Virus record (IMG/VR): IMGVR_UViG_3300045988_162656 | Origin: a virus | Taxonomy: Duplodnaviria; Heunggongvirae; Uroviricota; Caudoviricetes | DNA: 64,000 nt | Direction: 5' to 3' (one strand) | In this document: positions 1 to 64,000 of the stretch, one piece after another | Layout of the letters: the number at the start of each line of letters is the position of its first letter | How positions within the stretch are numbered: the stretch's first letter is position 1 | Translations under genes and position numbers: made by a program | The notes under the pieces: model-generated | The model's database searches: none | What the model was told of the DNA's origin: nothing | The model's input: the letters and a program-made list of their open reading frames with translations, nothing else

Positions 1-94
1 CCTGGATGTGCTCCAGCATATGGCCGAGGTGGATTGAGCCGTTAGCGTACGGCAGCGCGCACGTCACCAGAATTTTCTTCGCGACTTGGGTCAT
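1..94 (-). CDS. metG: methionyl-tRNA synthetase, N-terminal fragment (gene continues beyond window start)
   Basis: Reverse complement of 1-94 translates [31 protein letters not shown], the MetG N-terminus with HIGH-type motif; start codon at 92-94; divergent from mrp as in E. coli. Confidence 0.85.
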
Positions 95-251
95 AGTAGG
101 CATTACTTCTTTGTAGTGAAAAGGGGCTTGATAGTAACAAAATGGCCTTATGTCTGCCATGTGATAACAGCATTTCTCATAAATGATTAAATGTCGTAGC
201 TGGAGTACACTACAAGGCGACAATTGCGCAAATTAAAATAAAGGAGACGGG

Positions 252-1352
252 ATGAGCGAGTCCAAATCGCCGGATGCCCTGAGAGCAATGGTAGCCGGTA
301 CGCTGGCTAATTTTCAGCACCCAACCCTGAAACACAACCTGACTACGCTTAAAGCGTTACACCATGTTGCGTTGATGGATGACACACTGCATGTCGAACT
401 AATCATGCCTTTCGTGTGGAATAAGCCTTTTGAAGACCTGAAAGAGCAATGTAGTGGTGATCTGCTCCGTATCACTGGCGCAAAGGCTATTGACTGGAAG
501 CTGTCGTACAACATTGCCACGCTTAAGCGCGTCAAAAACCAACCAGGCATTAATGGCGTTAAGAACATTATCGCCGTCAGCTCAGGCAAGGGCGGCGTGG
601 GTAAATCCTCCACGGCGGTAAACCTGGCACTGGCGTTGGCTGCTGAAGGTGCGAAAGTTGGTATTTTGGATGCCGATATCTATGGTCCATCAATTCCAAC
701 CATGCTGGGCGCGGAAAACCAACGTCCAACCTCACCTGACGGTACTCACATGGCACCTATCATGTCTCATGGCCTGGCAACCAACTCTATTGGTTATCTG
801 GTCACCGACGACAATGCAATGGTGTGGCGTGGACCGATGGCCAGCAAGGCGCTGATGCAGATGTTGCAGGAAACTCTATGGCCTGATCTGGACTATCTCG
901 TTCTCGATATGCCGCCGGGCACTGGTGATATTCAGTTGACGCTGGCGCAGAACATTCCTGTAACTGGTGCGGTTGTGGTAACTACGCCGCAAGACATCGC
1001 GCTGATCGATGCGAAGAAAGGCATTGTGATGTTCGAAAAAGTCGAAGTGCCGGTACTGGGTATCGTCGAAAACATGAGTGTGCATATTTGCAGTAACTGC
1101 GGTCATCACGAGCCAATTTTTGGCACCGGTGGCGCACAGAAACTGGCCGAGAAATACAACACGCAGTTGTTAGGCCAAATGCCACTTCATATCTCTCTTC
1201 GTGAAGATCTGGATAACGGAACACCAACCGTTATTAGTCGTCCAGATAGCGAATTTACGGCTATTTATCGTGACCTCGCAGATCGCGTTGCTGCCCAAAT
1301 GTATTGGCAAGGTGAAGTAATACCTGGCGAAATCGCATTCCGCGCAGTGTGA
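252..1352 (+). CDS. apbC: Fe-S cluster carrier ATPase Mrp/ApbC
   Basis: 366-aa ORF with Walker A GKGGVGKSS and CxxC motif; near-identical to enterobacterial Mrp as recalled; SD aaggag upstream. Confidence 0.95.
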   Translation: MSESKSPDALRAMVAGTLANFQHPTLKHNLTTLKALHHVALMDDTLHVELIMPFVWNKPFEDLKEQCSGDLLRITGAKAIDWKLSYNIATLKRVKNQPGINGVKNIIAVSSGKGGVGKSSTAVNLALALAAEGAKVGILDADIYGPSIPTMLGAENQRPTSPDGTHMAPIMSHGLATNSIGYLVTDDNAMVWRGPMASKALMQMLQETLWPDLDYLVLDMPPGTGDIQLTLAQNIPVTGAVVVTTPQDIALIDAKKGIVMFEKVEVPVLGIVENMSVHICSNCGHHEPIFGTGGAQKLAEKYNTQLLGQMPLHISLREDLDNGTPTVISRPDSEFTAIYRDLADRVAAQMYWQGEVIPGEIAFRAV

Positions 1353-1357
1353 TAAAA

Positions 1358-1379
1358 AGGCGGTGCATTGCACCGCCTA
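1358..1379 (+). terminator. GC-rich hairpin directly after mrp stop (aggcggtgca / tgcaccgcct); no clear T-tract
   Basis: inverted repeat read directly from sequence. Confidence 0.4.
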
Positions 1380-1389
1380 ATCAGTTCTC

Positions 1390-1779
1390 CTACATCACAG
1401 GACAATCATCAAACTCGCCACTTCTTGCGTCGTTGATAATGTGAGTGATCACACCAAACACGGCATTGCTGCCCGTGCATCCATCGTCATCCTTTGGCAA
1501 TGCTTCCTTCTTACCGGTTCTTAAATCCTCCAGATGCTGACGTGGAGACTTCCGGTATCTTTTTACGCGATATTCCCCATCCAGAGCGCATACAAGCAGA
1601 GAACCATCAACCGGGGTAAGTGAGGAATCAACCACCAGCAATGCACCCTGTAATATTCCCTCACGATGATGACTATCAGCTGCTCTCATGAAGTAGGTCG
1701 CTGAAGGATGTCTAATTATCTGCTGATCAAGAGAAATACGGCTCTCAGCATAATCCGCCGCAGGAGAAGGGAAGCCCAT
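1390..1779 (-). CDS. UmuD-like S24 peptidase-domain protein (orphan, no umuC partner in window)
   Basis: 129 aa; GFPSPAADYAESRISLDQQIIRHPSATYF closely parallels UmuD; Ser and Lys of the catalytic dyad region retained (DSH ... VKRYRK). Confidence 0.6.
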   Translation of the reverse strand: MGFPSPAADYAESRISLDQQIIRHPSATYFMRAADSHHREGILQGALLVVDSSLTPVDGSLLVCALDGEYRVKRYRKSPRQHLEDLRTGKKEALPKDDDGCTGSNAVFGVITHIINDARSGEFDDCPVM

Positions 1780-1794
1780 AGCGTTTTGCCCTCA

Positions 1795-1814
1795 ATACTG
1801 TTCATTTACACAGT
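1795..1814 (-). promoter_or_regulatory. LexA (SOS) box upstream of the UmuD-like gene
   Basis: tactgttcatttacacagta fits CTGT-N8-ACAG with flanking TA; lies 16-35 nt upstream of the ORF start. Confidence 0.55.
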
Positions 1815-1951
1815 ATACATGAAAGAAGCTCACTCAGTGCAACTGATCGGTACATAGCACCAGACAAAGGAACGTTATTTTCTCGAACAAGAAAAGGTAG
1901 AAAACAAATTGTTTAAGGCCACAACTAGTGGCCTTAATGGAGAAGGGATGC

Positions 1952-2515
1952 TTATTGGCTATGGCTAAAAATCAAATGAGACACTTCATTTGGTTGTAGC
2001 TCGTCAAGATCCGGGGCCACAAAACCTTTTCCGAAAGACTTCACAAGTGATTCACCAGCCGCATCATTGTCACCTATTACGCGAAAGTCATACGGCAGCA
2101 TTGCCAGTTGACGACGTAATCCTGCTGAGAAAGTCGAACCTAACAGCGCCCACGAATTTCCGCCCGCGTTGTGCACTGCTGCACTTTTAAAAATCGACTC
2201 AGTTATCCATATCGGTCCATCTTTTAAAGGAAGATAGGTTCCCCATAGTAGCTGTCTGCCGTGCGCTCGTGTGAAATACCGGGCCATCTTCGGATTGCTA
2301 TGCTGCTTAGGAGCGCCTGGTCTGTATGTCTGATACCCGGCCAACATCCCATCAAACCTGTATAGAGGGAATGTAACAACTCCTTCGCTTTCATCGATCC
2401 ACTGTCTATATGGATGCACATCATAGCGGTAGTTACGAGTTAGCAAATGAGCTTCCAGCTTTCCAAATTTAGTCATAACTTCGCATCCCTCATAACACTT
2501 CCCATTTATCACCAT
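1952..2515 (-). CDS. hypothetical protein, possible TOPRIM-like acidic motif (VIGDNDAAGE)
   Basis: 187-aa ORF in the co-directional operon; motif call is by eye only. Confidence 0.4.
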   Translation of the reverse strand: MVINGKCYEGCEVMTKFGKLEAHLLTRNYRYDVHPYRQWIDESEGVVTFPLYRFDGMLAGYQTYRPGAPKQHSNPKMARYFTRAHGRQLLWGTYLPLKDGPIWITESIFKSAAVHNAGGNSWALLGSTFSAGLRRQLAMLPYDFRVIGDNDAAGESLVKSFGKGFVAPDLDELQPNEVSHLIFSHSQ

Positions 2516-3344
2516 ATTTCTCCATAGCTCTTAGCCAATAAACATGGCCACTAGGCATAGTGATGTGAGGCTCGCCAAACTCTTCTCCATGTACATCAAA
2601 GATGTCCCCAACAGAAAATTGGGGGATTTCTGTTCCGTTTTCACCTATATGTGTAATTCGTATACGTTTCGGTTGGGATTGTCCACCTTTGAGCGAGTTG
2701 TTCACTGCTCTGGCAATTTTCTCCCGCAATTGCTGCGTTCCGTGATACGTAACCGCAATATCCCGCAACTCATTCACTAGTTCTCGAATTTGGTGATCTT
2801 TAAGCTCATTATTTGGGTGATTGGTAACAACTCTGGTTAATTCCCCATTGTCTTTTGCTCTTACGTATGCAGCTCTTGTGCATTCGCCCCATGTATTACC
2901 GCCTACATTAACTTCGTAGATTAGGCTGGACTTATCTGTCAATTCGGAACAAATACGGGCCGTGGTCTGGCAACTAGAGCATTCGCAGTTATCGCGGAAA
3001 CCGTGGTCTACTGGCTTCGGTTTAACATCATCAACTTTTTCTACCCTATTGGAATTTAAATACTTCGAAGCCTTGCTATGCCAATCGCTGGTTTTAGGAT
3101 CTTGTCCATCCATCAAACGCCAGGCTTCAGCTATTAACTCATAACTAGTGACTGTAGCTTCCTGCGCATCACCAATAAGTCGTGTAATCTCTCTTTCAAG
3201 CCGACCGCCTAACTCCGTTTTAGTGCAATGTTCTGACCAATCGCCAGTCTCAAGAAGCGCGAGAATGCTTAAAATATCGTCCAATAGAACGGTAGTATTA
3301 TCGACTTCCTTCTGAAACTCACCGGCTACTGATTTATGCATCAT
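2490..3344 (-). CDS. hypothetical protein
   Basis: 284-aa ORF, co-directional with neighbours. Confidence 0.45.
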   Translation of the reverse strand: MMHKSVAGEFQKEVDNTTVLLDDILSILALLETGDWSEHCTKTELGGRLEREITRLIGDAQEATVTSYELIAEAWRLMDGQDPKTSDWHSKASKYLNSNRVEKVDDVKPKPVDHGFRDNCECSSCQTTARICSELTDKSSLIYEVNVGGNTWGECTRAAYVRAKDNGELTRVVTNHPNNELKDHQIRELVNELRDIAVTYHGTQQLREKIARAVNNSLKGGQSQPKRIRITHIGENGTEIPQFSVGDIFDVHGEEFGEPHITMPSGHVYWLRAMEKYGDKWEVL

Positions 3345-3568
3345 TCGTCATCCTCATCCGAGTCATCCTCATCACAGGATGAGAGTAGTGGGTTAGTCAT
3401 TCGCCCTACTTGAGTGGCGTAGCCACGCCGACAGAGATTGCGCAGCACACTGTATATTTCGAACATCTCGGTTCGTTCATCGCCAACATCAAGCTCAGAT
3501 GCTATAGCGTGGCATTCAGTCGCGAGAGCCGATATTTTCTGAAATAACTCTGCTTTATTCACTCTTCG
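3341..3568 (-). CDS. small hypothetical protein with acidic C-terminal tail (DEDDSDEDDE), probable GTG start
   Basis: ORF 3341-3622 overlaps upstream gene; in-frame GTG at 3566-3568 preceded by aggag overlaps the upstream stop. Confidence 0.3.
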   Translation of the reverse strand, partial: RRVNKAELFQKISALATECHAIASELDVGDERTEMFEIYSVLRNLCRRGYATQVGRMTNPLLSSCDEDDSDEDDE

Positions 3569-4130
3569 ACTCCTGCGGAGGTTCTGGTAGCGGCATCCAG
3601 TGAGTTGCTTGCTCAATACCATTACCCGGCTTAATCGTTACATCTCCGCGCCGAAAGGTGATTCCGGTATAGCGTGCGGAGCATATTAGCGGTTCAACCA
3701 GAGAGCTATCGAAATTCACCGAAATAAGCACGTTCTGGCCCTTTTCAGGCATTCGCTCACTACAGCTTATCCAACCATCCGGAGTTACCGGATGGGGTCC
3801 AGCGAACTCGGGAATGTCAGGACCTTTTCTGATAGCTTTAGCCAGATCCAGCGGGTCATCGTAAAGCCAGTCGCCAGTTTGTGGGTGATTTGCTTCTGCA
3901 AGCTGCGCAGCCCATTCAAGACCATCTTTTTGACCTTGGAGATAATCAAGCGGCAACTCTTCATGATTACTTGCAGGTTCTGCACTATCAGCTTCGCGCC
4001 GCTTCTGTAGCTCTGCTGCCATCGCTCTCACGACTTCAACTGGTGCCCTTGCAGCAAACTCTATGTTGGTGATCAGCTCATTAAGATATTGCTCGCCTGG
4101 ATACTGTTTCTTATCGGTTATAGTGGTCAT
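3555..4130 (-). CDS. hypothetical protein, C-terminal DUF551-like region (GWISCSERMPE...VLIS)
   Basis: ORF trimmed to internal start MTTITDKK directly after upstream stop; domain call by recollection. Confidence 0.4.
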   Translation of the reverse strand: MTTITDKKQYPGEQYLNELITNIEFAARAPVEVVRAMAAELQKRREADSAEPASNHEELPLDYLQGQKDGLEWAAQLAEANHPQTGDWLYDDPLDLAKAIRKGPDIPEFAGPHPVTPDGWISCSERMPEKGQNVLISVNFDSSLVEPLICSARYTGITFRRGDVTIKPGNGIEQATHWMPLPEPPQESKSE

Positions 4131-4131
4131 A

Positions 4132-4518
4132 TCACTCTCCTTTTCCCTGAAGCATAGCAGCGCGGCAGGCATTCCAGCCTCTCACCTCTGCAATAGCGGC
4201 AACAGCATCAACCGCGTACATGCTAAGAGGATTAGGCATTGGTTTTTCTTCCGGTACTACTGGAACGGGTGGAGCGGCGTAGACCTCAATAATTCCATTA
4301 TCAATAGGCCATTCTCCATCCTTGAGGTAGTCACTTGTGCCGTCAACTTGCTGTTCTGCAATGTGGAATGCACCTATTGGTTTTGCTTCCAGCGATGCCA
4401 GAGCAATTCGTGCCAGTTCTTCCGCTTCTTCTGCTGGCAGTACAACGTTGCTACCAGGTCCGTATGTTTCGCGCCACTGTTTGATTGTCAGTAGTCGCTC
4501 TTTGGTAATAGTGGTCAT
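4132..4518 (-). CDS. hypothetical protein
   Basis: 128 aa, begins MTTITKE, ends GKGE with stop abutting next start. Confidence 0.45.
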   Translation of the reverse strand: MTTITKERLLTIKQWRETYGPGSNVVLPAEEAEELARIALASLEAKPIGAFHIAEQQVDGTSDYLKDGEWPIDNGIIEVYAAPPVPVVPEEKPMPNPLSMYAVDAVAAIAEVRGWNACRAAMLQGKGE

Positions 4519-4528
4519 GTGTTACTCC

Positions 4529-4792
4529 TTAACCCGCAGTGCTTTCAACTGATGAGGGGAACAAAATCTTTTCATCAAACCCTGCATTCATATCATGAAC
4601 AGCAACACACCAATCCATCGACGAACGATTATCAAGAGCCTCCATGATTTCATCCATGCAGCGCAGGTCATACAGGTAAATGCTTTTATCGCCAATGGTG
4701 TAAAAACCAATTTTTTTCGGTGATGGGCAGCGATCAAGAACGTCCTGTAATTCGTTCAACCATGCCCGTTCTTTTTTTGTTAAAGTTGCCAT
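4529..4792 (-). CDS. hypothetical protein
   Basis: start MATLTKKE at 4790-4792 preceded by aaaggagag RBS. Confidence 0.45.
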   Translation of the reverse strand: MATLTKKERAWLNELQDVLDRCPSPKKIGFYTIGDKSIYLYDLRCMDEIMEALDNRSSMDWCVAVHDMNAGFDEKILFPSSVESTAG

Positions 4793-4793
4793 A

Positions 4794-5315
4794 TCACTCT
4801 CCTTTGATGCGAATGCCTGTTGCAATGCTGTTTATGATGCTGTCAGTGCATGGAGTAGAAAGCTGGGCATCTCCAGCAATTTTCATGACCTCAACATCCG
4901 CATATCGAATACCGAGGTGTATCAGACCGGCTATACCTGACTTAAGTCGAACATTTTCCATAAACAGATCTTTTTCCCGCTGTTTAGCGGCTTCCAACTC
5001 CATCGACAATTTTTCCAACTGCTCTTTATGCTTCTTGTATTCCTGATACGCGTGCCAAGACTGACCTTTGCGCACACTATCAGTGATATCAGCAACCTGC
5101 TCCGGTGTTAGCGTGGTCAGTGGCTGTGCTGGAAAAATCATCACTTTCCCGGCATCCCAATCAAAACCCGCCTGAATTGACTGAACCTCAACTGATGGTG
5201 TTGAACCGATGCGACCAGGCGAATGAACAACGATCGTTACATCCATATCGCGACGATGGCTGTGGTTGTTGGACAAAATACGATTCACCAACTCAGAAAA
5301 TTTGGAAAATTTCAT
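4794..5315 (-). CDS. hypothetical protein
   Basis: ORF trimmed to MKFSKF start overlapping upstream stop (ATGA); ends GIRIKGE. Confidence 0.45.
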
Positions 5316-5635
5316 GCTGATCCCTCTTTCTCTCCCCGGATAATTCTGTTGCACACATCCACACACTCGTCGCAGATGAAAACGGCGTCCCCAGCAATTA
5401 ACTTTTTGACGGCGTACTGGGATTTGTTGCAGAAGCTGCAACAAAGTGTTCGCCTGACTGATAAGGATGGAGCGCCAGATGTCAGCCGCTCCATATCGTT
5501 CTTGCGACGCAATATCACACGGCTGAACTCAACCAGTTTCTCCGGGGATATCTCCTCCTCCGTAGCAAGCGCCTCTAATCGTTCGAGTATGTGGAAGGCT
5601 TTTTTCTGGGTAATTGCAGAATGCGATGTGGTCAT
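5312..5635 (-). CDS. small protein with C-terminal ClpX-type C4 zinc-binding domain (no AAA+ module)
   Basis: C-terminus [40 protein letters not shown] closely parallels the ClpX N-domain ([39 protein letters not shown]); start MTTSHS coupled to upstream gene. Confidence 0.6.
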
Positions 5636-5636
5636 C

Positions 5637-6167
5637 TCACTCTCCTTTGATGCGAATGCCAGCGGCGCGGGAATCATTCCATCGCTTTACTTCTTCACGA
5701 ATTACGTCAATGCATTCTTTCGAATCCATTAGGTAATCTTCATCAAAAAGACGTTCCTGTTCGTTTTCTATCGCAACAATGATTGCTTCAACTAACTTTT
5801 GTGCCTGAGAATCACTTTCTAACTCTGCTATGCGCTTACTTCCATCCGAGATAACGCCCTCGTAATACTCACGCTGCTCGTTGAGTTTTGATTTTGCCAA
5901 CTCCAGTTGTTTTGTTAGTTCCGCAATACGGCAAACATCGTTGATACGCGTTTCCTCTAATGCGTTGATCTCATCCAGTAGTGCCAGCACGGTTTCTGGT
6001 CCGGCCAGAAATTTGAAGGCGTTGAGGGCATCAATATCAACACCGCTATCTTTAAGTTCCTGTTCACTTAACAAGTCATCATCAGCTGGCAACATTAACA
6101 GGCGTTCCATTGCTGGAATTGCACGTTCCGCCACCTCACGCAGTGCCTGGTAATTAATTTCGCTCAC
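5637..6167 (-). CDS. hypothetical coiled-coil protein
   Basis: 176 aa, ends GIRIKGE; ATGA overlap with upstream gene. Confidence 0.45.
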
Positions 6168-6706
6168 TGGTTGCCTCCTTTGCGAAGCTGGGCAGCAAAG
6201 TCAACTAACCACTCAGTCATTTCAACCTTCCCTACCAGGTCTGAACCAGGGTGCATACAGCAATCACTCTGCGCCGCTTTGAAATCCTTATACTCATATT
6301 CTTGGGCCACCAGATTTTTTGCAGCTTCTATAGCAGCATCCACCCCCTGCGCACGTACTTCAGCCAGAAAAGCATCGGTGGCTGGAGTCTCCGTTAATTC
6401 GCTAACCCAATTATCTCCGTGTTCCTCGGCACACATCGCATCGAATGCTCGCTCAGATTCTTTCAGGGCTGCATTCTCCGCCGCTAATGCGTCTCTCTGC
6501 GCCCGCAACTTCTCAATTTCGGCAGCCATGTAGTAACCAACCATAGCGAAGACGGCAAAAGAGTTGTCTGCCTCATCAGGCGACACTGAGGCCATTAGCA
6601 GACCATCGTAATAATCGTGACTCCCATTGGTGATCGCCACCGCATAGGAGTCGTGGTTCTCACGCTTGTGAATGAGAACTACGGGGTTTTCGATTTTGTT
6701 ACTCAT
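6164..6706 (-). CDS. hypothetical protein
   Basis: 180-aa ORF with the conserved aaaaacacatg initiation region. Confidence 0.45.
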   Translation of the reverse strand: MSNKIENPVVLIHKRENHDSYAVAITNGSHDYYDGLLMASVSPDEADNSFAVFAMVGYYMAAEIEKLRAQRDALAAENAALKESERAFDAMCAEEHGDNWVSELTETPATDAFLAEVRAQGVDAAIEAAKNLVAQEYEYKDFKAAQSDCCMHPGSDLVGKVEMTEWLVDFAAQLRKGGNQ

Positions 6707-6844
6707 GTGTTTTTCTCTTCTTTGCTGTTACATAAGCACTACCAAGTGCTGGTTTATTTTCACAAATAAGAAAATGTAGAAAACAATTTATTTAAGGCCA
6801 CAACTTATGGCCTTTATTTATTCATGCCGAAGGATTTGTAGCGT

Positions 6845-7225
6845 CTAATTGCCGTATAAAATGGGGTGAGGTGCTTGCCAGTAGGCTCCACCGGTCCATG
6901 TGAACCCCATGCGAATAAGAGTGTTTATTGCGGCTTTGGTAGACTCCGATTCGACACTGGCTTTACGAAACTCTTGAACCTCTTTCGCCAACCTGTATGT
7001 AATTGTGCAGGGGACGATTGCAGCCCAGCCTTTCTCATGACTGTTAATGACCATCTGGATGTGACCATCCAGAATAGGTTGATTAGACATGTTATTGAAA
7101 ATGTCTGCCTGTTTTTGAATGTGAAGAAAAAGCCTTGCCAGCTCCATTTGCTCACTACGAGACAAGGGATTATCAAGAGGGCTTTTTGCAAAAGCGGCTA
7201 TACGCTGTGCGTCAATGCCAAACAT
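6845..7225 (-). CDS. hypothetical protein
   Basis: 126-aa ORF; stop overlaps start of upstream gene region. Confidence 0.4.
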   Translation of the reverse strand: MFGIDAQRIAAFAKSPLDNPLSRSEQMELARLFLHIQKQADIFNNMSNQPILDGHIQMVINSHEKGWAAIVPCTITYRLAKEVQEFRKASVESESTKAAINTLIRMGFTWTGGAYWQAPHPILYGN

Positions 7226-7929
7226 CAGCGCACCTCACCATCTTTATGGCTGGAGTTAACTTCCGCCATTAAATGTCTGACGTAATCGACAAGAGAGCCA
7301 CCTGGTGGAATCTGGCATTCCTCAACTAACTGGAAGTAGATATCCGCAGCATTACGTGTATTGCTACCCGCGCATATTCTTTCTTCCCGAAGTGCATGAA
7401 GCTCGTTGATCAAACGGTCACACTCTCCGTTACGCTGATCCACAACAGCCTCAAGTTCTGCGACGCGTTCACCTGGCGTCTTACCTTCTTCGCGTTGGAT
7501 GGTAACGACGAAATCGCCAATTGCAGGGACGTTGTAATCCAGCTCAAGGTAGTTTTTGGCACCGCTGCGGACGAACTCACCCGCGAACATGGTGGCGAAC
7601 ATCTCAGAGGCCATTGTGCTGTTGAAAAGTGACTCCAGATCTAACGGAGTCCCGGCAGCCAGAGCCTCTTTTGCTGTATCCATTGTATCCATGAACCGAT
7701 CAAACTCATTAGCGCGCTTTTCCAGGTCTTTCCATTGCTCGCTCCAACGTTTGGCAATGAAGTCTATGAATGTTTTCGCGGATTCATCAAAATCCCCCTC
7801 AAACTTAACGATGCCTTTATCAATAATGATCTGGCCTACCGCATCCTCTGCATAACCTTTCAATGTAAACTTGAAAGGAAAATCAGAATGGCCTGTGACG
7901 TTAAAATGCTCTAACTGGAGGTTGTTCAT
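7225..7929 (-). CDS. hypothetical protein
   Basis: 234-aa ORF, first gene after a promoter-like palindrome at 7964-7984. Confidence 0.45.
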   Translation of the reverse strand: MNNLQLEHFNVTGHSDFPFKFTLKGYAEDAVGQIIIDKGIVKFEGDFDESAKTFIDFIAKRWSEQWKDLEKRANEFDRFMDTMDTAKEALAAGTPLDLESLFNSTMASEMFATMFAGEFVRSGAKNYLELDYNVPAIGDFVVTIQREEGKTPGERVAELEAVVDQRNGECDRLINELHALREERICAGSNTRNAADIYFQLVEECQIPPGGSLVDYVRHLMAEVNSSHKDGEVR

Positions 7930-7990
7930 ATGTTTTTCTCTTATCGTTTAGTTATTACATTCTTACACAAATTAAGTAAGTATTTACCTA

Positions 7991-9676
7991 TCATTTAACG
8001 CGTTTGAAAACGTATACGCTGACTGTGATCCCTGTGTCTTCAAACTCGTTGGTAAACGACTTCCCTCTGGCATAAACGTAATTATCCATCGTCATCCAGT
8101 CCAGTATTGGCGCAGTGCCCGGCAATACTGCTACAAGACGCCCGCCGACTTTCAGATGCCCCAGCGCAGCCAGCGTGTGCTCTCTATGACGACCAAGCGA
8201 GTACGGCGGGTTCATAACGATTTTGTCGAACTGATAACCTGCGTTGTCCTCAGACCACTTTATGAAGTCGCAGCAAATCGTGTTCGTATACCCTTTTCCA
8301 CGCAGGATATCAGCGAAGAGAGGTGCGATTTCTATGCAGGTAACATCTTCCAGATCGGCGTTAATATAGGCCAGAAGATCCCCACGTCCGGCTTGAGGCT
8401 CCAACAGCTTCTCACCAGGCTTCAATTCAGTGGCTCTGGCAACGTACTCAGCAATCAAGCGTGGGGTAGGGTAGAACTGGTGTGATTTTGTATCCGGTAT
8501 TAAACCGGTAGCCACAATCGTATTTAGCGTATGGCCGATCTCATACGGGAACTGCCAGTGCTTTTTCTCCTGCACGCCGCCAATGAAGCTCAGTGTGCGC
8601 TCAAGCTCTTCCACCTGCGACTTCTGGAGAGCTGAATCAGAGAAGTACCATACGCCTTTGTCTTTGCTCAATCGCCCGTCACGAAGCGCAGTGCGAACCG
8701 GCACGGAGATCGTCTTCTGGATTAACCCGAACTGCTTTGGTGCCCGTGTTTTTGGCGCAGTTCGGCATGGCGCGGGGATTGCAGCAGGCATACTGTAAGC
8801 CAGCACCTCATTCAACTTCCAGGCCACGTCAGGATGTATTTCAAAGTGAACGTTGCCGTTCTTGAACATCTTCACGCGCATCAGATTTCCATCGACGTTC
8901 ATCCAGTCACCGGTCTGGCAGTCGTTTGCCCGATACGCAGCTGATAGCACCTCAGCAGTGCGGTTGATGGTAATAAATTCTTTGTGCGCGAAGAAATGAA
9001 GCAAGACACGCAGATCGTCGATGTAGTCCTCTTTGCGATAGTTCACGCTAACGCTGTCACGCCAGAAATCAGAAATGCAGTCAGCGATTATCAGACGCTC
9101 GCTGAAACCGTTTGTCTTATTTGTCTTGTGCGCAGGACTCAGCGCCTTAAACAAGCCATACACGCGCTCAGAGAGATATTTGTGCCTGTCATTCAGCAAA
9201 TTAAGCATCGTTGGTATGACCGTTTCTGCTTTGAACTCCGGTACACCAACGAACTCTTTAACCTTCATCTGATAGCCGGTTCTGTCAGTTTTGATGACTT
9301 CCTGCTTGCCCTCGATAAATAGCTCACGCCACTCGTCGCGACGGGAAGCTGGCATGATCAGCAGAACGTTAGTCATATCCGTAACCTTCCTCCAGTACTC
9401 GGCCCAAATATTCTGTTTCACCCATTCCAGATCGACGTTATCCAGCCAGACTCGATTCAAACGTGAGCGATCTTCATCTGGTCGGTGGTTTAGTCGAAGC
9501 AGGCGATTAATCATGTTGTGGCGTTCATCGCCATAAACGAAGTCGTGTACCTGATACATGAAGGAGATCTCTTTCTCGCACTCGGCCACAATTTCGTGGA
9601 TGACGTTCATTTCCTGTCGATAGTCGATAGCAGTGTTTGAGCTGGCATCGCCCATGATGGAAAGGGCTGTATTCAT
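7991..9676 (-). CDS. DNA methyltransferase (amino-MTase, NPPY motif) with ~380-aa N-terminal domain of unknown function
   Basis: C-terminal FYPTP ... EPQAGRGDL ... NPPY motifs typical of N6-adenine/N4-cytosine MTases. Confidence 0.65.
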   Translation of the reverse strand: MNTALSIMGDASSNTAIDYRQEMNVIHEIVAECEKEISFMYQVHDFVYGDERHNMINRLLRLNHRPDEDRSRLNRVWLDNVDLEWVKQNIWAEYWRKVTDMTNVLLIMPASRRDEWRELFIEGKQEVIKTDRTGYQMKVKEFVGVPEFKAETVIPTMLNLLNDRHKYLSERVYGLFKALSPAHKTNKTNGFSERLIIADCISDFWRDSVSVNYRKEDYIDDLRVLLHFFAHKEFITINRTAEVLSAAYRANDCQTGDWMNVDGNLMRVKMFKNGNVHFEIHPDVAWKLNEVLAYSMPAAIPAPCRTAPKTRAPKQFGLIQKTISVPVRTALRDGRLSKDKGVWYFSDSALQKSQVEELERTLSFIGGVQEKKHWQFPYEIGHTLNTIVATGLIPDTKSHQFYPTPRLIAEYVARATELKPGEKLLEPQAGRGDLLAYINADLEDVTCIEIAPLFADILRGKGYTNTICCDFIKWSEDNAGYQFDKIVMNPPYSLGRHREHTLAALGHLKVGGRLVAVLPGTAPILDWMTMDNYVYARGKSFTNEFEDTGITVSVYVFKRVK

Positions 9677-9779
9677 AATTGCACCATTAAGAAATGATTT
9701 GTTTAATGATGCAATTATTTCAAAAATAAAAAGGTGCTAAATAGAAATTAACAGGCAATACTTAAAATAAAGGCATTGA

Positions 9780-10454
9780 CTAATCATACTTGGATGTATT
9801 TATAACCAGGACTTTATTTGTATATAGTTTTTTTACATTCCATGTAACATTACTTGAATACCATTCACCATTATATATTTGGTTTCCCGTTGCGCCTGTC
9901 ATTGTTACGTATACAGGTCTGTCGTAAGGTGTTCGTCTATAGTTATATACTCCAACCATTGCAGGCATTATCGCACACGGGTATCCCATATTTATGGTAA
10001 ATTGAGGATTTGTAATAGTGATAATCTCTGCATCAAGGGGCATCATCTCACCGTGATATACCATTTTACCTGCGCTATTATACATGGCAATACCATATCC
10101 TGAATGTGGTAACACCATATCAGAAAAAGCATAAACTGTTATCGTTCCGGGGTTTCCTCCAACCTGATTCAGTCTGAGAACATTATACCCATCTCTAAAT
10201 TCATGAACGAACATCATATTCGCCTTATTACTGCTTTTTATAAAGAAAAAACATGATTTGTTCGACGGTATTGAAGTCTTAAAAACAGAACCTTTAGACG
10301 TGGACATTGTCCCCCTATTAATCAAATTTTGCGGTGTAAATTCTGGACTCATCCACACATTACCATTTGACTGAGTAATTGACATCCCGAACATTATTGT
10401 TATCCCCAATATGTATATATATAAGATCCAAGTCCCTTGTATAAATTTGACCAA
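9780..10454 (-). CDS. hypothetical N/Y/T-rich protein with hydrophobic N-terminus, in an AT-rich island
   Basis: ORF in strongly AT-rich segment 9677-10700; atypical composition versus neighbours; start uncertain. Confidence 0.3.
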   Translation of the reverse strand: MVKFIQGTWILYIYILGITIMFGMSITQSNGNVWMSPEFTPQNLINRGTMSTSKGSVFKTSIPSNKSCFFFIKSSNKANMMFVHEFRDGYNVLRLNQVGGNPGTITVYAFSDMVLPHSGYGIAMYNSAGKMVYHGEMMPLDAEIITITNPQFTINMGYPCAIMPAMVGVYNYRRTPYDRPVYVTMTGATGNQIYNGEWYSSNVTWNVKKLYTNKVLVINTSKYD

Positions 10455-10735
10455 CTTACTGTATTGCCGTTAATAGTGATAGTTGGTGTAGGTATATTTA
10501 CATGGTTATCGTTATTTAAAGGCATCAATGAGCACACAGCATGTAATGATTTGCCAGGTGGTGGATTTGGGTAAGTCTTAGAGCCTGACGTGGTTGTAAA
10601 TCGATCAAGAAAAAAAATAGGAGTAAGGAAGCCGGTAACGTTAACTCCCTTATTATTGTAGATCCCTGTACCGTATGCCATTTTTCATCCTTGTTTTTAT
10701 CAACATAATATGGCCGATCATGCGGCCATATCAGA

Positions 10736-11305
10736 TCAATTAGAGCTTTGAAAGGCTTTGTGTGGCTGTGTTGCGAGGTTATGTCGATGGCTTAACTCAC
10801 GCATCATGTCTTCAAGGCGACTCTTTGTGTCGTCGAGTTGGTCAGCCATTGCTCCTAAAAGCTGACGAACTACCATCGGATCGTCGCTGTTTAGTGATGG
10901 CATTTTATAACCCGCCTGAGAAGACATCAGATTGAATGCTGACATCAACATCGTTAGAGAGGATTTAAGCCCGGCAATTTCACGATCTTTGCTGGCAATA
11001 ATCGTCTCACTTTTGTTACTGTCATGAGTTCCTTGAGTCTCGATCACCATATCCAAAGTCTCTTGCAACTTATCAGCTCTCTGTTTTTCAGCAAGATAAT
11101 GAACACCGAAATGATGTGCTAAAGCTACAACCTGAGTTGGCTCTTCAAAGGTGGACTCAAAATTAAGTGCTGTAACCACTCTCTCAAAAATGGAAACGTC
11201 TTCTATTCCTCGAAGAATGGCTAACATTTTGACAAGTTCATTAGCATCCATTTCTTCGAATAGGGCGTTTTGTTCATCAGCTATTGCTTTGCATTTCTCG
11301 CACAT
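10736..11305 (-). CDS. hypothetical protein
   Basis: 189-aa ORF with palindromic motif aaacaagttgttt 17 nt upstream. Confidence 0.4.
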   Translation of the reverse strand: MCEKCKAIADEQNALFEEMDANELVKMLAILRGIEDVSIFERVVTALNFESTFEEPTQVVALAHHFGVHYLAEKQRADKLQETLDMVIETQGTHDSNKSETIIASKDREIAGLKSSLTMLMSAFNLMSSQAGYKMPSLNSDDPMVVRQLLGAMADQLDDTKSRLEDMMRELSHRHNLATQPHKAFQSSN

Positions 11306-11602
11306 ATGTTTTCCTTAATGCTTAAACAAGTTGTTTTCTTATTGGCTTTATTGTGATGTGGCATAAAAGGGGAGCAAGCTAAACGTAAAGGTGCAAACTC
11401 TCTATTTCGGTCAACGAAACACAATGGCCATTTGACCCTTGTCATTAACACGTTGCTTTACGGACTAGCGGATAAGCGAAGTAGATCGCCAGACCAATGA
11501 GGACGCCATCAGAAATGACAGACATCATCTTTCCCGTAAAATCCACCAACACCGCCATCACCAGAAGAGCAATGACGGTCACAAGCCGGAATCTCTCAAG
11601 CA

Positions 11603-12028
11603 TTAGAGATAAACATCCAGTGACAACTGAAGCGCCTGGGCGATCTTTTTCAGCGCCTGCTCTTCTGGTTCATCAATGCCGTCTTGGTCGGCAATATCAA
11701 GGCACAGACAAAGTACATCTACTGCATCATCAGTCCCGGCCACATCCGCCAGCTCACGTAAAGCCTGGGCATTAGCACGGCGCGGTGAGGCTTCGTATTG
11801 AGCGCGGATATTGGCGCTCATCTGGGCAATCTCACCAGCAAAAGGAGAAAATGCAGGCAGAGCTGCAATTGTTTTCTCAAGAATGGAAATTTCTTTTGCA
11901 TCGCATGTACCGTTGGCATAGGAGATCATGTACCCACCCCACACGGTGGCTTCAACCGCATCACGGTTCTCCATTTTTTTGACTTCGATAACTGCTTTAC
12001 GAGTTTTCTTTTTGAAGAAACCTAACAT
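11603..12028 (-). CDS. hypothetical protein, possibly TerB-like
   Basis: 141-aa ORF; weak resemblance to TerB/DjlA-N type helical domain by eye; palindromic motif upstream. Confidence 0.3.
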   Translation of the reverse strand: MLGFFKKKTRKAVIEVKKMENRDAVEATVWGGYMISYANGTCDAKEISILEKTIAALPAFSPFAGEIAQMSANIRAQYEASPRRANAQALRELADVAGTDDAVDVLCLCLDIADQDGIDEPEEQALKKIAQALQLSLDVYL

Positions 12029-12121
12029 GTGTTTTCCTTTTGTTATTGGTCAAAACAAGTTGTTTTCTAGTTAAATAAATTGCTTACGCAAAGACGGTCA
12101 ATGCATATGCACTAACAACCG

Positions 12122-12310
12122 TCAGAAATAACCAAGTACCGAACCGACTGGAAAAATAAAAATCCCAACTACACGAGCCAAGGTCATGCCAGCCTGAAAC
12201 TGGAGATCGCCAGAGCAAACAAGTTTTATAATGTTCGATACCCAACCGGCGGCCATGAGGGCAAGAATTGCCAGCCAAATTTTTCCAAAGTGATTTGAAA
12301 ACCAGTTCAT
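12122..12310 (-). CDS. small membrane protein
   Basis: 62-aa ORF with two hydrophobic segments. Confidence 0.3.
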   Translation of the reverse strand: MNWFSNHFGKIWLAILALMAAGWVSNIIKLVCSGDLQFQAGMTLARVVGIFIFPVGSVLGYF

Positions 12311-12319
12311 ACAACCGCC

Positions 12320-12835
12320 TTAGTCACAGCATGATCCTGAGTAACTGGATGAACTTGAGGTATCGCATCCACCGTCATCCCATCCAGAGTGACAGGTCGC
12401 TCTACTGGAGTGGTGGTAATTGTCGTCGACGGAGGTGTGGTGATGGATGAATCCGGCATCAAAAGGCTCTGACCGGCTGGAACGGCTACCGTCGCCAGTG
12501 AAACTATAATGAGAACGTAGGCCATTGGTTTCAGCCTCTTTCTTTGAAAATTTTCCATTCGAACTGTCCTTGTTGTTTTTCTCCTTCACTAAAGGCCGTG
12601 CATTTTTCGCTTCGCGTGAAGAACCAGAGGCAACAATCGCCCACACGTTCGCAACAACTGACGCTTGATTATCTAAACGTTCATTCAGCAACCGAACGGT
12701 AGTCTCTAGTTCATCAAGGCGTGACATAACACGACCGCTAAATAATTCGGCCAAAATTTGACGTAAAGAACGAGGACGTTTAGTTACAGAAGTGAAATAG
12801 GTTTGACGTGCCATGTGGACTCCATCCAGTGTCAT
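12320..12835 (-). CDS. hypothetical protein with coiled-coil N-terminal region and Ser/Cys-rich C-terminus
   Basis: 171-aa ORF; overlaps alternative-frame ORF 12307-12558 encoding a hydrophobic-N-terminus Pro/Thr-rich peptide. Confidence 0.3.
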   Translation of the reverse strand: MTLDGVHMARQTYFTSVTKRPRSLRQILAELFSGRVMSRLDELETTVRLLNERLDNQASVVANVWAIVASGSSREAKNARPLVKEKNNKDSSNGKFSKKEAETNGLRSHYSFTGDGSRSSRSEPFDAGFIHHHTSVDDNYHHSSRATCHSGWDDGGCDTSSSSSYSGSCCD

Positions 12836-12959
12836 AAAGAGTTGCGGCTGGCAATCGCCAGCCGCCTTTCTCGTTCCATCCTGGAACTGTGTCTTACCGA
12901 CACATTGTCATCCTGACGCCGATAAGATACATGATTTATAATGATAGGTAAACACTTAC

Positions 12960-13553
12960 TTACTGTTTGTTATAAACAAAACCAATATCTTTCTTGTGAG
13001 GCATATCTGCTGCTGAAAAAGCTGCGATCTTCGCGAGTCGATCACATATTTCATTTTCACGATGCCCGGCGTGACCTTTAACCCACTTCCAGCGAACATT
13101 ATGTCGACTTGCGGCCTCATCCAGACGCTTCCACAGATCAACATTCTTTACCGGTTTTTTGTCAGAAGTCATCCATCCATTGCGTTTCCACCATTTCATC
13201 CACTGTGTCATGCCGTTTTTCAGATACTGGCTATCAGAGTGCAAAATAACGTTGCATGGATATTTCAAACGCTCCAGCCCGATAAGTGCCCCCATCATCT
13301 CCATGCGGTTATTGGTGGTGCTATGAAAACCATCTGAGAACTCGCGTTCCTCGCCACGATACTGGAGAACGATACCGTAACCGCCCGGGCCACCCGGATT
13401 TTTAAGGCAAGAGCCATCACTAAAGATTTTCACGGTTTTAAGCTGGGGATTGAACTCTACGACAGGCGTTGTGGGATTGGTGCGGGGAGAATTTTTGTTT
13501 TTGTCTTTTTTGCGAGTTTTTGCTTGCGGTCGGGCTGGTGTCTTCGTTGTCAT
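12960..13553 (-). CDS. rnhA: ribonuclease HI with basic N-terminal extension
   Basis: [42 protein letters not shown] motifs; start trimmed to MTTKTPARP with aggag RBS. Confidence 0.8.
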
Positions 13554-13649
13554 ATAAACTCCTGAATCAAGCGCCGCGCCGATTTTTCCTCGCGCGTGCG
13601 CACACGCGTGCGTGTTAATAATTATTAAAATAAACAAATTACTTCCCAG

Positions 13650-14030
13650 AACAGGTTTTTATAAACCTGAACTGAACGAACGAAGTGAGTGAAGTTCACC
13701 TCGAACGAAGTGAGAGGTTGTCTTTTCAGGTAATACTCTCCCAGGGAGGTGAGTATAAAATTCCTCACCAACCTGGTCGTTTCATAACCTGAAAAGCTAT
13801 GGTCTAAGTCTACTGCCAGCTTAGACTTGGGAAGTTATGGATGACAGCACCCCAGAACCGAGATCTTCCCACACTTTATGAAGGGGAGTACTGGATTCAA
13901 CCTCTCGAAACACCCCAGACTCGACAATCATAAAGTGACCCTTGTCTCCGCTCACTTTGGTTCCCCCTTCCCCGACACCTAAACGGCACCGGTTCTACGC
14001 TGGTAGTGAGCTTTTTTAAACCTGACGCCA
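13650..14030 (+). ncRNA. candidate structured non-coding RNA or cis element (orientation uncertain)
   Basis: 580 bp without ORFs >60 aa; nested inverted repeats (cttttcaggt/acctgaaaag enclosing two hairpins), direct repeat gaacgaagtgag x2, stem followed by tttttt at about 14030. Confidence 0.25.
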
Positions 14031-14134
14031 GTGACGCTTACCCCCACCCATCAGGTCGAGTCTCCAGTCTACGACTGGAAACTATCAGATCTTAGCACTT
14101 ACAATTCATCTTATGAATAGTTTGTACTTATCTA

Positions 14135-14389
14135 TCATTTCGATTGATTATTTTCTCGACCATGTAGTTGAACATTCAAGGCAAACACCTCGTTGATCAA
14201 CTCACCTAAAAGCTGTTCAACAAGTTCGCGATGCTCCCCAAGATGCAAGCACTTAATTGCCCACTCGTACAAGTTGAAAGCCTGCTCACGATCTTTCATC
14301 ATTTCACGAGCCTGGGCCAGAAAATCGCTGTCTACGAGCGCAACGACATTAGTCGGGTATGACATGTTGGTTTCCTTAAAGTGGTTCAT
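14135..14389 (-). CDS. hypothetical protein
   Basis: 84-aa ORF downstream of Dam-like gene. Confidence 0.35.
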   Translation of the reverse strand: MNHFKETNMSYPTNVVALVDSDFLAQAREMMKDREQAFNLYEWAIKCLHLGEHRELVEQLLGELINEVFALNVQLHGRENNQSK

Positions 14390-14552
14390 AAAATCGATTT
14401 TAAAGCGTCTGGGAAGGGGGTCTAGTGGATTCTGTAGTGATGTTCAGGTCTGGAGTCTCTGATACAAAACAGCCTGCTTCCGTATATTAATAATTAATAT
14501 GTAGTTATTTATATATATACAGAAGCAGGCTAATTACAGACGCCAGAACAAA

Positions 14553-15146
14553 CTAAGCAGCCTTCTTTGATGGTCTTTTTTTCCTGATCACATTCGCAGG
14601 ATCATACCCTCCCAGACTTTTCATGACGTCCAAAGGGATCTTGCTTATAGAGTGCCCAGCGTCCTGACAGAATCCTCGAAAAACAACGAGCATACTGCCA
14701 CCGGGGTTGATGTTTACTTCTACCTGACCCAAATTGACGTCAGGCTCGACAAACGCTACGCGGCCACCAGACAGAATAATCGTCTCATTCGCATACTCTG
14801 TTGCACGCTCATACCACTTTGTATCGAGGGATTGAGGAATTAGCATCACTGTAGTAACTCCGCGAGCCTGCTCACGTATAGCAGCATCAATCCAGGGGGA
14901 GATTTTGGAGTAGGGTGGATTGAGGAAGGCAATTGTACCTGGCTGTCCCCATTCAGATTTCAAAGCATCACGCTCAATGCCTATGAAATTAGGCAGCTTT
15001 GCGTTGTCCTTGTTGCAGGCAACGTCAACATCAAATGTCACTCCAAGATAACGTTGAATGGCAGAAAACAGCCAATCAGGTGTTCTCCAGAGGTCACGAA
15101 GAGAGTTGTCGCGCTTTCGCTGTTTGATTTTTTCGGCTGCAATCAT
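14553..15146 (-). CDS. phage-type Dam-like DNA N6-adenine methyltransferase
   Basis: DLWRTPDWLF and FLNPPYS motifs characteristic of small phage N6-adenine MTases. Confidence 0.75.
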   Translation of the reverse strand: MIAAEKIKQRKRDNSLRDLWRTPDWLFSAIQRYLGVTFDVDVACNKDNAKLPNFIGIERDALKSEWGQPGTIAFLNPPYSKISPWIDAAIREQARGVTTVMLIPQSLDTKWYERATEYANETIILSGGRVAFVEPDVNLGQVEVNINPGGSMLVVFRGFCQDAGHSISKIPLDVMKSLGGYDPANVIRKKRPSKKAA

Positions 15147-15328
15147 CTTCTTTCTCGATAGGTAAGCAAATACCTATTTTTGCATTTGATTTTATGTATG
15201 GCAATCAAATAAAACGCGCCAGAAATGCGAACAAGAAGCTCTCTGGCGCGTTTTTTTGGTGCTGGGTATGGGTTATCTTACCCAGCACTATAAAGCTCTC
15301 TATGGGCTTTATTTTCAGTAGGGGAACG

Positions 15329-16138
15329 TCATCCAATAGTGTACTCCGCGACAAACTTCTTAACGATCGGTGATTCTTCGTTCAATGTTAGATTTCCACC
15401 GTCTCTAACGGCAATTCCTGTAGCTGGAAATACAGCCATCATTTGCCCAGCCTGAGTTGACGCAGTGTTAAGCGGATACGGTTTTTCTGGATTGCTCATT
15501 AAAGCAATCTTAATACTATTACTTGTAGCCTTCTTTTCTGTAAGAAGGTGTCTCATGGAAATTACCGTGTAAACACTAATATCTGGACCTCCGCTAAACC
15601 AATTAAGAAGGTTTAATATCTTATCCTTCGCTTTGACAGGCGCGTTTTCGTAAGCGTCTAAGAAAATATCTTTTTCTAAGCCTGCTTTATTGAAAAACGA
15701 ATCATCTTTATCACTTAAAGTAAAACTAGGACCTCTTGCAGCACGAGTTTTTTTATTTGTATTGCTATCATTTGACTGTTGAACTTTTAATTCATCATTA
15801 ACCTCAACACAATCTTCAACCTCAATGATCCCCAACTGTTCTGGCTCATTTTCGGCAGCTTCACCACTTTCAGCGTTAATTACGTTTATAGGCTCATGCG
15901 CTAACTCCAACTCATTTAAAGCAGAGCTGAAATCACCTGCTTTTTCTTCATTGAACAGTTCTTCGGCAACATCATCAGAACTCATGGCTACGCCAGCATC
16001 GAGGCCGAGAAGCAGATCGTCAATATCATCAGTATTTTCAACCTGTGCAGCTTTTTTTACTGGTTCATCAAGTGATTGCAACATGGCTGTCAGCTCATCC
16101 AGATCATCATTTGTCATTACATTTTCAACCGAACTCAT
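15329..16138 (-). CDS. hypothetical acidic protein
   Basis: 269-aa ORF, highly acidic N-terminal half. Confidence 0.4.
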   Translation of the reverse strand: MSSVENVMTNDDLDELTAMLQSLDEPVKKAAQVENTDDIDDLLLGLDAGVAMSSDDVAEELFNEEKAGDFSSALNELELAHEPINVINAESGEAAENEPEQLGIIEVEDCVEVNDELKVQQSNDSNTNKKTRAARGPSFTLSDKDDSFFNKAGLEKDIFLDAYENAPVKAKDKILNLLNWFSGGPDISVYTVISMRHLLTEKKATSNSIKIALMSNPEKPYPLNTASTQAGQMMAVFPATGIAVRDGGNLTLNEESPIVKKFVAEYTIG

Positions 16139-16298
16139 GTAAGTCTCCTTCTGTTTAGTTGCATTTGCGTTTCGATGGCTACATTTTGACTAAACCTATC
16201 AGGCGGAAAAGTATTAAATACAGGCAGGAAATGATTGAAAGGCGACTGTTCTTTAAAAGAAAGCCTGCTTCAAACTCTCTTTAAAGCAGGCTTTTGTT

Positions 16299-16856
16299 TT
16301 ACACAGTTTCAGAGGGTAATTTAAAAAATCCGTATTTATTACGTGCCTTAAAGAAGCATTGCATCATTAAGTTTGTGTCATATAAGGCACTATGTGCTTT
16401 GGCATGATCGTATATAAAGCCAAGAGAGAAGGCCAATTCTTCAAGGCGAGGACGTTTACCGTCTTCTGTGGCCCACAATCCCGATAACATAGTATCTATA
16501 ACGGGAACGTCTGGCAGTCTTACTCCATACCCTGAAAACTCGTGTCTAATAAATGGTATATCAAACGCTTCGCCGTTATGAGCAACCCACGCACTACATG
16601 CCTCCATATAAGCGCCAATTTCGCTAGCATGATTTGACAACAAAGGTTCAGCTGCGAGCTGTTCTAATGAAATGCCATGAACGGCTTGAGCTTTCGGATC
16701 TATGTTTCTGCGAGGGTTAAAACGCATCTCCAGACTATCAATATGTCTCTGTGTCTCCAGTTCATAGCGGGTAATTGCGATTTCAATAATTTTATGACCA
16801 GCAAGGAAATCCAGTCCCGTAGACTCGATATCGATGCCTGCAACAATCGTTGTCAT
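16299..16856 (-). CDS. DnaQ-like 3'-5' exonuclease (DEDD family)
   Basis: GIDIESTG, HNGEAFDIPF, HSALYDT motifs. Confidence 0.65.
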   Translation of the reverse strand: MTTIVAGIDIESTGLDFLAGHKIIEIAITRYELETQRHIDSLEMRFNPRRNIDPKAQAVHGISLEQLAAEPLLSNHASEIGAYMEACSAWVAHNGEAFDIPFIRHEFSGYGVRLPDVPVIDTMLSGLWATEDGKRPRLEELAFSLGFIYDHAKAHSALYDTNLMMQCFFKARNKYGFFKLPSETV

Positions 16857-16865
16857 CAGAACTCC

Positions 16866-17285
16866 TTACAACTTCTTAGCGCCCTTAAGTAGTGCGCTAC
16901 GTACAAATTGAGCCGCTTTTTTCAAAGTTTCTTCACTGGTTTCACAGACAATCGGATCTTTCCACTTACCTGACGCAGTGTTGAGAATATTGATTTGGTT
17001 GCTATCCAGACAAACAGAGATATAAAGCACCGTGCCACCAGCCAGCATCAAATGCATAGGAAACAGAGGCTTTTTACTGTCCTCACTGAACTGAGACATG
17101 GCGATGTTAATGGCTTCACCTACTTGTGCGCCAACAAGCCCCTGCGCAGTTTCGAATATGGCACGAATAGCCAGACGAGCCTCTCGATCGCTCATAAGCG
17201 ACCGGGAATGTTCGTCCGCTACACGAATCAAAGCCTCTGTTGTTTTCCGATCCAGTTCATCTTCAAGCAACATTTCACTAAACAT
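16866..17285 (-). CDS. hypothetical protein
   Basis: 139-aa ORF between exonuclease and kinase. Confidence 0.4.
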   Translation of the reverse strand: MFSEMLLEDELDRKTTEALIRVADEHSRSLMSDREARLAIRAIFETAQGLVGAQVGEAINIAMSQFSEDSKKPLFPMHLMLAGGTVLYISVCLDSNQINILNTASGKWKDPIVCETSEETLKKAAQFVRSALLKGAKKL

Positions 17286-17346
17286 TTTTTATCCTTAACC
17301 CATTTTGAGAGTTTTATTGTCGCAATGTCGAAGAGGCGAACAATTT

Positions 17347-17991
17347 CTAATGAACGGTCACTCGACCACAGAACCGGTTTTCTATCTTTTCTACAGCGTT
17401 ATCTAGCATTCTCATCACTGATCTGGCTCTTGCTTCAACCGTGCGATATCGGTTGGAAACGACGAAGGTTTGCAGATCCCCCCTTTGCGGATGCAGGTGA
17501 ATTTTTGTCAGTTCCCCGCACATCAACGCATCAATACGAGCGACATACAGACGGTCTAATGATGCTCGTTGTGATCGCAAGTAATCTCGCTCTGAGAGAG
17601 CGACTCCCGGGCGTAGGCCAGCAATGGCGTTAAAGTTTGAAATAGCAGTTTTGTGGCAAAACTTTTCGATATCGAGGGCTAACTCAATACATCGATCTTC
17701 ATTGGTATGGCCGACCAAATCCAACGTGTAGGCCATAACATCAGCAGGTGTGCGATCGATAACAAAGCCTTCAACACCACGCGTAAGTAGCTCTATATGC
17801 TTTGCGATTTCCATTTGAATCTGAAGCCGCTCATATAGAGGCATAGACTCACCTACTCGAACACCGAGTCGGCTCATCAAACTTCCGACACCAGCATCCA
17901 CGTAAGGGATTCCGTAATGTTTGTCGATATATTTTGCCAGGGTTGTTTTCCCACTGCCCTGAGCACCAGTGATCCCAATCCGGTAATCCAT
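17347..17991 (-). CDS. P-loop nucleotide kinase (dNMP/deoxynucleoside kinase-like)
   Basis: Walker A GAQGSGKTT at N-terminus; position within dNTP-metabolism cluster. Confidence 0.5.
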   Translation of the reverse strand: MDYRIGITGAQGSGKTTLAKYIDKHYGIPYVDAGVGSLMSRLGVRVGESMPLYERLQIQMEIAKHIELLTRGVEGFVIDRTPADVMAYTLDLVGHTNEDRCIELALDIEKFCHKTAISNFNAIAGLRPGVALSERDYLRSQRASLDRLYVARIDALMCGELTKIHLHPQRGDLQTFVVSNRYRTVEARARSVMRMLDNAVEKIENRFCGRVTVH

Positions 17992-18467
17992 TACGACCTT
18001 CTGTATACGATCTGCGAAAAGCCAGGCTCTTCCTCGCTGGCTCGTTGGGTAAAAACTGTTTCAACAGGCACAAAGCCTAAATTACGCATCATGCTTGCCG
18101 GGAAGAATGCATCGGCGTTTGGCACATCAACGCCGATGTGGGAGAGCCAAATCTCTTCAACATGCGGCATGAATAGCGAGTAAATTTGTTCCCCGCCAAT
18201 CACCCACACAAGCTCTGGTAATCGCAACACATCATCCACACCAGCAGGGTAGAATCCATTTGGTACAAAGCCATGAGAGCGCGTCAAAACGAGGTTATGA
18301 CGCTCTGGAAGAGGGCGTTTGAGACTTTCCATCGTTTTACGCCCCATAACGACAGTGGCGTTTTTGGTGAGTCTCTTAAATAGCTTCAGATCGGTAGAAC
18401 AACGCCAGGGCAGTTCGTTCGCTATGCCGATCTCATAGTTACGGCCAACAGCAGCTATCATCTTCAT
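17991..18467 (-). CDS. folA: dihydrofolate reductase
   Basis: 158 aa; MIAAVGRNYEIG ... LPW ... VVMGRKTMESL ... VIGG pattern of DHFR. Confidence 0.8.
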   Translation of the reverse strand: MKMIAAVGRNYEIGIANELPWRCSTDLKLFKRLTKNATVVMGRKTMESLKRPLPERHNLVLTRSHGFVPNGFYPAGVDDVLRLPELVWVIGGEQIYSLFMPHVEEIWLSHIGVDVPNADAFFPASMMRNLGFVPVETVFTQRASEEEPGFSQIVYRRS

Positions 18468-18865
18468 TTGCTCACCTCATAGATGACCGGTCTATGATGA
18501 GAGTCAGCTAAAGCGGCACGGAGTCGAGGATCGTGCACCAGCGCAGCGATAAGCAGATCGCCTTTATGCTCCGCTAATGTGCGCTTAATATGCTTCTCAT
18601 AACTGGTGCCATTCGGTACGAGATGAAGCCAGTCGTAATCAACGCCAAAATCTTTCAGCCATCGTTTAGTGGGCGCTTCAAGAGTTTCAGAGCGGCTACT
18701 GATAAGCACCACTTCAGCCCCTGAGCGAGCAAAACCACGCAACATACGGCTGGTGGGGAAAATGAGTTCATCACCGGCAATGAGCTGGCCTGCATCCGTG
18801 TCAGGTACAGATTTACGATGGCTGGTATTTGCCAGCACACCTTCAATTTCGCATAAGACATACAT
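18464..18865 (-). CDS. hypothetical protein, possible HAD-like hydrolase with degenerate motif I
   Basis: ORF trimmed to internal start to avoid overlap with thyA; motif assignment weak. Confidence 0.3.
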   Translation of the reverse strand: MYVLCEIEGVLANTSHRKSVPDTDAGQLIAGDELIFPTSRMLRGFARSGAEVVLISSRSETLEAPTKRWLKDFGVDYDWLHLVPNGTSYEKHIKRTLAEHKGDLLIAALVHDPRLRAALADSHHRPVIYEVSK

Positions 18866-18878
18866 ACCTCTTGCCATA

Positions 18879-19982
18879 TCACACCGCCACTGGAACCTTG
18901 ATCCACGGTAGAGGGTCATAGCCAAGAATCAGAATATCGTCCCATTTGAAATCATCCAGCTCAGACCATTCATGAGGGAAAATAACGACCGGATCTGAAT
19001 GCTCTGGAGCCTGTCGTTTCATTAGCTCACACACACCTTCCATGTGGTTGTTGTACAAATGCACGTCAAAGCCAAAATGCACAAATGCACCGGCCATGTG
19101 ACCCGTAATCTTCGCGAGAAAATGAGTGAGAATGCCATAGCCAGCAATATTGAATGGCATACCAACAAAAGTGTCTACGCTACGCTGTACGAGGCAGGAG
19201 TTGAGGATGCGTTTGGGGATTCCAAGTTCATCCAGTTCAGTTTCAGTAACACTGCCGTCCATCTCCAGATCGTATAGCATCTTGGTGTAGATAGACTCAT
19301 AACCGAAGCGACTGTGTTGAAGACCAATGTCAGTTGCCATCGTTAAACGGGTTTCAAAATCAAGCTCACGACTCCACAAAGAGAAGACAAAGTGGCAAGG
19401 TGGCAGTTTCATATCCTCAAGCTCGCCTACGTTCCATGCGTTAAGCATGATGCGACGATCGGTAGGGTTCGTGCGCAGTGTGTCGACAATACGCTGTAGC
19501 TGATCGATTTCACGGGACAGCACTACGCGATCTTCACTGATACCCAGGTATCCCTCGACTTTGTACCCGCGTTCACGGAAAGTAGCGATCTTGCTCAGAT
19601 ATTCACTATGGCTCACGATGCGGGTATCTTCCCATCGACGCCACTGCTTACCGTAAACCGGCCCCAAATCGCCATTCTCATCGGCCCATGCATCCCAAAT
19701 CTTAACGCCGTTATCCTTAAGAAATTGGATGTTGCCCGTGCCTTTCAGATACCACTCAAGTTCGACAAGCAGTGGCTTAAGATTTACCGCCTTTCCAGAA
19801 ATAAGCGGCACAGTCCCACCAGTAAGCATGTAGTAAGAGGGAACGTAGCAGGTGCTTAAAGTACCAGTGCCTGTGCGATCATCAGTCTGCACGCCGCTTT
19901 TAAGCACCGTCTCAATAACTTTTGCATACGATGCGTTTGTTACCTGACCGTTCGTATGCTCACGATTCAAAAGGAGTGACAT
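18879..19982 (-). CDS. thyA: thymidylate synthase (with two insertions relative to E. coli ThyA)
   Basis: DRTGTGT, GPVYGKQWR, LPPCH, PFNIA, HLY motifs; 367 aa. Confidence 0.8.
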   Translation of the reverse strand: MSLLLNREHTNGQVTNASYAKVIETVLKSGVQTDDRTGTGTLSTCYVPSYYMLTGGTVPLISGKAVNLKPLLVELEWYLKGTGNIQFLKDNGVKIWDAWADENGDLGPVYGKQWRRWEDTRIVSHSEYLSKIATFRERGYKVEGYLGISEDRVVLSREIDQLQRIVDTLRTNPTDRRIMLNAWNVGELEDMKLPPCHFVFSLWSRELDFETRLTMATDIGLQHSRFGYESIYTKMLYDLEMDGSVTETELDELGIPKRILNSCLVQRSVDTFVGMPFNIAGYGILTHFLAKITGHMAGAFVHFGFDVHLYNNHMEGVCELMKRQAPEHSDPVVIFPHEWSELDDFKWDDILILGYDPLPWIKVPVAV

Positions 19983-20149
19983 AAAACCTCACGAAGATAA
20001 GTAATCAATTATTTATCACGTGAGTTTACATTCATTGATAAAACAAGACCAGATAGATAAAAAATGGTGGCCATAGGCCACCAAAAAGAATAGTCGTTCC
20101 AGAGTTTTATACGCAAATCAAATATACATTAGTAGATAATCACCTACAA

Positions 20150-21019
20150 TTATTTTTTGATCATTCCGTACATTGCTGAGGCTTTAGCTTGCTCAACAAA
20201 GGAGGATAAATCGACATCACTATAGGTTGGAGACTTCAGAATCTTTCCATCGGAAATTCGAAAACCGATCATCTTATCGGTGCCATCAGCATGGCGAAAT
20301 CCCAGGTCTGAAGAGTCGTATTTGCAGTTGGCCACAGCCTGGCGACGTTCCTCTACATCAGCAGGCCATAATTTTGTCATGTTAGACCGATGAATTTCGC
20401 CAACCAGCTCGACTACATTGATACCGAGGAAATCAGCCAGTCGATAGGTCATCATGCACGCCACATAGATTTTGTTCATGACACGGCGCAGTTCCTGAAT
20501 CAGCTCAGAATCCTTAACAGTCTTGTTCTCAAGTTTATCTGCCAGCTCTTCGAGCATACATGACGCCTCACGAGCTTCCTGAAATGGCATTGCCATATCA
20601 TCGAAAACAGTGTTACCGGGCACAAAAATTGTCTGCATAAAGCGATCAATGCTCTGTTCCTGCGTGTAATAGGTCATGCCGGTAGAAATACCACCTTTGA
20701 TGGCGACCATCGTACCAACACCAACGTATAAAAAGTCGGCCATTGCATCCAGCAGTTGCTCAATATCCCCATTCATTGCAGCTGGAATACCTTCCACTAC
20801 AGCTTCTTCATGAATCAGGCTTGCACGGAGACGAAGCAGCTCTGGTGTCGGCATAACGCGTCTCGGATGCTGGAAGAGTTCATGAAACTGATCGACCATC
20901 TTGTAAATACTTTCAGTAGCTACACCATGACCTTCATGCAACTCATATGGTTCTGGCTTAAATCCAATGAGACGATCGGTGGCAAGTTTCAGGTGGTCAG
21001 TCAGTTTGGTAAAGTTCAT
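20150..21019 (-). CDS. hypothetical protein, possibly MazG-like NTP pyrophosphohydrolase
   Basis: ORF trimmed to MNFTKL start; EE..E acidic motifs; assignment weak. Confidence 0.3.
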   Translation of the reverse strand: MNFTKLTDHLKLATDRLIGFKPEPYELHEGHGVATESIYKMVDQFHELFQHPRRVMPTPELLRLRASLIHEEAVVEGIPAAMNGDIEQLLDAMADFLYVGVGTMVAIKGGISTGMTYYTQEQSIDRFMQTIFVPGNTVFDDMAMPFQEAREASCMLEELADKLENKTVKDSELIQELRRVMNKIYVACMMTYRLADFLGINVVELVGEIHRSNMTKLWPADVEERRQAVANCKYDSSDLGFRHADGTDKMIGFRISDGKILKSPTYSDVDLSSFVEQAKASAMYGMIKK

Positions 21020-21096
21020 GCTAGTTTTGTTCCTTCTTAATTCTTGTGATCCATTGTGGCCCAGCGTTGCCAGGTCACATAATGCTTTGTATCGGT

Positions 21097-22239
21097 TCAC
21101 AGGTCTGCAAACTGGCTTAGAGAAGCCTTGTCCACGGTAGAATCGATCTGACCTACCAGATATGTGCTTTGCTCTGCCTCTTGTGGTGCAATTTGCAGTG
21201 TGTCGGTTAACAACCACTTGTTCATCCAGACCAGCGGATCGGTGGTAACCTCTGGAAATAAAGCCTTCAGGCCAAGACGATTCATAGCCAGATTGGTGCG
21301 GTATTTTACATAGGTCTTCAAAATATCCGCGTTTAAACCAATCATCGAACCGTCTTTGAAGAGATACTCGGCCCAGTTCATTTCTTGTTCGGCGACTGAT
21401 TTCATGGTGTCGTAAATGACGTTTTCTTCATCAGCAGCAATCTCTTTCCACAATAAACCTTCGCGACCGGTACGCATGAAGCGGATCATGCGTTCAGTTC
21501 CTTCGCAATGCAGAGCTTCATCACGGGCAATAAAGCGCATAATTTTGGTGTTACCCTCAAGCAACTTCCGTTCGCCAAAGGCAAACGTACATGCAAAACT
21601 TACATAGAAACGGATCGCCTCAAGCGCATTAATGGACACCAACGTGCGGAAAAGCTGACGGTGCAAAGGATATGGCTCCCAGCCATATTCATTTACGTAC
21701 AGACGCTCAAATTCCTTCTCGCCTAACGACTGGCGCTCGCAGGTCATCCCATAAAGCCTGTCATATTCAGCAGAGATACTGATCGCTCGGTTGATGATTT
21801 CTTCATCCGTAACAATACCGTCAAAAACAATGCTCGGATCGTCCACCATGCCACGAATAATGTGGGTGTAGCTGCGGCTATGGATAGTCTCAGAGAAAGA
21901 CCATGTTTCAACCCACGTTTCCAGTTCAGGAATAGAGATAAGCGGCAGCAGCGTTGCATTTGGGCTACGTCCCTGAACTGAATCGAGTAACGTTTGATAA
22001 CGGAGATTGCTCAGAAAAATGTGACGTTCGTGGTCCCGCAGCTTCGTGTTGAAGTCGATACGATCGCTCGAAATATCAACTTCTTCCGGCCGCCAGAAGA
22101 AAGACAATTGACGTTCAATCAACTTTTCAAAATCACGGTATTTTTGCTGATCGTAACGTGCCACGTTGACAGATTGTCCGAGGAACATAGGCTCTTTGGT
22201 TGCATCATTAGCACCCAAACGGAACGTTGAATATGACAT
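21097..22239 (-). CDS. nrdB: ribonucleotide reductase class Ia beta subunit
   Basis: diiron ligand pattern typical of NrdB; start trimmed to MSYSTF with conserved aaaaacacatg initiation region. Confidence 0.85.
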
Positions 22240-22344
22240 GTGTTTTTCCTTTTGCTTTTTGATGTGTTTAAACAAGTTGTTATCCTATTTGTTTAAACAA
22301 GGCTTACAAATCAAAGAGAAGGTGGGGATACACCCCACCATATG

Positions 22345-24660
22345 TCAGATTTTGCAGGCTCCGTCGCACTCATCTTCTGGCTCGACGGCTACAGCTTGCG
22401 TCAGTGGATTCTGCGGTTCGTCGTCATCACGCTTTCCTGCCCCATCTCTGGTGTTGTGGTAGTAAAGCGTTTTAACTCCCATCTTGTAGGCGAGAAGCAA
22501 ATCTGACAGTAGCGTCATCATTGGGACTTTATCGCCTTCAAAGCGAGAAGGGTCATAGTTGGTATTGGCCGAAATAGCCTGGTCAAAGAACTTCTGGATG
22601 ATCGCCACCTTTGTCAGATAGCCGCGGTTGTCCGGCATATCCCACAGGTATTCATACTGTTCCTTCAGTTTTTCAATCTCAGGCACGACCATCTTAACGA
22701 TGCCGTCCTTAGAAGATTTCACCGACACCGGTCCACGAGGCGGTTCGATGCCGTTTGTGGAATTAGTGATCTGGCTGGAAGTCTCGCATGGCATTTGTGC
22801 CGTCAGTGTGGAGTTGCGAAGACCGTATTTTGCAATACGTTCACGCAGTTCTTCCCACGGCATCTTTAACTCAAAGTTGGTTTCGCCACTTTCGTCTAAT
22901 GAAGAACGGTAATGGTCGATCGGCAACTGACCAATTGCGTACTTGGTCTGCTCAAACCAGTCACACTCACCTTTTGCTTCAGCAAGTTGGCAGCTGGCAT
23001 CAAGAAGGTAATACTGGATAGCTTCGAACGTTTCATGCACCAGTTTATTACCAGCGGTATCAGAATAACGAATGCCATTCTTTGCCAGGTAATAAGCAAA
23101 GTTGGTTACACCGATCCCCAGGCTACGACGAGCTTTGGCAGGCACTTCGGCTGCCTCCATCGGATAGTCTTGATAATCCAGTAACGAATCCAGTGCAGCA
23201 ACGGCATAGAACGCCACCTCTTTAAGAGACTCCAGTGAACGGATGGCTCCGAGGTTAAAAGCGGATAAAGTGCATAGCGCGATCTCACCGTTCGGGTCGT
23301 CGGTAAATGCCAGTGGACGGGTAGGTAGGGTGATCTCCATACACAGGTTTGACTGGCGGACAGGTGCAAGAGCAGGAATGAAAGCGCCATGCTCATTAAT
23401 ATGATCGACGTTCGCAATATAAATTCGGCCCGTGGACGCTCGTTCCTGCATCAGAGATGAGAACAGCTCAATGGCAGGTACTGACTTCTTGCGAATTGAA
23501 TCATCGGCTTCGTATTTATGGTACAGCTTTTCAAACAGCTCCTGGTCTGTGAAGAAGGCTTCGTACATATCAGGCACATCATGCGGGCTGAACAGAGTGA
23601 TGTTCTCGCTTCTGACGAGTCGACGGTACATTAGACGGTTACTCATGACGCCGTAATCAAGATGGCGAACGCGGTTTTCATCAATACCACGGTTATTTTT
23701 CACCACCAGCAGACTTTCAACTTCAAGATGCCAGATCGGGTAAAACGCTGTTGCTGCGCCACCACGAACACCACCTTGCGAACAAGATTTAACAGCCGTC
23801 TGGAAATGCTTCAGGAATGGAATAACTCCGGTATGGGTGGCTTCACCATTGCGGATCTCGCTGCCCAGCGCACGGATACGGCCAAAACCAATACCAATTC
23901 CAGCACGACGTGAAACGTAGTCGATAATTGCGGCTGAAGCTGCACTAATCCCTTTCAGACTATCGCCAGACTCAATCAGCACACAACTGGAGAACTGACG
24001 GGTTGGAGTACGGACGCCGGCCATGATTGGTGTGGGCAGAGACAGTTTGAACGTACTTGTAACGTCATAGAAACCTTTGACCATCTCCATACGTGTTTTG
24101 CCAGCGCAGTCGTCTTCCCAATTCTGGAACAGACACATGCCTACCAGCATATAGATATGTTGCGGCCCCTCATGAATCTCACCAGTAACACGGTTTTGAA
24201 CGAGGTATTTGCTTTGCAACTGCACCGTAGCTGCATAGCCAAAAAGATCGTCACGTTTCGGCTTAATGTAATTACCGAGTTCTTCGATCTCTTCAAACGA
24301 ATAATGTGTCAGCAAATCCTTGTCATAAACGCCCTTGTTAACGTTCTTGACAATGTGTTGGTAGAAGTTCGGATAGTCGTAACGACCGAAGGCATCTTTG
24401 CGGATTTTAAAAATGTTCAGGCGGGCAGCCACCTGTGAGTAATTTGGTGCTTCTGGTGAGATCAAATCAGCGGCAGATTTAACCAAAGCCTCATGCAACT
24501 GGCTGGTGGTCATCCCATCAAAAATGCTGGCCGCAGCTCCCATTGCTACAGCGGATGCGCTTACACCACGAATGCCTTCTACGCCATACATTACGACGCG
24601 GTTGTATTTTTCTTCGGATAACGGCTCTGTTTGGCCGTTACGTTTTACGATGCTTATCAT
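22345..24660 (-). CDS. nrdA: ribonucleotide reductase class Ia alpha subunit
   Basis: 771 aa, long stretches matching E. coli NrdA (FKLSLPTPIMAGVRTPTRQFSSCVLIESGDSL, C-terminal CxxC). Confidence 0.9.
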   Translation of the reverse strand: MISIVKRNGQTEPLSEEKYNRVVMYGVEGIRGVSASAVAMGAAASIFDGMTTSQLHEALVKSAADLISPEAPNYSQVAARLNIFKIRKDAFGRYDYPNFYQHIVKNVNKGVYDKDLLTHYSFEEIEELGNYIKPKRDDLFGYAATVQLQSKYLVQNRVTGEIHEGPQHIYMLVGMCLFQNWEDDCAGKTRMEMVKGFYDVTSTFKLSLPTPIMAGVRTPTRQFSSCVLIESGDSLKGISAASAAIIDYVSRRAGIGIGFGRIRALGSEIRNGEATHTGVIPFLKHFQTAVKSCSQGGVRGGAATAFYPIWHLEVESLLVVKNNRGIDENRVRHLDYGVMSNRLMYRRLVRSENITLFSPHDVPDMYEAFFTDQELFEKLYHKYEADDSIRKKSVPAIELFSSLMQERASTGRIYIANVDHINEHGAFIPALAPVRQSNLCMEITLPTRPLAFTDDPNGEIALCTLSAFNLGAIRSLESLKEVAFYAVAALDSLLDYQDYPMEAAEVPAKARRSLGIGVTNFAYYLAKNGIRYSDTAGNKLVHETFEAIQYYLLDASCQLAEAKGECDWFEQTKYAIGQLPIDHYRSSLDESGETNFELKMPWEELRERIAKYGLRNSTLTAQMPCETSSQITNSTNGIEPPRGPVSVKSSKDGIVKMVVPEIEKLKEQYEYLWDMPDNRGYLTKVAIIQKFFDQAISANTNYDPSRFEGDKVPMMTLLSDLLLAYKMGVKTLYYHNTRDGAGKRDDDEPQNPLTQAVAVEPEDECDGACKI

Positions 24661-24733
24661 GTATCACCAAATAAAGAGGGCCACTAAATATAGTGGCCCA
24701 TGTTAATAGATAAGCACTTACCTATCAATGAAA

Positions 24734-25303
24734 TCAAATGAGAGACTTAAGAACATCGCGCACCTGGCGGAACTGATCTGTTTGCATACCGGTATGGATG
24801 GCAGCCACCGCATCAGCCAAATGTTCGTTTTTGTTCACGAGAACATCCTGTCCAGATTGCTTACGACGCAGCCACGGTGCTTTAGAGTGTTTTTTCGTAG
24901 CCCACTGGATAATCTCTTCTTTCGATGTAGTAAGTTTATTGCCGACAAAATGCTTGATTTCGTTTGGAGTAACCTGGATCAATGGCTTATCCACACACGC
25001 AAGTACACCGATACAAATACCGTAAGACGTCTGCGAACGAGAGTTTTGGCTCCCAACCGGTAGCTCACAAAAAACCATATTTGCCTTATCAATGATTGGC
25101 TTCGCAACACGCCATATTTCACTGGCTCGGCGCAGATCGTCACTGTTCACACGAACGGTCTTTTTGTTACTCCCCGCTTTAGTCTCAACAAGAGTAAGGT
25201 CGTGAATCTCAAGTTCGTCCGTTTCAAGGTCTAAAGTGCCCACAGCAAGCCCAAAGTTGCTCATTGAGGGATCAACACCAACTACGCTGATTTTTTTACT
25301 CAT
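24734..25303 (-). CDS. RuvC-like Holliday junction resolvase
   Basis: N-terminal VVGVDPSMSNFGLAV typical of the RuvC/YqgF fold. Confidence 0.5.
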   Translation of the reverse strand: MSKKISVVGVDPSMSNFGLAVGTLDLETDELEIHDLTLVETKAGSNKKTVRVNSDDLRRASEIWRVAKPIIDKANMVFCELPVGSQNSRSQTSYGICIGVLACVDKPLIQVTPNEIKHFVGNKLTTSKEEIIQWATKKHSKAPWLRRKQSGQDVLVNKNEHLADAVAAIHTGMQTDQFRQVRDVLKSLI

Positions 25304-25312
25304 ATAGTCTCC

Positions 25313-26056
25313 TTACCATGTTCCCCATATAGGGTTTTCCAATAATCTCGCCTCCAACGAATTGGTTACTATTGCCGTTTGCAACGTTGGTTGGGGAGAG
25401 TTTGCAAAGTCTGAATACTCATTTTCCTGCGTGACACGTTTATCTACGGCATGTTTAACGCCACTTGCTATGAAATGACGCATGATGCCCAACAGCCTCC
25501 GACTGTCTGCACTATCGTTTGCTAAAACATGCGGGAGCTGAAGTTCGATTTCTACCATTTCTCCATACTTACCAACAAACTGTAGTTTGTCCGCACTGTA
25601 CTTTTTATCCCTCCTTTGGATAAGGAAACCAGTAAAAGCATCACCTGGCGATGCCAAACTATCCACCCGCTTATTGGCAAGTCGAATAAGGTTGGTGAAA
25701 GCCATACAGTGATGCGCACCCATTCCCCCAAAGAACCCTTCGCTATTAATGTTAAGATCTTCATTTTCATGGGATGCAATAAACCCAGGCCCGACGTTGG
25801 GAAGATATCCCCCCTCAACAAAAGGATTAATCAGGATCGGCGCAATACATCCAGGTGGTAGTGATTTCAAACTTTGCATCAATGGCGTCTCGGATATTAG
25901 ACCAAGCAACGCGGCAAATTGTACTCCGTCAATATTGTTGCTGCCCCACAGAATACGTGGAGCCGCACCATTGGAAGTATGCCCATTGATCAGTTTTATC
26001 GACTGCATCACTGCAAATACCTGCAAAAACTGCGAGCGGCTTAATTTAAACGACAT
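25313..26056 (-). CDS. hypothetical protein
   Basis: 247-aa ORF between resolvase and SbcC-like genes. Confidence 0.4.
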   Translation of the reverse strand: MSFKLSRSQFLQVFAVMQSIKLINGHTSNGAAPRILWGSNNIDGVQFAALLGLISETPLMQSLKSLPPGCIAPILINPFVEGGYLPNVGPGFIASHENEDLNINSEGFFGGMGAHHCMAFTNLIRLANKRVDSLASPGDAFTGFLIQRRDKKYSADKLQFVGKYGEMVEIELQLPHVLANDSADSRRLLGIMRHFIASGVKHAVDKRVTQENEYSDFANSPQPTLQTAIVTNSLEARLLENPIWGTW

Positions 26057-27962
26057 AGCTGCGCCCCTCTTTAACTTCCAGCGTAATAGTTTCCCGGAAC
26101 CATGACTTCATCTCTTTATGGGAGATAATCAGCACAGTACCTCGCTCGCGAGCTTTGGACTCCAGAATACCCATGAGGCGTTCAAGACCGGCTGTATCGA
26201 GTGCATCGTCAATTTCGTCGCCGATAAACAAATCGATGTTTTTACTCGCCCGGTTACTAACCAGATCCTGCAATGCCAAAGAACACGCAATGCGAACCTT
26301 CCGCTTCTCACCACCAGAGAGGGTCTGGAACGACTTACTTGAACCTTTCTTCTGCACACTAATGTTGAATTTGTCGCGATACTCACCTTTTTTGGTGACA
26401 TCCATCGTCGACCACTCAGCAGTAATATTCCCGTCAGACAACGTATTGAGATACTCGGCAGTGCGTGTATTCAGGAAAGGCGTAACAGACGTCAAAATAT
26501 GAGAACGCACCCCGGCAGGAGAGTAGACCTGACGAGCTTTTTCCAATAGCAACGTTTGTTCCTGAATAGCCTTCAACTCATCTTTTAAGGACTTGAAGGT
26601 AGACTTACTGGATACCAGGTTATCTTCGTGTCTGGCGATAAGAGCAATAAACGGATTAATCTCTTTTGATATACGATCGACCTCAGTACGAGCACGAGTC
26701 ACAAGAGACTCAATAGCAACAATCTCCTTCTCACGATGACGCAAAGATGAGAGTTGTTTCGTAAGCTCTTCAATCCGGGCAATGATAGCCGTTACATCAG
26801 GTGTCGTTTTAACAAGGGCAGACTCAATGCTTAACGCTTTCTCAAGATTCGTTTTGTGTTTAGCCATTGCCTCTGCAAGTGTCTTCGCCTGACCAATTTC
26901 CTGACGTGCTTGTTCAATGAAATTCTCCTTCACCGTTGATAGATCTTCTTCGCAGTAGGCTTTGCCACAAGTAGGGCATGGTGATCCCACTTTAGTACCA
27001 ACCTCTTCTGCTTTGGTCTTAAAATTACGCGCGCGGTTCATTGCATCAGCCTGACTATTTTCTGTAGCTTTGATGCTTGCCCGAATATCAGTTATCGCAC
27101 CACGAACTTTGAGCAACTTGGCGTCATGTTCTTCTTTTGAGGCTAACTTTTTGCGCTCACTTTCGATTGCCTTCTCGGTATCACGGATCTGTTCGGGAAG
27201 AGTGCGGATCTCAAGTTCAACTTCCGTTAACTCAACTTCGGCACTTGCCAGCCCAGCCAGGGCATCGTCATAACGTTTAGAACGCTCTTGTTCCCATGAT
27301 TCAGAGGAGGCTTTCGCGGACTCAATTTCTGACTGTGTTGCCTCAATGGTCGAGATTGTCGACTCCAATTTGGTTTTAACCACATCCATACGTGCGGCAG
27401 CTGCATTAGCTCGCTCACGAGCAATAGCGTAGGCGCGTGTCAGTCTGTCAACGCCAGCGGCTTCTTCTACGATGGTTTTGAGGTTTTTGTCGGACATTCC
27501 AGGTAAATCTGGCATAGCTTCTTGGCTCGCATAGATGGAAGCCATGAAAACCTCTTTAGATGCACCGATCAGACGCTCGACGAACTCTTGCGTCAGCGCA
27601 TCTTTGCCTTTCGTCATATCGCCGTCTTCACCACGAACGATAAGCCGATTTTTGAACTCTTTGTGTTTACGGTGACGAATGATCGCATATCTCTTGCCTT
27701 CATCCTCGATGGTTACTGCAACACGACAGTTCTTTTCATGGTCGGTAGACAACACATCGTCACCCTTCACACCATGAGCTGTTTCGCCATAAAGACACCA
27801 CATCAGGCTATTCATTAGCGTTGACTTTCCAGAGCCATTACTTGATGCGGAACTATCATCACTATTAACACCCTGAATGAGCACTAAACCACGCTGATCT
27901 AACTCGACCTCCGCGCTGGCGATAGCCATAAAATTCTCAACCTGGAGCTTTAAAAACTTCAT
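26046..27962 (-). CDS. SbcC/Rad50-like ATPase (gp46-like recombination nuclease subunit)
   Basis: Walker A GSGKST, central coiled coil with CPTC zinc hook, LSGGE signature, Walker B GDEID. Confidence 0.8.
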   Translation of the reverse strand: MKFLKLQVENFMAIASAEVELDQRGLVLIQGVNSDDSSASSNGSGKSTLMNSLMWCLYGETAHGVKGDDVLSTDHEKNCRVAVTIEDEGKRYAIIRHRKHKEFKNRLIVRGEDGDMTKGKDALTQEFVERLIGASKEVFMASIYASQEAMPDLPGMSDKNLKTIVEEAAGVDRLTRAYAIARERANAAAARMDVVKTKLESTISTIEATQSEIESAKASSESWEQERSKRYDDALAGLASAEVELTEVELEIRTLPEQIRDTEKAIESERKKLASKEEHDAKLLKVRGAITDIRASIKATENSQADAMNRARNFKTKAEEVGTKVGSPCPTCGKAYCEEDLSTVKENFIEQARQEIGQAKTLAEAMAKHKTNLEKALSIESALVKTTPDVTAIIARIEELTKQLSSLRHREKEIVAIESLVTRARTEVDRISKEINPFIALIARHEDNLVSSKSTFKSLKDELKAIQEQTLLLEKARQVYSPAGVRSHILTSVTPFLNTRTAEYLNTLSDGNITAEWSTMDVTKKGEYRDKFNISVQKKGSSKSFQTLSGGEKRKVRIACSLALQDLVSNRASKNIDLFIGDEIDDALDTAGLERLMGILESKARERGTVLIISHKEMKSWFRETITLEVKEGRSYVV

Positions 27963-28191
27963 ATAACACCTTTGATACCGTGTGTTAGCTTTTGACCTTC
28001 TTTCAATCAGAACTCCGTATGCGCCGGGAAGGATCTGCGCCTCAATACGCCTTTTCTGGTTAACCTTCCAAGATAAAACGCTACGGGATTTCCTTGTGGC
28101 GGGTAGGGCTTGTGAAACATCACCGTCTGGCCTCGTTCAAGTCTTTTCATCGTGATGGCAAAGTCTCGAAAGCTCCCATAACGACTTTGTC

Positions 28192-29277
28192 TCACACAGC
28201 CTCCGAACTCTCCGCTTCGGTGAGGATTTCCTGACACAAAATATCCAACTTGCTCAGATCAAATCCGCCGTCAGTATCGTGGACAATCTTGCAATAAGCA
28301 GATACCGACTCTCCCAGGCTATCGATTTTGCTGGTTTCAGTTGTGCTGGCTGTCCCTTCCATCATTGATGACTTACGGATGAAGTTGCACACGACACCTT
28401 TTGCGCCCATTGTTTTGAGGATGTTCTGGTACTTAATGCCTTCTTCATCGTTCTCAATTACGGCGCGGAAACGCACGTAGTTGCCGCGAATTTGGTCATC
28501 AGCAACATCATCTTCCAGGTTAATGAATTTAGGCGCACTGGTTTCGTAGTGACTGAAACTGCCGTCCGGGTTTACGATCATGTAACCAGCCAGAGATCCA
28601 ACATCTCCCCAATTTTGATGGGTCAGTGCACCGACACTGATAACTCCAGGAATGACCTCTTTGTGGTTGTGGTAATGCCCACTAAGCACGAGACGAAAGC
28701 CGATATCCTTTAACTCCTGCGCATCGATACCGACGTCAGGCATTGTTGGAATGGCTTTGTTAATGGATGTATGGATAACAACGTCATGATTATCACCTTC
28801 TACGCTCTTACGTAATGCTTTCAGATCGCTGATAAGCTCCGCATGATTGTTACGCCAGCTAATCAGGTGGACAGTCACATCACCAATTTTTATTGAGTGT
28901 GGGCGTTTGCCACATACGATTACCACGCCGATAGAACTCAGCGATGCTGCTGCGTTGGCGCTATATACTGAATCGTTGGTTTCAAGATCGTGATTACCGG
29001 CCAGCATTACTACTGTCAGATCAAGCTCGTTGATAATCCACTTGTACGTTTCAGTTACGTAATGCAAAACAGAAGGGGACACAGTTCCTCGGACGTGAAA
29101 TGTATCACCGGCAACCAACATGTACTTACAACCGGCCTTCTTCATGGCGATGGCTGCTTCTTTCGTTGCTTCCAACTGTATTTCAAGTCTGGAGTTAAGC
29201 CCCTCTGCGTTCGTCGTGGAGAACGCATCCCATTTGTGGTAGTGGCAGTCAGAAATGACGCCGTATGGCAAAGTCAT
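28192..29277 (-). CDS. SbcD/Mre11-like nuclease (gp47-like)
   Basis: calcineurin-like phosphoesterase motifs (DCHYH, GDTFH, GNHD). Confidence 0.8.
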   Translation of the reverse strand: MTLPYGVISDCHYHKWDAFSTTNAEGLNSRLEIQLEATKEAAIAMKKAGCKYMLVAGDTFHVRGTVSPSVLHYVTETYKWIINELDLTVVMLAGNHDLETNDSVYSANAAASLSSIGVVIVCGKRPHSIKIGDVTVHLISWRNNHAELISDLKALRKSVEGDNHDVVIHTSINKAIPTMPDVGIDAQELKDIGFRLVLSGHYHNHKEVIPGVISVGALTHQNWGDVGSLAGYMIVNPDGSFSHYETSAPKFINLEDDVADDQIRGNYVRFRAVIENDEEGIKYQNILKTMGAKGVVCNFIRKSSMMEGTASTTETSKIDSLGESVSAYCKIVHDTDGGFDLSKLDILCQEILTEAESSEAV

Positions 29278-29531
29278 GTGTTTTTCCTTTGTGGTTATTT
29301 TGATACAAATTTTAAGAGCAATGAGAAGGTAAACAACTATGCATAACGGTATGTTAGGAATGAAACGAGCGTCTTAATATACAAAATTTATAAGTAAGTA
29401 TATACCTATTTATTGTGGCGCAACTTTGCTTGTCTGTATGACTAAAAATAAGACAGGATCACTGTAGAACGCTATGAGAGCTATTTTGAGGAGGCGTAGA
29501 TTCTATCTACGCCAATATACGATCTGGAGGG

Positions 29532-30176
29532 TTACAGCGCGTCAGTGGGCTTTTTACGCGCTGCGTTTATGCTTATGACGCCAGCTTTTGGACGTGGGTC
29601 AACAAGGTTAAGCTCTTCTTCGCTGTGGTATTCGAGGTCGAACTCACGTTTTACATGTCTGATGTAGATTGCGGTGAGCAGGCTATCTTTGGTCAGAAAG
29701 TGTCCGTAGGATTTGCGGATCACTTCTTCTACCTTCTCGATTTTCTCACCACCCATACAGAGATGATTAAACCGGCTGTGTTTCCGCAACATTTCGTCTA
29801 CTGGGCCTGAGTAAACCTTGTCTACTTTCCCAAAACGGATGATTTTTCCTGTGTCTGCGGATACGAGGCAAATCAGCTTGTCTGGTGATAAACGATCTCG
29901 CCACGTCACACCTGAACGGAGTGTGTTGAAGTAGGGGGCATCCAATCCGATGATCGGTTTACGAAATGCGAGTAATGGAACGTACCTGATGCAACTGTTT
30001 AAATGAAAATTCACACCAGCCTTATCAAGTTTAATTCTGGTTTCGTAGATCTGGCACTTCGCCGCTATACCGCAGATGTCACAAAGCAACTTCTGCTTAT
30101 TCAGGTTGGAATTTGATTCGATAGTGTAGGAGCCGTCTTCAAGACGACGAACCCAGCGCGTGCGTTTTAGATCCAT
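29532..30176 (-). CDS. hypothetical protein
   Basis: 214-aa ORF next to the replication origin. Confidence 0.4.
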   Translation of the reverse strand: MDLKRTRWVRRLEDGSYTIESNSNLNKQKLLCDICGIAAKCQIYETRIKLDKAGVNFHLNSCIRYVPLLAFRKPIIGLDAPYFNTLRSGVTWRDRLSPDKLICLVSADTGKIIRFGKVDKVYSGPVDEMLRKHSRFNHLCMGGEKIEKVEEVIRKSYGHFLTKDSLLTAIYIRHVKREFDLEYHSEEELNLVDPRPKAGVISINAARKKPTDAL

Positions 30177-30259
30177 ATGTCATTTTTCTGTGATTGTTAG
30201 CCGAGGCAACGATAACCCACCAGGTGCGCCGAAGGTAGTAAATGCCTGTTTTAATTATT

Positions 30260-30497
30260 CACATATCCACAGGATAGATCCTAATAAAGAGATCCATAGA
30301 TAGATCCTTATATAGATCAAATAAGATCCCCGATCGCTGTAAGCCGCGCCACGACTGGTCTGAAGTCATGTTCATGTATGCTGTCAGCGGTAATTGATAG
30401 TCTGTCAGCGGTTCACCGTATGCTGCCAACTGTTTTTGGTATTCTGTCAGCGGCAAATCAAGTATGCTGTCAGCGGTTGAATGACAAAGGTGTCCAC
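30260..30497 (+). promoter_or_regulatory. plasmid-type replication origin region: DnaA-box-like atatccaca (30273-30281), six GATC sites (30287-30345), five 16-bp iterons (30376-30477)
   Basis: motifs read directly; arrangement parallels P1 oriR/incC upstream of repA. Confidence 0.65.
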
Positions 30498-31592
30498 ATG
30501 TCCACAAAAAATAAAAAAGGTAAAAATAACAAAGAAGTAGAAGATAACATCGACAACTTTGAAGAAGGTTCCCTTGAATTGTACACAGGGGAACTTGTCC
30601 CTAATAGCAACAATACAGTCCAACCAATTGCGTTGATGCGACTGGGGTTGTTCGTCCCCACGCTTAAGGGAACAAAATACAGTAAACGTAACAAGCCAAA
30701 TGAGATCGATGCTTCAAAGGAGCTTGTCCAGCTCGAAGTAGCCCGTTCTGAAGGCTATTCCGATATCAAGATAACCGGTCCTCGTCTCGACATGGATCAT
30801 GATTTCAAAACGTGGGTGGGCGTTGTGCGTTCGCTGGCAGAATACGGCGAACCTAACGGTCGTGTCGAGTTAAGCATCACGAAATTTGCTAAGTTTTGTG
30901 GCTATCCATCGTCACAGATCCGCAAAACACTCCGCGACCGGCTTACAAACAGTCTTTTGAAGATCATGCGTACAACTCTGTCTTTCCAGAGAACGTATGA
31001 AGAAAAGAACGTCGACGGCTCTAACAAGATCTCGCTTCTGATGGTGCACCTCATCAATAGCGTGGACTACAACGAGCAGAAAGATACGGTGGTGTTCTAT
31101 GCAGAACCGAAGCTGGCCGAACTATATCGCTTTGACCATAAGGTTCTTTTGCAGTTAAAGGTTATCAATAAGCTACCACGCAAAGAAACAGCACAGGCTC
31201 TGTACACCTTCATCGAAAGTCTTCCAACCAAGCCTGCGCCGGTATCGCTTGCTCGATTGCGTGCGCGACTCAATTTGAGTAGCAGGAATGTCAGCTCGCA
31301 GAATCAGACTATACGTAACGGCTTAAAAGCTCTCCAAGATTTGGGCTATCTCGAATACAGCGAGATTAAGCGTGGGCGGTCGATCTATATCCAGATTCAC
31401 AGCCGCAATCCAAAACTCAAAGTCGCACCGCCAAAACCTGAAGACATCGAACCCAAAAAACCAGATGAGAAAGCTGGGGAAATTGATGCCAAACAGAACA
31501 TTATCAACAAGATAACCGAACTTTCGCAGAATTTGACGCCTGAAAATATCAAGATGATTGAGATCCTTTCCAATAGTCTCAAACTGCTTTGA
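30498..31592 (+). CDS. repA: iteron-binding replication initiator RepA-like
   Basis: 365-aa ORF (in-frame start after iterons, RBS aaagg) flanked on both sides by iteron arrays; lone plus-strand gene. Confidence 0.7.
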   Translation: MSTKNKKGKNNKEVEDNIDNFEEGSLELYTGELVPNSNNTVQPIALMRLGLFVPTLKGTKYSKRNKPNEIDASKELVQLEVARSEGYSDIKITGPRLDMDHDFKTWVGVVRSLAEYGEPNGRVELSITKFAKFCGYPSSQIRKTLRDRLTNSLLKIMRTTLSFQRTYEEKNVDGSNKISLLMVHLINSVDYNEQKDTVVFYAEPKLAELYRFDHKVLLQLKVINKLPRKETAQALYTFIESLPTKPAPVSLARLRARLNLSSRNVSSQNQTIRNGLKALQDLGYLEYSEIKRGRSIYIQIHSRNPKLKVAPPKPEDIEPKKPDEKAGEIDAKQNIINKITELSQNLTPENIKMIEILSNSLKLL

Positions 31593-32124
31593 TATGCTGT
31601 CAGCGGTGAAATGTATGCTATCAGCGGCTATTTTTCTGAAAAGTATGCTGTGAACGGTTAAAGATATGCTACCAGCGGTATAGTGAGATGAACGTATGCT
31701 GTGAGCGGTAAATCATCTATCACCACTCAATGCTCTGTCATACCTCCCCAGTGGTTACTAACCTCGAAGAGTGCATTCCATATAGGTTTGCGCTCACTAA
31801 CATTCTATTGCTATTGCGCTGATTGCTTGTAGTGAAAGGCATTTATTGCCTGCTACTCCCTGATAGAACGTATGCTGTCAGCGGTGTTTTATTGAGGAAT
31901 TTTTGTTTGGATATGCTATCAGCGGTAATTAATGGCATATGTCAGACATTCGTATGCTGCCAGCGGTAATTTTGTTCTGGTTATACCCATACCGGTACAC
32001 ATTATTCATGCAATGTCTTAAGTATGCTGTCAGCGGTAAAAAATCGAGTAAAGTATGCTGTGAGCGGTGAGATAGACTCTCGATATGCTATCAGCGGTAG
32101 TTGATTGTGTATGCTGTCAGCGGT
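31593..32124 (+). repeat. incA-like array of 12 iterons, consensus GTATGCTGTCAGCGGT
   Basis: 12 near-identical 16-bp direct repeats with irregular spacing immediately downstream of repA. Confidence 0.8.
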
Positions 32125-32171
32125 GACGACTATGAAATATGACTGCGGAACGTGCCGCAGTCAGTTTGCAT

Positions 32172-32384
32172 TTAGTGTATTTTCTTTAACAGACCCCAAA
32201 GTGTTCCGGCTTTTGTAGTCAGTTTTCCTGTTTCTGGATCGTACATACGCCATTCACGCCGCTGGTGGACGATATACCCATCTTCACGTTCCAGACGCTC
32301 AAGAATGCCAGGCTGCTTGAAACCCTTAGCACGCCAGTAGCCGCTTGTTTTCTCGATTTCCAGACCTGCCAGTGTTAATGCCAT
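32172..32384 (-). CDS. hypothetical protein
   Basis: 70 aa; ATGA-coupled to upstream gene. Confidence 0.35.
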   Translation of the reverse strand: MALTLAGLEIEKTSGYWRAKGFKQPGILERLEREDGYIVHQRREWRMYDPETGKLTTKAGTLWGLLKKIH

Positions 32385-32719
32385 TACCCAACCTCCTTGC
32401 AGTCATCGAAAAGGTAGCTTTGCTGAGAAGCGTGAACGCCATAGAAGCCCTTGTATTTGTTGTATACGAAGTGGTCTTCTCCGACGCCGGTTAATTTGCC
32501 ATTACGATTTGTGAGATATGGGGATGACAACACTCGATCGTCACGCACAACATAGAACTGGTCGCCGCTGTCTACGACCATCGCTCCATATGGTGCTTTT
32601 ATGACGTCGGTAAGAGCGCCATTCTTAACGTCGGCTACAGACATTTCACACTGATAAACAGTGGTGTCGGCCACAACGATCGAAGAAAGAAACAACAGCG
32701 CGAATGGGATGGTCTTCAT
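32384..32719 (-). CDS. hypothetical secreted protein (signal peptide)
   Basis: N-terminus MKTIPFALLFLSSIVVA; ATGA coupling to upstream small membrane gene. Confidence 0.4.
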   Translation of the reverse strand: MKTIPFALLFLSSIVVADTTVYQCEMSVADVKNGALTDVIKAPYGAMVVDSGDQFYVVRDDRVLSSPYLTNRNGKLTGVGEDHFVYNKYKGFYGVHASQQSYLFDDCKEVG

Positions 32720-32895
32720 GCTGCCACCTCTTTGATTACATCAAATGCTGAATTAAATACGAGCACGATAGCCAAAGCGTTTATGACTACGTCGTGCACC
32801 GGGGAAAAGACTTTACGAATGACACCAGTGAAAATGCAGTCGATGACAAAAGCTATTGAAACGATGAGTAACAAGTATTCAATAAAAATCTTCAT
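32716..32895 (-). CDS. small two-TM membrane protein (58 aa; below the ORF-track size cut-off)
   Basis: translated by hand: MKIFIEYLLLIVSIAFVIDCIFTGVIRKVFSPVHDVVINALAIVLVFNSAFDVIKEVAA; stop overlaps next start. Confidence 0.35.
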   Translation of the reverse strand: MKIFIEYLLLIVSIAFVIDCIFTGVIRKVFSPVHDVVINALAIVLVFNSAFDVIKEVAA

Positions 32896-32934
32896 GATAG
32901 GTAGATACTAACTTATATAAACTTTACTGTAAAC

Positions 32935-33210
32935 TCACTCAAAAGTGCTGATGCTTAAAATACGCTCAAGATGTTCAGCATCTTCATTACTGATTTGTTG
33001 AGTCTCTTCTACGTACCAACAGTTGCCGTTATGCCAACAAACACCATCATCATCAACCATCACTGAATCAGCGTCATGACCTGTATATTCAACAAGAGTA
33101 CGCTGGATCAGCGCGTCAGTTTCTTCATCGTTAAGGCCATCGACTTTGACCATAAAAAGCGGAAACACGTCATAGACAGTGCTGGTAACGATTCGAACTA
33201 AAACTCTCAT
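32935..33210 (-). CDS. hypothetical protein
   Basis: 91-aa ORF with conserved initiation region. Confidence 0.35.
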   Translation of the reverse strand: MRVLVRIVTSTVYDVFPLFMVKVDGLNDEETDALIQRTLVEYTGHDADSVMVDDDGVCWHNGNCWYVEETQQISNEDAEHLERILSISTFE

Positions 33211-33265
33211 GTGTTTTTCCTTTTGTGGTTAGTGTTTACTTATTTTGTTAGTTATGAATAGGCGA

Positions 33266-33691
33266 TCAATCTTCTTGGTTAGGGAAAAACTGTTCAATAA
33301 CTCTGTCAACGGCTGTGTCTATATGGAGTAGATGCCACACAACCATATCTTTGCTTCCCATGCCTTGTGTGAATATCACGTCATACTTACGCCATGCGCA
33401 GTGGAACCAATATGCTGAGTCATCAATTGGTAAATCCTCTCCCGCCTCTTTGAAGTATTTCAGCAGCATTGCCTGCTCTGCCGTTGGCGTTGGACCTATT
33501 TCCTGAGCGTACATACGGATGAATCGCTGCCAGTCTGTCTCGTCGGGGGTTGGATCTGGTGGGGTCATTTCTGCGATAGCGTTTCGTAGCTGATGCGCCC
33601 AATCAGGTTCAGGAAAGCCTTTTGCTACTTCATCATCAATAACATCCAGAGCCACGTTTGCGGCATCGTAGAGTTTCTTAATTGCTGCCAT
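33266..33691 (-). CDS. hypothetical protein
   Basis: 141-aa ORF. Confidence 0.4.
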   Translation of the reverse strand: MAAIKKLYDAANVALDVIDDEVAKGFPEPDWAHQLRNAIAEMTPPDPTPDETDWQRFIRMYAQEIGPTPTAEQAMLLKYFKEAGEDLPIDDSAYWFHCAWRKYDVIFTQGMGSKDMVVWHLLHIDTAVDRVIEQFFPNQED

Positions 33692-33752
33692 GTTTACTTC
33701 TCCTTATAAATAGGAAAATAATCACCTTTGAAAAAATAAAGCAAAGATATAT

Positions 33753-34142
33753 TCACTCCGATACAAGACGTTTATATGCTTCGATGTCTCGACGTGCTTC
33801 ACCGAGTTTTCTTCTTAGGTCCATATTTTCTGATTCAAGTTTTTCAATGTTTTTTTGGTATCGGCCACGATGTTCTTCCCAGGCATCCTGATATGCCTTC
33901 ATATATGTCGTATTAGCCTTTCTTTTTGCCTGACGAACCGCGTGGTGATTTTCTACAAACCAGTCAGGGTCGTTAAATGCTGCTCTTGCGCATTTATACC
34001 AATAATCGGTTGACTCTCTGTTTAACCAATGAATGGTGATAAATGGTAATCGAATAGACAGAATTTTTCGTTTGGAATCTCGCTCACCAAACATATGCCC
34101 TTTTTTTATCTTTAAACCGAACCCAGGTTGAATTAAAAGCAT
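33753..34142 (-). CDS. hypothetical protein
   Basis: 129-aa ORF, C-terminal coiled coil. Confidence 0.35.
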   Translation of the reverse strand: MLLIQPGFGLKIKKGHMFGERDSKRKILSIRLPFITIHWLNRESTDYWYKCARAAFNDPDWFVENHHAVRQAKRKANTTYMKAYQDAWEEHRGRYQKNIEKLESENMDLRRKLGEARRDIEAYKRLVSE

Positions 34143-34162
34143 TGTCAGTACCTCAGATGCAT

Positions 34163-34903
34163 TTATGGCAGTAATTCTTTACCGCTTTCCATTTTGGTGA
34201 TAGAGACAGTAGGATCATCGTTAATGCATGATTCTGTGCCTAATGCTGCTAACCCTTTACGCATAACCGTGCCCGCAACATACGCCTCAATCTCCGCCTT
34301 TCCAGATGAGACAATTTCATCCATTTGTTCCTGCATTAATTCGGTAGCAAAGCACAGATTTTCAGGAAGGTTAGCTACAGCAGATGCTAGTTTTCTATAT
34401 AGTTCTTCAAGGTCACGTTTTCCAGCTCTTCCTTTTTTCACAAGTTCACCTAGCTCTGAAACTTGCTGATTAAGTCGATCAATCTCACTATTCGTAGCGG
34501 CCTTTATTTGATCGTTGAATTTTTGCCGAATACTTTTTTGCTCGGCAATATCATGAACTCTAATTGAGTCTCCAATGGTTTTATATGAAATAGTGCATGG
34601 CACACCTTCGCCCACTCCAAAACTGCTAACCATAGCAGCCCATTGTGCCTGGCTAAGTCTAATTTCAACTAAAGGCCGTCTATTGCAACTTCTTTGTGGG
34701 CGGGTTCGTTCATTGTCTAAGGACAGTTCCGCCTCGTAAACGCCTATTTCAATATAGTCTCTATGTTCCAGTTCTGAATCAAATAGGCGAATGCCAGTTG
34801 TGCTAACACGGCTTGTTTTCACAAGACCGAACGCTGGATGTGTTTGAATTTTTTCCCCATGTTTATTAAGGGTCGTTTTTGGTTCTTCAATTTTTCTTTT
34901 CAT
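34163..34903 (-). CDS. hypothetical protein
   Basis: 246-aa ORF. Confidence 0.4.
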   Translation of the reverse strand: MKRKIEEPKTTLNKHGEKIQTHPAFGLVKTSRVSTTGIRLFDSELEHRDYIEIGVYEAELSLDNERTRPQRSCNRRPLVEIRLSQAQWAAMVSSFGVGEGVPCTISYKTIGDSIRVHDIAEQKSIRQKFNDQIKAATNSEIDRLNQQVSELGELVKKGRAGKRDLEELYRKLASAVANLPENLCFATELMQEQMDEIVSSGKAEIEAYVAGTVMRKGLAALGTESCINDDPTVSITKMESGKELLP

Positions 34904-34950
34904 CTTATTAACCTCTATGCTTCATGCGTAAAGCTAAATGACAATTTTTT

Positions 34951-35775
34951 TTAATATCCGGCGTATTCGTATTCTTCATTTAGACCGTATTCTTGTGGAG
35001 TGATACCAGGACAACATAACTCAAAGGCGAACTTGCGCCATTTGATTTTTTCTTCTGACGATTGTTTGTTATTCGCCGGTGCAATGTAGTCATATTCCCA
35101 TTTGCCGTTGCGAAGTAAAATGAATCCGCAGTTATTGCCGAAGTCTTCGTCTGCATAACGTATTACAAACTCAAGGTGCGGGAACTTTCTAGCCATCGCT
35201 TGATAAATTGGTTTTGGCATAGACCAGGCTGTTTCAAAGCGAATCACCAACTCACCACCAGTTGCGGCATGTCTTGCAAGACGTTTTTTATAGATTCGTT
35301 TTGCATATGCTCGAACGTGTGTATGGCGGAAATTATGGCCGTACTTAATACGTGTAGGGATACGTTTTACGGGCATTTCGATGTTGTAGGCATTCCATTT
35401 TGTTCCCCAATTAGCTCGCGACCAGTCAAACCATGAGTAATAGCCATAGCGACGATAATTCTCAAGCCGCATAAGAGCCTGCTCTTTGATTTTGCGAATT
35501 TCCTTGCGTGTCATTCCTGATTCACGCATAGCTAATTCGACCTGTTCTGGAGTCTTTAATTCACCGAACATGTGGTCGTAAACTGTTTCGCCCGCCATTG
35601 CAGAGGCCATGCGCCTGATATGATTGTTTTCTTCCATTTCTATACTTTTCGGACGTCTGCAAATGGTATTAAAGTCAATTAGACCTTTTTTGTTAGTTAT
35701 GGCACGTATGAAATCTAAGCGTTGTTTATTTGTACCACCTATGACTCGGATTTCGTTTGTAATGTGGTTGGGCAT
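34951..35775 (-). CDS. hypothetical protein
   Basis: 274-aa ORF; palindromic motif 16 nt upstream. Confidence 0.4.
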   Translation of the reverse strand: MPNHITNEIRVIGGTNKQRLDFIRAITNKKGLIDFNTICRRPKSIEMEENNHIRRMASAMAGETVYDHMFGELKTPEQVELAMRESGMTRKEIRKIKEQALMRLENYRRYGYYSWFDWSRANWGTKWNAYNIEMPVKRIPTRIKYGHNFRHTHVRAYAKRIYKKRLARHAATGGELVIRFETAWSMPKPIYQAMARKFPHLEFVIRYADEDFGNNCGFILLRNGKWEYDYIAPANNKQSSEEKIKWRKFAFELCCPGITPQEYGLNEEYEYAGY

Positions 35776-35870
35776 AATTAACTTAACCTTTTAACAAATT
35801 GTTTTCTTGTGTGTGATAATAACGAGAATAAAACGGCGTCCAACTGGACGCCTGATCTTCTTAATGAGAG

Positions 35871-36701
35871 TTATTTCACTGTAATGAAAGGAGTGTTAGC
35901 CCCTTGAGTCATGTACTGCGGTAACTGGCCATTCCATTTATTGATGGCTTCCAGTTCCATAACGTTCGGGTTTTGACGCAGAGCTTCACCGCGCAGACGA
36001 ATGGCGTCTGCTTCTGCTTGCGCACGAGCACGGATAGCATCAGCTTCACCATTAGCCTGTTCACGTAGCATATTCGCCTCAGCTTTACGTTGTTCAACTT
36101 CCTGCTGACGTTGCAGAGTACGCTGGTTAGCCGTTACTTTGGCGTTGATAGATTCAATGACGGTTTTTGGGTAATCAGGCTTTCCAACCCATGACAGGCT
36201 CAGTACCTCAATACCAACCGGAGACATCTCTTTCTGAATATCTTTCAGTGCGTTGTCCAGCAATTGCGCCTTACCACCGTCGATAAATGAGTCAGTGGTC
36301 ATACGGCTGGCCAAACGGTTTAGAGAGTCGGCAATTTTCTGACGCAGATCTGATTCGGTGATATCGTCTACGCCTTTGCGATAGGTCTGGAACACCGTCG
36401 TTACCTTGTCACGATTAACCAGATACGCAACGCCAATTTTGTGACCAATAGCAGTACCGTCACTCATCTGGAATGTGAACGGTTCGTCGTAGGTCTTCAT
36501 TTGTTTGAAGGTCGGGAATACGTAAAGTTCGGTGTTAAGACCTGTCCATTGGCGACCAACGCCAACCACTTCACCGATCCCTTTGTCTTCACCTAATTTG
36601 TTTACTTTGATGCCAACGTATCCAGGCTCCACGCGATCACAGCCAGTAAGACCCATTGTGCAAATAGCCGCCAGAGCAACTGCAAGTAAACCTTTCTTCA
36701 T
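35871..36701 (-). CDS. SPFH/band-7 domain lipoprotein
   Basis: lipobox LTGC after signal peptide; prohibitin-like core followed by Ala/Glu-rich coiled coil. Confidence 0.65.
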   Translation of the reverse strand: MKKGLLAVALAAICTMGLTGCDRVEPGYVGIKVNKLGEDKGIGEVVGVGRQWTGLNTELYVFPTFKQMKTYDEPFTFQMSDGTAIGHKIGVAYLVNRDKVTTVFQTYRKGVDDITESDLRQKIADSLNRLASRMTTDSFIDGGKAQLLDNALKDIQKEMSPVGIEVLSLSWVGKPDYPKTVIESINAKVTANQRTLQRQQEVEQRKAEANMLREQANGEADAIRARAQAEADAIRLRGEALRQNPNVMELEAINKWNGQLPQYMTQGANTPFITVK

Positions 36702-36704
36702 TAC

Positions 36705-36905
36705 TTATTTCCCCTTTGCTTTGATTAATGAGTTGATAAACTTACGACCAGCAATAAGACCGATTACAGGAGCACCAAAACCAACGATAACTCCAAACAT
36801 GACGGCTAAATCACTCTTGGTAGAAATCAGCGACGGAACCAGTAAACTGTAGATGAGAGCCACTGAAACGCCTGTGGCTACTGCCAATAGATAGATTTTG
36901 ATCAT
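36705..36905 (-). CDS. small membrane protein upstream of and coupled to the SPFH gene (NfeD-like partner candidate)
   Basis: 66 aa, two hydrophobic helices; 3-nt gap to SPFH gene. Confidence 0.4.
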   Translation of the reverse strand: MIKIYLLAVATGVSVALIYSLLVPSLISTKSDLAVMFGVIVGFGAPVIGLIAGRKFINSLIKAKGK

Positions 36906-36967
36906 GTGTTTTCCTATGTGGTTGTTATGCGAAAATAATAAGTAAGTACTTATATATTTTCAAGAGA

Positions 36968-36995
36968 TAAAAAAGGCGTCCTGTGGACGCCTTGT
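36968..36995 (-). terminator. rho-independent terminator after the RecA-like gene
   Basis: minus-strand hairpin aaggcgtcc-aca-ggacgcctt followed by tttttt. Confidence 0.7.
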
Positions 36996-36997
36996 GT

Positions 36998-38071
36998 TTA
37001 CTCTTCTACTGACTCGGTGGGGTTGTCTTTTGCTCTTCGGTCGTCGATTGCCTGCAAAGCCGCAATGATTTCAGCCAGTGGCTTCTCCCGATACATCTCG
37101 ACGATCTGCGATTTGGTGTATTTCTTGTCACCAATTTCAACTCGCCCGCTGGCGTTCTTTGGCAGGTATCCTTCTTCCAGCATGTACTCGACGAGCGATT
37201 CGATAACGTCGAGGCCACGAGTAGGATCGAAGTAGAATTTCCAGGTGCATTTGCCATACGGTGGTGCAACTTTGTTTTTGATGCATTCTGCGCCTACGTC
37301 CTGGCCGATCTTCTCTTTACCATCCTTCATCACCGATGCACCAAGACGGATACGTACAGAAGCGTAGAACTTCGGTGAATCTCCACCTGGAGACGTAGTA
37401 GGGTCGCCAAACATTACACCGATTTTTGTGCGAACCTGATTCAAGAAGATGATGCAGGCGTTGTATTTGCGTGCCCACAAAGCCAGAGTAGGGAAGTTCG
37501 CACTTGTCGCACGAGCCAGTGCCGTATTGTCGTTCATGTTTAGCTGATCTTTGTCTTTGGCAGTGCCTTCAGCCATCTTTTCGAACTTCTCGGCTTTGGA
37601 GTTCGGAACCATAGACGCAAGTGAGTCAGCCACGATACAGATAGGTGCTGATTCAGGAATAAGCTCTTCATCACGTACCAATTTAAGAATTGTGCCGATC
37701 AACTCTACAGAGTCTTCGAAGGTATCAGGCTGCTTGTATACCCACTGACCGTCATCCTCATCTGCATTCAAACCATTGGCTACAGCCAGGCCAACGTCAA
37801 AACTGTTCTCATGATCGAGGAATACCGCCAGACCATCTTGTTTCTGTGCGGAGATCATTGCTGCCGTTGCCAAAAAGGTTTTCCCCGCGCTTGGTGGCCC
37901 GAATACTTCTACGATACGACCACATGGGAAACCGCCATCGTAACGACCGGAAATCGCTTTGTTTAACGGAGGAAAGCCTGTGTCAATCCAATGAGTTACT
38001 TTCTGAATTTCGTCGTTGCTACCGATTTTCTTTTTCAGAGCAAGTGCCAGTGCGGATTTTCCTTTTGCCAT
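36998..38071 (-). CDS. RecA/UvsX-like recombinase
   Basis: Walker A GPPSAGKT and RecA-fold core; 357 aa. Confidence 0.8.
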   Translation of the reverse strand: MAKGKSALALALKKKIGSNDEIQKVTHWIDTGFPPLNKAISGRYDGGFPCGRIVEVFGPPSAGKTFLATAAMISAQKQDGLAVFLDHENSFDVGLAVANGLNADEDDGQWVYKQPDTFEDSVELIGTILKLVRDEELIPESAPICIVADSLASMVPNSKAEKFEKMAEGTAKDKDQLNMNDNTALARATSANFPTLALWARKYNACIIFLNQVRTKIGVMFGDPTTSPGGDSPKFYASVRIRLGASVMKDGKEKIGQDVGAECIKNKVAPPYGKCTWKFYFDPTRGLDVIESLVEYMLEEGYLPKNASGRVEIGDKKYTKSQIVEMYREKPLAEIIAALQAIDDRRAKDNPTESVEE

Positions 38072-38073
38072 GA

Positions 38074-38346
38074 TCAGGCTCCTTTTGTTTCGTTGATTCG
38101 TTTTAAAGCGGCGGATTCGTCGAATACAATCGCATCGTGGTTAAGGAGTCTGGATACACGAGCGAGGATTTTTACGACCTGCTCGCTGACTAATCCAAAC
38201 TCGCGATCTGTCGCTTTCATTCCGGCAGCGCCTAGAATTGACGGCAGTGCGATGACAGCGTACTCACCGTGATAAAAGACAATCTCTTTTGCCAGTTGGG
38301 TAGGGGTGGTTGTAGCGCCATTAATAATCGATTTAAGCATTAGCAA
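38074..38346 (-). CDS. hypothetical protein
   Basis: 90-aa ORF between FEN and recombinase. Confidence 0.35.
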   Translation of the reverse strand: MLMLKSIINGATTTPTQLAKEIVFYHGEYAVIALPSILGAAGMKATDREFGLVSEQVVKILARVSRLLNHDAIVFDESAALKRINETKGA

Positions 38347-39335
38347 TACCTTTCGAATGGAAGAACAAACACTTCAAGGTCTTCAAGGAACGAACGGAAA
38401 TTCAGCTCGTAGCACAGTTGCTCGAATGCTTTCACGTCACGATTGCCTTTGATTGTTTCGATTTCGGTAGGCGGAAACTTCGTCTCAATCAGGTTCATTA
38501 GCGTGATGTTTCTCTTGAACGCTTCGAGCATTCGACAGCCTGTTTTCTCGTTGAAGGCATTCTTCGCTAGTTTGTTGAAGGCGGTCTTATGGCGTCCTTT
38601 GTCAACCACGATTGAGCCGTCGTTGATGCCGCGTACCATCGTTGCGACACTTCCCCATTCATGCAGCAGCTCTTTCGCACCGCCAGCACCAATGCCACCA
38701 ACACCGCTAATGTTGTCCGATTTATCGCCTTGTAATGCTTTTGCTTCCAAAAATGCGCGAGGAGTAGCGAATCCTGTCAGCTCCGCAAATTGCTCAAAAT
38801 TAACCTGCTTGTTTTTGGCGTCTTCGCGCAGGCTTACCCAGCTTACGTTTTCGCGAACTAACTGAAGCCAGTCGCTATCGCCTGTTAACAGATAGATGTG
38901 TTCAACAATTGGCTGCGGTGCAATGCTGGCTACCAGCAGCCCGGCCAGATCATCCGCTTCTGCATCTTTTGCAATGAGTTGGGTAACTCCAAGCGCGGTC
39001 ATCATTTTGAGGATGTATGGCTTCTGGATAGCAAAGCCTTCCTTCATCTTTTTCATATCAGGATCGTCGTCGCGATTTGCTTTGTAGTCCGGGTAAAAGT
39101 CGCGACGCTTGTCACTAAATCCATCCCAAAGAATCATAGGTCGGGCATGGAGGATGGAGGCATAACGACGGACGTTCTTAACAAAGCCGAAAGCAGCCTG
39201 TACTTCCATTTCGCCGTTGTGCAATTTGTCAGATTGTTGGTGGTAATAACCCAGGCTATTGCCATCTACGAAGAGATAATTCACCGGTACATTCCTTCCA
39301 AAAAGTAAGGCGTCCGTAGACGCCTTACTGGTCAC
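38340..39335 (-). CDS. 5'-3' exonuclease / flap endonuclease (T4 RNase H / T5 D15-like)
   Basis: N-terminal acidic clusters and helix-hairpin-helix region typical of FEN family. Confidence 0.7.
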   Translation of the reverse strand: MTSKASTDALLFGRNVPVNYLFVDGNSLGYYHQQSDKLHNGEMEVQAAFGFVKNVRRYASILHARPMILWDGFSDKRRDFYPDYKANRDDDPDMKKMKEGFAIQKPYILKMMTALGVTQLIAKDAEADDLAGLLVASIAPQPIVEHIYLLTGDSDWLQLVRENVSWVSLREDAKNKQVNFEQFAELTGFATPRAFLEAKALQGDKSDNISGVGGIGAGGAKELLHEWGSVATMVRGINDGSIVVDKGRHKTAFNKLAKNAFNEKTGCRMLEAFKRNITLMNLIETKFPPTEIETIKGNRDVKAFEQLCYELNFRSFLEDLEVFVLPFERYC

Positions 39336-39344
39336 GTAATGGGA

Positions 39345-40373
39345 TTACAGAGAGTCCAGCTCTCTCAGTAGGTCATCCAGACCTTCATCTTCCGTCGCAG
39401 ATGCGGCTGCTACAGATGTCGCTGCGACTGCTTCAGACTCTTTGACTGATACTGCAACGGCAGCGGAACTTGCTTCTGGTTTAAATTCAGTTTCAACGGC
39501 ACGGAGGATTTCTTCATCAACCAGACTGGTTGGTTCAGAAGCTGGGGTGTGAGCGGTAGCTACAGCAGTCGCACCCTCCGTATGACCAGTGACAGAGCCA
39601 AATCCAGGCAGTGCCGCGGCCGATGTTTTCGCGGTAGAGGAAATTGCTGGTGCCGATGCAGAGGCAGTTGGTGCTGCGATGCCAATCAGACGACCCATAG
39701 TGCGAACTGTCGAGAGAAGACGAGTTTCATCAGCCTGATTTGCGTATGCGATCAGATCATGCTGGGTATTCCAGAATTTATCTTCGATATCGCCTTTGTA
39801 GACTTTACGCTTAGGCGAGACGTCATATTTGGTATCGCGACCAGAGCCAGTACGTTTAATCAGGAATGCGTAGCCTTCCTCTTTGCTCAGTGGATTGCCG
39901 ATATCATCAGCGATGTCTTCGGTGATTGCTTTGCAGATATCATCGAATACAGTAGACGGCAGCTCGATTAACTGGCATTTCTCAGCATCTGCGAAATCCT
40001 CACGAGCAGAAAGAATGCCGTTGACCAGATAGCGAGGAGTGGCACGCATTTGACCGATGCGTTCTTCCATTGCTTTGTTACCCTTGTGACGAGCGCGACC
40101 TTCCATCACCATTTCGCATAGCTGACAAGCGCGACCGTGAGTATGTTGCTCACAAATATAAGCGTTGGTTGCTTCTTTACCTTCCTCGTTCTGATACTTA
40201 ACGTAGTGCATACCGAAAGTCTGGAAGAACTTACCGTTTGGGTCGTCTTTATTCGGGAAGATGCGGATATAGTTGACGCCGTCTTTTAAGCGAGTCAGAT
40301 CAACGTTGTTACCACGTTTGGCGGCAATGTCTTCACGAGTTTTGTTAAGCAAATCAAGTAATGTCTTAGACAT
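39345..40373 (-). CDS. gp32-like single-stranded DNA-binding protein
   Basis: Cys/His cluster CEQHTHGRACQLC, Ala/Ser-rich linker and acidic C-terminal tail. Confidence 0.5.
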   Translation of the reverse strand: MSKTLLDLLNKTREDIAAKRGNNVDLTRLKDGVNYIRIFPNKDDPNGKFFQTFGMHYVKYQNEEGKEATNAYICEQHTHGRACQLCEMVMEGRARHKGNKAMEERIGQMRATPRYLVNGILSAREDFADAEKCQLIELPSTVFDDICKAITEDIADDIGNPLSKEEGYAFLIKRTGSGRDTKYDVSPKRKVYKGDIEDKFWNTQHDLIAYANQADETRLLSTVRTMGRLIGIAAPTASASAPAISSTAKTSAAALPGFGSVTGHTEGATAVATAHTPASEPTSLVDEEILRAVETEFKPEASSAAVAVSVKESEAVAATSVAAASATEDEGLDDLLRELDSL

Positions 40374-40490
40374 GTGTTTCTCCTTGTTGTGATTTGGCCG
40401 ATGGCGCTATGCGCGTTGGGCTTTCGTTCATTCGTGGCTCTTTCGAGCTGTTAAATGATAGATCAGTACTTACTTATTATCTATCAAAAA

Positions 40491-40922
40491 TCAACGGGGA
40501 GTAATAAAGCGTTCAGAGCCTAATCGCTCTAATTCAACGATGGCCATCTTTGACGCCTGAACGATCATGTCTCGGCGATGCGAAAAGGCGGCGACAGCAT
40601 GTTTGTATATGTCTGCGATGTGCCGTGCTTCATCCAACTTCTGCCGTTTAGACAGATACTGTGGGTTTGTTTTAACCTTAGCGTCCAGTACAGACTCGTT
40701 GAACTTAATGCCGTTCATACTCAAGTTCTTACGCTCTGTGTCGTATAGCTTTGCTTCAACAGCTTCAAGGTTAAGTTTTGCCTCTGCGACACTTCTTTCT
40801 GCATGAGCGAGTTTTGAGCCATACTCCATTAAAAGGCGGGGTTGTCTACGCCAGACTTCCTCCAGATTGTCTCGGTCAAACTCGAGATCAGACATTATTT
40901 TCTCGTAAATATCGGTGATCAT
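40491..40922 (-). CDS. hypothetical protein, possibly UvsY-like recombination mediator
   Basis: 143 aa, pattern resemblance to T4 UvsY; sits between SSB and polymerase. Confidence 0.35.
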   Translation of the reverse strand: MITDIYEKIMSDLEFDRDNLEEVWRRQPRLLMEYGSKLAHAERSVAEAKLNLEAVEAKLYDTERKNLSMNGIKFNESVLDAKVKTNPQYLSKRQKLDEARHIADIYKHAVAAFSHRRDMIVQASKMAIVELERLGSERFITPR

Positions 40923-41047
40923 GTGCTTTCCTTTTTACTTATCATTTTATATTGATTATATCATTGTGATGATAAGGCAAGGAGTTCGAGGATAGGGGAT
41001 ATGAGGGGATAAGGGAAAACATGGCCATAGAGGCCATGTTTATGGGA

Positions 41048-44000
41048 TCACGTCTTAATGGTTTCTGCTACGTCGGCTAATATCGCTTCTAGTCGTTCTC
41101 CCTCTTCAGGTCTGAAGTAAAGAATGTTGGGGTTAAACCCGTAAAAGACAGTAACGTCAAGGTCTGGAAGGTACTCCTTCCTGCCGACCAAATCGGATGG
41201 CTTGTTTTTGTTGTTAAACAATGCCGTTGCCCGGCTGCCACACGTCAGCACATAGGTCGGACGCACCAGATTGATCTCTTCACGTATAAAGTCGGTGAAC
41301 TGGCCGATCTCGTCTTTGGTGTAGTCTTTTTCTTTGTCTTTAACCTTCTTGCAAACGCCTGTGACATAGAGATCGCCCATGCGTAAATCTCCAGCCGTCA
41401 ATAGCTTGGCCTTAAAGTCGTCGTATCCGTTCTCCATAAAGTAACCGGTTCGAGCATCATTGCCGTTCGCATTGTCCAGAATGATCATGATTTTCGGCTT
41501 AATGCCAATGCTAGGGCGGATTAGTTCATCACCTAATCCCATTTCAGCCGCCATCCGTGTCATGAGCACGTTAATCTCAGCCGAACGTTTGGGGTTCATC
41601 TCAAACGGACGTGAGGCTTTAACTGCGTCTATGACAAGGTTTCCCATCAATTCAGCCTGGTCGCGGAGACGCTCTGGATCAGTTGCTGGCAGACTACCTG
41701 GCTCGATGGATGCAAACGCACCTACTTTTTGCAGTGATTCGCGCACTCGACTATTACAGGCACGTTTCTCGACAGCTTCTTCGAATTGCGCCAGTGACTC
41801 GAATTTGCCGCCAACTTTTTCTCGCGCTCTCATGATGGCTTGGCAGCCATTCTCAGAACACCCTTTCACAGCAGAGAAGGGCGCATACAGCACCTGGCTG
41901 CCATCTTCAAGCGTGCGGATCTCGATTCGGTTAGATGACACGTTAACGTCTGGTGGCAATACGCGAATACCATAGGTCAGCGCATCTTTAACCAGCCCCT
42001 GGTGTTTATCTTCGCCAAGAATAGTGAGAGCAGCAGCGAAGAACTCCGCGGGATAATGAGTTTTCAACCACATAGATTGATAACTGATTAAGGAGTAAGC
42101 AACAGAGTGTGATTTGTTGAACTGGTAGGCACCATTCTTTTCGAATGCGGTCCAGATCTCCTTCGCTTTCATCTCTGATAGCCCTGGATGTGACGCTGTA
42201 ACGCGTACTGCGTTTATAGGTAGTTTTGCGCCGTACTCAAGTGCCTCTTCGACAGTTTTCAGAGTTCCGTCTTCGCATTTAAAATGTTCCGCACGGTGAA
42301 TGCGCTGTGTAGTGCCATCTTCCAGCTCAACGTCTATCCAGCCAGCTTGAGCCTGAACGATGAACTTCTCGCCCATGCTCTTCATTTTTTCCATGTCTTT
42401 TTTGCCGATCGCTTTACGAACGCCGTCAGCTTCAGCCATTGTGAAGCCAGCAAGCAATCGAGTCGCGTTCATCGTCTGTTCCTGATAGAGAATCACGCCA
42501 TTTGTTTCTGCGGTAAGTTCATCAAGAACGGGGTGTAATGATTCCGGCGTCATAAAGCCTTTGGCTACAGAAACATAGTCATCCAACATGCCTGACTGAA
42601 TTGGCCCCGGCCGGAAGAGCGCAGTCGTAGCAACAACCGTTTTAAAGCTCATTGGCTCAATTCCACCACCTAAATCTTTAAGCAGCTTGCGCATTGGGCC
42701 TGATTCAAGCTGGAAAACACCTTGAGTGTACCCAGCAGCAAAACCATCCAGCACCTTGCGATCTTCAAGAGAAATGGCATCAAGATTGATATCTTCACCT
42801 GTGTTCTCTTTTATGTAGCGTTTTGCACTATCGAGCAAATCGAGAGTTGCCAGACCAAGTACGTCCAGCTTAATTAGGCCCATAGCCTCGCAGTAACGCT
42901 TGTCAAATGCGATACAACGCGCGTCACCACGGCGTTCAACCGGTGTACGTTCTGTCAGAGGAACACCTGCTACGATCATCCCTGCCGCATGTCTACCAAA
43001 GCCACGCATAAGACTTTGTAACTTGCAGGCAGCATTGAATGCATCAGGGTATTTTGTCGCGTATTTGTCGAGACTTGCCAGTTGTTCGCGCAGCTCCTCC
43101 AATGGAAGGCTATCATCCTCGACGTTCTTCAGCTCTTTTGATACCGCCATATCTGCGGACTCCACACCATAAATACGAGCGGTATCACGTAGTGCTGAGG
43201 CTGCGCCCAGGTAGGTGAAGTTCGGAATGCCTGCAACGTAATCTTCGCCGTAGCGTTCATTCAGATACTCGATCACCTCATGGCGACGTGCCTGGCTGAA
43301 GTCCAAGTCCGCATCCGGCAAGTCGAGACGCTCAGGGTTGATGAAACGCTCAAACAGAAGACCGTGACGGATTGGGTCGACGTTGGTTATGCCTATGCAC
43401 CACGCCACCAGAGAACCGGCAGAGGAACCACGACCAGGCCCGACAGGAATGCCAGTTTCACGGCTGTGATTCATCAGATCGCGTACCATCAGGAAGTAAC
43501 CACAAAATCCCAGGCGAGTCAGCGTGTCCATTTCGTACTTTAGCCGCTCAACATAAACCCTGTTCTCAGAAGCAGGTGGTGTGTAGCCAAACTCTTTTGT
43601 GGTAAGACGTTTACGCAGCCCTGCAACAGCCAGTTTCATAAGCGTTGCAGGCTCGTCGTCTGCCATCTTTGGCAGTGCTGGTGGCAATTCATGCCAGCGC
43701 CATGTGCAGGCATCGATAATGGTATCCTGCGTTGTTGAGGCCATTGCAGCTGTTACCGGCACATCCATGCGAACGGAGAAGGTTTTCAGCGCCTCAAGGA
43801 GATGGCGGCGACCATTGACGGCGTTATCTCGCTGGTGGGGGATACGCAGACGATGCGGCTGGTCGATTTTGATGTTGTTCGTAACCATGTGCGCAATGTC
43901 TTTAATGTCTGCATCGTCGATCGATTCGTAATAAGCGGGATAGAACGCCACTGGCTCTATTTTCAATGCGCTGGCGACTTTCATCGCCCGGACGTTAATC

Positions 44001-44566
44001 TGGTCGTAGAATGGGGTAGGGTGCGGATAAACCACACTATAGAAGTTGTCTTTTCCACCCGCTGTAATCAGTGTGCTTATGATTTTTGCAAAATCGTTGC
44101 GTTGGAACACGCTACCGATGTCGGAAGTGAGCAGGATGATGTTGCCTTTGGCATATGTAGAAACCAACTGTTCGAGCGAGAGACGCGGTACAAAGTAGAA
44201 CTGTTCTCGTGTGTTGGCCACCGTCATTAGTTCGCAGATGTCGCGATATCCTTGCTCATTTTTAATTAGAGCGGTAAACGAGTAGTTACGTCCTCGCTCT
44301 AATGATTCCATACATCCCTTAGACTCTTTAGCAATTTTAGCCCGGTACTCGTATGTGGGATCATCAACAATGTTTAGTTTCACACCACAAATAACCGCCA
44401 TGTCGTCACCAGCGGCACGTTGTAGTGGAATAACACTCGCAATATTCATGCTATCTGCCGAAATTACAGCGGTGTAGCCAGCTTCTCTGGCAATCTTCAC
44501 CGCGTTTTCTGCTTTTAGAGCCGACTCCCCAAGAGAGAAGTCAGTTCGAACCATCAGAGCCTTCAT
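41048..44566 (-). CDS. dnaE: DNA polymerase III alpha-type (DnaE-like, PHP domain) replicative polymerase
   Basis: 1172 aa; N-terminal PHP domain, polymerase core motifs, length typical of DnaE. Confidence 0.8.
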   Translation of the reverse strand: MKALMVRTDFSLGESALKAENAVKIAREAGYTAVISADSMNIASVIPLQRAAGDDMAVICGVKLNIVDDPTYEYRAKIAKESKGCMESLERGRNYSFTALIKNEQGYRDICELMTVANTREQFYFVPRLSLEQLVSTYAKGNIILLTSDIGSVFQRNDFAKIISTLITAGGKDNFYSVVYPHPTPFYDQINVRAMKVASALKIEPVAFYPAYYESIDDADIKDIAHMVTNNIKIDQPHRLRIPHQRDNAVNGRRHLLEALKTFSVRMDVPVTAAMASTTQDTIIDACTWRWHELPPALPKMADDEPATLMKLAVAGLRKRLTTKEFGYTPPASENRVYVERLKYEMDTLTRLGFCGYFLMVRDLMNHSRETGIPVGPGRGSSAGSLVAWCIGITNVDPIRHGLLFERFINPERLDLPDADLDFSQARRHEVIEYLNERYGEDYVAGIPNFTYLGAASALRDTARIYGVESADMAVSKELKNVEDDSLPLEELREQLASLDKYATKYPDAFNAACKLQSLMRGFGRHAAGMIVAGVPLTERTPVERRGDARCIAFDKRYCEAMGLIKLDVLGLATLDLLDSAKRYIKENTGEDINLDAISLEDRKVLDGFAAGYTQGVFQLESGPMRKLLKDLGGGIEPMSFKTVVATTALFRPGPIQSGMLDDYVSVAKGFMTPESLHPVLDELTAETNGVILYQEQTMNATRLLAGFTMAEADGVRKAIGKKDMEKMKSMGEKFIVQAQAGWIDVELEDGTTQRIHRAEHFKCEDGTLKTVEEALEYGAKLPINAVRVTASHPGLSEMKAKEIWTAFEKNGAYQFNKSHSVAYSLISYQSMWLKTHYPAEFFAAALTILGEDKHQGLVKDALTYGIRVLPPDVNVSSNRIEIRTLEDGSQVLYAPFSAVKGCSENGCQAIMRAREKVGGKFESLAQFEEAVEKRACNSRVRESLQKVGAFASIEPGSLPATDPERLRDQAELMGNLVIDAVKASRPFEMNPKRSAEINVLMTRMAAEMGLGDELIRPSIGIKPKIMIILDNANGNDARTGYFMENGYDDFKAKLLTAGDLRMGDLYVTGVCKKVKDKEKDYTKDEIGQFTDFIREEINLVRPTYVLTCGSRATALFNNKNKPSDLVGRKEYLPDLDVTVFYGFNPNILYFRPEEGERLEAILADVAETIKT

Positions 44567-44744
44567 GTGTTTTTACCTTTCTGGTTTTTTTGATTTTGTC
44601 ATTGGGGAAGCCTACGAACTTCCCATACATCGAAATCGCAACTTCTTTTGCTGATTGGTGACAATCGGGCTTGTCTGGACACACCAGGCAAGCCTTGCCA
44701 GTTTCAGAAGCAGCGATAAGAGAGCCGAAACATCCTTTACGCAC
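44541..44744 (-). CDS. small Cys-rich protein (possible zinc ribbon)
   Basis: 67 aa with CxxC ... C ... C spacing; between AAA+ gene and dnaE. Confidence 0.3.
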   Translation of the reverse strand: MRKGCFGSLIAASETGKACLVCPDKPDCHQSAKEVAISMYGKFVGFPNDKIKKTRKVKTHEGSDGSN

Positions 44745-44746
44745 GA

Positions 44747-45982
44747 TTAACCAAATATTTTTTGAACAACTTCACGTGCCGCTTGCGCAGAAGCTGAAGG
44801 GAGTTTGTTAATGAAAGAACGCTCAATACCTGTCACAAAGTCGCCTCGCATCATTCCAATCTTGGCCGACAACAAAAGTTCACGAGGGCCAATCGGCTGA
44901 CTGATCAGGTGTTCTTCGTATCCATCGCGAACGATACCGGCAAACTTAACCATCTTTTCAGCGTATTCATCCACGATGCCAGCATTTATCAACATGCTGA
45001 TCTCTGCCTCTTTGCTCATGTATTTCACATTCGAAACGATGCCAAAACGCGAAAAGTTAGCGGCGTTCTGGATGTTTGTACCCTGGTACAAGCCGGTTTC
45101 ATCACCAGATCCGTTCGTGTTGCCAGTGCCAATGAAAGCAAACCGTTCATGCGGAGTAATGCGACGCCATTCTGGAGTCGCCTCTTTGATGACCAACGCT
45201 TCACCTTCCAGCACTGGCTGATACACGCCAAGAATCTGTGGAAACGCAAAGTCGTATTCATCCGCGAGGTAAACCCAGCCATGCTTCATTGCGAGCGCAA
45301 GCAAGCCAGGCTCGAAATACGTAGAGCCATCACGCGCCAGAATTTGTCCCGTAACATGAGCCTCTTCCATTGATGCTGTATGTTGGGCACGGATTAACGG
45401 ACGATTGAGCAAAGCACATAGTTGTGTAGGCAATGAAGATTTGCCTGTTCCTGCATGACCCCACAAATAGCCTGGTATGCCAAGTTCAAGCATCATGAAA
45501 ATGTCTTTGATCAGTTCGAAGTCGCCATATACGTATCCCTTCTTCACTTCTGGAACGAACTCTGGAAACGGCGTATTGACGTTGACGCTAACCATGAGCG
45601 GCGTCCCACGTTTTGTTCCGAGTTCTTCCACCGTTACGTTTAGCAGTTCGTGAGCTGCGACCAGATCTGTCTTGTACTCAACTGTGCCTGTGTAGCCAGG
45701 GCTACTGGTCAAGCCAGAAGATTTGGCCATTTCGCTTTTTTGCTCGGCACGTTTAGCTTGAATTGCATCAAGTGCCTTTTTCGATAGCGTTGGTTCATCT
45801 GGAAACTGCGTTGTGTACATTTTCAGTACGGTGTCAGGATCGGCATCTTTTACTGACTCAGGAATGCCCTCGCAATTACCATTGGCTACATGGGACTTAA
45901 AATAGTGAAATGATTTGCCGCACCACTTGCAAACAAGGTAATCAGAAGGATTTTTTTCATTTTGCAGTGCAGTAGTCGTCAT
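44747..45982 (-). CDS. MoxR/CobS-like AAA+ ATPase
   Basis: Walker A GHAGTGKSS, Walker B VYLADEYDFA; N-terminal Cys cluster. Confidence 0.7.
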   Translation of the reverse strand: MTTTALQNEKNPSDYLVCKWCGKSFHYFKSHVANGNCEGIPESVKDADPDTVLKMYTTQFPDEPTLSKKALDAIQAKRAEQKSEMAKSSGLTSSPGYTGTVEYKTDLVAAHELLNVTVEELGTKRGTPLMVSVNVNTPFPEFVPEVKKGYVYGDFELIKDIFMMLELGIPGYLWGHAGTGKSSLPTQLCALLNRPLIRAQHTASMEEAHVTGQILARDGSTYFEPGLLALAMKHGWVYLADEYDFAFPQILGVYQPVLEGEALVIKEATPEWRRITPHERFAFIGTGNTNGSGDETGLYQGTNIQNAANFSRFGIVSNVKYMSKEAEISMLINAGIVDEYAEKMVKFAGIVRDGYEEHLISQPIGPRELLLSAKIGMMRGDFVTGIERSFINKLPSASAQAAREVVQKIFG

Positions 45983-46077
45983 GCGTTTTTCCTTTGTTCT
46001 CTAATGAGCGTTCAACTTCTTATATAAATATACCATTAACTATCGTAAGTGGTTACTTATCATTAAGGCTGTTTTAT

Positions 46078-48186
46078 TCACTTCAAAATGATACGAGATA
46101 GTTCAGTAACTACAGATGAACCAAGACTATCAACGCTCGTTACCAGGGCATGATTTGAGTAAAATCTCTCCGGTGCGTCAGTCATGATGCCAATTGCCAT
46201 CAAATCAATGTCAGTCTGCGTTTCAATTTGCTTCGCAACCGAACGCAAATGAGCGTCAAAATCTCTCCCAACAGCCCACGGCGCGCCATCGCTCAGAACA
46301 AGCATGATCTTCCTGTCCTCCAAGCGACCGGAAAATAACGATGCAAGGCTGGCTATGCTTTCACCATCCACGTTATTAAGAAGTGGGAATGTGTAGCCTA
46401 CGCACCCCATACGTGAGCGAACTTCGCGAGAATTTACCTTTTCATTCCAATTTTTGATGATAGGTAGCATTAAAGATTCAAAGCGAGAGAACTCATACTT
46501 GACAGCCTTAAGTTCTCCTGCCGCCATATGACTACCAAATGTAGTGAAGCCGGTGATAATGTTGGGAACATTTATTCGATCAAGAGCATCGGCGATGGTA
46601 TATGCACTTGCAAGAGCCAATTGTATCGTTATACCACTCATTGAACCTGATAAATCAATAACTTGTTGAACACAGGCGTTAACGGCTTTAGATTCTTCTT
46701 TTTTACGAAACACGCGATCATCATTCATTGCTAATCTGTAGATACTAGAACCATGAATGCGCCCCCGACGCTGGCCCGGTATAAACTGAACTCTGTTTCT
46801 GCTTGCTATTGCTCGCTCCAGGTCTTTTGCCAGCGTCGACGAAACACCTGACGAAAGATGCTTTTCAATATATTTGTCGAAGAGCTGGTTGCCTTCAGGA
46901 ACGATGCGATAGCGGCTGATTGGATATCCTCCTAAATCAATATCGGAGAATGTTTTAATAAGCCGTTTGATATGGGCTTCTGCCTGATCAATCGAGCCGA
47001 TGAAGTCGTATGAGCGATTGTATGGCCTGTATTCGCTTTTCGAGCTTTCTGTTAACTCGCTTTTAATCGTTTCGGATAGAGCATCTTCTGTCATGCCTCC
47101 GACTTCATCTTCTATGCTATCCAGCTCCTCTAAAGCCTCTTCCAGACTTATTTTTGACGGAGTTGGAATATCTGAAGAGCCGTCTTCTGTCGTTTTTCTT
47201 TTTTCGTGGTCAGCGGTTAATGATTCTGACGCCGCGTTATCAGAAGCATCAGAATCTGATACCTCTTTATCATTTTCTGTATCATCGAATATTGTTTCTG
47301 ATGATTCAGAATTATCTGAATCATCACTGTCGTTAATATCATGTTTGTGCTTACTGTGTGATTCAGATTTGATAGATTTGTGGCTATCTAACGCTTCGGG
47401 TGTCTCATGATCTCCGTTGTCTTCATTGTTTTCTCCAGAGGCATCCGTCTGGTCAGCGTCTGAAGGATCGGGTGTTTTTCCCGGAGCTGACTCCTTACCT
47501 TTGCTTTCACTTTCAGTGTCTTTGAGGATCTTAGCTATGGTCGCAGCCACCTTTACACAATCCTCGGTGCAGGACATGTTACGCACGGCCACATCGATAC
47601 CATGTTCTTTTAATAATGAAATTGGTTTCTCAATGACAGGCCAGTATTCATCCATGAAATCTACGAACGGTGCTTGGCCATCCCAGGCTCTTACAACCGG
47701 ACAGAGAAAGAAGTTTAGAAAAAGCGCGCGCTGATCTTTGCCACAATAAGCAATAGCCTCTGAAGCCTTTGGTTTAAAGACTTTTTCGATTATAAGGCGC
47801 TGAGTTGCCATCAGATTACGTCTCGTTCCGTTAAAGACCTGCCCCATTTTTCGCTCGATGAACACGTCTTCTAATGCATTCCATAGTGACCGGGAAGGAA
47901 CGCGTCCTTTTTCTCTCATTTTGTTGGACACACGAATATCGGTAAACAAAATGTGAGCAACCTCATGATCGAGAAATCCGCGCACAGCATTCATCAATGC
48001 CGGTGTTGCGTTATCCGGAATTGATGGGATGTTTACGAGAATTGGCTCTCCATCATCGTTATAGCGTACATAAGCGTCGTCTCCTCGTTCTGCAACAGGG
48101 ATGTTTTTACCTGAAAGGAGAGCGACTACTCGTTTTACACTGTCACGGAAGTCCTGAACCTCTTTGATGGAACGTTTTTTAGACAT
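46078..48186 (-). CDS. CobT-like protein with C-terminal von Willebrand A domain and acidic Ser/Asp-rich repeat linker
   Basis: MIDAS motif DLSGSMSG; central low-complexity acidic region. Confidence 0.7.
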   Translation of the reverse strand: MSKKRSIKEVQDFRDSVKRVVALLSGKNIPVAERGDDAYVRYNDDGEPILVNIPSIPDNATPALMNAVRGFLDHEVAHILFTDIRVSNKMREKGRVPSRSLWNALEDVFIERKMGQVFNGTRRNLMATQRLIIEKVFKPKASEAIAYCGKDQRALFLNFFLCPVVRAWDGQAPFVDFMDEYWPVIEKPISLLKEHGIDVAVRNMSCTEDCVKVAATIAKILKDTESESKGKESAPGKTPDPSDADQTDASGENNEDNGDHETPEALDSHKSIKSESHSKHKHDINDSDDSDNSESSETIFDDTENDKEVSDSDASDNAASESLTADHEKRKTTEDGSSDIPTPSKISLEEALEELDSIEDEVGGMTEDALSETIKSELTESSKSEYRPYNRSYDFIGSIDQAEAHIKRLIKTFSDIDLGGYPISRYRIVPEGNQLFDKYIEKHLSSGVSSTLAKDLERAIASRNRVQFIPGQRRGRIHGSSIYRLAMNDDRVFRKKEESKAVNACVQQVIDLSGSMSGITIQLALASAYTIADALDRINVPNIITGFTTFGSHMAAGELKAVKYEFSRFESLMLPIIKNWNEKVNSREVRSRMGCVGYTFPLLNNVDGESIASLASLFSGRLEDRKIMLVLSDGAPWAVGRDFDAHLRSVAKQIETQTDIDLMAIGIMTDAPERFYSNHALVTSVDSLGSSVVTELSRIILK

Positions 48187-48286
48187 GGCTAATCCTTTGT
48201 TATGAAAACAAATTATTTACTAGTGTGTTTAATGTAGCACTGCGCGAACAGGGAACTAAGCCATTCGCGCAGGTAGCAGAGAGGGG

Positions 48287-48499
48287 TTAACAGGTTCTGA
48301 CGGCTAAAGAGCCAGAGCCGGTATTGATAAGCGTGAAGCGTTTGTTATTAAGTAGGAATATAAAGGCTGTTGCGTCATGCATACCAACCTGAATCTGCTC
48401 ATTTGGTAATTCGGTGAGAATGTCAGCTACACATTCATCAGCTAATTTTTCAACGTGTCCGATCTCAAGAGTGATTAGGCTGGAAATAGTTGTTTTCAT
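48287..48499 (-). CDS. hypothetical protein
   Basis: 70-aa ORF. Confidence 0.3.
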   Translation of the reverse strand: MKTTISSLITLEIGHVEKLADECVADILTELPNEQIQVGMHDATAFIFLLNNKRFTLINTGSGSLAVRTC

Positions 48500-48746
48500 T
48501 CAATCAATCCATTCTAACTTAAAGTATGGTAGGGAGTACTATTAAATCTTATATCATAATTGAACTTATCTATATCATATCTGAGTTAGTTTTGTTACAT
48601 GTTATTAGTCGTTTTTCTCCATTAATGAATGCTGATTGGTTAATATTTGTGCCTGTAGAAAAAATGATTATATCTTTACAACCCTAACCTTTGATGTAAT
48701 ATCGGTAAGCACTTACCAGAGAGTTTAACGCGCAAAGGTCGCAATA

Positions 48747-49133
48747 ATGTCTGACAAAAACATTGAATTTATAGAAAGTCGCTATGCTGCTTTTATCGCA
48801 GGGCTGATTGAATCCTCACCTATGAGTCAGGCCCAAATAGCCAGACTTATTGGTTATAAAAATGCCAACAACCTTTCTTTAATTAAAAGTGGTAAAATTC
48901 CTTTGCCTATCGATAAGGTTCGTCCGCTGGCGTTGGCGCTGGGTATTGAGCCAAGTCGTCTTATGATGATGGTGCTGGAAGAACGCCAACCTGAACTCGC
49001 AGCATTTTTATACAAAGAAGGCACCGCTCCTCTTAACGAGGACGAAAAACAGGTTCTTGCTGCATATAACGAGCGATTCGGTAAAGAGAAAGGCGCATCA
49101 CAAAAGGTTGTTGAGGCCATAAAGTCTCTATGA
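48747..49133 (+). CDS. XRE-family helix-turn-helix transcriptional regulator
   Basis: HTH segment SQAQIARLIGYKNANNLSLIKSG; convergent with integrase; AT-rich promoter region upstream. Confidence 0.55.
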   Translation: MSDKNIEFIESRYAAFIAGLIESSPMSQAQIARLIGYKNANNLSLIKSGKIPLPIDKVRPLALALGIEPSRLMMMVLEERQPELAAFLYKEGTAPLNEDEKQVLAAYNERFGKEKGASQKVVEAIKSL

Positions 49134-50231
49134 AAAATTTAGACGAATAAGCTCTGTTGATAGACGATCTCCCTTGAATTTGTGGTCAATTTCGTCTAAA
49201 TCCGGTTGCTCTACGATTGATGCGATGTACGTTGAGAAACTTTCTAAGGCGTCTCGCATCTCGTCCATATAATCGTGCCGGTCGTAGACCCGATCTATCC
49301 CCTCAAGACTGTGGTTCATTATTTTGCGTGATACCTCCTGGCTTATACCTAATGCTGGGAAGTAACTACGCGCAGTACGACGCAAATCTCGAGGTGTAAA
49401 TGGCGCAAGCTCCATCAGTTCTGGTCGTTCCAGAATACGACGTAATGCCTGGGCTATTGCCACTTTAGACATAGGAAGGTCTTTCCCGATTTTTTTATTC
49501 GAAGGCACGAGCCACTGGCTGTCTTTACCGTATTCGAACAACTCTTCAATGCATGTGCGCATTAATGTGCTTAAAGGCAGCGAATGCTCACGTGCTGACT
49601 TGTTTCTCTTGCCTTGATTCCAAACTCCACGCTTAAGATTGAACTCACTTTTTTTAGCCCTCAGTACTTCGTCAGGTCGTCTTGCTGATACAAGACACAG
49701 CCTGGCCGCCCATTTTGTACCAGCGCACACATTGAAGTAGTCCCATATATTCCAGAACACCCATACCTCTGCGTCGGTCAGCTTCCGCTCGCGAGGTGTG
49801 GGCTTTGCGCCACCGGCAACTTTGTTTAGTGACATATCGTTTAACGGTGACACGTCTATCATCCCCTGGAAGGCGCACCAGCTAAGGAACTGCTTCATCA
49901 GAGAGAAAACGCGGCGGCCCATAACAATTTTGCCATCCAATATTAGAGGGTTGACCAGTTGGTTAACCATGAACCTATTAATGTCACTTACTTTTACATC
50001 AGCAATGTGCGGCAAAACATGTATCAAAATACAATGAACAGCGATCTCTGGCCGACGTCTGGTTATCAGCAGAGATAAGCGAGTGAATAACATGAATGCG
50101 TCCGAGAATATCATGTTATTGTTGATCTGTGAGATCATAATGGCCTGCATTTGAGATGCTCTTTCGAGATACTCAATTGCCTCTTTTGAGGTGTTTTCTG
50201 CTGCGCGTGCTCTGTCAAAGCTATTTTTCAT
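49128..50231 (-). CDS. tyrosine site-specific recombinase / integrase
   Basis: C-terminal catalytic region with TPRDLRRT and HSLEGIDRVYDRHDY motifs. Confidence 0.8.
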   Translation of the reverse strand: MKNSFDRARAAENTSKEAIEYLERASQMQAIMISQINNNMIFSDAFMLFTRLSLLITRRRPEIAVHCILIHVLPHIADVKVSDINRFMVNQLVNPLILDGKIVMGRRVFSLMKQFLSWCAFQGMIDVSPLNDMSLNKVAGGAKPTPRERKLTDAEVWVFWNIWDYFNVCAGTKWAARLCLVSARRPDEVLRAKKSEFNLKRGVWNQGKRNKSAREHSLPLSTLMRTCIEELFEYGKDSQWLVPSNKKIGKDLPMSKVAIAQALRRILERPELMELAPFTPRDLRRTARSYFPALGISQEVSRKIMNHSLEGIDRVYDRHDYMDEMRDALESFSTYIASIVEQPDLDEIDHKFKGDRLSTELIRLNFS

Positions 50232-50438
50232 TTATTGGCATTCACCTAGTTACGCTGATCACCTGTATAAGTAACCAGTATATTAGGCATTGATTCTTTT
50301 GGAATCAAGCTAAAATCTTTCATGCGGAAAATGATTCCATACCTAAAGAGTATGGAATCATTTTTTTCTGTAGAGCTAGTTTTAAATATTTGATTCGATA
50401 TGAAGCCAGGCAATTTCATGCCTGGCTGTTACTTTGTG

Positions 50439-52352
50439 TTAGGTTGGGTTGTTGATGCTAATGGTAAGTGTTTCGATAGCAAGATCATGAGTTTGGTTGT
50501 TTGTTATATCTGTTAAAACAAAAGCCTCATCACCAAGAGCAATATTGTCTTTAACCAGCTTGAATTTACTCCCCGCCTTGCCATCGAGAACGGGAATTAC
50601 AGTTCCTGTGCCTTTCTCATATTGCAACTCAAGAGTGTGCCAATTGTTGTCGTAGTCACCATATGAGTCTATCTGAACATTTCGATTATTGCCTGTCCTG
50701 TGCATCATAATGTTCAACTTGCCTCCAATTGTTTGAAGGAAGAAGTTAGCCAGAAACAGGCTCCCAGTACCGTCGAATGATATATCGTCAGCAACAGGTT
50801 TACTGGTTTTGTAATATATACCAAAGCCAAACTTAGCTTTTTTTGGATCAGGGTTTCCAGATAATTTAAACTTACAAAGTAATTTACCTCCATTCTCAAG
50901 AAGAGTCTGTGCTATGTCAGTAGCTTTACTGATCGTCCAAGTTTCGTTGGAAACCGCTTTAGTTAAAGCAATTGCTTTTCCGTTTTCAACTGACTGAATA
51001 TTTGCACCAGTTACAGTCCATCCTTGTTCAGTAGCGACATCACCACCAGCTCCAGTTAAGGAAATAACCGTTCGCGGGGTTGGAGTTGTGACAATGTTGT
51101 CATTTTTAGGTTGAGTAGGTTGTTCTTGTTTAATAATCTCACCTGTAACGCCATTCACAAAAGCAGATGATTTCGCTGAATGTGCAAGCAGCGCAGTTGC
51201 GAGACGATCAGATATTATTCCGCGTCGCTGCCATGAACCAAAATGACTCTCTCTACTCTCGGAAGTCCATGTTTTATTATCCTTGCGATGACCGGAACCA
51301 TAATAGCCAATAGATGTGATGTCTGGATCATCTGTAGGGCTATTGGTTAATACGTTATTATCATTCTCATCTTTCATGAATGGAACGAAATAAATTGCTT
51401 GTGAGGTTTTTCCCTTATAACCACCATAAACAATTTCGTACTGTTTTGGATATTTGTTTTTCCACCAGTGGGTCGTATCGCCACAAATCCAGGGTACATT
51501 TGCAGCACTTCCGAAAACACATTGTGCGTCGTATTGAGATAGCTCTTTTCTGAAACCTTCGACCATCTTGAGGAACAGTTCGTTATGCTGCGAGTACTTG
51601 CCAGTTGCCAAATCAGCTTCGCCTTGCATCCAGACAACACCAAGAAATACATTCTTTTTGTTTTTACTTAAGGCCGCTTTTGTTCTGGCTACAATATCCT
51701 TATACAAAGGAGTATTTAATCCCCATTTTAAAGATGATTCGATTGCACCTGACTCTTCATAATATTGGCCTTCAGAGCCTGTAACAGTGAAACCAGAACC
51801 ACCTCTTCCGCAAGGAACGAGCAAAATACCTGCGTTTGCTGGAATGAATGGTAATAGTTTTTTGCCAATGTGTAGTCCCTGACCAACACATCCATATTCA
51901 GAGTCGTTTGCTTTTGGATGCTTGAATTTAGTCATGTCTTGTACATCATGAAGACAGTGATCAGCGGGAATTATTTCATTGTACTTACAGGCAAAACCAC
52001 CAGGTTTAATATTGCTGCGTCGAGCTAACTGTTTTACGCGAGGATGTGGCCGATCAAAAGTTTTTGGCATAGGCAGTCCTTCGCCGTATGACATTGAGTT
52101 GGATTGACCTGCGATAGTAACTACATAATAATAGTCAGGCTCTTCATCTTCATTTGATACCGGTGTGGGCAATTGTGATAAATCACCAGATCGCACAATT
52201 GCTTGATTGTACGCATTTGGTCCGCCCTTACTTGGTTCAACAATGTTTGGTGACTCGAAAGGTTGCCAACCCTCTGCGATTTTCTTCGCAAGTTTTTCTC
52301 TAAGCTCTTTGCTTGATGATGCTGACAAAATATCATAGTCAATGAATGACAT
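50439..52352 (-). CDS. SGNH/SASA-family (sialate O-acetylesterase-like) esterase domain protein with C-terminal beta-rich domain
   Basis: GQSN motif (IAGQSNSMSYG) near N-terminus; 637 aa. Confidence 0.55.
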   Translation of the reverse strand: MSFIDYDILSASSSKELREKLAKKIAEGWQPFESPNIVEPSKGGPNAYNQAIVRSGDLSQLPTPVSNEDEEPDYYYVVTIAGQSNSMSYGEGLPMPKTFDRPHPRVKQLARRSNIKPGGFACKYNEIIPADHCLHDVQDMTKFKHPKANDSEYGCVGQGLHIGKKLLPFIPANAGILLVPCGRGGSGFTVTGSEGQYYEESGAIESSLKWGLNTPLYKDIVARTKAALSKNKKNVFLGVVWMQGEADLATGKYSQHNELFLKMVEGFRKELSQYDAQCVFGSAANVPWICGDTTHWWKNKYPKQYEIVYGGYKGKTSQAIYFVPFMKDENDNNVLTNSPTDDPDITSIGYYGSGHRKDNKTWTSESRESHFGSWQRRGIISDRLATALLAHSAKSSAFVNGVTGEIIKQEQPTQPKNDNIVTTPTPRTVISLTGAGGDVATEQGWTVTGANIQSVENGKAIALTKAVSNETWTISKATDIAQTLLENGGKLLCKFKLSGNPDPKKAKFGFGIYYKTSKPVADDISFDGTGSLFLANFFLQTIGGKLNIMMHRTGNNRNVQIDSYGDYDNNWHTLELQYEKGTGTVIPVLDGKAGSKFKLVKDNIALGDEAFVLTDITNNQTHDLAIETLTISINNPT

Positions 52353-52577
52353 AATCGTTACTCCTTTAACGATAAACTTTAGCTAAAATCGATACGATTT
52401 TAGCAGTTAAAAAACGACAATAAAATATAAGAGTAATGTATGAAAGAACAATAAAAATTGCGTAAATGGATATGTGTAAAATATGTGGAATTTCACACAC
52501 AGCGTTGAGCGGTCTGGTTTATGTTAGCGGAGTCTTAATCGAGTTGATTAAAAGGCCAAACCGCTCAACGCTGTGTC

Positions 52578-52664
52578 TGGCGGAGAGTAATGGAATCGAA
52601 CCATCATCGCTTGCGCAATGGGACGGTTTTCAAGACCGCTTGAGCACCATGCTCCCTACTCTCC
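52578..52664 (-). tRNA. tRNA-Ser (anticodon TGA), type II with long variable arm
   Basis: hand-folded: acceptor GGAGAGT/ACTCTCC, anticodon loop CTTGAAA, T-loop TTCGATT, 3' CCA encoded. Confidence 0.8.
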
Positions 52665-52888
52665 GGCCGTTGTGGTGGCCGGTACTGAATCTCCGGCATA
52701 CGGTGCAGCCAATTAGGACTACGGACGATCACCGCTCGCGAAAGGGAAGATTTGCGGCCGCATTTCCCTAACATCCAAGAAAGCTATCGCATTAGTCTGC
52801 GAATCCACCACAACGGTAAGATCACTACCTTTCGACCAGTCATTGTGCACATGAACGACGATTAACCGTAATGATCTTATCGTTGTAT

Positions 52889-52964
52889 TGGTGCCGGTTA
52901 GCGGACTCGAACCGCTGACATCCTGCTTACAAGGCAGGCGCTCTACCAACTGAGCTAAACCGGC
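52889..52964 (-). tRNA. tRNA-Thr (anticodon TGT)
   Basis: acceptor GCCGGTT/AACCGGC, D-arm AGCTCAGTTGGTAGAGC, anticodon loop CTTGTAA, T-loop TTCGAGT, CCA encoded. Confidence 0.85.
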
Positions 52965-52968
52965 AATT

Positions 52969-53055
52969 TGGTGGGGAGTGATGGAGTCGAACCACCCGAG
53001 TTGCAATGACAGTAGATTTACAGTCTACCCAGCTGCCCCTACGGACTAACTCCCC
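52969..53055 (-). tRNA. tRNA-Tyr (anticodon GTA), type II
   Basis: acceptor GGGGAGT/ACTCCCC, anticodon loop ACTGTAAATCT, long variable arm, CCA encoded. Confidence 0.8.
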
Positions 53056-53060
53056 TAAAT

Positions 53061-53135
53061 TGGCGATGGTGGGTGGATTCGAACCACCGACCAGTTGGTT
53101 AACAGCCAACTGCTCTACCGCTGAGCTACACCATC
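53061..53135 (-). tRNA. tRNA-Asn (anticodon GTT)
   Basis: acceptor GATGGTG/CACCATC, anticodon loop CTGTTAA, T-loop TTCGAAT, CCA encoded. Confidence 0.85.
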
Positions 53136-53895
53136 AATTCAGCACTGCCAGTATTTATTACTCAACAGTGCCAATCGCGGCGGTGTTAGTTTCTGCCAGG
53201 AAACGCACCGCTACTTGCACTTTTTCGTTAGTGTCAGACGCTTTCGACTTCTCTCAATAGAAGGCAAAATCTTTAAGTAGATGATGTTTCTGAGGACAGC
53301 ACCTACTTTGTAATTTATACAATGTGATGTATGGAATCATTTGTTGTGGAAAAGTGGTTAAACCTACACAACAATCCTGTCTTCACAACGTTGAGGCCAC
53401 TACTCCGATTGAATGTTTGCCCAACATGTTACATATCAACGCTCGCCGGTATCTCTGTGAATAGAACCTTAGAATTGATAAAAATGTAATGGCCTCAACG
53501 TTGTGTGCTGGCTAACCATACCAGCCGGGCTACGTCGCCGCTTTTTAACCCAGTATAAACGACATAATTGAACAAAATGACGTAACAGAATGGGCGGTCA
53601 GTGGCTAAGAATCCGGGAGTCATATGGAGTTGAAAATATACCGACCGCCCATTCTGTTACTTCATCGGAGGGAACATGAGTGTTCCCTCCTGCGTTCTGC
53701 AATCACACTCGCTCAGTGTGTCCCATTTCGGTAACGAGGCTGGAAACTGACCTCGCTGGTGTTTGGCTTATTAGGCTACTGCCAGATAGACTTCTTCGTT
53801 TGCACTTGTATTTAAGTTCAAACAGTCGCATCTCAACGAAAACAAAGTCATCTTATACACAAAGGATAAGTAAGTAAATACTTATCGATATGTTT

Positions 53896-54186
53896 TTATT
53901 CGGTTGTGACTTTTTTGATCAAGGCCACTCTACGACTAGGTGTTCTTGTGATGGTGGCAGTGAATCGTTTCGCTTGGATAGTAATGGTTTCGTTCTCCTT
54001 AAGTTGCCCGTAGCGAGTTTCCACCAGGGTGCCAAGACGCCACAGACCATCATCGATACGTTTATGACTAGCAAATTTAATCAGCAACAGTTTTACGACT
54101 AACTGACCTACGTAAAAGGCGAATGCGACTCCGACCGCTAAGAAATAGGTGGCCAACCACCAGTCCCAAGAAGTTAAATTGCTCAT
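53896..54186 (-). CDS. small membrane protein
   Basis: 96 aa, one N-terminal TM helix; ATGA-coupled. Confidence 0.35.
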   Translation of the reverse strand: MSNLTSWDWWLATYFLAVGVAFAFYVGQLVVKLLLIKFASHKRIDDGLWRLGTLVETRYGQLKENETITIQAKRFTATITRTPSRRVALIKKVTTE

Positions 54187-54335
54187 TTTCTAACCTTTGT
54201 TTCATGAACTACCCGATACACACGCTTTCCGATGCACAGTGTTTTGGTTTTAAGTTCCTGCTTAATTAAATCACGACAGATGCCGAAGCCGATAAGGAAG
54301 CCACCAATAAAAGCTAATGAGATGTATGGAATCAT
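54183..54335 (-). CDS. small membrane protein (50 aa; below ORF-track cut-off)
   Basis: hand translation MIPYISLAFIGGFLIGFGICRDLIKQELKTKTLCIGKRVYRVVHETKVRK; stop/start overlaps on both sides. Confidence 0.3.
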   Translation of the reverse strand: MIPYISLAFIGGFLIGFGICRDLIKQELKTKTLCIGKRVYRVVHETKVRK

Positions 54336-54547
54336 TTTAACACTCCTGATTCTACTAATTGCTGTAGCAATACTTTCCCTTTATCAGTTAACTGGTAGTT
54401 GGCTGAGCACCACGTTTCCGAAATGTTTGCAACCAACCCTAAACGCTCTAAATTAGCTCGCGTTTTAGGCTTCCAGTACTGAGGGAACTCCGGCCACTTA
54501 CTTATTTCATGAAGCGTTTCTTTCTCCCGTTTACTTAATACGATCAT
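54332..54547 (-). CDS. hypothetical protein
   Basis: 71 aa, coupled downstream of ligase gene. Confidence 0.35.
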   Translation of the reverse strand: MIVLSKREKETLHEISKWPEFPQYWKPKTRANLERLGLVANISETWCSANYQLTDKGKVLLQQLVESGVLK

Positions 54548-55866
54548 TCTTTATCTCCGATTCGATCTTCGGTATCGCGTAAGCAACGCGGCCATTTCAG
54601 TCGTGGGTGGCGTAAGCTGCCATCAGGTGTTTTCTCGTGACAATGAACCTCGACAATACGACCACGGTACTTCTCTTTGTTGTTCCAGATCTCGTCCAGA
54701 TATTTATGCTTAATGCCGCTCGCACGAACGATGACGCCGTTTTCAAGACGAATAACTATTTTTCCAAGCGTGTTGGCAAAACCAGAGTCCGGGTCGCCCG
54801 GCTCAAAATCGATAATTTCACCATCTTCTGAATCTTCGTCTTTTAACTTCCACCAGCTGCGGGTACGTTTAAACTCGTAAACAGAGTTCGGATCTTTGCC
54901 CATCTCCCCTTCTTCGTTATCGTCCAGGCGTTTCATGAAGCGTTCGATGAAGTCTTCGTGGCTATGGATGATATAGAACGGATGCAGGTGAATGTCTTGT
55001 GTGTAGCCTTCACTGCGATCGTTTTTAAACAACGCCACCAGCATAGCCAGGCGCTCTTTCAGCTTCATACCTGTCTTTGCATACTCTTTGGATTTAGCCT
55101 GTGCTCGCCATTCCGGTAGGAAGAAGTCGAAAACATGATAAATAGCGCCAATTGCCTGCACGTTCTTTTTGCGCAATGCAGATACGGACTGGTTAAATGA
55201 ACCGGCAGTTCCTTCACCATCGAAGAAGATGTGTTTGTGGCCTGAAAGTTTGCCTAATTCTAGCATTGCTGGCTTTAGGTGATCGAGAGACGTGATTGGA
55301 TTACCAGTACGAGAAAGGAAGTTAACCTCTTCCTCGTCAACAATAACCTCGCAAATTACTCGCAAACCATCGAGCTTAAGACTGCCAATCATCGGCCATT
55401 TTGCTTTAGGATTTGGCTTGAAGGGGTATTTGTCGCCTTTTTCTTTATACGGTGACGCCAGCTGCACCTCGAATTTCGGAATGGGATTTTCAAAAACCTT
55501 GTTGCATAGGCTAATCCCAACACCTGCTTTCGGGTCTTTTAAGAGGAAACGACGGAACACGTCCTGCCCATCGGCGCACATTGACGCCACGATAGACTCA
55601 ACAGCTGCTATTGCTGCGTTCCCCGTTAGCTCGCGAGAGGCCAGCTTATTCAGTACATCAATGGCTTTTTCGTCACTTGGGATGGACTCACTAAGCGGCT
55701 CTGCCACTTTGTATTTCTTTACCCCAAAACGGATGAAAGGGTTGAGCATCAATGAAACCATGCTTTGCTCGAAGTCATCCATGTTGGCCAATGCCTCTTT
55801 TTTTGCATTGGTTCCCATAGCTTTCATTTCGTCCAGCTTATGCTTAAGTGCGATCAACTTTTTCAT
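54544..55866 (-). CDS. ATP-dependent DNA ligase
   Basis: adenylation motif KLDGLR and OB-fold region; 440 aa. Confidence 0.8.
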   Translation of the reverse strand: MKKLIALKHKLDEMKAMGTNAKKEALANMDDFEQSMVSLMLNPFIRFGVKKYKVAEPLSESIPSDEKAIDVLNKLASRELTGNAAIAAVESIVASMCADGQDVFRRFLLKDPKAGVGISLCNKVFENPIPKFEVQLASPYKEKGDKYPFKPNPKAKWPMIGSLKLDGLRVICEVIVDEEEVNFLSRTGNPITSLDHLKPAMLELGKLSGHKHIFFDGEGTAGSFNQSVSALRKKNVQAIGAIYHVFDFFLPEWRAQAKSKEYAKTGMKLKERLAMLVALFKNDRSEGYTQDIHLHPFYIIHSHEDFIERFMKRLDDNEEGEMGKDPNSVYEFKRTRSWWKLKDEDSEDGEIIDFEPGDPDSGFANTLGKIVIRLENGVIVRASGIKHKYLDEIWNNKEKYRGRIVEVHCHEKTPDGSLRHPRLKWPRCLRDTEDRIGDKE

Positions 55867-56345
55867 TGTTGTTTTACCTCCATATGTTGATCGATTTGCT
55901 CATGTGTTTCTTTTGTTGTTTCTTCAAGCAACGCCGCATACACGTCAGTGATCGCTGTTTGTGATGTGGTGCTCTTCTTAACCATGCTATTAATCGTTAC
56001 ACTGTCACGTTTTCGTTTTAAAGTTCTGGCTTGTTTATTCCGTTCTTCAACCTCCTTAATGAGCGCGGTCATATCTTCGAAATACAGAGATTCTCCTTTA
56101 CGAATCTCTTCAACCATCATTTTTAACGCCTTGCATTTGCCTGCTTTGATAGCGGTTGCGCACGACTGGAATGAAGTTCGAGGAAGACGGTTTTCTTTGA
56201 AGGCAAGAATGGTGTGCTGGCAAACGGAGTAGCTGCAATATGCCGACTCACCGTTTATCTTTACTTCCTCACAACGAAGTGAATAACCATTATTTCCTGA
56301 AATAGAGGGGATTTTTGACAAATCAGCTTTCACAACTACCGCCAT
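55863..56345 (-). CDS. hypothetical protein
   Basis: 160-aa ORF overlapping ligase start by 4 nt. Confidence 0.4.
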   Translation of the reverse strand: MAVVVKADLSKIPSISGNNGYSLRCEEVKINGESAYCSYSVCQHTILAFKENRLPRTSFQSCATAIKAGKCKALKMMVEEIRKGESLYFEDMTALIKEVEERNKQARTLKRKRDSVTINSMVKKSTTSQTAITDVYAALLEETTKETHEQIDQHMEVKQQ

Positions 56346-56400
56346 AAATAATCTTGTACTTACCTATCGTTATTTGCGTAAAAAACGACGCGCGGAGAGA

Positions 56401-57177
56401 TTACCAACTTCCCCAGCTAATCATCTTGCGCTGATTGCTTTCTAAGCGATAGGGGGCAAGAAGCTCTGTGACATGATTGGTGGCGTATGATTTAGCCTCT
56501 TGCTCTATCATCGGTAATTCGTTAGCAATCCTGACCACCTTCCAAGCAAATTCCGCCATTACGCCATCACATGCCTTCCCAGCATCAATAACGATATGCA
56601 CCAGATCCAACTGGCTTTTGCACATGTCGCAAAGAGACGCATACTCACTCTCTCTGATTACATTTACGGCATCATTAGCCCCTTTATTAAGCAAGACTTC
56701 CAACAGATTTTTCGGGGTAACGAAATCTGCTTTCAGAGATAATGTCTTTTCACCACTTATCGAACGCAAGTACTCTTCGTAGTTATTCTTCATCAAACCG
56801 CTGCTGCGCATTGCTAGAACTGCTTCTTGAATGGCCGCTTCAATAGTTTCGTCGTTTGAAAGACAAAAAACGGTATTTGTGTAGATCACTCTGCCATCAA
56901 GCCATGCTCCAACCTGCACTTTAAGACTGAGCGGGTTTTCTTTGCTAATAAAAACAACTAATGCAGAACGTCGTGCACAAGAAGGTTCACCCCATACGTG
57001 TAACTTAACCTTCAGATAAGGTAGCCCCGGTAGCGGGATCTCGACCAAACGAGTGGCGATATGATCCATTGCTGTTTTTACCGCTTTTTCAATGATGTCT
57101 AGTCGATTGCTCTCGCTGATTTCTAAACCAGTTTTATCAATGATGTCGCAGGCTAATTTCTGAATTTCGTCTTTCAT
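56401..57177 (-). CDS. hypothetical protein
   Basis: 258-aa ORF with promoter-like palindrome upstream (57218-57238). Confidence 0.4.
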   Translation of the reverse strand: MKDEIQKLACDIIDKTGLEISESNRLDIIEKAVKTAMDHIATRLVEIPLPGLPYLKVKLHVWGEPSCARRSALVVFISKENPLSLKVQVGAWLDGRVIYTNTVFCLSNDETIEAAIQEAVLAMRSSGLMKNNYEEYLRSISGEKTLSLKADFVTPKNLLEVLLNKGANDAVNVIRESEYASLCDMCKSQLDLVHIVIDAGKACDGVMAEFAWKVVRIANELPMIEQEAKSYATNHVTELLAPYRLESNQRKMISWGSW

Positions 57178-57252
57178 ACCAACTCCTAGCTAACAGATGA
57201 AAGTATTCTCACAGAAAGATAAGTAATCATCTACTTATTTTAAAGGTGATTG

Positions 57253-58506
57253 TTATGATAGAGCCTTAATGCCCAAAACCTTGCTTTGCAACTCCAACTG
57301 TTTGGTATACGGTTTTGCCCGATAATAGGCTTTGATAATTTGTTCTGGCGTTGCACCGCCCGGGTCGAGTCCTTCCTCACCCAAACACGCAACTTTGACA
57401 TTAAGACCGATACTGGTCAGTCGCCTGGCTGCGGCCATCGTGTTGCGTATAGCTTGCTTTTCACTATCCCACATCATGATCACATTACGTAATCCACGCG
57501 CCTTGAGCGTCAGGAACGCGCCCAACTGATCTTCTGCATCCTGAGTGGTGTTGCCAGATAGATGCATCCCGAACGTTCCTATTGGCTCCACGTAATCACG
57601 TAATGTTTCTTCGTCGAAAATAGCTCGTTTGACCCCCATAACATCGAACGCACCCTCACAGACAACTACAGTCTGTTTGCCGACTGCATTATGGCCGTTG
57701 TAGAGAAATTTACCTGAAGCTGGAAGCTGCATAGGAAAGAGGTAGCGGCGTTCTGCTGTACCGGTAATGTCTCGTCCCTGAAATGTCTTCATTACCCCAT
57801 CCAGATCGTAAACCGGTATCAGTATTCGCATATCGAATATCTGCCCTTTTACCTGATCTGTATACGGATCTACATAAGCGTGCTTGCCTTCGACGCAGTA
57901 TCGTAGGTCAAAATACTTTGCCATTTCAGGTGATATGTTTCGTTCAACCAGATAATCTGGAAGACGGCCATCTATAGGAAGCTCGTAATGACGAGGGAGT
58001 GCAACTGGCCCCTCTAACTCGACTGTGCTTGCAAGCACTAGCTCTTCTTTCTTTGGTGCCCACCCCTGGGAAAGAAGAGCGTTCTGCACATATTCCTCGA
58101 ACTGTCGTCGTGATTTACCGCTGTAGTGCTTGAGGAAGACCAGCTTATTGAACTGAATCTCTTCGGGATGATCACCAGCGAAGCATTTGCCGACGCCACT
58201 GGTCAGATTGAAATATACCTTCCAGTTGGAGCTGCCGCATACCGGACACTCCTTGATATTCACTTCACGACCGCGAGTACTCACGCCTCCACGTCGATAA
58301 ACGATACCTTCAGTATCCAACCATTGTTCAAAATCTAATTCGGCAATTAGCTCTTTCAGCTCGCTCACGATAATTCCACTTTTAACAGGCAATATTGTGA
58401 CCAATCTAAATGTTGATATAACATAAAGGCTCATGTGTTTTTCTTTTGTGGTTTGGCAAAAGAAAAGTTGTTTCACCAATGAATCAAGCGTGGAGGTGTT
58501 CTCCAC
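57253..58506 (-). CDS. DNA primase (zinc-ribbon + TOPRIM)
   Basis: CPVCGSSNW...CFAGDHP zinc-binding region and VVVCEGAFDVMG TOPRIM motif. Confidence 0.7.
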   Translation of the reverse strand: MENTSTLDSLVKQLFFCQTTKEKHMSLYVISTFRLVTILPVKSGIIVSELKELIAELDFEQWLDTEGIVYRRGGVSTRGREVNIKECPVCGSSNWKVYFNLTSGVGKCFAGDHPEEIQFNKLVFLKHYSGKSRRQFEEYVQNALLSQGWAPKKEELVLASTVELEGPVALPRHYELPIDGRLPDYLVERNISPEMAKYFDLRYCVEGKHAYVDPYTDQVKGQIFDMRILIPVYDLDGVMKTFQGRDITGTAERRYLFPMQLPASGKFLYNGHNAVGKQTVVVCEGAFDVMGVKRAIFDEETLRDYVEPIGTFGMHLSGNTTQDAEDQLGAFLTLKARGLRNVIMMWDSEKQAIRNTMAAARRLTSIGLNVKVACLGEEGLDPGGATPEQIIKAYYRAKPYTKQLELQSKVLGIKALS

Positions 58507-58515
58507 GCTTATTTT

Positions 58516-59856
58516 TTAGGTAACGTCTAAGATTCGCTCAATGAAGCGCATTTGTTCGAGGTTTTGTTTAACGCGAATGCTGATCCCTCCCTGCTGGTTA
58601 CGTGAACCAGCAAAGTAGAGACGAGCCTCTCCTTTCGCTTCTTCTTCTTCGGTTTTGTTGATCGTTATTACCAGGTCAGCAATACGTACTTTTTCGATGT
58701 TGTCGGCAGCGTGCATCATTGTGGCAACTTCTGACGCGCCACCTTCACGGTTTGTCTGCGATGCCGTGATCCCAGCAACGTTATGCTTGTCATAAAGAGC
58801 ACGTAAATCGGTGTAGATACTACGAATGTTGGCGCGATCATCACGAAGGTCATAACTGGCACGCATCAAATCTGCGTAGTCGACAACAACCATGTCAGGC
58901 ACCATGCCGTTGGCTTTCATGCTGTTAAGCATACGGTCCAGATCTGCCGGTGACATACTTCCTGACGGACGCTCAACCACCCACAAACTACCAATCCCCT
59001 TCGTGGCTCCCAACTCTGCCAACTTACGATGAACCTCATCGCGCCGTTCCACCAGCTTGGACATTTCTGTCTCCGACAATCTTGCATCAAAACGGTCGGA
59101 TAAAATGGTGGTGTGAACCTCCAGCGAGAGATACAGAACATTGTAGCCAGCAAGCGTTGCGTTTATGGAAAACTCACCCATTGCGGTCGATTTACCGGAT
59201 TTAGCGAACCCCATGAAGAGCACCATTTCACGCTTCGCCCAGCCTTTTTGGTACAGCAACCTATCGAGCAGAGGGAGTCCAGTTGTAATGCTGTTTGGCA
59301 CATACTCCTCTGAAGCCTCATATTCACGCGCTTTCAATCGCTCACTTGCGGAGGTGTAGTAGTCATAGATTCCGGTCGCTTCGTTCGATCCAATCTGCTG
59401 AACCTTAGCCATGATTGCCATCGCTCCCTGAAAGTCGCCTTTCTCTTTCAGTTCAGCAGCCTTAATCAGAGCATCATCAAACGCTACACTTTTTGCGAAG
59501 GTTGATACCTGGTCAACCATGTACGAGGTATCGGACAATTTTTCTGCAAGAATGCGCTTAAACGCAGCAACAACATCGGCGAATAGTTCCTCACGGATAG
59601 TCTTATCGCGTTTCGCACGCTTAAGCATATCCAGAATTGCAGATGAAGAGGGCGCGCTCTTGTACATACGGTAATAGCCCGAAACCATATTAACCAATAT
59701 GGCATTGGCCGCATTGGCAAATTGGCTAGGCACAACCAGATCTCCCGCACGAGTAAGAAACTCGTGATCACGACAAAAATATGCCGTCAGTCTGTTCTGG
59801 AAATCTTCATCAAACTCTTCGGACAGCCCGCGTCCTGTATGGCAAAGTTCTGTCAT
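58516..59856 (-). CDS. DnaB-like replicative DNA helicase
   Basis: Walker A GFAKSGKST, Walker B VVVDYADL, RecA-like C-terminal domain. Confidence 0.8.
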   Translation of the reverse strand: MTELCHTGRGLSEEFDEDFQNRLTAYFCRDHEFLTRAGDLVVPSQFANAANAILVNMVSGYYRMYKSAPSSSAILDMLKRAKRDKTIREELFADVVAAFKRILAEKLSDTSYMVDQVSTFAKSVAFDDALIKAAELKEKGDFQGAMAIMAKVQQIGSNEATGIYDYYTSASERLKAREYEASEEYVPNSITTGLPLLDRLLYQKGWAKREMVLFMGFAKSGKSTAMGEFSINATLAGYNVLYLSLEVHTTILSDRFDARLSETEMSKLVERRDEVHRKLAELGATKGIGSLWVVERPSGSMSPADLDRMLNSMKANGMVPDMVVVDYADLMRASYDLRDDRANIRSIYTDLRALYDKHNVAGITASQTNREGGASEVATMMHAADNIEKVRIADLVITINKTEEEEAKGEARLYFAGSRNQQGGISIRVKQNLEQMRFIERILDVT

Positions 59857-59899
59857 GTGCTTTCCTTTGTTTTTTAAACAAATTGTTTTCTAGTATTAG

Positions 59900-60649
59900 T
59901 TAATTAGATAGGGGATCAATAAACCGCCGTGCTTCTTCCAGTTCTTCTGGAAAGTGGGCGGAAATAAGGCGCTCTGGAACGATTTCCATTAGCCAGATAG
60001 CGGAGAAAATTGCGCGTATGCGCTTGCTGCGAGGGATGGTGCGCAAACACTCCAGAATCCACTCAAAATAGCTTTCCTGAATCGGGTTGAACTGCATGTC
60101 TCCCATATGCTTAAAGCTAACAAGAGAGTCATCCAGACGGGTTGTTGCGCGTCTGGCTAATTTCTCTTCGAATATCTCAACCAGCTCTGGCTGCCACAAA
60201 TGCTGTGGGCGCGGCAGCTTGTCCCACAGCCGTCGTGCAGCTGCGGAAAGAACGGTGGAGATAAAGTAGTCGTATGAGCAGCAATAGCGGTCAGCAAACT
60301 GGCGTGCTTTCCATAGAGACGTTTTATTGGCAGTCGACAACTCCTGATAAGGCAGGCGTTTTAACCCGGTGGTGAACGGAGCTGTTTCAAAGTGTTCGCG
60401 ACCGTGCGTCAGCATGATATTTGAGTACTGACGTTTGTATGCCTCCGTAAACAGACAGGTGGCCATAAGAGGATGCATGTCTCGGTAATCAAACCACTTC
60501 GTCTCGAAGAGTTCAGCCTCGTCTTTACAGCGCGACAAACCAATGTTTTCAGCGACCCACTTGTCCATAACAGCGGTATTCCACTCTGTCATGAAGTCGT
60601 ACTGGTCGTTGTCGATGGTATCGAAAAAGATTTGGCTCATGTGGCTCAC
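59900..60649 (-). CDS. hypothetical protein
   Basis: 249-aa ORF. Confidence 0.4.
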   Translation of the reverse strand: MSHMSQIFFDTIDNDQYDFMTEWNTAVMDKWVAENIGLSRCKDEAELFETKWFDYRDMHPLMATCLFTEAYKRQYSNIMLTHGREHFETAPFTTGLKRLPYQELSTANKTSLWKARQFADRYCCSYDYFISTVLSAAARRLWDKLPRPQHLWQPELVEIFEEKLARRATTRLDDSLVSFKHMGDMQFNPIQESYFEWILECLRTIPRSKRIRAIFSAIWLMEIVPERLISAHFPEELEEARRFIDPLSN

Positions 60650-60914
60650 CTGGTAGGTAGTTACTTACTTATCACAATGGACGGATGATAGCGACTGGTG
60701 TCAGTTTTTGGAAGTGAAAACGGAAGGGAGTTGTTCTGGTGGTGTCTTTTAAAAGACCTGCTTCCGTATATATTTAATAAGTTACTTATTATTTATATAC
60801 AGAAACAGGCTCCTAATGGATACCAAGAACAACATAATTTGACTCCAACTCCAGATGCTATGTCATTGACAGATTTATCAAGGGAGATCATGTTAGAATT
60901 AGTGTTTTAGCCTC

Positions 60915-61988
60915 GTGGATATTGTCACCATGCGCATGAATAGACTTCCAGGATATGGCCTTCCCGAACTGGCTTTTTGGCCTCAGCCTAAATATGAACG
61001 GAATAAATGGTCGATGTTCTGTCTGAAACTCCGTAATGATGGAACCCTTGCTTGGTATCGGCGATATGTTGATCGTGGTATGCCAAACCACGCTGTTGAT
61101 GACGACTACGATAACTATCCTGAAGCAAGAAAAGCGGCATTAGAGCTGAATAAAAACGTGAGCTTTGACATTGAAAAACTTCCTCTATCTATGTTTCAAA
61201 AGAAGTCATTGCGTTTGAAAGTTGACAAAGCACTCAAAGCCAAATCACGTCTCATGGATGAAGAGTATATAATGCTCAACGAAGCAATTAAGGCACACGC
61301 CAACGATCCGCGAGTGACATTAAATGAGTTAATAATTAACCCAGATTACGAAACTTTGCGTCAACCCCTTTTTGACGTGCTAAGCGAGATGCCTTACTTA
61401 CATTTTGTTTTTCTTCCCAAATTCCAAGTTTCACTTCAACTCGTTGCTCCTAACACTTGGGAATGTTCATATAACAACAAAGCTAAGACAGCGAAGATCT
61501 GCTACCAAGAACGCATAGCCAGAGGTTTTGGTTTATCAGGTGCTGCACATTGGGGAAAAACAAAAGCGACTATTCGCTCAATGCTTCTGCCGCGTGCTAA
61601 CCGGTTACTGCAACTCGCCAGCGTAAAAAGAATGCTGGATGAAGCTCTCAGGAATGGGCAAAAGGTACTGGTTGTTGGCAACTTTGTTTTCTGGTTTGAG
61701 GACAAAAATCAGGTAGGTTGGAGTGTTAAAGTTGCTAGCGAAAGCGAAACCACCTCAAGAGGCAATACGCTCTGGAAAGAAGGAACTATCATTTCAAAAA
61801 ATCACGGTCGAATTGTCGTGCTGCCGTATACAAAAGAAAACGGTAAACATGTAAAAGGTTATACCAAGAATGCCCCTAACGACGGCAATGCAATTCCGAG
61901 ACATAAGGATGAGTATGTTGAGTTGCCCTTTGAAATTTTGGATGGTGACTTGATGTTCAGTCTGTTCGGTGAGCTTAACTACGAATAG
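60915..61988 (+). CDS. hypothetical protein (isolated plus-strand gene)
   Basis: 357-aa ORF on the opposite strand from neighbours, downstream of inverted-repeat element at 60755-60812. Confidence 0.4.
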   Translation: MDIVTMRMNRLPGYGLPELAFWPQPKYERNKWSMFCLKLRNDGTLAWYRRYVDRGMPNHAVDDDYDNYPEARKAALELNKNVSFDIEKLPLSMFQKKSLRLKVDKALKAKSRLMDEEYIMLNEAIKAHANDPRVTLNELIINPDYETLRQPLFDVLSEMPYLHFVFLPKFQVSLQLVAPNTWECSYNNKAKTAKICYQERIARGFGLSGAAHWGKTKATIRSMLLPRANRLLQLASVKRMLDEALRNGQKVLVVGNFVFWFEDKNQVGWSVKVASESETTSRGNTLWKEGTIISKNHGRIVVLPYTKENGKHVKGYTKNAPNDGNAIPRHKDEYVELPFEILDGDLMFSLFGELNYE

Positions 61989-62048
61989 CTTTCATAGAAC
62001 GAAATATTTCTAAGGCTGTCCAATGCAGACCAGCCTTAGAGATTTATA

Positions 62049-62408
62049 TCAACCTTTCTTCATTAACTCGCGTTTAATTTCATCGGTACGCATCGTGACA
62101 TCGGCAGCAGTGATCGCCTCGTTAAGCTTCACGATGTCCTCGATTTCCTGCGGTGACTTCTCTGCCAGATGGAAAATAGCAGCACGAATCACATCAGAGC
62201 GGGTGAATTTCTCGAAGCGAGGGATGAACTTCATCATCTCCAGCAGTTCGAAGTATTCGTCCTCCAGTGACATTGTGCGGCTTTTAATTTTCTCTTTGCC
62301 ACGAGTCGGGCGTCCCTGTGGTCTGACTGGTTGGCGCAAAGGAGTTGTGTTCTTAGCCGGTGCATCAGACTCTTTGCGCTTTGCTAGGTCACCCATTTTC
62401 ATGGACAT
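62049..62408 (-). CDS. small basic DNA-binding partition protein candidate (ParG/ParB-like)
   Basis: 119 aa, basic N-terminus; stop overlaps nothing, start abuts parA stop; classic parA-small-gene operon layout. Confidence 0.4.
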   Translation of the reverse strand: MSMKMGDLAKRKESDAPAKNTTPLRQPVRPQGRPTRGKEKIKSRTMSLEDEYFELLEMMKFIPRFEKFTRSDVIRAAIFHLAEKSPQEIEDIVKLNEAITAADVTMRTDEIKRELMKKG

Positions 62409-63076
62409 TATTCTTCTTCCTCCAGACTCAACAGATAATCTACAAATTCTTCAAACTCGGCTTCCGCCTTTTTGTCGCGCTCGCTACCGGTCATTTCAAA
62501 GATAGAACGACCAGACTCTTCCGCATCATCATAGACGTTGCGGTTATATAGATTGACTGGCGCAGACTCGATGCCAAACGTCTCAACAATCTCTTTAGCC
62601 GCCAGAATGCGAGACACTTGTGATGGCAAAGCCGGGCACTGGTTCATGACCGCGCGGACCTTCACTTTATCGTTTACATTGCGAACATTGTCGATAATAG
62701 GATCGATGTCACGTAAAGATTTCAAATCACGACGCTTAGGACGCAGCGGGATAATGATAACGTCAGCCATCAGCATCGCTTGTCGCTGAATTTCGGAGTC
62801 GAAGCCACCAGCATCTACCACTACAAACTCAGCTCTACCCTGAAGCGATTTTAGGTGCTTAATGATGTCATCCTGAACGTATGCAAAAGGAATCAGCTCA
62901 AGGTCTTCGTTCTGTCGACGGTCTTCACACCAGCTCGTTGTCGTGCGCTGAATATCTATATCGGTAATATAAACCTTCTTCTTCTTTTTGACTTTCAGGC
63001 AAACGGCAATTTGCTGGGCAACGGTGGATTTGCCAGGCCCGCCCTTTGTGCCGCCAACCACAAAGATCTTGGTCAT
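62408..63076 (-). CDS. parA: ParA-family partition ATPase
   Basis: deviant Walker A GGTKGGPGKST; 222 aa. Confidence 0.8.
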   Translation of the reverse strand: MTKIFVVGGTKGGPGKSTVAQQIAVCLKVKKKKKVYITDIDIQRTTTSWCEDRRQNEDLELIPFAYVQDDIIKHLKSLQGRAEFVVVDAGGFDSEIQRQAMLMADVIIIPLRPKRRDLKSLRDIDPIIDNVRNVNDKVKVRAVMNQCPALPSQVSRILAAKEIVETFGIESAPVNLYNRNVYDDAEESGRSIFEMTGSERDKKAEAEFEEFVDYLLSLEEEE

Positions 63077-63238
63077 TGGAGAGTTTCCTTTGCGTCTATT
63101 ATTATTGTCTGAAACAACTTGTTTTCTTATATGTGATATAGCCTAAATGCCTACGGCTGCTGTGTAAAGGTTTAATGATAGGTACATAGATTTGGTAAGG
63201 ACTTAATAACAAAAAACCCGCCGTAGCGGGTTTAGGAA

Positions 63239-63928
63239 TTAGTGGTTGGTAGACCTGGCATCAAATGTTGTAACGCCCACTTCAATGTGGCGGTCTTCTT
63301 TGGAGATGATGGTGAGAATCTGACTAGATGGGTCTATGCTGACAGCCATAGGGTTCCAGTGACGTAACTGAGCCTCGCTGTTCAATAGCAGCGCATCCCA
63401 CGGTTTGACGCCATTCTGCCCAATACCACCTTCAACAAGGACATCTATAAATTCTTTATTTAAATTGTCATAGATTTGGACACGACCGACCAAAAGCATA
63501 CCTACAGCCCAAATTCTGGCACCGTAAACCGTCTGATGGTCATCACATACTACATGGTCATGCCAATTGAGAAGAAAATTGTAAACTCTTCTAGCAAGTC
63601 CCTTTTGTTCCTTTGAAGGGGTTACAAATGCCCCTTTAATCTGGACCCCAAGGTGAGAGCCTTTTTGTGAGCGAAACTGGAATCGTTTGTAGACGAACCT
63701 GGCGATCTGAATGCCGTCATCATCTTCTTGCTCATCACCAACTAATTCACGAACACTATGAACTATCTCTTCTTCTGAATGCCCCTGCTCGTCAAGATCC
63801 ATTGCATGTTCTTGAAGCCAATCTGCATCAGGGTCGCCTACAAATGACACTGTCAAACAGTAATCATAATTAGACCCGATCAAGGACCACTCTGTGAGCC
63901 GTAAAACAGAAAAATCAGAGTTAACCAT
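63239..63928 (-). CDS. hypothetical protein
   Basis: 229-aa ORF after a GC-rich terminator-like hairpin at 63213-63232. Confidence 0.4.
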   Translation of the reverse strand: MVNSDFSVLRLTEWSLIGSNYDYCLTVSFVGDPDADWLQEHAMDLDEQGHSEEEIVHSVRELVGDEQEDDDGIQIARFVYKRFQFRSQKGSHLGVQIKGAFVTPSKEQKGLARRVYNFLLNWHDHVVCDDHQTVYGARIWAVGMLLVGRVQIYDNLNKEFIDVLVEGGIGQNGVKPWDALLLNSEAQLRHWNPMAVSIDPSSQILTIISKEDRHIEVGVTTFDARSTNH

Positions 63929-64000
63929 GTAGCCAACTCTGATTTTCTCTCTTGCTTCACATTCAGGGAAATCAGACAGTACTTTTGAATACTCTGCTAT

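Follow-up and report, generated by a model that had tools for sequence, protein, structure and literature searches.

A tyrosine recombinase near the tRNA cluster of an SSU5-type phage-plasmid, with a proposed lox-like site and an adjoining cargo slot that carries a NanS-p-type esterase

The 64,000-nucleotide stretch of DNA analysed here (the window) carries an integrase-family gene about 2.3 kb from a cluster of tRNA genes, which raises the question of whether the block at 48287-52352 is a mobile island nested in a larger element. A sequence-only reading had proposed such an island or, alternatively, a maintenance or lysogeny module. All of the ORFs that it named were present, and the block encodes a 70-aa ORF (48287..48499, minus strand), an XRE-type HTH regulator of 128 aa (48747..49133, plus strand), a tyrosine recombinase of 367 aa (Int; 49128..50231, minus strand) and an esterase of 637 aa (50439..52352, minus strand). 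The recombinase and XRE genes converge, as described, with an overlap of 6 nt, and their flanks are AT-rich (30.8% GC at 48500-48746 and 34.8% at 50232-50438, compared with 45.5% for the window). The tRNA cluster (52578..53135, minus strand) consists of tRNA-Ser-TGA (52578-52664), tRNA-Thr-TGT (52889-52964), tRNA-Tyr-GTA (52969-53055) and tRNA-Asn-GTT (53061-53135); all four were complete and are intact genes of the element itself. The esterase gene, said to lie directly upstream of the tRNAs, does adjoin them, but because both are on the minus strand it is the tRNAs that are upstream in the direction of transcription.

By its homologies, the window is identified as an SSU5/pHCM2/pMT1-type phage-plasmid. 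The nearest elements were p09EL50 (E. coli O104:H4), Shigella sonnei plasmids and “phage CMS-2020a” (96-100% coverage, 98-99.5% identity), and the backbone was ~95% identical to that of Cyrano (pLF82) and of many E. coli plasmids. DnaE, a CobS-like AAA protein, CobT and a ligase are encoded in the flanks of the block. The element shares its backbone and Int homologues with the SSU5/pHCM2/pMT1/pLF82 supergroup, including Int homologues 85% identical in Y. pestis plasmids of pMT1 size (~101 kb) and 84% identical in Salmonella plasmids of ~107 kb, whereas its own lineage has the esterase in place of a glutaredoxin-centred cargo and differs in the spacer of a palindrome described below (CTAAAGA) and in the layout of the tRNA cluster. 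In the SSU5 supergroup, tyrosine recombinases are among the persistent genes (PMC7969092). CobT, the 70-aa ORF, the XRE regulator and the recombinase belong to the backbone and were syntenic from Escherichia to Klebsiella, Yersinia, Xenorhabdus and Providencia, the order Int-XRE-70-aa ORF-CobT being kept in Klebsiella, Moellerella, Xenorhabdus, Providencia, Nissabacter and Serratia. Among 5,426 complete E. coli genomes, 252 carried the recombinase region, at 254 places in all; every copy was plasmid-borne, with none of the 254 on a chromosome. Since the element was never found integrated, the recombinase is no chromosomal integrase in practice.

Within the block, only 50365-52497 varies, and the comparisons divide it into a backbone part (48287-50364) and a cargo part (50365-52497). 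In five relatives with different cargo sets, homology was lost at 50362-50364 and regained exactly at 52498, which places the edges of the slot at 50364/50365 and 52497/52498. In the window, the slot (2,133 bp, 39.7% GC) is filled by the esterase cassette alone; in relatives it holds glutaredoxin with or without Gp49, AbiGi, YafO or hypothetical genes. Its left edge is marked by the palindrome, and its right edge by a backbone 24-38-24 inverted repeat (52494..52579, minus strand) that abuts the 3′ end of tRNA-Ser and is predicted to form a very stable hairpin in minus-strand RNA (−46.8 kcal/mol, z −9.35). As judged from these alignments, the slot between the palindrome and the post-tRNA-Ser hairpin is a hotspot for the exchange of unrelated genes. 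The 2.1-kb esterase cassette was found in 4 of the 5,426 complete E. coli genomes, two of them O104:H4. If the integrase had inserted 48.2-52.4 kb at the tRNA cluster as an island or prophage-like module, then its nearness to the tRNAs, the lower GC content of the cassette (39.7% against 45.5%) and the absence of the cassette from most relatives would be explained. However, the expectation that relatives would differ held for the non-syntenic esterase and failed for the recombinase, XRE regulator and 70-aa ORF, which were present and syntenic in every relative examined, so that the variable part excludes int. The predicted direct repeats of tRNA ends were found nowhere in the 64-kb window: none of the four tRNAs is disrupted, and copies of 16-24 nt from the tRNA ends are missing from the rest of it. 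The sole notable direct repeat, a 15-mer at 49953 (in the int coding region) and 53089 (in the anticodon arm of tRNA-Asn), would bisect int. A nested island is thus extremely unlikely.

The recombinase matched Pfam Phage_integrase (E 1e-9). The N-terminal half of its AF2 model (pLDDT 82.7) was all-helical, and the fold matched those of lambda Int, Tn1549 Int, Xer, IntI and Cre. The candidate catalytic residues are R185, K211, R281, R284, H307 and the nucleophile Y316. These residues, including the Tyr nucleophile, were invariant or nearly so across 30 sequences with identities as low as 42%, which suggests that catalysis has been retained; R281 occupies the position of the second conserved catalytic His, which is Arg throughout the family. 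The nearest integrases outside the family (26-33% identity) were of the tRNA-targeting P4/CP4-57 type, and a weak domain match was to NCBIfam PRK09692. Those enzymes possess an arm-binding domain, PF13356, and insert at tRNA genes, whereas the family of the recombinase lacks PF13356, att repeats and chromosomal copies. The recombinase is a “simple” enzyme, composed of core-binding and catalytic domains only.

Upstream of int by ~100 bp lies a feature absent from the sequence-only reading, a perfect 12-7-12 palindrome, ATGATTCCATAC-CTAAAGA-GTATGGAATCAT (50331..50361), which becomes 15-7-15 when 50328-50364 is counted. The palindrome went with int in all of the lineages compared. With exact arms, it was present in 101 IMG/VR stretches. 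It lay 45-101 bp upstream of an Int homologue (57-100% identity) in 106 loci, these being the loci with the Int gene inside the fetched DNA, and 10 different AT-rich spacers occurred among them. Loci fetched by Int homology alone had the palindrome in 79 of 80 cases, and only seven loci had it among the genomes of 185,579 species, all seven adjoining Int. Beside Int homologues of 44-49% identity there was an analogous 12-7-12 palindrome with the arms co-changed to (A/G)TGACTCCAGAC, including in non-phage megaplasmids of Pantoea, Rahnella and Erwinia with unrelated neighbour genes. We propose that the palindrome is the cognate lox-like site of the recombinase, at which recombination would take place.

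The same comparative pattern, taken alone, is predicted by an Int-binding operator. The palindrome would then be regulatory only, for example for Int autorepression, and Int would recombine elsewhere or no longer be a recombinase. Its position is compatible with such a role, being 20 bp upstream of the putative −35 element of int here and, in the 57-59% lineage, only ~45 bp away from the ATG. Single half-sites are also present. An exact half-site, AATGATTCCATAC (extended ...ATCACAT), is located at 53329..53341 (minus strand), ~195 bp upstream of tRNA-Asn, with its position and orientation conserved across lineages; a second (54324..54336, minus strand) overlaps the start codon of a 50-aa ORF (MIPYISL...) and is likewise conserved across lineages, and a third, in the opposite orientation (44301..44313, plus strand), lies inside the 5′ part of dnaE. 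These isolated and exactly conserved half-sites are left unaccounted for by a simple lox-like model, and conserved half-sites near other gene starts resemble dispersed operators more than recombination sites. On the other hand, two 12-bp inverted arms around a freely varying 7-bp spacer form the canonical core of a tyrosine-recombinase site and exceed the length of a typical HTH operator, int is accompanied by no other candidate site, and the invariance of the catalytic residues again speaks for an active enzyme. We give the operator-only explanation a minor but real chance. It is far harder to regard the palindrome as a bidirectional intrinsic terminator shielding int from transcription of the cargo, although in the window its stem would be 12-15 bp long and flanked on each side by T runs, and it sits between convergently or divergently arranged units. 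The arm sequence itself was identical across lineages of 57-100% Int identity while the loop varied, the stem is A+T-rich (four G/C positions per 12-nt arm), the neighbouring T runs were not conserved, and the same 12-mer recurs as single copies that are unable to form hairpins; a terminator is therefore very unlikely.

Between the palindrome and int sits a conserved LexA-type box of the form CTG-N10-CAG (CTGTATAAGTAACCAG; 50263..50278), 32-47 bp upstream of the int ATG, which departs from CTGT-N8-ACAG at one position. A CTG-N10-CAG box was found within 80 nt of the int ATG in 79 of the 80 loci fetched by Int homology, in 13 sequence variants, and was absent from distant Int homologues. Directly upstream of the box, a putative int promoter was read by eye (50280..50308, minus strand; −35 TTGATT, 17-nt spacer, −10 TAATAT), matching the consensus at 8 of 12 positions and falling below the promoter-scan threshold. 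In the 108 kb of Cyrano there were only two CTGT-N8-ACAG boxes with an AT-rich centre, one of them at int; ciprofloxacin induces Cyrano 39-fold, and int is missing from the list of its lysogen-expressed genes (PMC9928086). From these motifs, int is probably under LexA control. Because the box is conserved in the int promoter, expression would probably be low in normal growth and raised through the box in the SOS response. LexA control is unusual for a dimer resolvase.

In the mechanism that we propose, two recombinase monomers would bind the 12-7-12 palindrome ~100 bp upstream of their own gene. A plasmid dimer would carry two directly repeated palindromes, and recombination between the copies would yield monomers, as with Cre at loxP in P1. 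Like Cre/loxP and its analogues Dre/rox, VCre/VloxP and Vika/vox, the module has a simple recombinase borne by a phage-plasmid and a target beside its own gene with two inverted 12-13-bp arms and a 7-8-bp asymmetric spacer; the element stays outside the chromosome, and multimer resolution is the role to be expected. The differences are that the recombinase has no detectable sequence similarity to Cre (and no PDB match by sequence), that the fold search placed lambda Int, Tn1549 Int and Xer ahead of Cre, that the spacer is 7 bp rather than 8, that the second catalytic His is Arg, that a LexA box precedes the gene, that extra isolated half-sites are present, and that recombination here is predicted. 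The layout of int, LexA box, adjacent site and variable genes also resembles the integron platform (intI with its LexA-regulated promoter, attI and cassettes). On an integron-like reading, SOS-induced Int would insert circular cargo at the palindrome. Such capture would account for the diverse cargo abutting the site, and at least nine different sequences start 1-20 nt from the same right arm in near-identical Int lineages. However, the recombinase is related to IntI by fold only and not by sequence, the site is a perfect palindrome, and no attC-like sites or cassette structure were found, and neither the distal edge of the slot nor the borders between cargo sub-modules carried a second site or an attC-like repeat. 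Junctions internal to the cargo lie within the 3′ end of the glutaredoxin gene and ahead of a right end of 130 bp that is shared, cargo genes are found in either orientation, each of those inspected having a hairpin of its own at its end, and a sharp edge is equally expected where a constrained palindrome meets an unconstrained neighbour. The capture platform has a slim chance. We consider it fairly likely that the locus is a phage-plasmid backbone in which an SOS-limited, Cre/loxP-like multimer-resolution module lies beside a cargo hotspot with a NanS-p-type esterase.

The alternative of a maintenance or lysogeny module was borne out by the XRE gene. Its product matched PHROG 8 “transcriptional regulator” (E 7e-12), with HTH matches below the Pfam curated cut-offs, and is without an S24 cleavage domain. 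The gene was always convergent with int and was kept beside it down to 38-49% identity. The Cyrano orthologue, CYRAN_45, is annotated as a “putative repressor” and is expressed in lysogens at 10 times the local background (PMC9928086); on this annotation and expression, the XRE regulator is a probable immunity or maintenance repressor. The divergent control region (48500..48746) contains a sigma-70-like promoter for the XRE gene (48675-48702, TTTACA-16-TAATAT), followed by the palindrome GGTAAGCACTTACC (48704-48717), which was conserved across lineages, and the direct repeats TATATCATA (48550-48563 and 48571-48584), 21 bp apart. On its other side, the 70-aa ORF (PHROG 2627) is divergent from the XRE gene, is the first gene of the leftward CobT/AAA/DnaE string and was syntenic in relatives, with 46-84% identity where tblastn detected a homologue and 31% in the Serratia locus.

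The esterase belongs to the NanS-p family of sialate O-acetylesterases (Pfam DUF1737, SASA and DUF6645). It contains DUF1737 (aa 6-54), an SGNH/SASA domain (aa ~67-389) and a lectin-like jelly-roll (aa ~441-634). The GQSN motif reported earlier was confirmed at residues 82-85, and the beta-rich C-terminal domain proved homologous to the NanS-p jelly-roll 6YP6 (E 5e-26). The catalytic blocks are conserved (S84 in GQSN, QGE-D at 243-247, H370), and the catalytic domain matched chromosomal NanS/YjhS (3PT5, E 6e-116). The three-domain architecture and SGNH blocks are those of NanS-p of Stx/lambdoid phages (933W ST933Wp42, phi24B gp84), to which the esterase was 44-50% identical over the full length; those genes sit downstream of stx in the lambdoid late operon, whereas this one occupies a phage-plasmid slot beside tRNAs. 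The esterase forms a deep branch, with a single relative at 88%, which occupies the same slot, and none of the others above 57%. Against the 933W enzyme, identity was 65% in the catalytic domain, 34.5% in DUF1737 and 29% in the C-terminal domain, so substrate range and virion binding could differ. Homology points first to 9-O-acetyl sialic acids of the host, on which NanS and NanS-p act, and the esterase would strip their 9-O-acetyl groups, for example on gut mucins. It has no signal peptide and therefore probably works once the phage has lysed the cell or while bound to virions.

The enzyme could modify surface glycans, as suggested earlier; in a stronger form, it would be a virion-borne receptor-modifying enzyme acting on bacterial surface glycans such as the O104 O antigen, rather than serving a mucin-feeding lysogen. 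The sialic acid of the O104 O antigen is 7,9-di-O-acetylated. Its presence in that antigen has been reported (PMC9631793, PMC7685785), of the four cassette-bearing complete E. coli genomes two are O104:H4, and DUF1737 anchors phi24B NanS-p on the capsid (bioRxiv 10.64898/2026.04.10.717836). However, the source name of the 127-member esterase protein cluster is Shigella sonnei, and the near-identical plasmids are mostly from S. sonnei. The S. sonnei O antigen is not known to contain sialic acid. The DUF1737 domain shares just 34.5% identity with its 933W counterpart, and neither a DUF1737 paralogue nor any other tie of the domain to the SSU5-type capsid was found; we give this role only a small chance. 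The promoter scan found no convincing promoter for the esterase, and a terminator-like 9-bp G+C-rich hairpin (50404..50427, minus strand) lies within the cassette just 3′ of the stop codon. Inside the tRNA cluster, a non-tRNA insert of 224 bp occupies 52665-52888.

The window was found to be a member of the SSU5/pHCM2/pMT1 phage-plasmid supergroup, with both backbone synteny and sequence identity to known members. For the 5.3-kb region around the recombinase and esterase genes, coverage was 96-100% and identity 98-99.5% in matches to ~109-kb plasmids from E. coli and Shigella sonnei, among them p09EL50, from the O104:H4 strain 2009EL-2050, and GenBank entries under the name 'Escherichia phage CMS-2020a'. 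p09EL50 has been likened to pLF82, pHCM2, and pMT1 (PMC3486847). The related phage-plasmid Cyrano (pLF82), which forms siphovirus particles, has ~5.5 copies per cell, and shows 39-fold induction by ciprofloxacin (PMC9928086), was ~93-95% identical to the window across the shared backbone. Four open reading frames had been named in a sequence-only reading of the region, and all four were confirmed: a 70-aa ORF (48287-48499, minus strand), an XRE-type protein (48747-49133, plus strand), a 367-aa tyrosine recombinase, hereafter Int (49128-50231, minus strand; Pfam Phage_integrase), and a 637-aa esterase (50439-52352, minus strand; Pfam DUF1737, SASA, and DUF6645). The XRE and recombinase genes were convergent and overlapped by 6 nt. 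The AT-rich DNA said to flank this pair was also present, the two intergenic regions having GC contents of 30.8% and 34.8% versus 45.5% for the window. Intact genes for tRNA-Ser, -Thr, -Tyr, and -Asn (52578-53135, minus strand) adjoined the esterase gene, but the esterase was not upstream of them as had been described, because all were on the same strand and the tRNAs were transcriptionally upstream. The flanking genes encoded DnaE, a CobS-like AAA protein, CobT, and an ATP-dependent ligase.

The position of an integrase beside tRNA genes had been taken as a sign of a possible nested island or lysogeny module abutting the tRNA cluster, for which a direct repeat of a tRNA 3' end and relatives without the block would be expected. 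When the 5' and 3' ends of the tRNAs (16-24 nt, up to 2-3 mismatches) were searched against the 64-kb window, no second copy was found, and a repeat search of the window revealed nothing bracketing the block. The 15-nt direct repeat GACCAGTTGGTTAAC (49953-49967 and 53089-53103) was considered as an att pair and rejected; its copies were inside int (codons VNQLV) and in the anticodon arm of tRNA-Asn, and it was judged a chance repeat because recombination there would bisect int. The genes for Int and XRE were syntenic and retained in every relative examined, and the esterase cassette alone varied. Among 5,426 complete E. coli genomes, 252 had the region containing int and its upstream site; its 254 occurrences were all on plasmids, with no chromosomal copy. 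In addition, neither PF13356 nor any other arm-binding domain of the heterobivalent integrases was found in this recombinase. The missing att repeats, the lack of chromosomal copies, the synteny, and the missing arm-binding domain all speak against a tRNA-inserted island or an integrative prophage, and this reading was rejected. The block is phage-plasmid backbone with one swapped-in cargo gene, and the tRNAs are the element's own genes. The main result is a correction, in that the integrase beside the tRNAs belongs to a phage-plasmid maintenance region, and automated annotation will be misleading where it labels regions of this kind as islands or lysogeny integrases.

The window from 46 to 57 kb was compared by BLAST with seven relatives, and the gene order CobT, 70-aa ORF, XRE, Int was constant across all of them. 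The same order was found in Klebsiella pJN2-26 and in elements of Moellerella, Xenorhabdus, Providencia, Nissabacter, and Serratia, and it was partly retained in a 33.8-kb Photorhabdus plasmid. Pfeifer et al. (PMC7969092) count tyrosine recombinases as persistent genes of this supergroup. Homologues of Int were confined to Enterobacterales plasmids and phage-plasmids, where they formed a close-knit family whose members shared 44% identity or more. In PLSDB, 939 plasmids had such a homologue; identity was 85% on pMT1-sized plasmids of Y. pestis and 84% on ~107-kb plasmids of Salmonella. The nearest outsiders, at 26-33% identity, were P4-type integrases, which carry the PF13356 arm-binding domain, whereas the Int family does not. 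The R-K-H-R-H/W-Y catalytic set and the two-domain fold of the tyrosine recombinase superfamily were present, with Arg at the second position. In an alignment of 30 sequences, R185, K211, R284, and Y316 were invariant, H307 was kept in at least 90%, and the position that is usually the second His was an invariant Arg (R281). In the AlphaFold (AF2) model (pLDDT 82.7) the N-terminal half was made up of helices alone and was followed by a catalytic domain, and the best PDB matches of the model in Foldseek were lambda Int (1z1b, E 2.6e-7, over the core-binding and catalytic domains), Tn1549 Int, Xer, IntI, and Cre. No PDB entry was matched by the Int sequence at E <= 0.01. The similarity to Cre was at the fold level only, with E 0.016 or weaker, and no sequence homology to Cre was detected in the PDB sequence search. 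Given these fold matches and the two parts of the predicted structure, Int is a 'simple' tyrosine recombinase.

A perfect palindrome, AAAATGATTCCATAC-CTAAAGA-GTATGGAATCATTTT (50328-50364), was located 97 bp upstream of the int ATG and formed the exact left edge of the variable slot that holds the esterase. The E. coli relatives (L002-L006) had the same arms with the spacer ATAGTAG, and Klebsiella had the same arms with the spacer CTACCAA within diverged intergenic DNA. A pattern scan for the exact arms with a free spacer identified 101 IMG/VR stretches. Among the 106 loci with the Int gene inside the fetched DNA, earlier-fetched relatives included, the palindrome was always 45-101 bp upstream of an Int homologue (57-100% identity); ten AT-rich spacers occurred, and the spacer followed the Int lineage. 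Conversely, when 80 loci were retrieved solely for their homology to Int, 79 proved to have the palindrome. The exception, L196 (IMGVR_UViG_3300045988_154041), was the sole locus without a palindrome within 300 nt, and a foreign insertion at ~1100-1500 splits the LexA box directly upstream of its int. The exact arms with any spacer were also sought across 185,579 species, each represented by a single genome. All seven matches were beside Int on plasmid-size contigs, and therefore no free chromosomal target was found.

The 12-7-12 form of the palindrome was found 44-108 bp upstream of int in those 79 close loci, in all nine distant loci checked, and in a locus at 58% identity. At Int homologues of 44-49% identity the upstream 12-7-12 structure was kept, with both arms jointly altered at two positions to (A/G)TGACTCCAGAC. 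These homologues included some on non-phage megaplasmids of Pantoea, Rahnella, and Erwinia, in which the neighbours were unrelated (TonB-dependent receptors, PagP, chemotaxis proteins, and Qnr), and int was the only gene that travelled with the palindrome. The natural sites thus comprised two arm classes, one of which was ATGACTCCAGAC. Because the arm sequence was conserved, the two arms co-varied symmetrically, and the 7-bp centre was free, the palindrome looks like the core site of a tyrosine recombinase rather than a terminator hairpin. The layout of two inverted arms and a short spacer beside the gene, inherited together, is shared with Cre/loxP, and judged from sequence comparison the recombinase and palindrome are apparently an undescribed member of this kind of self-contained module. 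A literature search on the arm sequences or on a resolution system of SSU5/pHCM2/pMT1 elements, whose coverage excluded most subscription journals, returned nothing relevant. The system ranged over Y. pestis plasmids of pMT1 size, Salmonella plasmids of pHCM2 size, SSU5-like elements of E. coli and Klebsiella, and the megaplasmids of Pantoea, Erwinia, and Rahnella. The Photorhabdus plasmid (L206, CP177137.1, 33.8 kb) was a Rep3/ParA/TacAT plasmid with Int, an XRE-like gene, and a 76-aa ORF, and no phage genes were found in the 6-kb stretch examined. Its palindrome was imperfect, CTGACTCCAGAT-TTTATAG-GTCTGGAATCAA. The trio of Int, XRE, and 76-aa ORF may be a plasmid-maintenance unit that outlasts the reduction of a phage-plasmid.

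From this anatomy and the comparisons we infer the following mechanism. The palindrome would be bound by two Int monomers. A plasmid dimer would contain it twice, as direct repeats whose orientation is given by the asymmetry of the spacer, and recombination of one copy with the other would yield monomers, as Cre/loxP does in P1. Spacers would be free to drift between lineages because the two copies in any dimer are identical. Basal expression of Int would be enough during normal growth; in the SOS response homologous recombination would produce more multimers, and int expression would be raised. The module is conserved and present on hundreds of clinically relevant plasmids of E. coli, Shigella, Klebsiella, Salmonella, and Y. 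pestis. If it does resolve multimers, it would aid the stable inheritance of these plasmids and could provide a new orthogonal tool for genome engineering.

A LexA-type box (50263-50278) was located between the palindrome and the int ATG, and a putative weak int promoter, TTGATT-17-TAATAT (50308-50280), was recognized by eye just upstream of it. In the relatives the box at int took CTGT-N8-ACAG forms. Of 80 loci, 79 had a CTG-N10-CAG box no more than 80 nt from the int ATG, in 13 sequence variants, and the LexA box was absent from the distant Int homologues. In the 108 kb of Cyrano only two CTGT-N8-ACAG boxes with an AT-rich centre were present, one before int and the other before a gene for an S24/UmuD-like protein. 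The published list of genes with expression in Cyrano lysogens does not include int (PMC9928086). Since the box is conserved and Cyrano int is not listed among those genes, int expression is likely to be limited by LexA. The window also encoded a 129-aa S24/UmuD-like ORF (1390-1779, minus strand) with the near-consensus LexA box TACTGTTCATTTACACAGTA just upstream (CTG at 1798); the Cyrano counterpart of this box was at 89277, upstream of CYRAN_98 ('LexA-like peptidase S24').

The XRE gene was always convergent with int, and the identity of its product fell faster than that of Int, from 98% to 59-69% and then to 38-53%. The protein had no S24 cleavage domain; its match to Pfam HTH_19 (18.9 bits) was below the cut-off of 30.2, and it matched PHROG 8 at E 7e-12. 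The AT-rich divergent region between XRE and the 70-aa ORF contained a promoter-like site for XRE, TTTACA-16-TAATAT (48675-48702), the conserved palindrome GGTAAGCACTTACC (48704-48717), and repeats spaced by 21 bp. The promoter-like site and GGTAAGCACTTACC were kept from E. coli to Klebsiella, with the XRE protein itself down to 59%, and this region (48675-48717) may be an operator or a 5'-UTR hairpin. The Cyrano orthologue is annotated as a putative repressor and is expressed at 10x the local background in lysogens (PMC9928086), and by analogy a repressor role for XRE here is plausible. Where the ends of int and XRE overlap, the search for terminator-like sites gave none, and therefore an SOS-induced int transcript would run antisense through XRE. 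That such transcription provides a route from DNA damage to induction is speculative.

Three exact isolated copies of the half-site AATGATTCCATAC, a single arm of the palindrome, were found at 44301-44313 (plus strand, inside dnaE), 53329-53341 (minus strand), and 54324-54336 (minus strand). Two of the three extended to ATC(A/T)CAT. No near-matches with 1-2 mismatches were found, and inspection by eye revealed no convincing degenerate partner arm at 7- or 8-bp spacing beside the half-sites. Their positions and orientations were shared by E. coli, Klebsiella, and even the lineage with Int at 57-59% identity. In the 108 kb of Cyrano the 12-mer occurred five times in all, as the homologues of the three half-sites and the two palindrome arms, and all of these were within 9 kb; a genome-wide dispersed operator was therefore rejected. 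The half-sites are not accounted for by the simple lox model, and they may be control sites to which Int binds.

In the five relatives with other cargo, the homology of ~95% stopped at 50362-50364 and resumed at exactly 52498, and these shared breakpoints therefore defined a variable slot at 50365-52497. In the window the slot contained the esterase gene, its downstream hairpin, and AT-rich upstream DNA, and nothing more. Elsewhere it held a glutaredoxin with a 432-aa protein, a glutaredoxin with Gp49, AbiGi, YafO, or the hypothetical protein CYRAN_43. Many different cargo sequences began 1-20 nt from the right arm of the palindrome, and such a sharp edge would be expected in any case because the palindrome is constrained and the neighbouring DNA is not. 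A capture role for Int, as in an integron with attI and attC-bounded cassettes, was considered. Pairwise comparison of the cargo sets of the five relatives showed no second site and no attC-like repeat at the junctions of the sub-modules, and this role was rejected. CYRAN_43 of Cyrano (L003 6502-7056), a slot gene beside the palindrome, is transcribed at 723x the local background in lysogens (PMC9928086). Given this level, transcription of the slot can by analogy be very strong in lysogens, a point relevant to when the esterase is produced here. Recombination at the palindromes of co-resident elements could be one way to turn over the slot. We consider it unlikely, however, that the wider reading holds, namely an undescribed, widespread lox-like system in which antisense transcription from int into XRE could couple damage to induction, the half-sites could be control points for Int, and palindrome recombination could drive slot turnover. 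If it were true, orthogonal recombinase/site pairs would be available ready-made, in the form of the naturally occurring spacers and the two classes of arm.

Only 4 of the 5,426 complete E. coli genomes had the esterase cassette, in each case on a plasmid. The protein had a three-domain architecture of DUF1737 (PF08410, aa 6-54), SASA/SGNH (PF03629), and a lectin-like jelly-roll (PF20350), and it matched PHROG 143 across its full length (E 2e-270). The catalytic domain (aa 67-389) matched E. coli NanS (3PT5) at E 6e-116, and the C-terminal domain (aa 441-634) matched the NanS-p jelly-roll (6YP6) at E 5e-26. The SGNH blocks were intact, with S84 (GQSN), G184, Q243/E245/D247, and H370 (SHF) invariant among this protein, that of 933W, and five homologues, and three of the four proposed sugar-binding aromatic residues were kept as aromatics. 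End-to-end identity to the NanS-p proteins of Stx phages was 44-50% (45.5% for 933W by tblastn); by domain, identity to 933W was 34.5% for DUF1737, 65% for SASA, and 29% for the C-terminal domain. The esterase belonged to its own protein cluster of 127 members. One relative at 88% identity was in the same slot of another SSU5-like element with a different spacer and junction, and all others were at most 57% identical. The other phage records with homologues were Stx phages or other E. coli/Shigella phages. NanS-p genes of lambdoid, often Stx, prophages are in the late region, and the 933W homologue is between stx and the lysis genes, whereas the esterase here is in the cargo slot of an SSU5-type phage-plasmid. 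A promoter scan of the minus strand upstream of the esterase gave no site above threshold. The protein is a new and divergent NanS-p, and its vehicle is new for the family; its likely function is to remove O-acetyl groups from host sialic acids, either once the cell has lysed or on the virion. In phi24B, processed NanS-p is anchored to the hexons of the capsid through its DUF1737 domain (bioRxiv 10.64898/2026.04.10.717836); no DUF1737 paralogue, which would hint at a capsid-decoration partner, was found in the backbone. Action on O antigens containing sialic acid, such as O104, is possible and not favoured, since the source name of the cluster and most of the near-identical plasmids were S. 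sonnei. Esterases of this type have hitherto been tied to Stx and other lambdoid prophages, and their occurrence on a phage-plasmid of O104:H4 and S. sonnei would add to the vehicles able to spread access to O-acetylated sialic acid among gut pathogens.

On the 3' side of tRNA-Ser, a 24-38-24 inverted repeat (52494-52579, minus strand) formed the right edge of the slot and was conserved in the relatives compared. Its RNA was predicted to fold into a hairpin with a 21-bp stem (-46.8 kcal/mol, z -9.35) and lacked a canonical T tail; RNA processing and transcription termination are its possible roles. A 224-bp non-tRNA insert (52665-52888) between tRNA-Ser and tRNA-Thr was moderately structured (z -2.3). 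It was missing in Cyrano, as was tRNA-Tyr, and p09EL50 had a different segment that was ~265 bp longer, which makes the tRNA cluster a second small variable region. An Rfam scan of 47.5-55 kb detected the four tRNAs alone, with no match for the 224-bp insert or the long hairpin. The 96-aa ORF at 53896-54186 (minus strand) is named 'C-type natriuretic protein' in several RefSeq plasmid records; this name is almost certainly an artefact, and the product a small membrane protein. The part of the cluster with tRNA-Thr and tRNA-Asn (52889-53135) was ~93% identical to the tRNA clusters of the P1-like phage-plasmids P7 and D6 and 78-91% identical to those of other coliphages, including N4-like phages, and this similarity points to a tRNA module that unrelated phages have in common and that is mobile among them.

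Follow-up and report, generated by a model that had tools for sequence, protein, structure and literature searches.

The locus described here recalls several known RNA systems. The nearest is tmRNA (SsrA), whose tag in E. coli reads ANDENYALAA. Long stalks cleaved by RNase III occur in the 16S/23S rRNA operon, at the R sites of T7 early mRNA, and in the lambda N-leader and sib, and RNase III and RNase E together free DicF from a polycistronic precursor. Phage tRNA regions harbor structured RNAs as well: the T4 tRNA region encodes stable RNAs species 1 and 2 (rnaC/rnaD), and ROOL and GOLLD are large noncoding RNAs found near phage tRNAs. We know of no earlier tmRNA relative in which the tag template is present and the tRNA-like domain missing. 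The converse has been described in mycobacteriophage DS6A, whose TLD-only mini-tmRNA has the tRNA-like half and lacks the tag (PMC4131195; PMC11915505), and in the tmRNA censuses of 2014 and 2025 phage ssrA is limited to mycobacteriophages, Bacillus phage G, and DS6A.

The window that we analyzed—the whole stretch of 64,000 nucleotides—comes from an SSU5-like phage-plasmid, and the helices at issue lie in its noncoding tRNA operon (Table 1). An earlier note had listed five perfect pairings in this region, and a direct reverse-complement check finds four of them exactly as given: 52667-52678/52805-52816 (126 nt enclosed), 53384-53398/53491-53505 (92 nt), 53582-53599/53643-53660 (43 nt), and the 10-bp hairpin 53667-53676/53681-53690. 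In the fifth, 52501-52513 does pair, but its partner is 52560-52572, one base off the 52561-52573 that had been given. Within 52441-53700, four perfect inverted repeats reach 12 nt or more, whereas 500 shuffles of that interval that preserve its dinucleotides yield 0.02 on average and never more than 1; the remaining 1260-nt tiles of the window hold 0-1 such repeats each, and in a scan of the whole window the tRNA/tag region alone had long stems whose loops measure 30 nt or more. With mismatches and G·U pairs included, helix lengths rise to 19-26 bp, more than previously given, and a further one (I3), overlooked before, becomes apparent. The minus-strand fold z-scores of I1, I2, I3, and I4 range from -3.9 to -10.4. 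The view that none of the repeats folds as a canonical tRNA holds, as ARAGORN and Infernal return just four tRNAs, none of which is a repeat element, and neither ARAGORN nor the Rfam tRNA model calls a cloverleaf in the five repeat-bounded elements.

Table 1. Features of the tRNA/tag region of the window, in RNA order
Feature	Positions	Strand	Remarks
Putative promoter with operator-like palindrome	53850-53885	-	TAAGTA-N-TACTTA at 53867-53884; -10-like TATAAGAT at 53850-53857
tmRNA-like tag module	53691-53845	-	begins the operon, just outside the interval flagged earlier
Module 5' motif	53825-53845	-	UUGUUUUCGUUGAGAUGCGAC
Tag frame	53768-53803	-	GCA AAC GAA GAA GUC UAU CUG GCA GUA GCC UAA UAA (ANEEVYLAVA, then two stops)
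Pseudoknot PK2	53720-53755	-	downstream of tag
PK3 stem	53704-53720	-	downstream of tag
Hairpin, 10 bp	53667-53690	-	between tag module and I1
Long stem I1	53577-53602/53640-53665	-	arms of 26 nt; 37-nt loop with conserved CCCGG
Short hairpin GCUGG...CCAGC	53507-53526	-	GGCGACGUAGCCCGG in front; kept in all SSU5-like relatives
Long stem I4	53384-53403/53486-53505	-	arms of 20 nt; 82-nt loop with degenerate D-loop-like and T-arm-like motifs
tRNA-Asn	53061-53135	-	ARAGORN; Rfam tRNA model 75.5 bits
tRNA-Tyr	52969-53055	-	ARAGORN; Rfam tRNA model 32.0 bits
tRNA-Thr	52889-52964	-	ARAGORN; Rfam tRNA model 76.5 bits
Long stem I3	52805-52828/52868-52891	-	arms of 24 nt; begins exactly at CCA end of tRNA-Thr; z = -3.9
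Helix I7	52667-52678/52805-52816	-	126 nt enclosed; loop with tRNA-5'-half-like fragment
tRNA-Ser(UGA)	52578-52664	-	ARAGORN; best Rfam match tRNA-Sec, 46.6 bits
Long stem I2	52494-52517/52556-52579	-	arms of 24 nt; begins exactly at CCA end of tRNA-Ser; z = -10.2

Covariation and strand bias show, at the level of sequence, that these helices are RNA structures under selection on the tRNA strand and that they belong to a conserved array with a tmRNA-like module. All of them lie on the minus strand, as do the four tRNAs. Where the arms deviate from perfect pairing, the minus strand has G·U and the plus strand C·A, with single mismatches at most besides, and the minus-strand fold is the more stable in five of five helices (for I4, -47.8 versus -39.3 kcal/mol). 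The same asymmetry is seen in 62 distinct long hairpins beside tag modules (90+ loci), in which internal G·U pairs number 106 when the tag/tRNA strand is read and 40 for the opposite one and the sense fold is the more stable in 43 cases, these 62 sequences not being independent of one another. Comparison with the tRNA regions of relatives, proposed earlier as a check, reveals that the helices are kept and that their pairing is maintained by compensatory changes in pMT1, pHCM2, SSU5, Klebsiella and Cronobacter plasmids, and P1-like phages. In alignments that are small (9-10 sequences) and owe their double changes largely to one or two divergent relatives (L076, paralogues), I1 is 98.4% paired over 25 pairs in 10 relatives with both sides changed in 7 pairs, I2 is 97.8% paired over 20 pairs in 9 relatives with both sides changed in 4, and a set made up of I4, its paralogue I3, and the P7 homologue is 98.8% paired over 19 pairs with 4 double-changed. 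The covariation score is reached by 0/500 shuffles in each of these sets, and pairing breaks down once one arm is shifted by 1-3 columns against the other. The 750-nt gap of this region is kept whole in pMT1, pHCM2, SSU5, and Klebsiella, Enterobacter, Citrobacter, Kluyvera, and Cronobacter plasmids, with block-like conservation and no codon pattern; protein-coding content was rejected, since relatives have indels that break both its minus-strand ORFs (34-56 aa) and an ORF of 95 aa over the tRNAs.

Shared ends (CACAAC.../...GUUGUG, in I1 GUAAC.../...GUUAC) and compensated middles mark the long stems as one paralogous family; I3 and I4, for example, match at their ends and are each compensated in the middle. 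Stems of this family lie beside tag modules and tRNAs in P1, P7, D6, HK620, Carvaje, and lambdoid prophages, and their kinship across many phage lineages had escaped the earlier note. Stems homologous to I3 recur in P7, D6, and Klebsiella and Cronobacter plasmids, and in SSU5-like plasmids an I2-type stem always follows the last tRNA of the cluster. The 5' RNA strand of I7 (GUUGUGGUGG) overlaps the 3' arm of I3, which makes I3 and I7 alternative helices. I7 is the weakest of the helices, as its minus-strand fold z is only -2.6; 2 nt (52665-52666) separate its end from the 5' end of tRNA-Ser, and the corresponding order—a long-stem 3' arm GUUGUGGUG, some 85-126 nt, CACCACAAC, and a tRNA—is found in Carvaje, L025, HK620, P7, and D6. 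I1 and the 10-bp hairpin fold together (53572-53695, minus strand) at -61.7 kcal/mol (z = -10.4). The position of the latter is occupied by a hairpin in all relatives, with stem sequences that differ (GGAGGGAAC/GUUCCCUCC here, AUAGGGCAUG/CAUGCCCUAU in pMT1, SSU5, and pHCM2, GGUGGC/GCCACC in L076), and the stem at 53507-53526 is flipped in L076 (GCCAGC/GCUGGC), a compensatory change. What the stems enclose includes T-arm-like and D-loop-like elements in some relatives, which are degenerate in this window: the I2 loop contains a small hairpin and a conserved AAGACUCCGC motif that is like the 3' half of a T-arm, and a direct repeat in the I7 loop (52719-52736) resembles tRNA-Tyr at 53039-53056.

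The tag module has several traits of tmRNA (RF00023, and the two-piece forms RF01850 and RF04321). It contains a 10-codon frame that starts, as at a resume codon, from GCA with no initiation signal, after UAAAU/ACAAGU, and that ends in an Ala-rich hydrophobic C terminus and a stop codon located in a small helix. Its tag pattern, AN[DE]xx[YF]LAVA, is comparable to the E. coli tag, and two covarying H-type pseudoknots lie downstream, both with stems that show compensatory changes when P1-, lambda-, Felix-, and SSU5-type modules are compared; upstream of the tag, no PK1 equivalent was discerned. In the 5' motif, UUUUCG..GCGAC bears an apparent resemblance to the conserved GGAUUCGAC region of tmRNA. 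At 92 loci the frame exists in 21 nucleotide versions, each of 10 codons plus stop (33 nt), encoding 11 peptides of the pattern AN[DE]xx[YFM][LM][AV][AV]A. A conventional longer ORF is excluded by the 1-2 nt indels and in-frame stops upstream of GCA in the alignment of relatives, and an alternative frame, AUG CAA ACG..., was discarded, its peptides and lengths being variable among relatives. A stem enclosing the module, formed by the upstream 3' arm and the downstream 5' arm, was likewise rejected, as the own arms of each hairpin are specifically compensated (in Carvaje and in the window).

Unlike tmRNA, the module has no acceptor stem with G3·U70, no T-arm, and no 3' CCA end, its RNA would begin just ~5-10 nt ahead of UUUUCG, and its Rfam scores are 14-26 bits versus gathering thresholds of 47-84, which no module match reaches. 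The beta_tmRNA model scores 14.4-17.3 bits on the window (gathering 84) and tmRNA_permuted 25.6 bits on relative L082 (gathering 47), in both cases covering essentially the tag only. ARAGORN calls no tmRNA in the window or in ~25 related loci, the only T-arm plus acceptor candidates across the 64-kb window are the four tRNAs, and in the complete HK620 genome, which has the module, a tRNA-like domain is not detectable. Scans around all modules return only real tRNAs and a minority of T-arm-bearing inserts, with strict T-arm-like hairpins outside real tRNAs in 14 of 88 module contexts. The parallel with the mini-tmRNA of DS6A (Hudson et al. 2014, PMC4131195; PMC11915505) is that of a phage-borne fragment of tmRNA architecture, and some long-stem elements in relatives resemble closed tRNA-like domains, but here the half that is kept is the tag and pseudoknots, and the tRNA-like half is absent or degenerate.

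Homologous modules are found in P1, P7, D6, HK620, and lambda/P22-like, Felix O1-like, Vi01-like (~157 kb), and Carvaje-like phages, a homology that we consider established by BLAST E-values (1e-7 to 1e-12 for the Felix-like and HK620 matches) and pattern scans. The module is present in prophages of 137 of the 5426 complete E. coli genomes and, in the records examined, including these 137, is never annotated as an RNA feature; EHEC O26 strains are among the carriers of the prophage form. The strict tag pattern occurs in only three Enterobacterales species representatives, plus likely chance matches, which indicates that the module is mainly phage- or plasmid-borne. A literature search, which covered papers other than the P1 genome paper, found nothing on phage or plasmid tmRNA-like RNAs of this kind. 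Both the module and the promoter just upstream of it on the minus strand (53691-53885) had been overlooked in the earlier note.

The explanation that we favor, with a probability of roughly 60%, is that a polycistronic transcript of structured RNAs and tRNAs carries the stems as stalks for processing or insulation. A single minus-strand noncoding transcription unit of ~1.4 kb would extend from ~53885 down to 52490, with the operator-flanked promoter followed by the tag module, the hairpin 53667-53690, I1, and I4 in its 5' part, and by tRNA-Asn, tRNA-Tyr, tRNA-Thr, I3 with the alternative I7, tRNA-Ser, and I2 in its 3' part. The tag module would be a tmRNA derivative with the frame ANEEVYLAVA and pseudoknots and without tRNA-like domain. 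As near-perfect dsRNA, the stems would be RNase III-type substrates that sequester the spacer beside each tRNA and beside the tag RNA, delimit single RNAs and release them from the polycistronic precursor, and they could protect RNA ends. We infer co-transcription from the upstream promoter, RNase III cleavage, a role in trans-translation, and the function of the tag module. A stalk for RNase III is at least about 20 bp of near-perfect dsRNA beside mature RNAs, and the stems of 19-26 bp abut tRNA ends. As in the known stalks, about two helical turns of such dsRNA flank or separate functional RNAs in a polycistronic transcript; unlike in these, the stems close their own short inserts (37-126 nt) rather than a mature RNA, cleavage is only putative, and there are conserved terminal sequences, loop motifs, and overlapping alternative helices. 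Since RNase III has no sequence requirement, the conservation of the stem ends CACAAC/GUUGUG and of loop motifs (AAGACUCCGC in I2, CCCGG in I1) hints at an additional or different function, for example protein binding or tRNA mimicry. Moreover, a stable 24-bp hairpin right after the CCA could hinder rather than help tRNA 3' maturation.

Structured noncoding RNAs within a phage tRNA cluster are also what T4 species 1 and 2, ROOL, and GOLLD represent. Unlike these, the array here is a series of long hairpins plus a tag module, and it has no sequence or model match to them: at permissive thresholds, Rfam scans of 51500-54500 and 53100-53950 gave only the tRNAs and sub-threshold tmRNA tag matches, and no ribozymes, ROOL, GOLLD, or DicF. 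There is a further parallel in P1 (NC_005856), in which a DicF-like region in the Pban leader lies immediately upstream of the P1 tag module and would leave the polycistronic transcript via RNase III and RNase E. However, its sequence is different, its annotation (68791-68892) ends where the module starts, and the window has no DicF match.

The putative promoter is weak, with 8/12 consensus matches. It scores under the threshold of a generic promoter scan, and its activity is therefore something that we infer. The positions of its hexamers are kept in 11 relatives with a variable spacer, and the TAAGTA-N-TACTTA palindrome is present at two more intergenic sites of the window, where 0.01 would be expected by chance. 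Upstream of module homologues in wV8 and lambdoid contigs there are near-consensus promoters (TTGACA-17-TATAGT and TTGACA-17-TAGATT), and in P1 the tag/stem unit is downstream of the C1-controlled Pban, according to the record annotation. A Y. pestis sRNA-seq study (Yan et al. 2013) reported two pMT1 sRNAs (sR082 and sR083), neither of which is the homologous locus.

The earlier note had offered three readings of the repeats, two of which—processing signals and small stable RNAs—are of the right kind, judging from covariation, G·U strand asymmetry, and stems that abut tRNA ends. That the long-stem elements are themselves functional small stable RNAs is nevertheless rather unlikely in our view. 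They would then be mimics derived from tRNAs or from the tRNA-like domain of tmRNA, with an extended acceptor-like stem around T-arm/D-loop remnants, that would partner with host factors or serve as their decoys (for example, SmpB, RNase P, the CCA-adding enzyme, EF-Tu, or defense nucleases that target tRNAs), or else separate tRNA-like pieces of a split tmRNA working together with the tag module, which they always accompany. Stems in relatives do enclose clear T-arms (GGGUUCGAAUCCC in L016, L023, and D6; AUGGGUUCGAGUCCCAU and GGAUGUUCGUAGCG in Carvaje; GUGGG-UUCAACU-CCCAC in L079 and L039), with a weak Rfam tmRNA match to a T-arm of this kind, the I2 and I4 loops of the window retain degenerate T-arm/D-loop motifs, and loop motifs are conserved more than a mere stalk would need. 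However, the strict non-tRNA T-arm-like hairpins, confined to the few contexts mentioned above, number 0 in the window and 0 in the complete HK620 genome, the 3:70 pair of the Carvaje element, as read from its sequence, is A-U and not the G·U of alanine identity, and no element has a CCA end. The contents of the stems also seem dispensable, since P7 and D6 have different inserts in the same stem.

The different inserts of P7 and D6 also speak for repeats that act at the DNA level, where they would be leftovers or edges of mobile cassettes (MITE-like insertions or recombination hot spots) by which phages exchange tRNA genes and inserts, a reading that we regard as improbable. The third of the earlier readings, remnants of mobile insertions, is correct in part and for one block only: 52665-52891 plus tRNA-Tyr is missing in phage Cyrano, and 52555-52994 is ~93% identical in the unrelated P1-like phages P7 and D6, from which we conclude that this block moves horizontally. 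In pMT1, similarity to the other SSU5-like relatives decays ~60 nt beyond the I4 homologue, with the caf1R side of the F1 capsule locus at most a few hundred nt farther on. Nevertheless, the block is not a classical transposon remnant, because its arms covary and have no fixed terminal-repeat sequence. Arms that differ between copies and are complementary within each argue for selection for pairing rather than for a transposase-binding sequence, the G·U asymmetry favors the transcribed strand, and homologous recombination at conserved tRNA and stem sequences explains the horizontal spread equally well. The signs of a MITE or IS remnant are missing: terminal repeats are not fixed, no target-site duplications were seen by eye, and copies are not dispersed but confined to the tRNA/tag region of the 64-kb window. 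Integron attC sites were also rejected, as the core-site order RYYYAAC...GTTRRRY is not observed, I2 being reversed (GTTGAGC ... GCTCAAC) and I4 off consensus. Still less plausible, to the point of being very improbable, is a role as transcription terminators or attenuators, by which the hairpins would set how much transcription continues into the tRNAs and the genes beyond them. The hairpins are stable, contain GC, and lie in an intergenic leader, I3 and I7 are alternative pairings, and P1 and P7 have a genuine terminator-like hairpin with a U-tract ahead of the module, but I1-I4 and the 10-bp hairpin are all without a U-tract, none of the five elements appears in a terminator scan of 51500-54500, intrinsic terminators do not typically have loops as long as 37-126 nt, and the annotated late terminator tQ of HK620 is a separate element downstream of the array.

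If the stems are indeed processing stalks, a structured-RNA system that is conserved yet absent from annotations would exist in the tRNA regions of a number of phages and phage-plasmids that serve as models or matter in medicine, among them P1, HK620, Felix O1-like phages, pMT1 (Yersinia pestis), and pHCM2 (Salmonella Typhi). The long-stem elements and the tag module would then count as two new RNA families, and spurious ORF annotations in these regions could be fixed. More tentatively, enterobacterial phages and phage-plasmids—P1, SSU5/pHCM2/pMT1, lambda/P22-like prophages, and Felix O1-, Vi01-, and Carvaje-like phages—may possibly carry an unrecognized tmRNA derivative that reprograms or decoys host trans-translation, the stems being its processing or assembly helices. 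Such a derivative would have kept tag template and pseudoknots, would lack the tRNA-like domain, would have long-stem tRNA-derived elements alongside, and would be expressed from regulated promoters, Pban in P1 and pR' in HK620. It would add an altered tag, AANDxx[YF]LAVA, in which the SspB-binding part is kept and the ClpX-binding LAA end is changed (tagged proteins would end in AANEEVYLAVA here and in AANDDLMMVAA in P1), and it might work with host or split tRNA-like pieces or decoy host tmRNA-SmpB. This raises the testable question of whether infecting phages alter or disable ribosome rescue and ssrA-tag proteolysis, and P1 genetics would permit a direct test. A minor observation concerns tRNA-Ser, whose tRNA-Sec score, just under the gathering score of 47, is explained by its long variable arm.

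The principal finding of this analysis is that the inverted repeats around the tRNA cluster form RNA helices under selection on the tRNA strand, which constitute one family and belong, together with a tmRNA-like module, to a conserved array. The window, which by its sequence belongs to an SSU5-like phage-plasmid, finds its closest matches in E. coli and Shigella plasmids of ~110 kb and in phages CMS-2020a and Cyrano. Four of the five pairings listed in the earlier note are perfect reverse complements when checked directly; the fifth, 52501-52513/52561-52573, is off by one base, the true partner of 52501-52513 being 52560-52572. In 52441-53700 there are four perfect inverted repeats that reach 12 nt, where 500 dinucleotide-preserving shuffles give 0.02 on average, and nowhere in the 64-kb window outside the tRNA region is there a long stem whose loop reaches 30 nt. 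With a few mismatches tolerated, the helices exceed the lengths first described and include an additional stem, I3, which shares the strand 52805-52816 with I7, so that these two helices are alternative to each other. ARAGORN and Infernal give four tRNAs only (Ser, Thr, Tyr and Asn, all minus strand), in agreement with the earlier view that none of the repeats folds as a canonical tRNA. The tRNA-Ser has tRNA-Sec as its top Rfam model (46.6 bits vs a gathering score of 47), a consequence of the long variable arm; its anticodon is UGA (Ser), not UCA. Within the 126-nt loop of I7, a fragment 78% identical to the 5' part of tRNA-Tyr precedes a stem-loop whose own loop is 10 nt long; this may be what is left of a tRNA.

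Features of the array and its surroundings. Helix lengths are from the repeat scan with a few mismatches tolerated (I7, 12-nt pairing); covariation values in the I4 row are for I4, its paralogue I3 and the P7 homologue together; the last column gives shuffles reaching the covariation score.
Feature	Coordinates	Strand	Length	Sequences	Pairs	Paired	Changed on both sides	Shuffles
I1	53577-53602/53640-53665	-	26 nt	10	25	98.4%	7	0/500
I2	52494-52517/52556-52579	-	24 nt	9	20	97.8%	4	0/500
I3	52805-52828/52868-52891	-	24 nt
I4	53384-53403/53486-53505	-	20 nt	9	19	98.8%	4	0/500
I7	52667-52678/52805-52816	-	12 nt
I7 loop	52679-52804	-	126 nt
tRNA-Tyr-like fragment in I7 loop	52719-52736
Matching 5' part of tRNA-Tyr	53039-53056
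tRNA-Ser(UGA)	52578-52664	-
Hairpin	53667-53690		10 bp
tmRNA-like module	53691-53845	-
Tag frame	53768-53803	-
TAAGTA-N(0-8)-TACTTA palindromes	36939-36952, 53867-53884, 57220-57237
Short-loop palindromes with T-runs	14471-14531, 15208-15257, 16255-16299, 58475-58521
96-aa ORF	53896-54186	-

Both strand and pairing point to RNA. The minus strand carries the tRNAs and flanking genes, and the arm mismatches are all G·U on that strand and C·A on the plus strand. For all five elements the minus-strand RNA fold is the more stable (-47.8 vs -39.3 kcal/mol for I4), with z-scores down to about -10. Among 62 distinct long hairpins adjoining homologous loci of other phages, internal G·U pairs number 106 on the tag/tRNA strand vs 40 on the other and the sense fold is the more stable in 43, with p-values that are indicative only, the hairpins being related to one another. 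This asymmetry speaks against a protein-bound DNA palindrome, from which none would be expected. The arms of I1, I2 and I4 covary, and in I1 a shift of the partner strand by 1-3 columns lowers pairing to 24-54%. At the position of the 10-bp hairpin, relatives have hairpins of unrelated sequence. The ends CACA(A/G)CG...CG(U/C)UGUG are common to I2, I3 and I4, whose middles differ with compensation, and I1 has related ends (GUAAC.../...GUUAC) and a middle not shared with them; the four stems form one paralogous family. Comparison with relatives, proposed in the earlier note as a check, was made by aligning the minus strand of 53136-53900 with eleven of them—Yersinia pestis pMT1, Salmonella Typhi pHCM2, phage SSU5, and plasmids of Klebsiella, Enterobacter, Citrobacter, Kluyvera and Cronobacter—and the entire 750-nt gap proved to be kept in blocks. 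Since invariant runs of 30-50 bases coexist with frame-breaking indels, and hairpins hold their position while changing sequence, the small ORFs predicted there are not credible as genes.

Directly upstream of the stems, just beyond the interval originally flagged, lies the tmRNA-like module. Its tag frame, GCA AAC GAA GAA GUC UAU CUG GCA GUA GCC UAA UAA, translates as ANEEVYLAVA followed by two stops, closely similar to the E. coli tmRNA tag ANDENYALAA; relatives have ANEDTYLAVA, ANDNQYLAVA and ANEYTYLAVA. In their alignment, 1-2-nt indels just 5' of the tag break every longer ORF, as is characteristic of a tmRNA resume codon. Across 92 loci the tag occurs in 21 nucleotide versions, each exactly ten codons plus stop, encoding 11 peptides that all match AN[DE]xx[YFM][LM][AV][AV]A, and variation peaks at third codon positions. 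Two H-type pseudoknots follow, with stems that covary between lineages: PK2 stem 1 is found as GUGAGG/CCUCAU, GCAAGG/CCUUGU, GCGAGG/CCUCGU or ACGGGG/CCCCGU, stem 2 as CCGA/UCGG, CCAG/CUGG, CCAA/UUGG or GUCG/CGAC, and both stems of PK3 vary to a comparable degree. Tag conservation and covarying pseudoknots thus define a conserved RNA of ~150-170 nt, which corresponds to the half of a tmRNA that comprises the mRNA-like part and the pseudoknots. Two-piece tmRNA models of Rfam match the tag at sub-threshold scores only. Sensitive BLAST finds homologues in ~300 phage records, among them Felix O1-like phages, Klebsiella phage Carvaje with its relatives, and HK620 and HK633, which are P22-like; a pattern scan finds 73 IMG/VR contigs, mostly lambdoid, and 137 of 5426 complete E. 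coli genomes carry an unannotated homologue. The P7 module as query matches P1 itself, P7, D6, RCS47 and SJ46, and more weakly Vi01-like (~157 kb), T1-like and other phages.

What sets the module apart from a tmRNA is the other half. No tRNA-like domain was found for it by a tmRNA caller, by a T-arm/acceptor scan of the window, where such combinations amount to the four tRNAs only, or in the complete HK620 genome; ARAGORN called no tmRNA in the window or the relatives' loci run. The 38.3-kb HK620 genome, whose module lies between pR'/qut and the late terminator tQ, yielded neither a tRNA nor a tmRNA, and nothing tmRNA-like among Rfam matches even at E values as high as 1. In modules with their own promoter (TTGACA-17-TATAGT in wV8, TTGACA-17-TAGATT in lambdoid contigs, and a putative weaker equivalent in the window), the RNA could start only ~5-10 nt before a conserved UUUUCG motif. 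We regard the module as a tmRNA-derived variant and, because no tRNA-like domain was found, do not claim membership in the tmRNA family. The wV8 module is directly followed, at L012 1702-1783, by a tRNA-like sequence that has 3' ACCA, a UCU anticodon-like loop and an acceptor stem of 7 bp but lacks a D-arm; the stem includes G3·U70, the alanine identity pair. ARAGORN does not call it and the record does not annotate it; phage Michonne has a normal tRNA-Arg(UCU) in its place.

In every lineage a long stem of the I1-I4 family follows the module, and often another precedes it. In some relatives clear T-arms and a D-loop-like motif lie inside these stems (GGGUUCGAAUCCC in D6, L016 and L023; AUGGGUUCGAGUCCCAU and GGAUGUUCGUAGCG in Carvaje), and in L079 and L039 the T-arm has a UUCAACU loop, like the T-loop of E. 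coli tmRNA. The I2 loop in the window holds AAGACUCCGC, resembling the 3' half of a T-arm, and the I2 and I4 loops look like degenerate versions of these motifs. T-arm-type inserts are optional, strict T-arm-like hairpins being present in 14 of 88 module contexts, and P7 (L091 ~2000-2090) and D6 (L092 ~2000-2110) have, on the minus strand after tRNA-Thr, the same long stem (CACAACAGGUAAGGG.../...CCCUUACCGUUGUG) around entirely different inserts, a hairpin plus T-arm in D6 and neither in P7. The stems therefore do not have uniformly conserved content; they probably derive from tRNA- or tmRNA-like acceptor stems. In HK620 (L013/L105, 15873-15982 and surroundings) two long-stem elements share with the module the stretch from pR'/qut to tQ, and all three would accordingly belong to the short constitutive pR' transcript and the Q-antiterminated late mRNA leader.

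Upstream of the window's module, a TAAGTA-N-TACTTA palindrome overlaps -35-like and -10-like hexamers. Its three intergenic occurrences (0.01 expected by chance) all lie upstream of minus-strand genes, each followed by a TAAGAT/TGAGAAT -10-like element, and may represent a phage-specific regulated promoter. We infer that module, stems and tRNAs are co-transcribed. The homologous unit of P1 (L104, NC_005856) lies behind the C1-repressed Pban promoters and a 'dicF-like region' (68791-68892), both annotated in the record; this region, with a terminator-like hairpin, is directly upstream of an unannotated tag module (ANDDLMMVAA). On pMT1 (L090), a motif similar to the palindrome adjoins the sRNA sR083; one Y. 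pestis sRNA-seq study lists no sRNA at the pMT1 homologue of the unit.

We consider it most likely, at a probability of roughly 0.6 for the package as a whole, that the stems are processing or insulating stalks. They would form near-perfect double-stranded RNA of about two helical turns that abuts tRNA ends and sequesters the spacers, for which the stalks of rRNA operons and the R sites of T7 are proposed analogues; an RNase III-type activity, of which we are less confident, would cut them to release tRNAs and tag RNA. The suggestion that the repeats are processing signals is partly borne out: covariation and G·U asymmetry show helices under selection on the tRNA strand, with processing itself as the probable role. 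An unlikely competitor sees the stems as stable RNAs that mimic tRNA, or that act as partners to the module. It is kept alive by features that stalks would not need, namely conserved stem ends, loop motifs and alternative helices that overlap (I3 with I7, and a comparable pair after I4).

Boundaries of a cassette at the DNA level, an improbable explanation, and terminators, a very improbable one, both fit the data less well than stalks or stable RNAs. Mobility of the cassette is apparent, and the idea of mobile remnants holds as far as horizontal exchange is meant. Cyrano is without the block of I7, I3 and tRNA-Tyr, its tRNA-Ser directly adjoining tRNA-Thr, and 52555-52994 (tRNA-Ser, I7, I3 and tRNA-Thr) is ~93% identical to P7 and D6, otherwise unrelated P1-like phages, which indicates that unrelated phage-plasmid families have recently exchanged the tRNA/stem cassette horizontally. 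Covariation of the arms speaks against their being transposon ends. In pMT1 (L002 ~2250-2400), which retains the tag module, I1 and I4 and has lost the tRNAs, similarity to other SSU5-like relatives fades ~60 nt past the I4 homologue; the F1 capsule locus is then reached, on its caf1R side, in no more than a few hundred nt.

We rate module and stems together as a tmRNA derivative combined with helices that resemble processing stalks. Neither is covered by a family in Rfam 15, and we found no published description of such a module or stems in the searchable literature, beyond which a paper is conceivable. The tmRNA censuses of 2014 and 2025 limit phage ssrA to mycobacteriophages, Bacillus phage G and DS6A, which has the tRNA-like domain only (Hudson et al. 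2014, PMC4131195; PMC11915505). GenBank/RefSeq annotation at module sites is absent, spurious (hypothetical proteins) or 'dicF-like region'.

The short-loop palindromes with T-runs elsewhere in the window have no relation to the long-stem family and are probably ordinary intrinsic terminators. Upstream of the array, the 96-aa ORF goes under the name 'C-type natriuretic protein' in the annotation of SSU5 and of many plasmids, a name that seems to have been passed on in error for a small membrane-like protein. In Shigella sonnei plasmids NZ_CP053753 and CP104415, the homologue of 52300-53950 aligns in two pieces and spans 1915 bp vs 1651 bp, which implies an additional insertion of ~265 bp within the array.

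What the first reader, a model, noticed from the sequence alone, without database searches (positions are those of the whole stretch)
60915..61988. Isolated plus-strand gene of unknown function between the helicase block and the partition operon
This is the only sizeable plus-strand gene in the right half, and its upstream region carries the inverted-repeat element. The strand switch and private regulatory element suggest separately regulated cargo.
Basis: inference. Interest (0 to 1): 0.4.

Follow-up and report, generated by a model that had tools for sequence, protein, structure and literature searches.

The report
Unknown cargo gene in phage-plasmid hotspot
A real, strongly conserved 352-residue gene of unknown fold sits as swappable cargo in a hotspot of an SSU5-type phage-plasmid, and its relatives lie in prophage cargo sites and anti-phage defence islands, so it is a plausible but untested new defence gene.

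Summary
The ORF is real. RefSeq calls it from GTG 60915, but homologues and a conserved upstream element put the start at ATG 60930 (352 aa, stop 61988). The window is an SSU5/pHCM2-type phage-plasmid, identical to Shigella sonnei plasmids.

The gene lies in a 1.23-kb cassette (about 60818-62045) with its own conserved extended -10 promoter and terminator hairpin. Related plasmids have this slot empty, or filled with a DUF2971/PDC-S31 defence candidate, other genes, or both. It is therefore dispensable cargo, not replication or partition machinery.

The upstream inverted repeat (60757-60809) is real but belongs to the backbone. It is present in every variant, including the empty slot, so it is not a private regulator.

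The protein matches only PHROG 22329. It has no Pfam, NCBIfam, PADLOC or PDB match, and two AlphaFold models have no Foldseek match. It is under purifying selection (dN/dS 0.16).

Relatives are rare and patchy across Proteobacteria. They sit beside Gabija, Wadjet, PDC-S06, PD-T7-3 and Septu-like genes, at prophage ends, and in Pseudomonas in the gop position of a gop-beta-cII-like module.

Best reading: a stand-alone prophage-borne anti-phage protein with a variable N-terminal part and a constant C-terminal module. The evidence is guilt by association only.

The parts
60757..60809 (.). AT-rich inverted repeat with 26-nt arms. It is a backbone feature that marks the left edge of the cargo slot, and it is not part of the cassette.
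   Evidence: Repeat and fold: (z -4.2); unique in the window. Conserved in Cyrano, SSU5, pHCM2, p009_B and the empty-slot plasmid. On the minus strand it is followed by TCTTTT, so it may be the par-operon terminator or a centromere or operator site (inference).
60818..62045 (+). Variable cargo cassette of 1.23 kb: promoter region, gene and terminator.
   Evidence: BLAST breakpoints against Cyrano and SSU5. Junction alignments with five other slot variants. The cassette is >=99% identical in 37 of 5426 complete E. coli genomes, always on plasmids of about 108-115 kb.
60891..60899 (+). Putative extended -10 promoter element TGTTAGAAT.
   Evidence: Read from the sequence; one occurrence in the window. 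Conserved as TGTTA(A/G)AAT in the diverged Klebsiella and pHCM2 cassettes while the flanks differ. The generic two-hexamer scan found no promoter. Function is inferred.
60930..61988 (+). CDS of 352 aa plus stop. A soluble basic protein (pI 9.3) with no transmembrane segment, member of PHROG 22329.
60930..61664 (+). Residues 1-245: the more variable part. The model shows two beta-strand/helix units, each followed by a long helix (88-122 and 208-241).
   Evidence: AlphaFold models, pLDDT mostly above 85 here. Column entropy 2.0-2.5 in the beta units against 0.6-0.9 in the C-terminal part. dN/dS 0.13-0.21. hhalign finds no sequence-level internal repeat.
61665..61985 (+). Residues 246-352: conserved beta-rich C-terminal module with core motif W..G.I(I/V)S.N.G..(I/V)V.P...(D/N)G..V.G(H/Y)T(K/R)N....R.
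   Evidence: Invariant columns. dN/dS 0.09. The same module ends proteins with unrelated N-terminal parts, including zinc-ribbon plus coiled-coil forms. pLDDT 65-75 in the second model.
62006..62043 (.). Hairpin with a 13-bp stem between the convergent cargo gene and the ParB-like gene; probably a terminator that belongs to the cassette.
   Evidence: -18.5 kcal/mol, z -3.7. Each alternative cassette carries a different hairpin at this junction.
59900..60649 (-). Backbone neighbour: phrog_2500 gene of unknown function, first gene of the helicase/primase block.
   Evidence: Conserved in all slot variants.
62049..63076 (-). Backbone neighbours: small ParB-like gene (119 aa, phrog_5111) and ParA ATPase (222 aa).

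Best explanation
The gene is a self-contained accessory ('moron') cassette in a cargo hotspot of an SSU5/pHCM2-type phage-plasmid. The hotspot lies between a conserved inverted repeat and the stop codon of the ParB-like gene.

I think the cassette is most likely transcribed from its own extended -10 promoter while the element is maintained as a plasmid prophage. Its product is most likely a stand-alone anti-phage (superinfection-exclusion or abortive-infection type) protein.

The inferred division of labour is that the faster-evolving N-terminal two-thirds recognises or regulates. The near-invariant C-terminal module of about 100 residues, which is also fused to unrelated N-terminal regions in other bacteria, would carry the constant effector or interaction activity.

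Shown here: the gene is real, is under purifying selection, is dispensable cargo, shares its slot with another defence candidate, and has relatives next to defence genes. Inferred: the defence role, expression during lysogeny, and the sensor/effector split. The biochemical activity is unknown.
For: - Cargo status: breakpoints at 60817/60820 and 62046/62047, an empty-slot variant and five different fillings, and presence in 138 of 668 related plasmids.
- The same slot holds a DUF2971 protein that matches defence candidate PDC-S31 (E 4e-41) in Cyrano, SSU5 and pHCM2. pHCM2 carries both cassettes.
- The family is rare and patchy. Relatives occur in 128 of 185,579 species-representative genomes across Alpha-, Beta- and Gammaproteobacteria. 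There are 142 hits among 1.84 billion representative proteins and 35 loci in IMG/VR.
- Neighbours are hypervariable: 312 neighbour clusters in 78 loci, with no universal partner.
- At least 34 of 78 loci have, within two genes, a member of a cluster whose representative carries a defence hallmark. Four representatives match a PADLOC model: PDC-S06, PD-T7-3, beta/PD-Lambda-2_C-like and (weakly, E 3.6e-5) a type IV restriction-like protein. The others were typed by Pfam only: the Gabija-like pair (AAA_15 plus OLD-type TOPRIM, with a UvrD-type helicase) and a 561-aa AAA_15/AAA_21 ATPase.
- Individual contexts. Wadjet-like genes plus a Septu-like pair in Vibrio. Between SMEK and SLATT genes inside a Pseudomonas prophage tail region. 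Beside a Prok-E2/ThiF system. Last gene after int in a Salmonella lambdoid prophage. Next to the integrase in an Aeromonas element.
- In nine Pseudomonas loci the gene occupies the gop position upstream of clear P4 beta (E 1e-15) and cII (E 1e-24) homologues, and no gop homologue is present. gop-beta-cII is an experimentally shown anti-phage system (PMC9122126).
- Purifying selection is strongest on the C-terminal module. The promoter element is conserved and the cassette has its own terminator.
Against: - No experiment and no homology ties the protein to any known defence, toxin or enzyme family.
- Two AlphaFold models give no Foldseek match in PDB or BFVD at E <= 0.001.
- The C-terminal module has no invariant acidic or histidine catalytic set, so no activity can be proposed.
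- Many neighbour hits are to PADLOC 'PDC' candidates that are themselves unvalidated.
- Recurrent neighbourhoods within one genus or class may be single ancestral islands counted several times.
- The 34-of-78 figure is a lower bound from tested clusters only, and no matched background rate was computed.
- Phage accessory slots also carry anti-defence genes.
- One distant relative, in a planctomycete, sits among housekeeping genes.
Confidence: 0.5

Rival explanations
1. Counter-defence or host-takeover gene. The protein helps the phage-plasmid establish itself by neutralising a host immune system or a competitor's system, rather than protecting the host.
For: Phage and phage-plasmid accessory slots carry anti-defence genes as well as defence genes; SSU5-group elements of S. 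sonnei carry the Rad anti-retron gene (bioRxiv 10.1101/2025.09.12.675607). The family has 35 IMG/VR loci. The protein has no recognisable enzymatic domain, as is common for inhibitor proteins.
Against: Many relatives lie in chromosomal islands with no phage genes in the 8-10 kb of flanking DNA examined, directly beside Gabija-like, Wadjet-like, PDC-S06 or PD-T7-3 genes. At 352 aa, with about 50% identity across classes, it is large and conserved for a typical anti-defence protein (own knowledge).
Confidence: 0.15
2. Toxic effector of a gop-beta-cII-like module that here travels alone. The protein would be a growth-arresting toxin analogous to P4 Gop. It would be restrained by beta where beta is present, and elsewhere by its own N-terminal region. 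This is a mechanistic sub-version of the defence reading.
For: Nine Pseudomonas loci show target(+), beta(+), cII(-) with no gop homologue. This is the same order and strands as P4 gop-beta-cII. In P4, Gop is toxic without beta and the system protects against lambda and P1 (PMC9122126).
Against: There is no sequence similarity to P4 Gop, which is 133 aa (hhalign probability 0.6%). A gap of about 270 bp separates the target from beta, against 2 bp in P4. All nine loci are in one genus and mostly in one chromosomal hotspot, so this may be a single event. The window and most other loci have no beta or cII.
Confidence: 0.15
3. Plasmid-maintenance or replication accessory of the phage-plasmid, such as a partition adaptor, copy-number regulator or initiator helper, as its position between the replication and partition modules might suggest.
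For: Its position between the helicase/primase block and parA/parB-like genes. The N-terminal two-thirds is basic (pI 9.4-9.7), which is compatible with nucleic-acid binding.
Against: It is absent from about 80% of related plasmids that have the same par and replication genes, including SSU5, Cyrano and an empty-slot plasmid. Relatives in chromosomes have no par or rep neighbours. There is no HTH, RHH or Rep domain.
Confidence: 0.05
4. Lysogenic-conversion factor unrelated to phage defence, for example one that modulates host physiology or virulence in Shigella, Salmonella or Klebsiella.
For: It is carried by phage-plasmids of pathogens. In Salmonella it lies next to an SspH-like NEL effector gene at a prophage end.
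Against: There is no signal peptide or transmembrane segment. Relatives occur in free-living marine and soil bacteria such as Vibrio, Shewanella, Bradyrhizobium and Caulobacteraceae, which argues against a host-specific virulence role.
Confidence: 0.1

Closest known systems
gop-beta-cII anti-phage system of satellite phage P4 (Ghisotti 1990; Rousset 2022, PMC9122126)
   Same: In nine Pseudomonas loci the family occupies the position and strand of gop, upstream of true beta and cII homologues. Like gop-beta-cII, it is cargo in a hotspot of a temperate mobile element.
   Different: There is no similarity to Gop (133 aa). The gap to beta is wide. In the window and in most loci there is no beta or cII, so the protein acts alone there.
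DUF2971 / PADLOC candidate PDC-S31 cassette
   Same: It occupies exactly the same slot of SSU5-type phage-plasmids (Cyrano, SSU5_037, pHCM2). It is a single-gene cassette with its own terminator.
   Different: It is an unrelated protein on the opposite strand. PDC-S31 is already listed as a defence candidate, whereas this family is in no defence catalogue I could search.
[quoted passage not shown]
   Same: A fixed backbone site holds interchangeable cassettes with their own promoters and terminators, in either orientation. The fillings include known or candidate defence genes (PMC9122126).
   Different: The host element is a plasmid prophage, and the slot lies between the partition and replication modules, bounded by a 53-bp inverted repeat. 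I found no description of this slot in the phage-plasmid papers searched.
PHROG 22329 (unknown function)
   Same: Full-length match, E 9e-256.
   Different: The PHROG carries no annotation, so membership adds no functional information.

Membership tests
PHROG 22329 | Full-length match to the profile HMM | tested here: met
   E 9e-256; residues 6-357 of the 357-aa GTG-start ORF match profile positions 1-352 of 352.
Known or candidate anti-phage defence proteins (PADLOC-DB 2.0.0) | Match to any of the 5027 models | tested here: not met
   No family at E <= 1. Newer catalogues such as recent DefenseFinder models were not available. Accession numbers were not found in the paper library or in the DefensePredictor supplements.
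Defence-island gene (guilt-by-association criterion) | Relatives recurrently adjacent to known defence genes in unrelated genomes, with variable neighbourhoods | tested here: met
   At least 34 of 78 species-representative loci have a neighbour within two genes whose cluster representative matches a PADLOC model or carries Gabija-like or AAA_15/21 Pfam domains. There are 312 neighbour clusters. No matched background rate was computed.
P4 Gop (toxin of gop-beta-cII) | Sequence homology to Gop | tested here: not met
   hhalign probability 0.6%. tblastn with Gop finds nothing in the nine loci.
P4 Gop (toxin of gop-beta-cII) | Located upstream of beta on the same strand, with convergent cII | tested here: inconclusive
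   Met in nine Pseudomonas loci. Not met in the window or in most other loci. The gap is about 270 bp, against 2 bp in P4.
P-loop NTPase | Conserved Walker A GxxxxGK[ST] after a beta strand | tested here: not met
   Residues 204-211 (GAAHWGKT) fit the pattern in this protein. However, the lysine position varies across homologues (K/Q/E/R/N/I) and the segment starts a helix that follows another helix.
Plasmid partition or replication proteins | Conserved with the par/rep backbone and carrying a ParB, RHH or Rep domain | tested here: not met
   Absent from most related plasmids and from the empty-slot variant. No such domain is present.
PUR/Whirly-like nucleic-acid-binding repeat | Beta-beta-beta-beta-alpha repeat pair with significant structural similarity | tested here: inconclusive

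The most novel reading that the evidence does not exclude
The family is a new single-protein abortive-infection or exclusion system. Its constant C-terminal 'S-x-N-x-G ... P ... G-x-T-(K/R)-N ... R' module would be a previously undescribed effector domain with a new fold. That module would be reused with different sensor regions across phyla and could replace the Gop toxin in gop-beta-cII-type modules. The slot beside the par operon would then be an unrecognised defence hotspot of SSU5/pHCM2 phage-plasmids, which are common in Shigella, Salmonella Typhi, E. coli and Klebsiella.
Probability: 0.25. Interest if true: 0.65.

Novelty: new member of a known kind. Interest (0 to 1): 0.45.

Why it matters
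SSU5/pHCM2-type phage-plasmids are widespread in clinical Shigella sonnei, Salmonella Typhi, E. coli and Klebsiella, and they are usually written off as cryptic. The surveillance study I read found no defence system in pHCM2-like or pWPMR2-like elements (bioRxiv 10.1101/2025.09.12.675607).

If this cassette and its DUF2971 slot-mate are anti-phage genes, these elements shape the phage susceptibility of important pathogens. That matters for phage therapy and for competition between mobile elements.

The protein has no detectable fold relative, and its C-terminal module is reused in other architectures. A positive phenotype would therefore add a new effector domain to the defence repertoire. The cassette is short (1.2 kb) and self-contained, so the test is simple.

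Tried and rejected
- Sequence homology: Pfam, NCBIfam, PADLOC and PHROGs gave only the unannotated PHROG 22329.
- PDB by sequence and by profile gave nothing real. A hit to the designed beta-trefoil MITSUBA-1 (E 2e-4, 36 residues) was treated as chance and did not recur with profiles.
- Structure: two AlphaFold2 runs. The second used added distant relatives and raised the C-terminal pLDDT from about 45 to about 70. Foldseek against PDB (twice) and BFVD gave no match at E <= 0.001.
- Internal duplication of the two beta/helix units is not supported by hhalign.
- The Walker A look-alike at residues 204-211 was rejected because the lysine is not conserved.
- P4 Gop homology was rejected.
- Searching for more distant relatives with C-terminal-domain and distant-subfamily profiles returned few new sequences.
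- Bulk PADLOC and Pfam scans of 150 neighbour proteins gave only aggregated top-25 lists dominated by redundant GajA models, so they were of limited use.
- Literature: no paper in the library mentions the accession numbers tried, and neither do the DefensePredictor supplements. The phage-plasmid papers I read do not describe this slot.
- The generic sigma-70 scan found no promoter. The extended -10 element was found by eye and supported by conservation.

Full report
**What the window is**

The 2-kb region around the finding is 100% identical to Shigella sonnei plasmids of about 108 kb and 99% identical to many E. coli plasmids. It is about 80% identical to Klebsiella phage-plasmids, and its flanks match Salmonella phage SSU5 and Escherichia phage Cyrano.

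The window encodes the following:
- a Rep3-type initiator and a DNA polymerase III alpha subunit;
- RecA and a DNA ligase;
- a DnaB-like helicase and a primase;
- a ParA ATPase, a tyrosine recombinase and a tRNA cluster.

It is therefore an SSU5/pHCM2-type phage-plasmid.

**Checking the observation**

The ORF at 60915-61988 exists, and RefSeq annotates the same coordinates as a hypothetical protein.

The true start is more likely ATG 60930, giving 352 aa. PHROG 22329 aligns from residue 6, and 114 homologues begin at the equivalent Met-Arg. The ATG is conserved in the Klebsiella and pHCM2 copies, while the GTG is not.

The gene is plus-strand between minus-strand blocks. The only other free-standing plus-strand ORF I found in the right half is a 128-aa ORF at 48747-49133, which has no Pfam match.

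dN/dS against the Klebsiella copy is 0.157. By region it is 0.13 for residues 1-125, 0.21 for 126-245 and 0.09 for 246-352. This is a functional coding gene.

**The gene is swappable cargo**

BLAST of the region against Cyrano and SSU5 shows backbone homology ending at 60817/60820 and resuming at 62046/62047. The slot content differs between related elements:
- Cyrano has one minus-strand DUF2971 gene.
- SSU5 has three minus-strand genes, one of them DUF2971.
- E. coli p009_B has two other genes.
- pHCM2 of S. Typhi CT18 has both a 75%-identical homologue of this gene and a DUF2971 gene.
- E. coli pZ1323HEC0016-2 has an empty slot.

Junction alignments show that all variants diverge right after the inverted repeat and converge at the stop codon of the ParB-like gene. 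Each cassette brings a different terminator hairpin.

Of 668 related plasmid records, 138 carry the gene. In complete E. coli genomes the cassette is in 37 of 5426, always on plasmids and never on chromosomes. In one plasmid it is interrupted by IS1.

The gene is therefore dispensable for replication, partition and the phage cycle.

**The inverted repeat**

The repeat at 60757-60809 is real and unique in the window. However, it is conserved in every slot variant, including the empty one, where it lies about 26 bp beyond the ParB-like stop codon.

It is a backbone element at the left edge of the hotspot. By inference it could be the par-operon terminator (it is followed by TCTTTT on the minus strand), a centromere, or an operator. 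It is not a private regulator of this gene.

**The cassette's own signals**

TGTTAGAAT at 60891-60899 has the form of an extended -10 promoter. It is conserved as TGTTA(A/G)AAT in the diverged Klebsiella and pHCM2 cassettes, although the surrounding sequence differs.

A 13-bp-stem hairpin at 62006-62043 (-18.5 kcal/mol, z -3.7) lies between the convergent genes.

**The protein**

It has no match in Pfam, NCBIfam, PADLOC or PDB sequences, whether searched with the single sequence or with profiles.

The protein is soluble and basic (pI 9.3) and has no transmembrane segment.

AlphaFold2 models the N-terminal 220 residues confidently. They form two beta-strand/helix units, each followed by a long helix. 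The C-terminal part is beta-rich, and its confidence rose to about 70 after adding distant relatives.

Foldseek finds nothing at E <= 0.001 in PDB or BFVD. Weak Pur-alpha hits are not significant. hhalign finds no internal sequence repeat.

A Walker-A-like string at residues 204-211 is not conserved.

The most conserved part is the C-terminal module. The same module of about 100 residues terminates proteins with quite different N-terminal regions, including zinc-ribbon plus coiled-coil forms. This fits a constant functional module joined to variable recognition or regulatory parts.

**Distribution**

The family is small and patchy:
- 346 clusters among 5.8 billion protein clusters;
- 142 hits among 1.84 billion representative proteins;
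- relatives in 128 of 185,579 species-representative genomes, spread over Gamma-, Beta- and Alphaproteobacteria;
- 35 IMG/VR loci.

**Genomic company**

In 78 species-representative loci, the neighbours within four genes fall into 312 clusters, so there is no universal partner. The neighbours that recur have defence signatures (cluster counts):
- PDC-S06, an AAA_13 ATPase (E 8e-191), lies directly upstream in 10 alphaproteobacterial loci. It is usually preceded by a HipA-like kinase and a 374-aa unknown gene.
- PD-T7-3 (E 1e-34) lies directly downstream in 6 Caulobacteraceae-type loci.
- A Gabija-like pair lies up- or downstream in 5 Pseudomonas loci. It consists of an AAA_15/OLD-TOPRIM ATPase and a UvrD-type helicase, typed by Pfam.
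- An AAA_15/21 ATPase occurs in 3 Pseudomonas loci. In Vibrio a similar ATPase is followed by a PtuB-like partner.
- A weakly type IV restriction-like protein (E 3.6e-5) occurs in 3 loci.
- Beta plus cII occur in 7 loci.

Altogether at least 34 of 78 loci have such a neighbour within two genes. This is a lower bound, because only the recurrent clusters were tested.

Single contexts add further cases:
- Wadjet-like genes;
- SMEK and SLATT genes inside a prophage tail region;
- a Prok-E2/ThiF system;
- the position after int at the end of a Salmonella lambdoid prophage;
- an Aeromonas integrative element.

The slot-mate DUF2971 protein matches defence candidate PDC-S31 (E 4e-41).

**The gop lead**

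Nine Pseudomonas loci have target(+), beta(+), cII(-). They contain clear P4 beta and cII homologues but no gop homologue. This is the gene order of P4 gop-beta-cII.

That system protects against lambda and P1, and its Gop protein is toxic without beta (PMC9122126).

The target is not homologous to Gop. The gap to beta is about 270 bp. All nine loci are in one genus. I therefore treat this as a lead and not as proof.

**Conclusion**

The repeat, however, is not the gene's own regulator.

The best-supported reading is a stand-alone, prophage-borne anti-phage protein of a new, structurally unrecognised family, at about 0.5 confidence. The rivals are counter-defence, a Gop-like toxin, maintenance and conversion roles.

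All functional claims rest on association. The decisive experiment is a phage-challenge assay of the 1.2-kb cassette.

Noticed in passing
window 60757-60809; L102 about 1060-1115: The 53-bp AT-rich inverted repeat is conserved in all SSU5-type variants. In the empty-slot plasmid it lies about 26 bp downstream of the ParB-like stop codon. It is a candidate par-operon terminator or centromere/operator, and it is the fixed left boundary of the cargo hotspot.
   Followed up: partly
L101 (pHCM2, NC_003385.1 32224-34104); L001; L002; L102; L103: The slot between the repeat and the ParB-like gene holds 0 to 3 cassettes. It is empty in pZ1323HEC0016-2. It holds DUF2971 (PDC-S31) in Cyrano and DUF2971 plus two unknown genes in SSU5. 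pHCM2 holds both this gene and DUF2971, and p009_B holds two unknown genes of 135 and 245 aa.
   Followed up: yes
L058, L061, L062, L065, L066, L071, L073 and others (e.g. L062 4518-11029): In Alphaproteobacteria the homologue is often the last gene of a conserved same-strand run. The run is a small 111-aa ORF (no match), a HipA-like kinase (427 aa), an unknown 374-aa protein, a PDC-S06 AAA_13 ATPase (about 890 aa) and then the target, with a constant 46-bp gap. In three loci the ATPase is missing. This could be a composite system or a travelling island.
   Followed up: partly
L011, L012, L025, L031, L033, L034, L041, L053, L060: These Pseudomonas loci have the target followed by P4 beta and convergent cII homologues, with no gop homologue present. 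Most lie in the same chromosomal hotspot next to a P-type ATPase and a MerR gene.
   Followed up: partly
window 60915 versus 60930: RefSeq annotates the GTG start (357 aa, WP_243668210.1). Homologue alignment and upstream conservation favour ATG 60930 (352 aa).
   Followed up: yes
window 62049-62408 (minus strand): The 119-aa gene upstream of parA is annotated 'RelE/ParE putative toxin' in phage Cyrano. Here it gave only phrog_5111 and a weak match to a short aCcr1-family model. From its position it is more likely the small centromere-binding partner of ParA.
   Followed up: partly
window 48747-49133 (+) and 49128-50231 (-): A second free-standing plus-strand ORF in the right half: 128 aa, HTH-like by eye, with no Pfam hit. 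It overlaps the end of a tyrosine recombinase gene by 6 bp. It may be part of the lysogeny or resolution control region.
   Followed up: no
window 52578-53135 (minus strand): Cluster of four tRNA genes (Ser-TGA, Thr-TGT, Tyr-GTA, Asn-GTT) in a 2.2-kb stretch with no ORF of 120 aa or more.
   Followed up: no
NZ_CP047004.1 32759-34763 (hits H35/H104): In one E. coli phage-plasmid the cassette is interrupted by an IS1 element, so loss of the gene is tolerated.
   Followed up: no
proteins P0239, P0242, P0255, P0237: The conserved C-terminal module also ends short proteins that have an N-terminal CxxC...CxxC zinc ribbon and a long charged coiled coil. It also ends longer forms of 400-560 aa whose source organisms I did not check. 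None has a Pfam match.
   Followed up: partly
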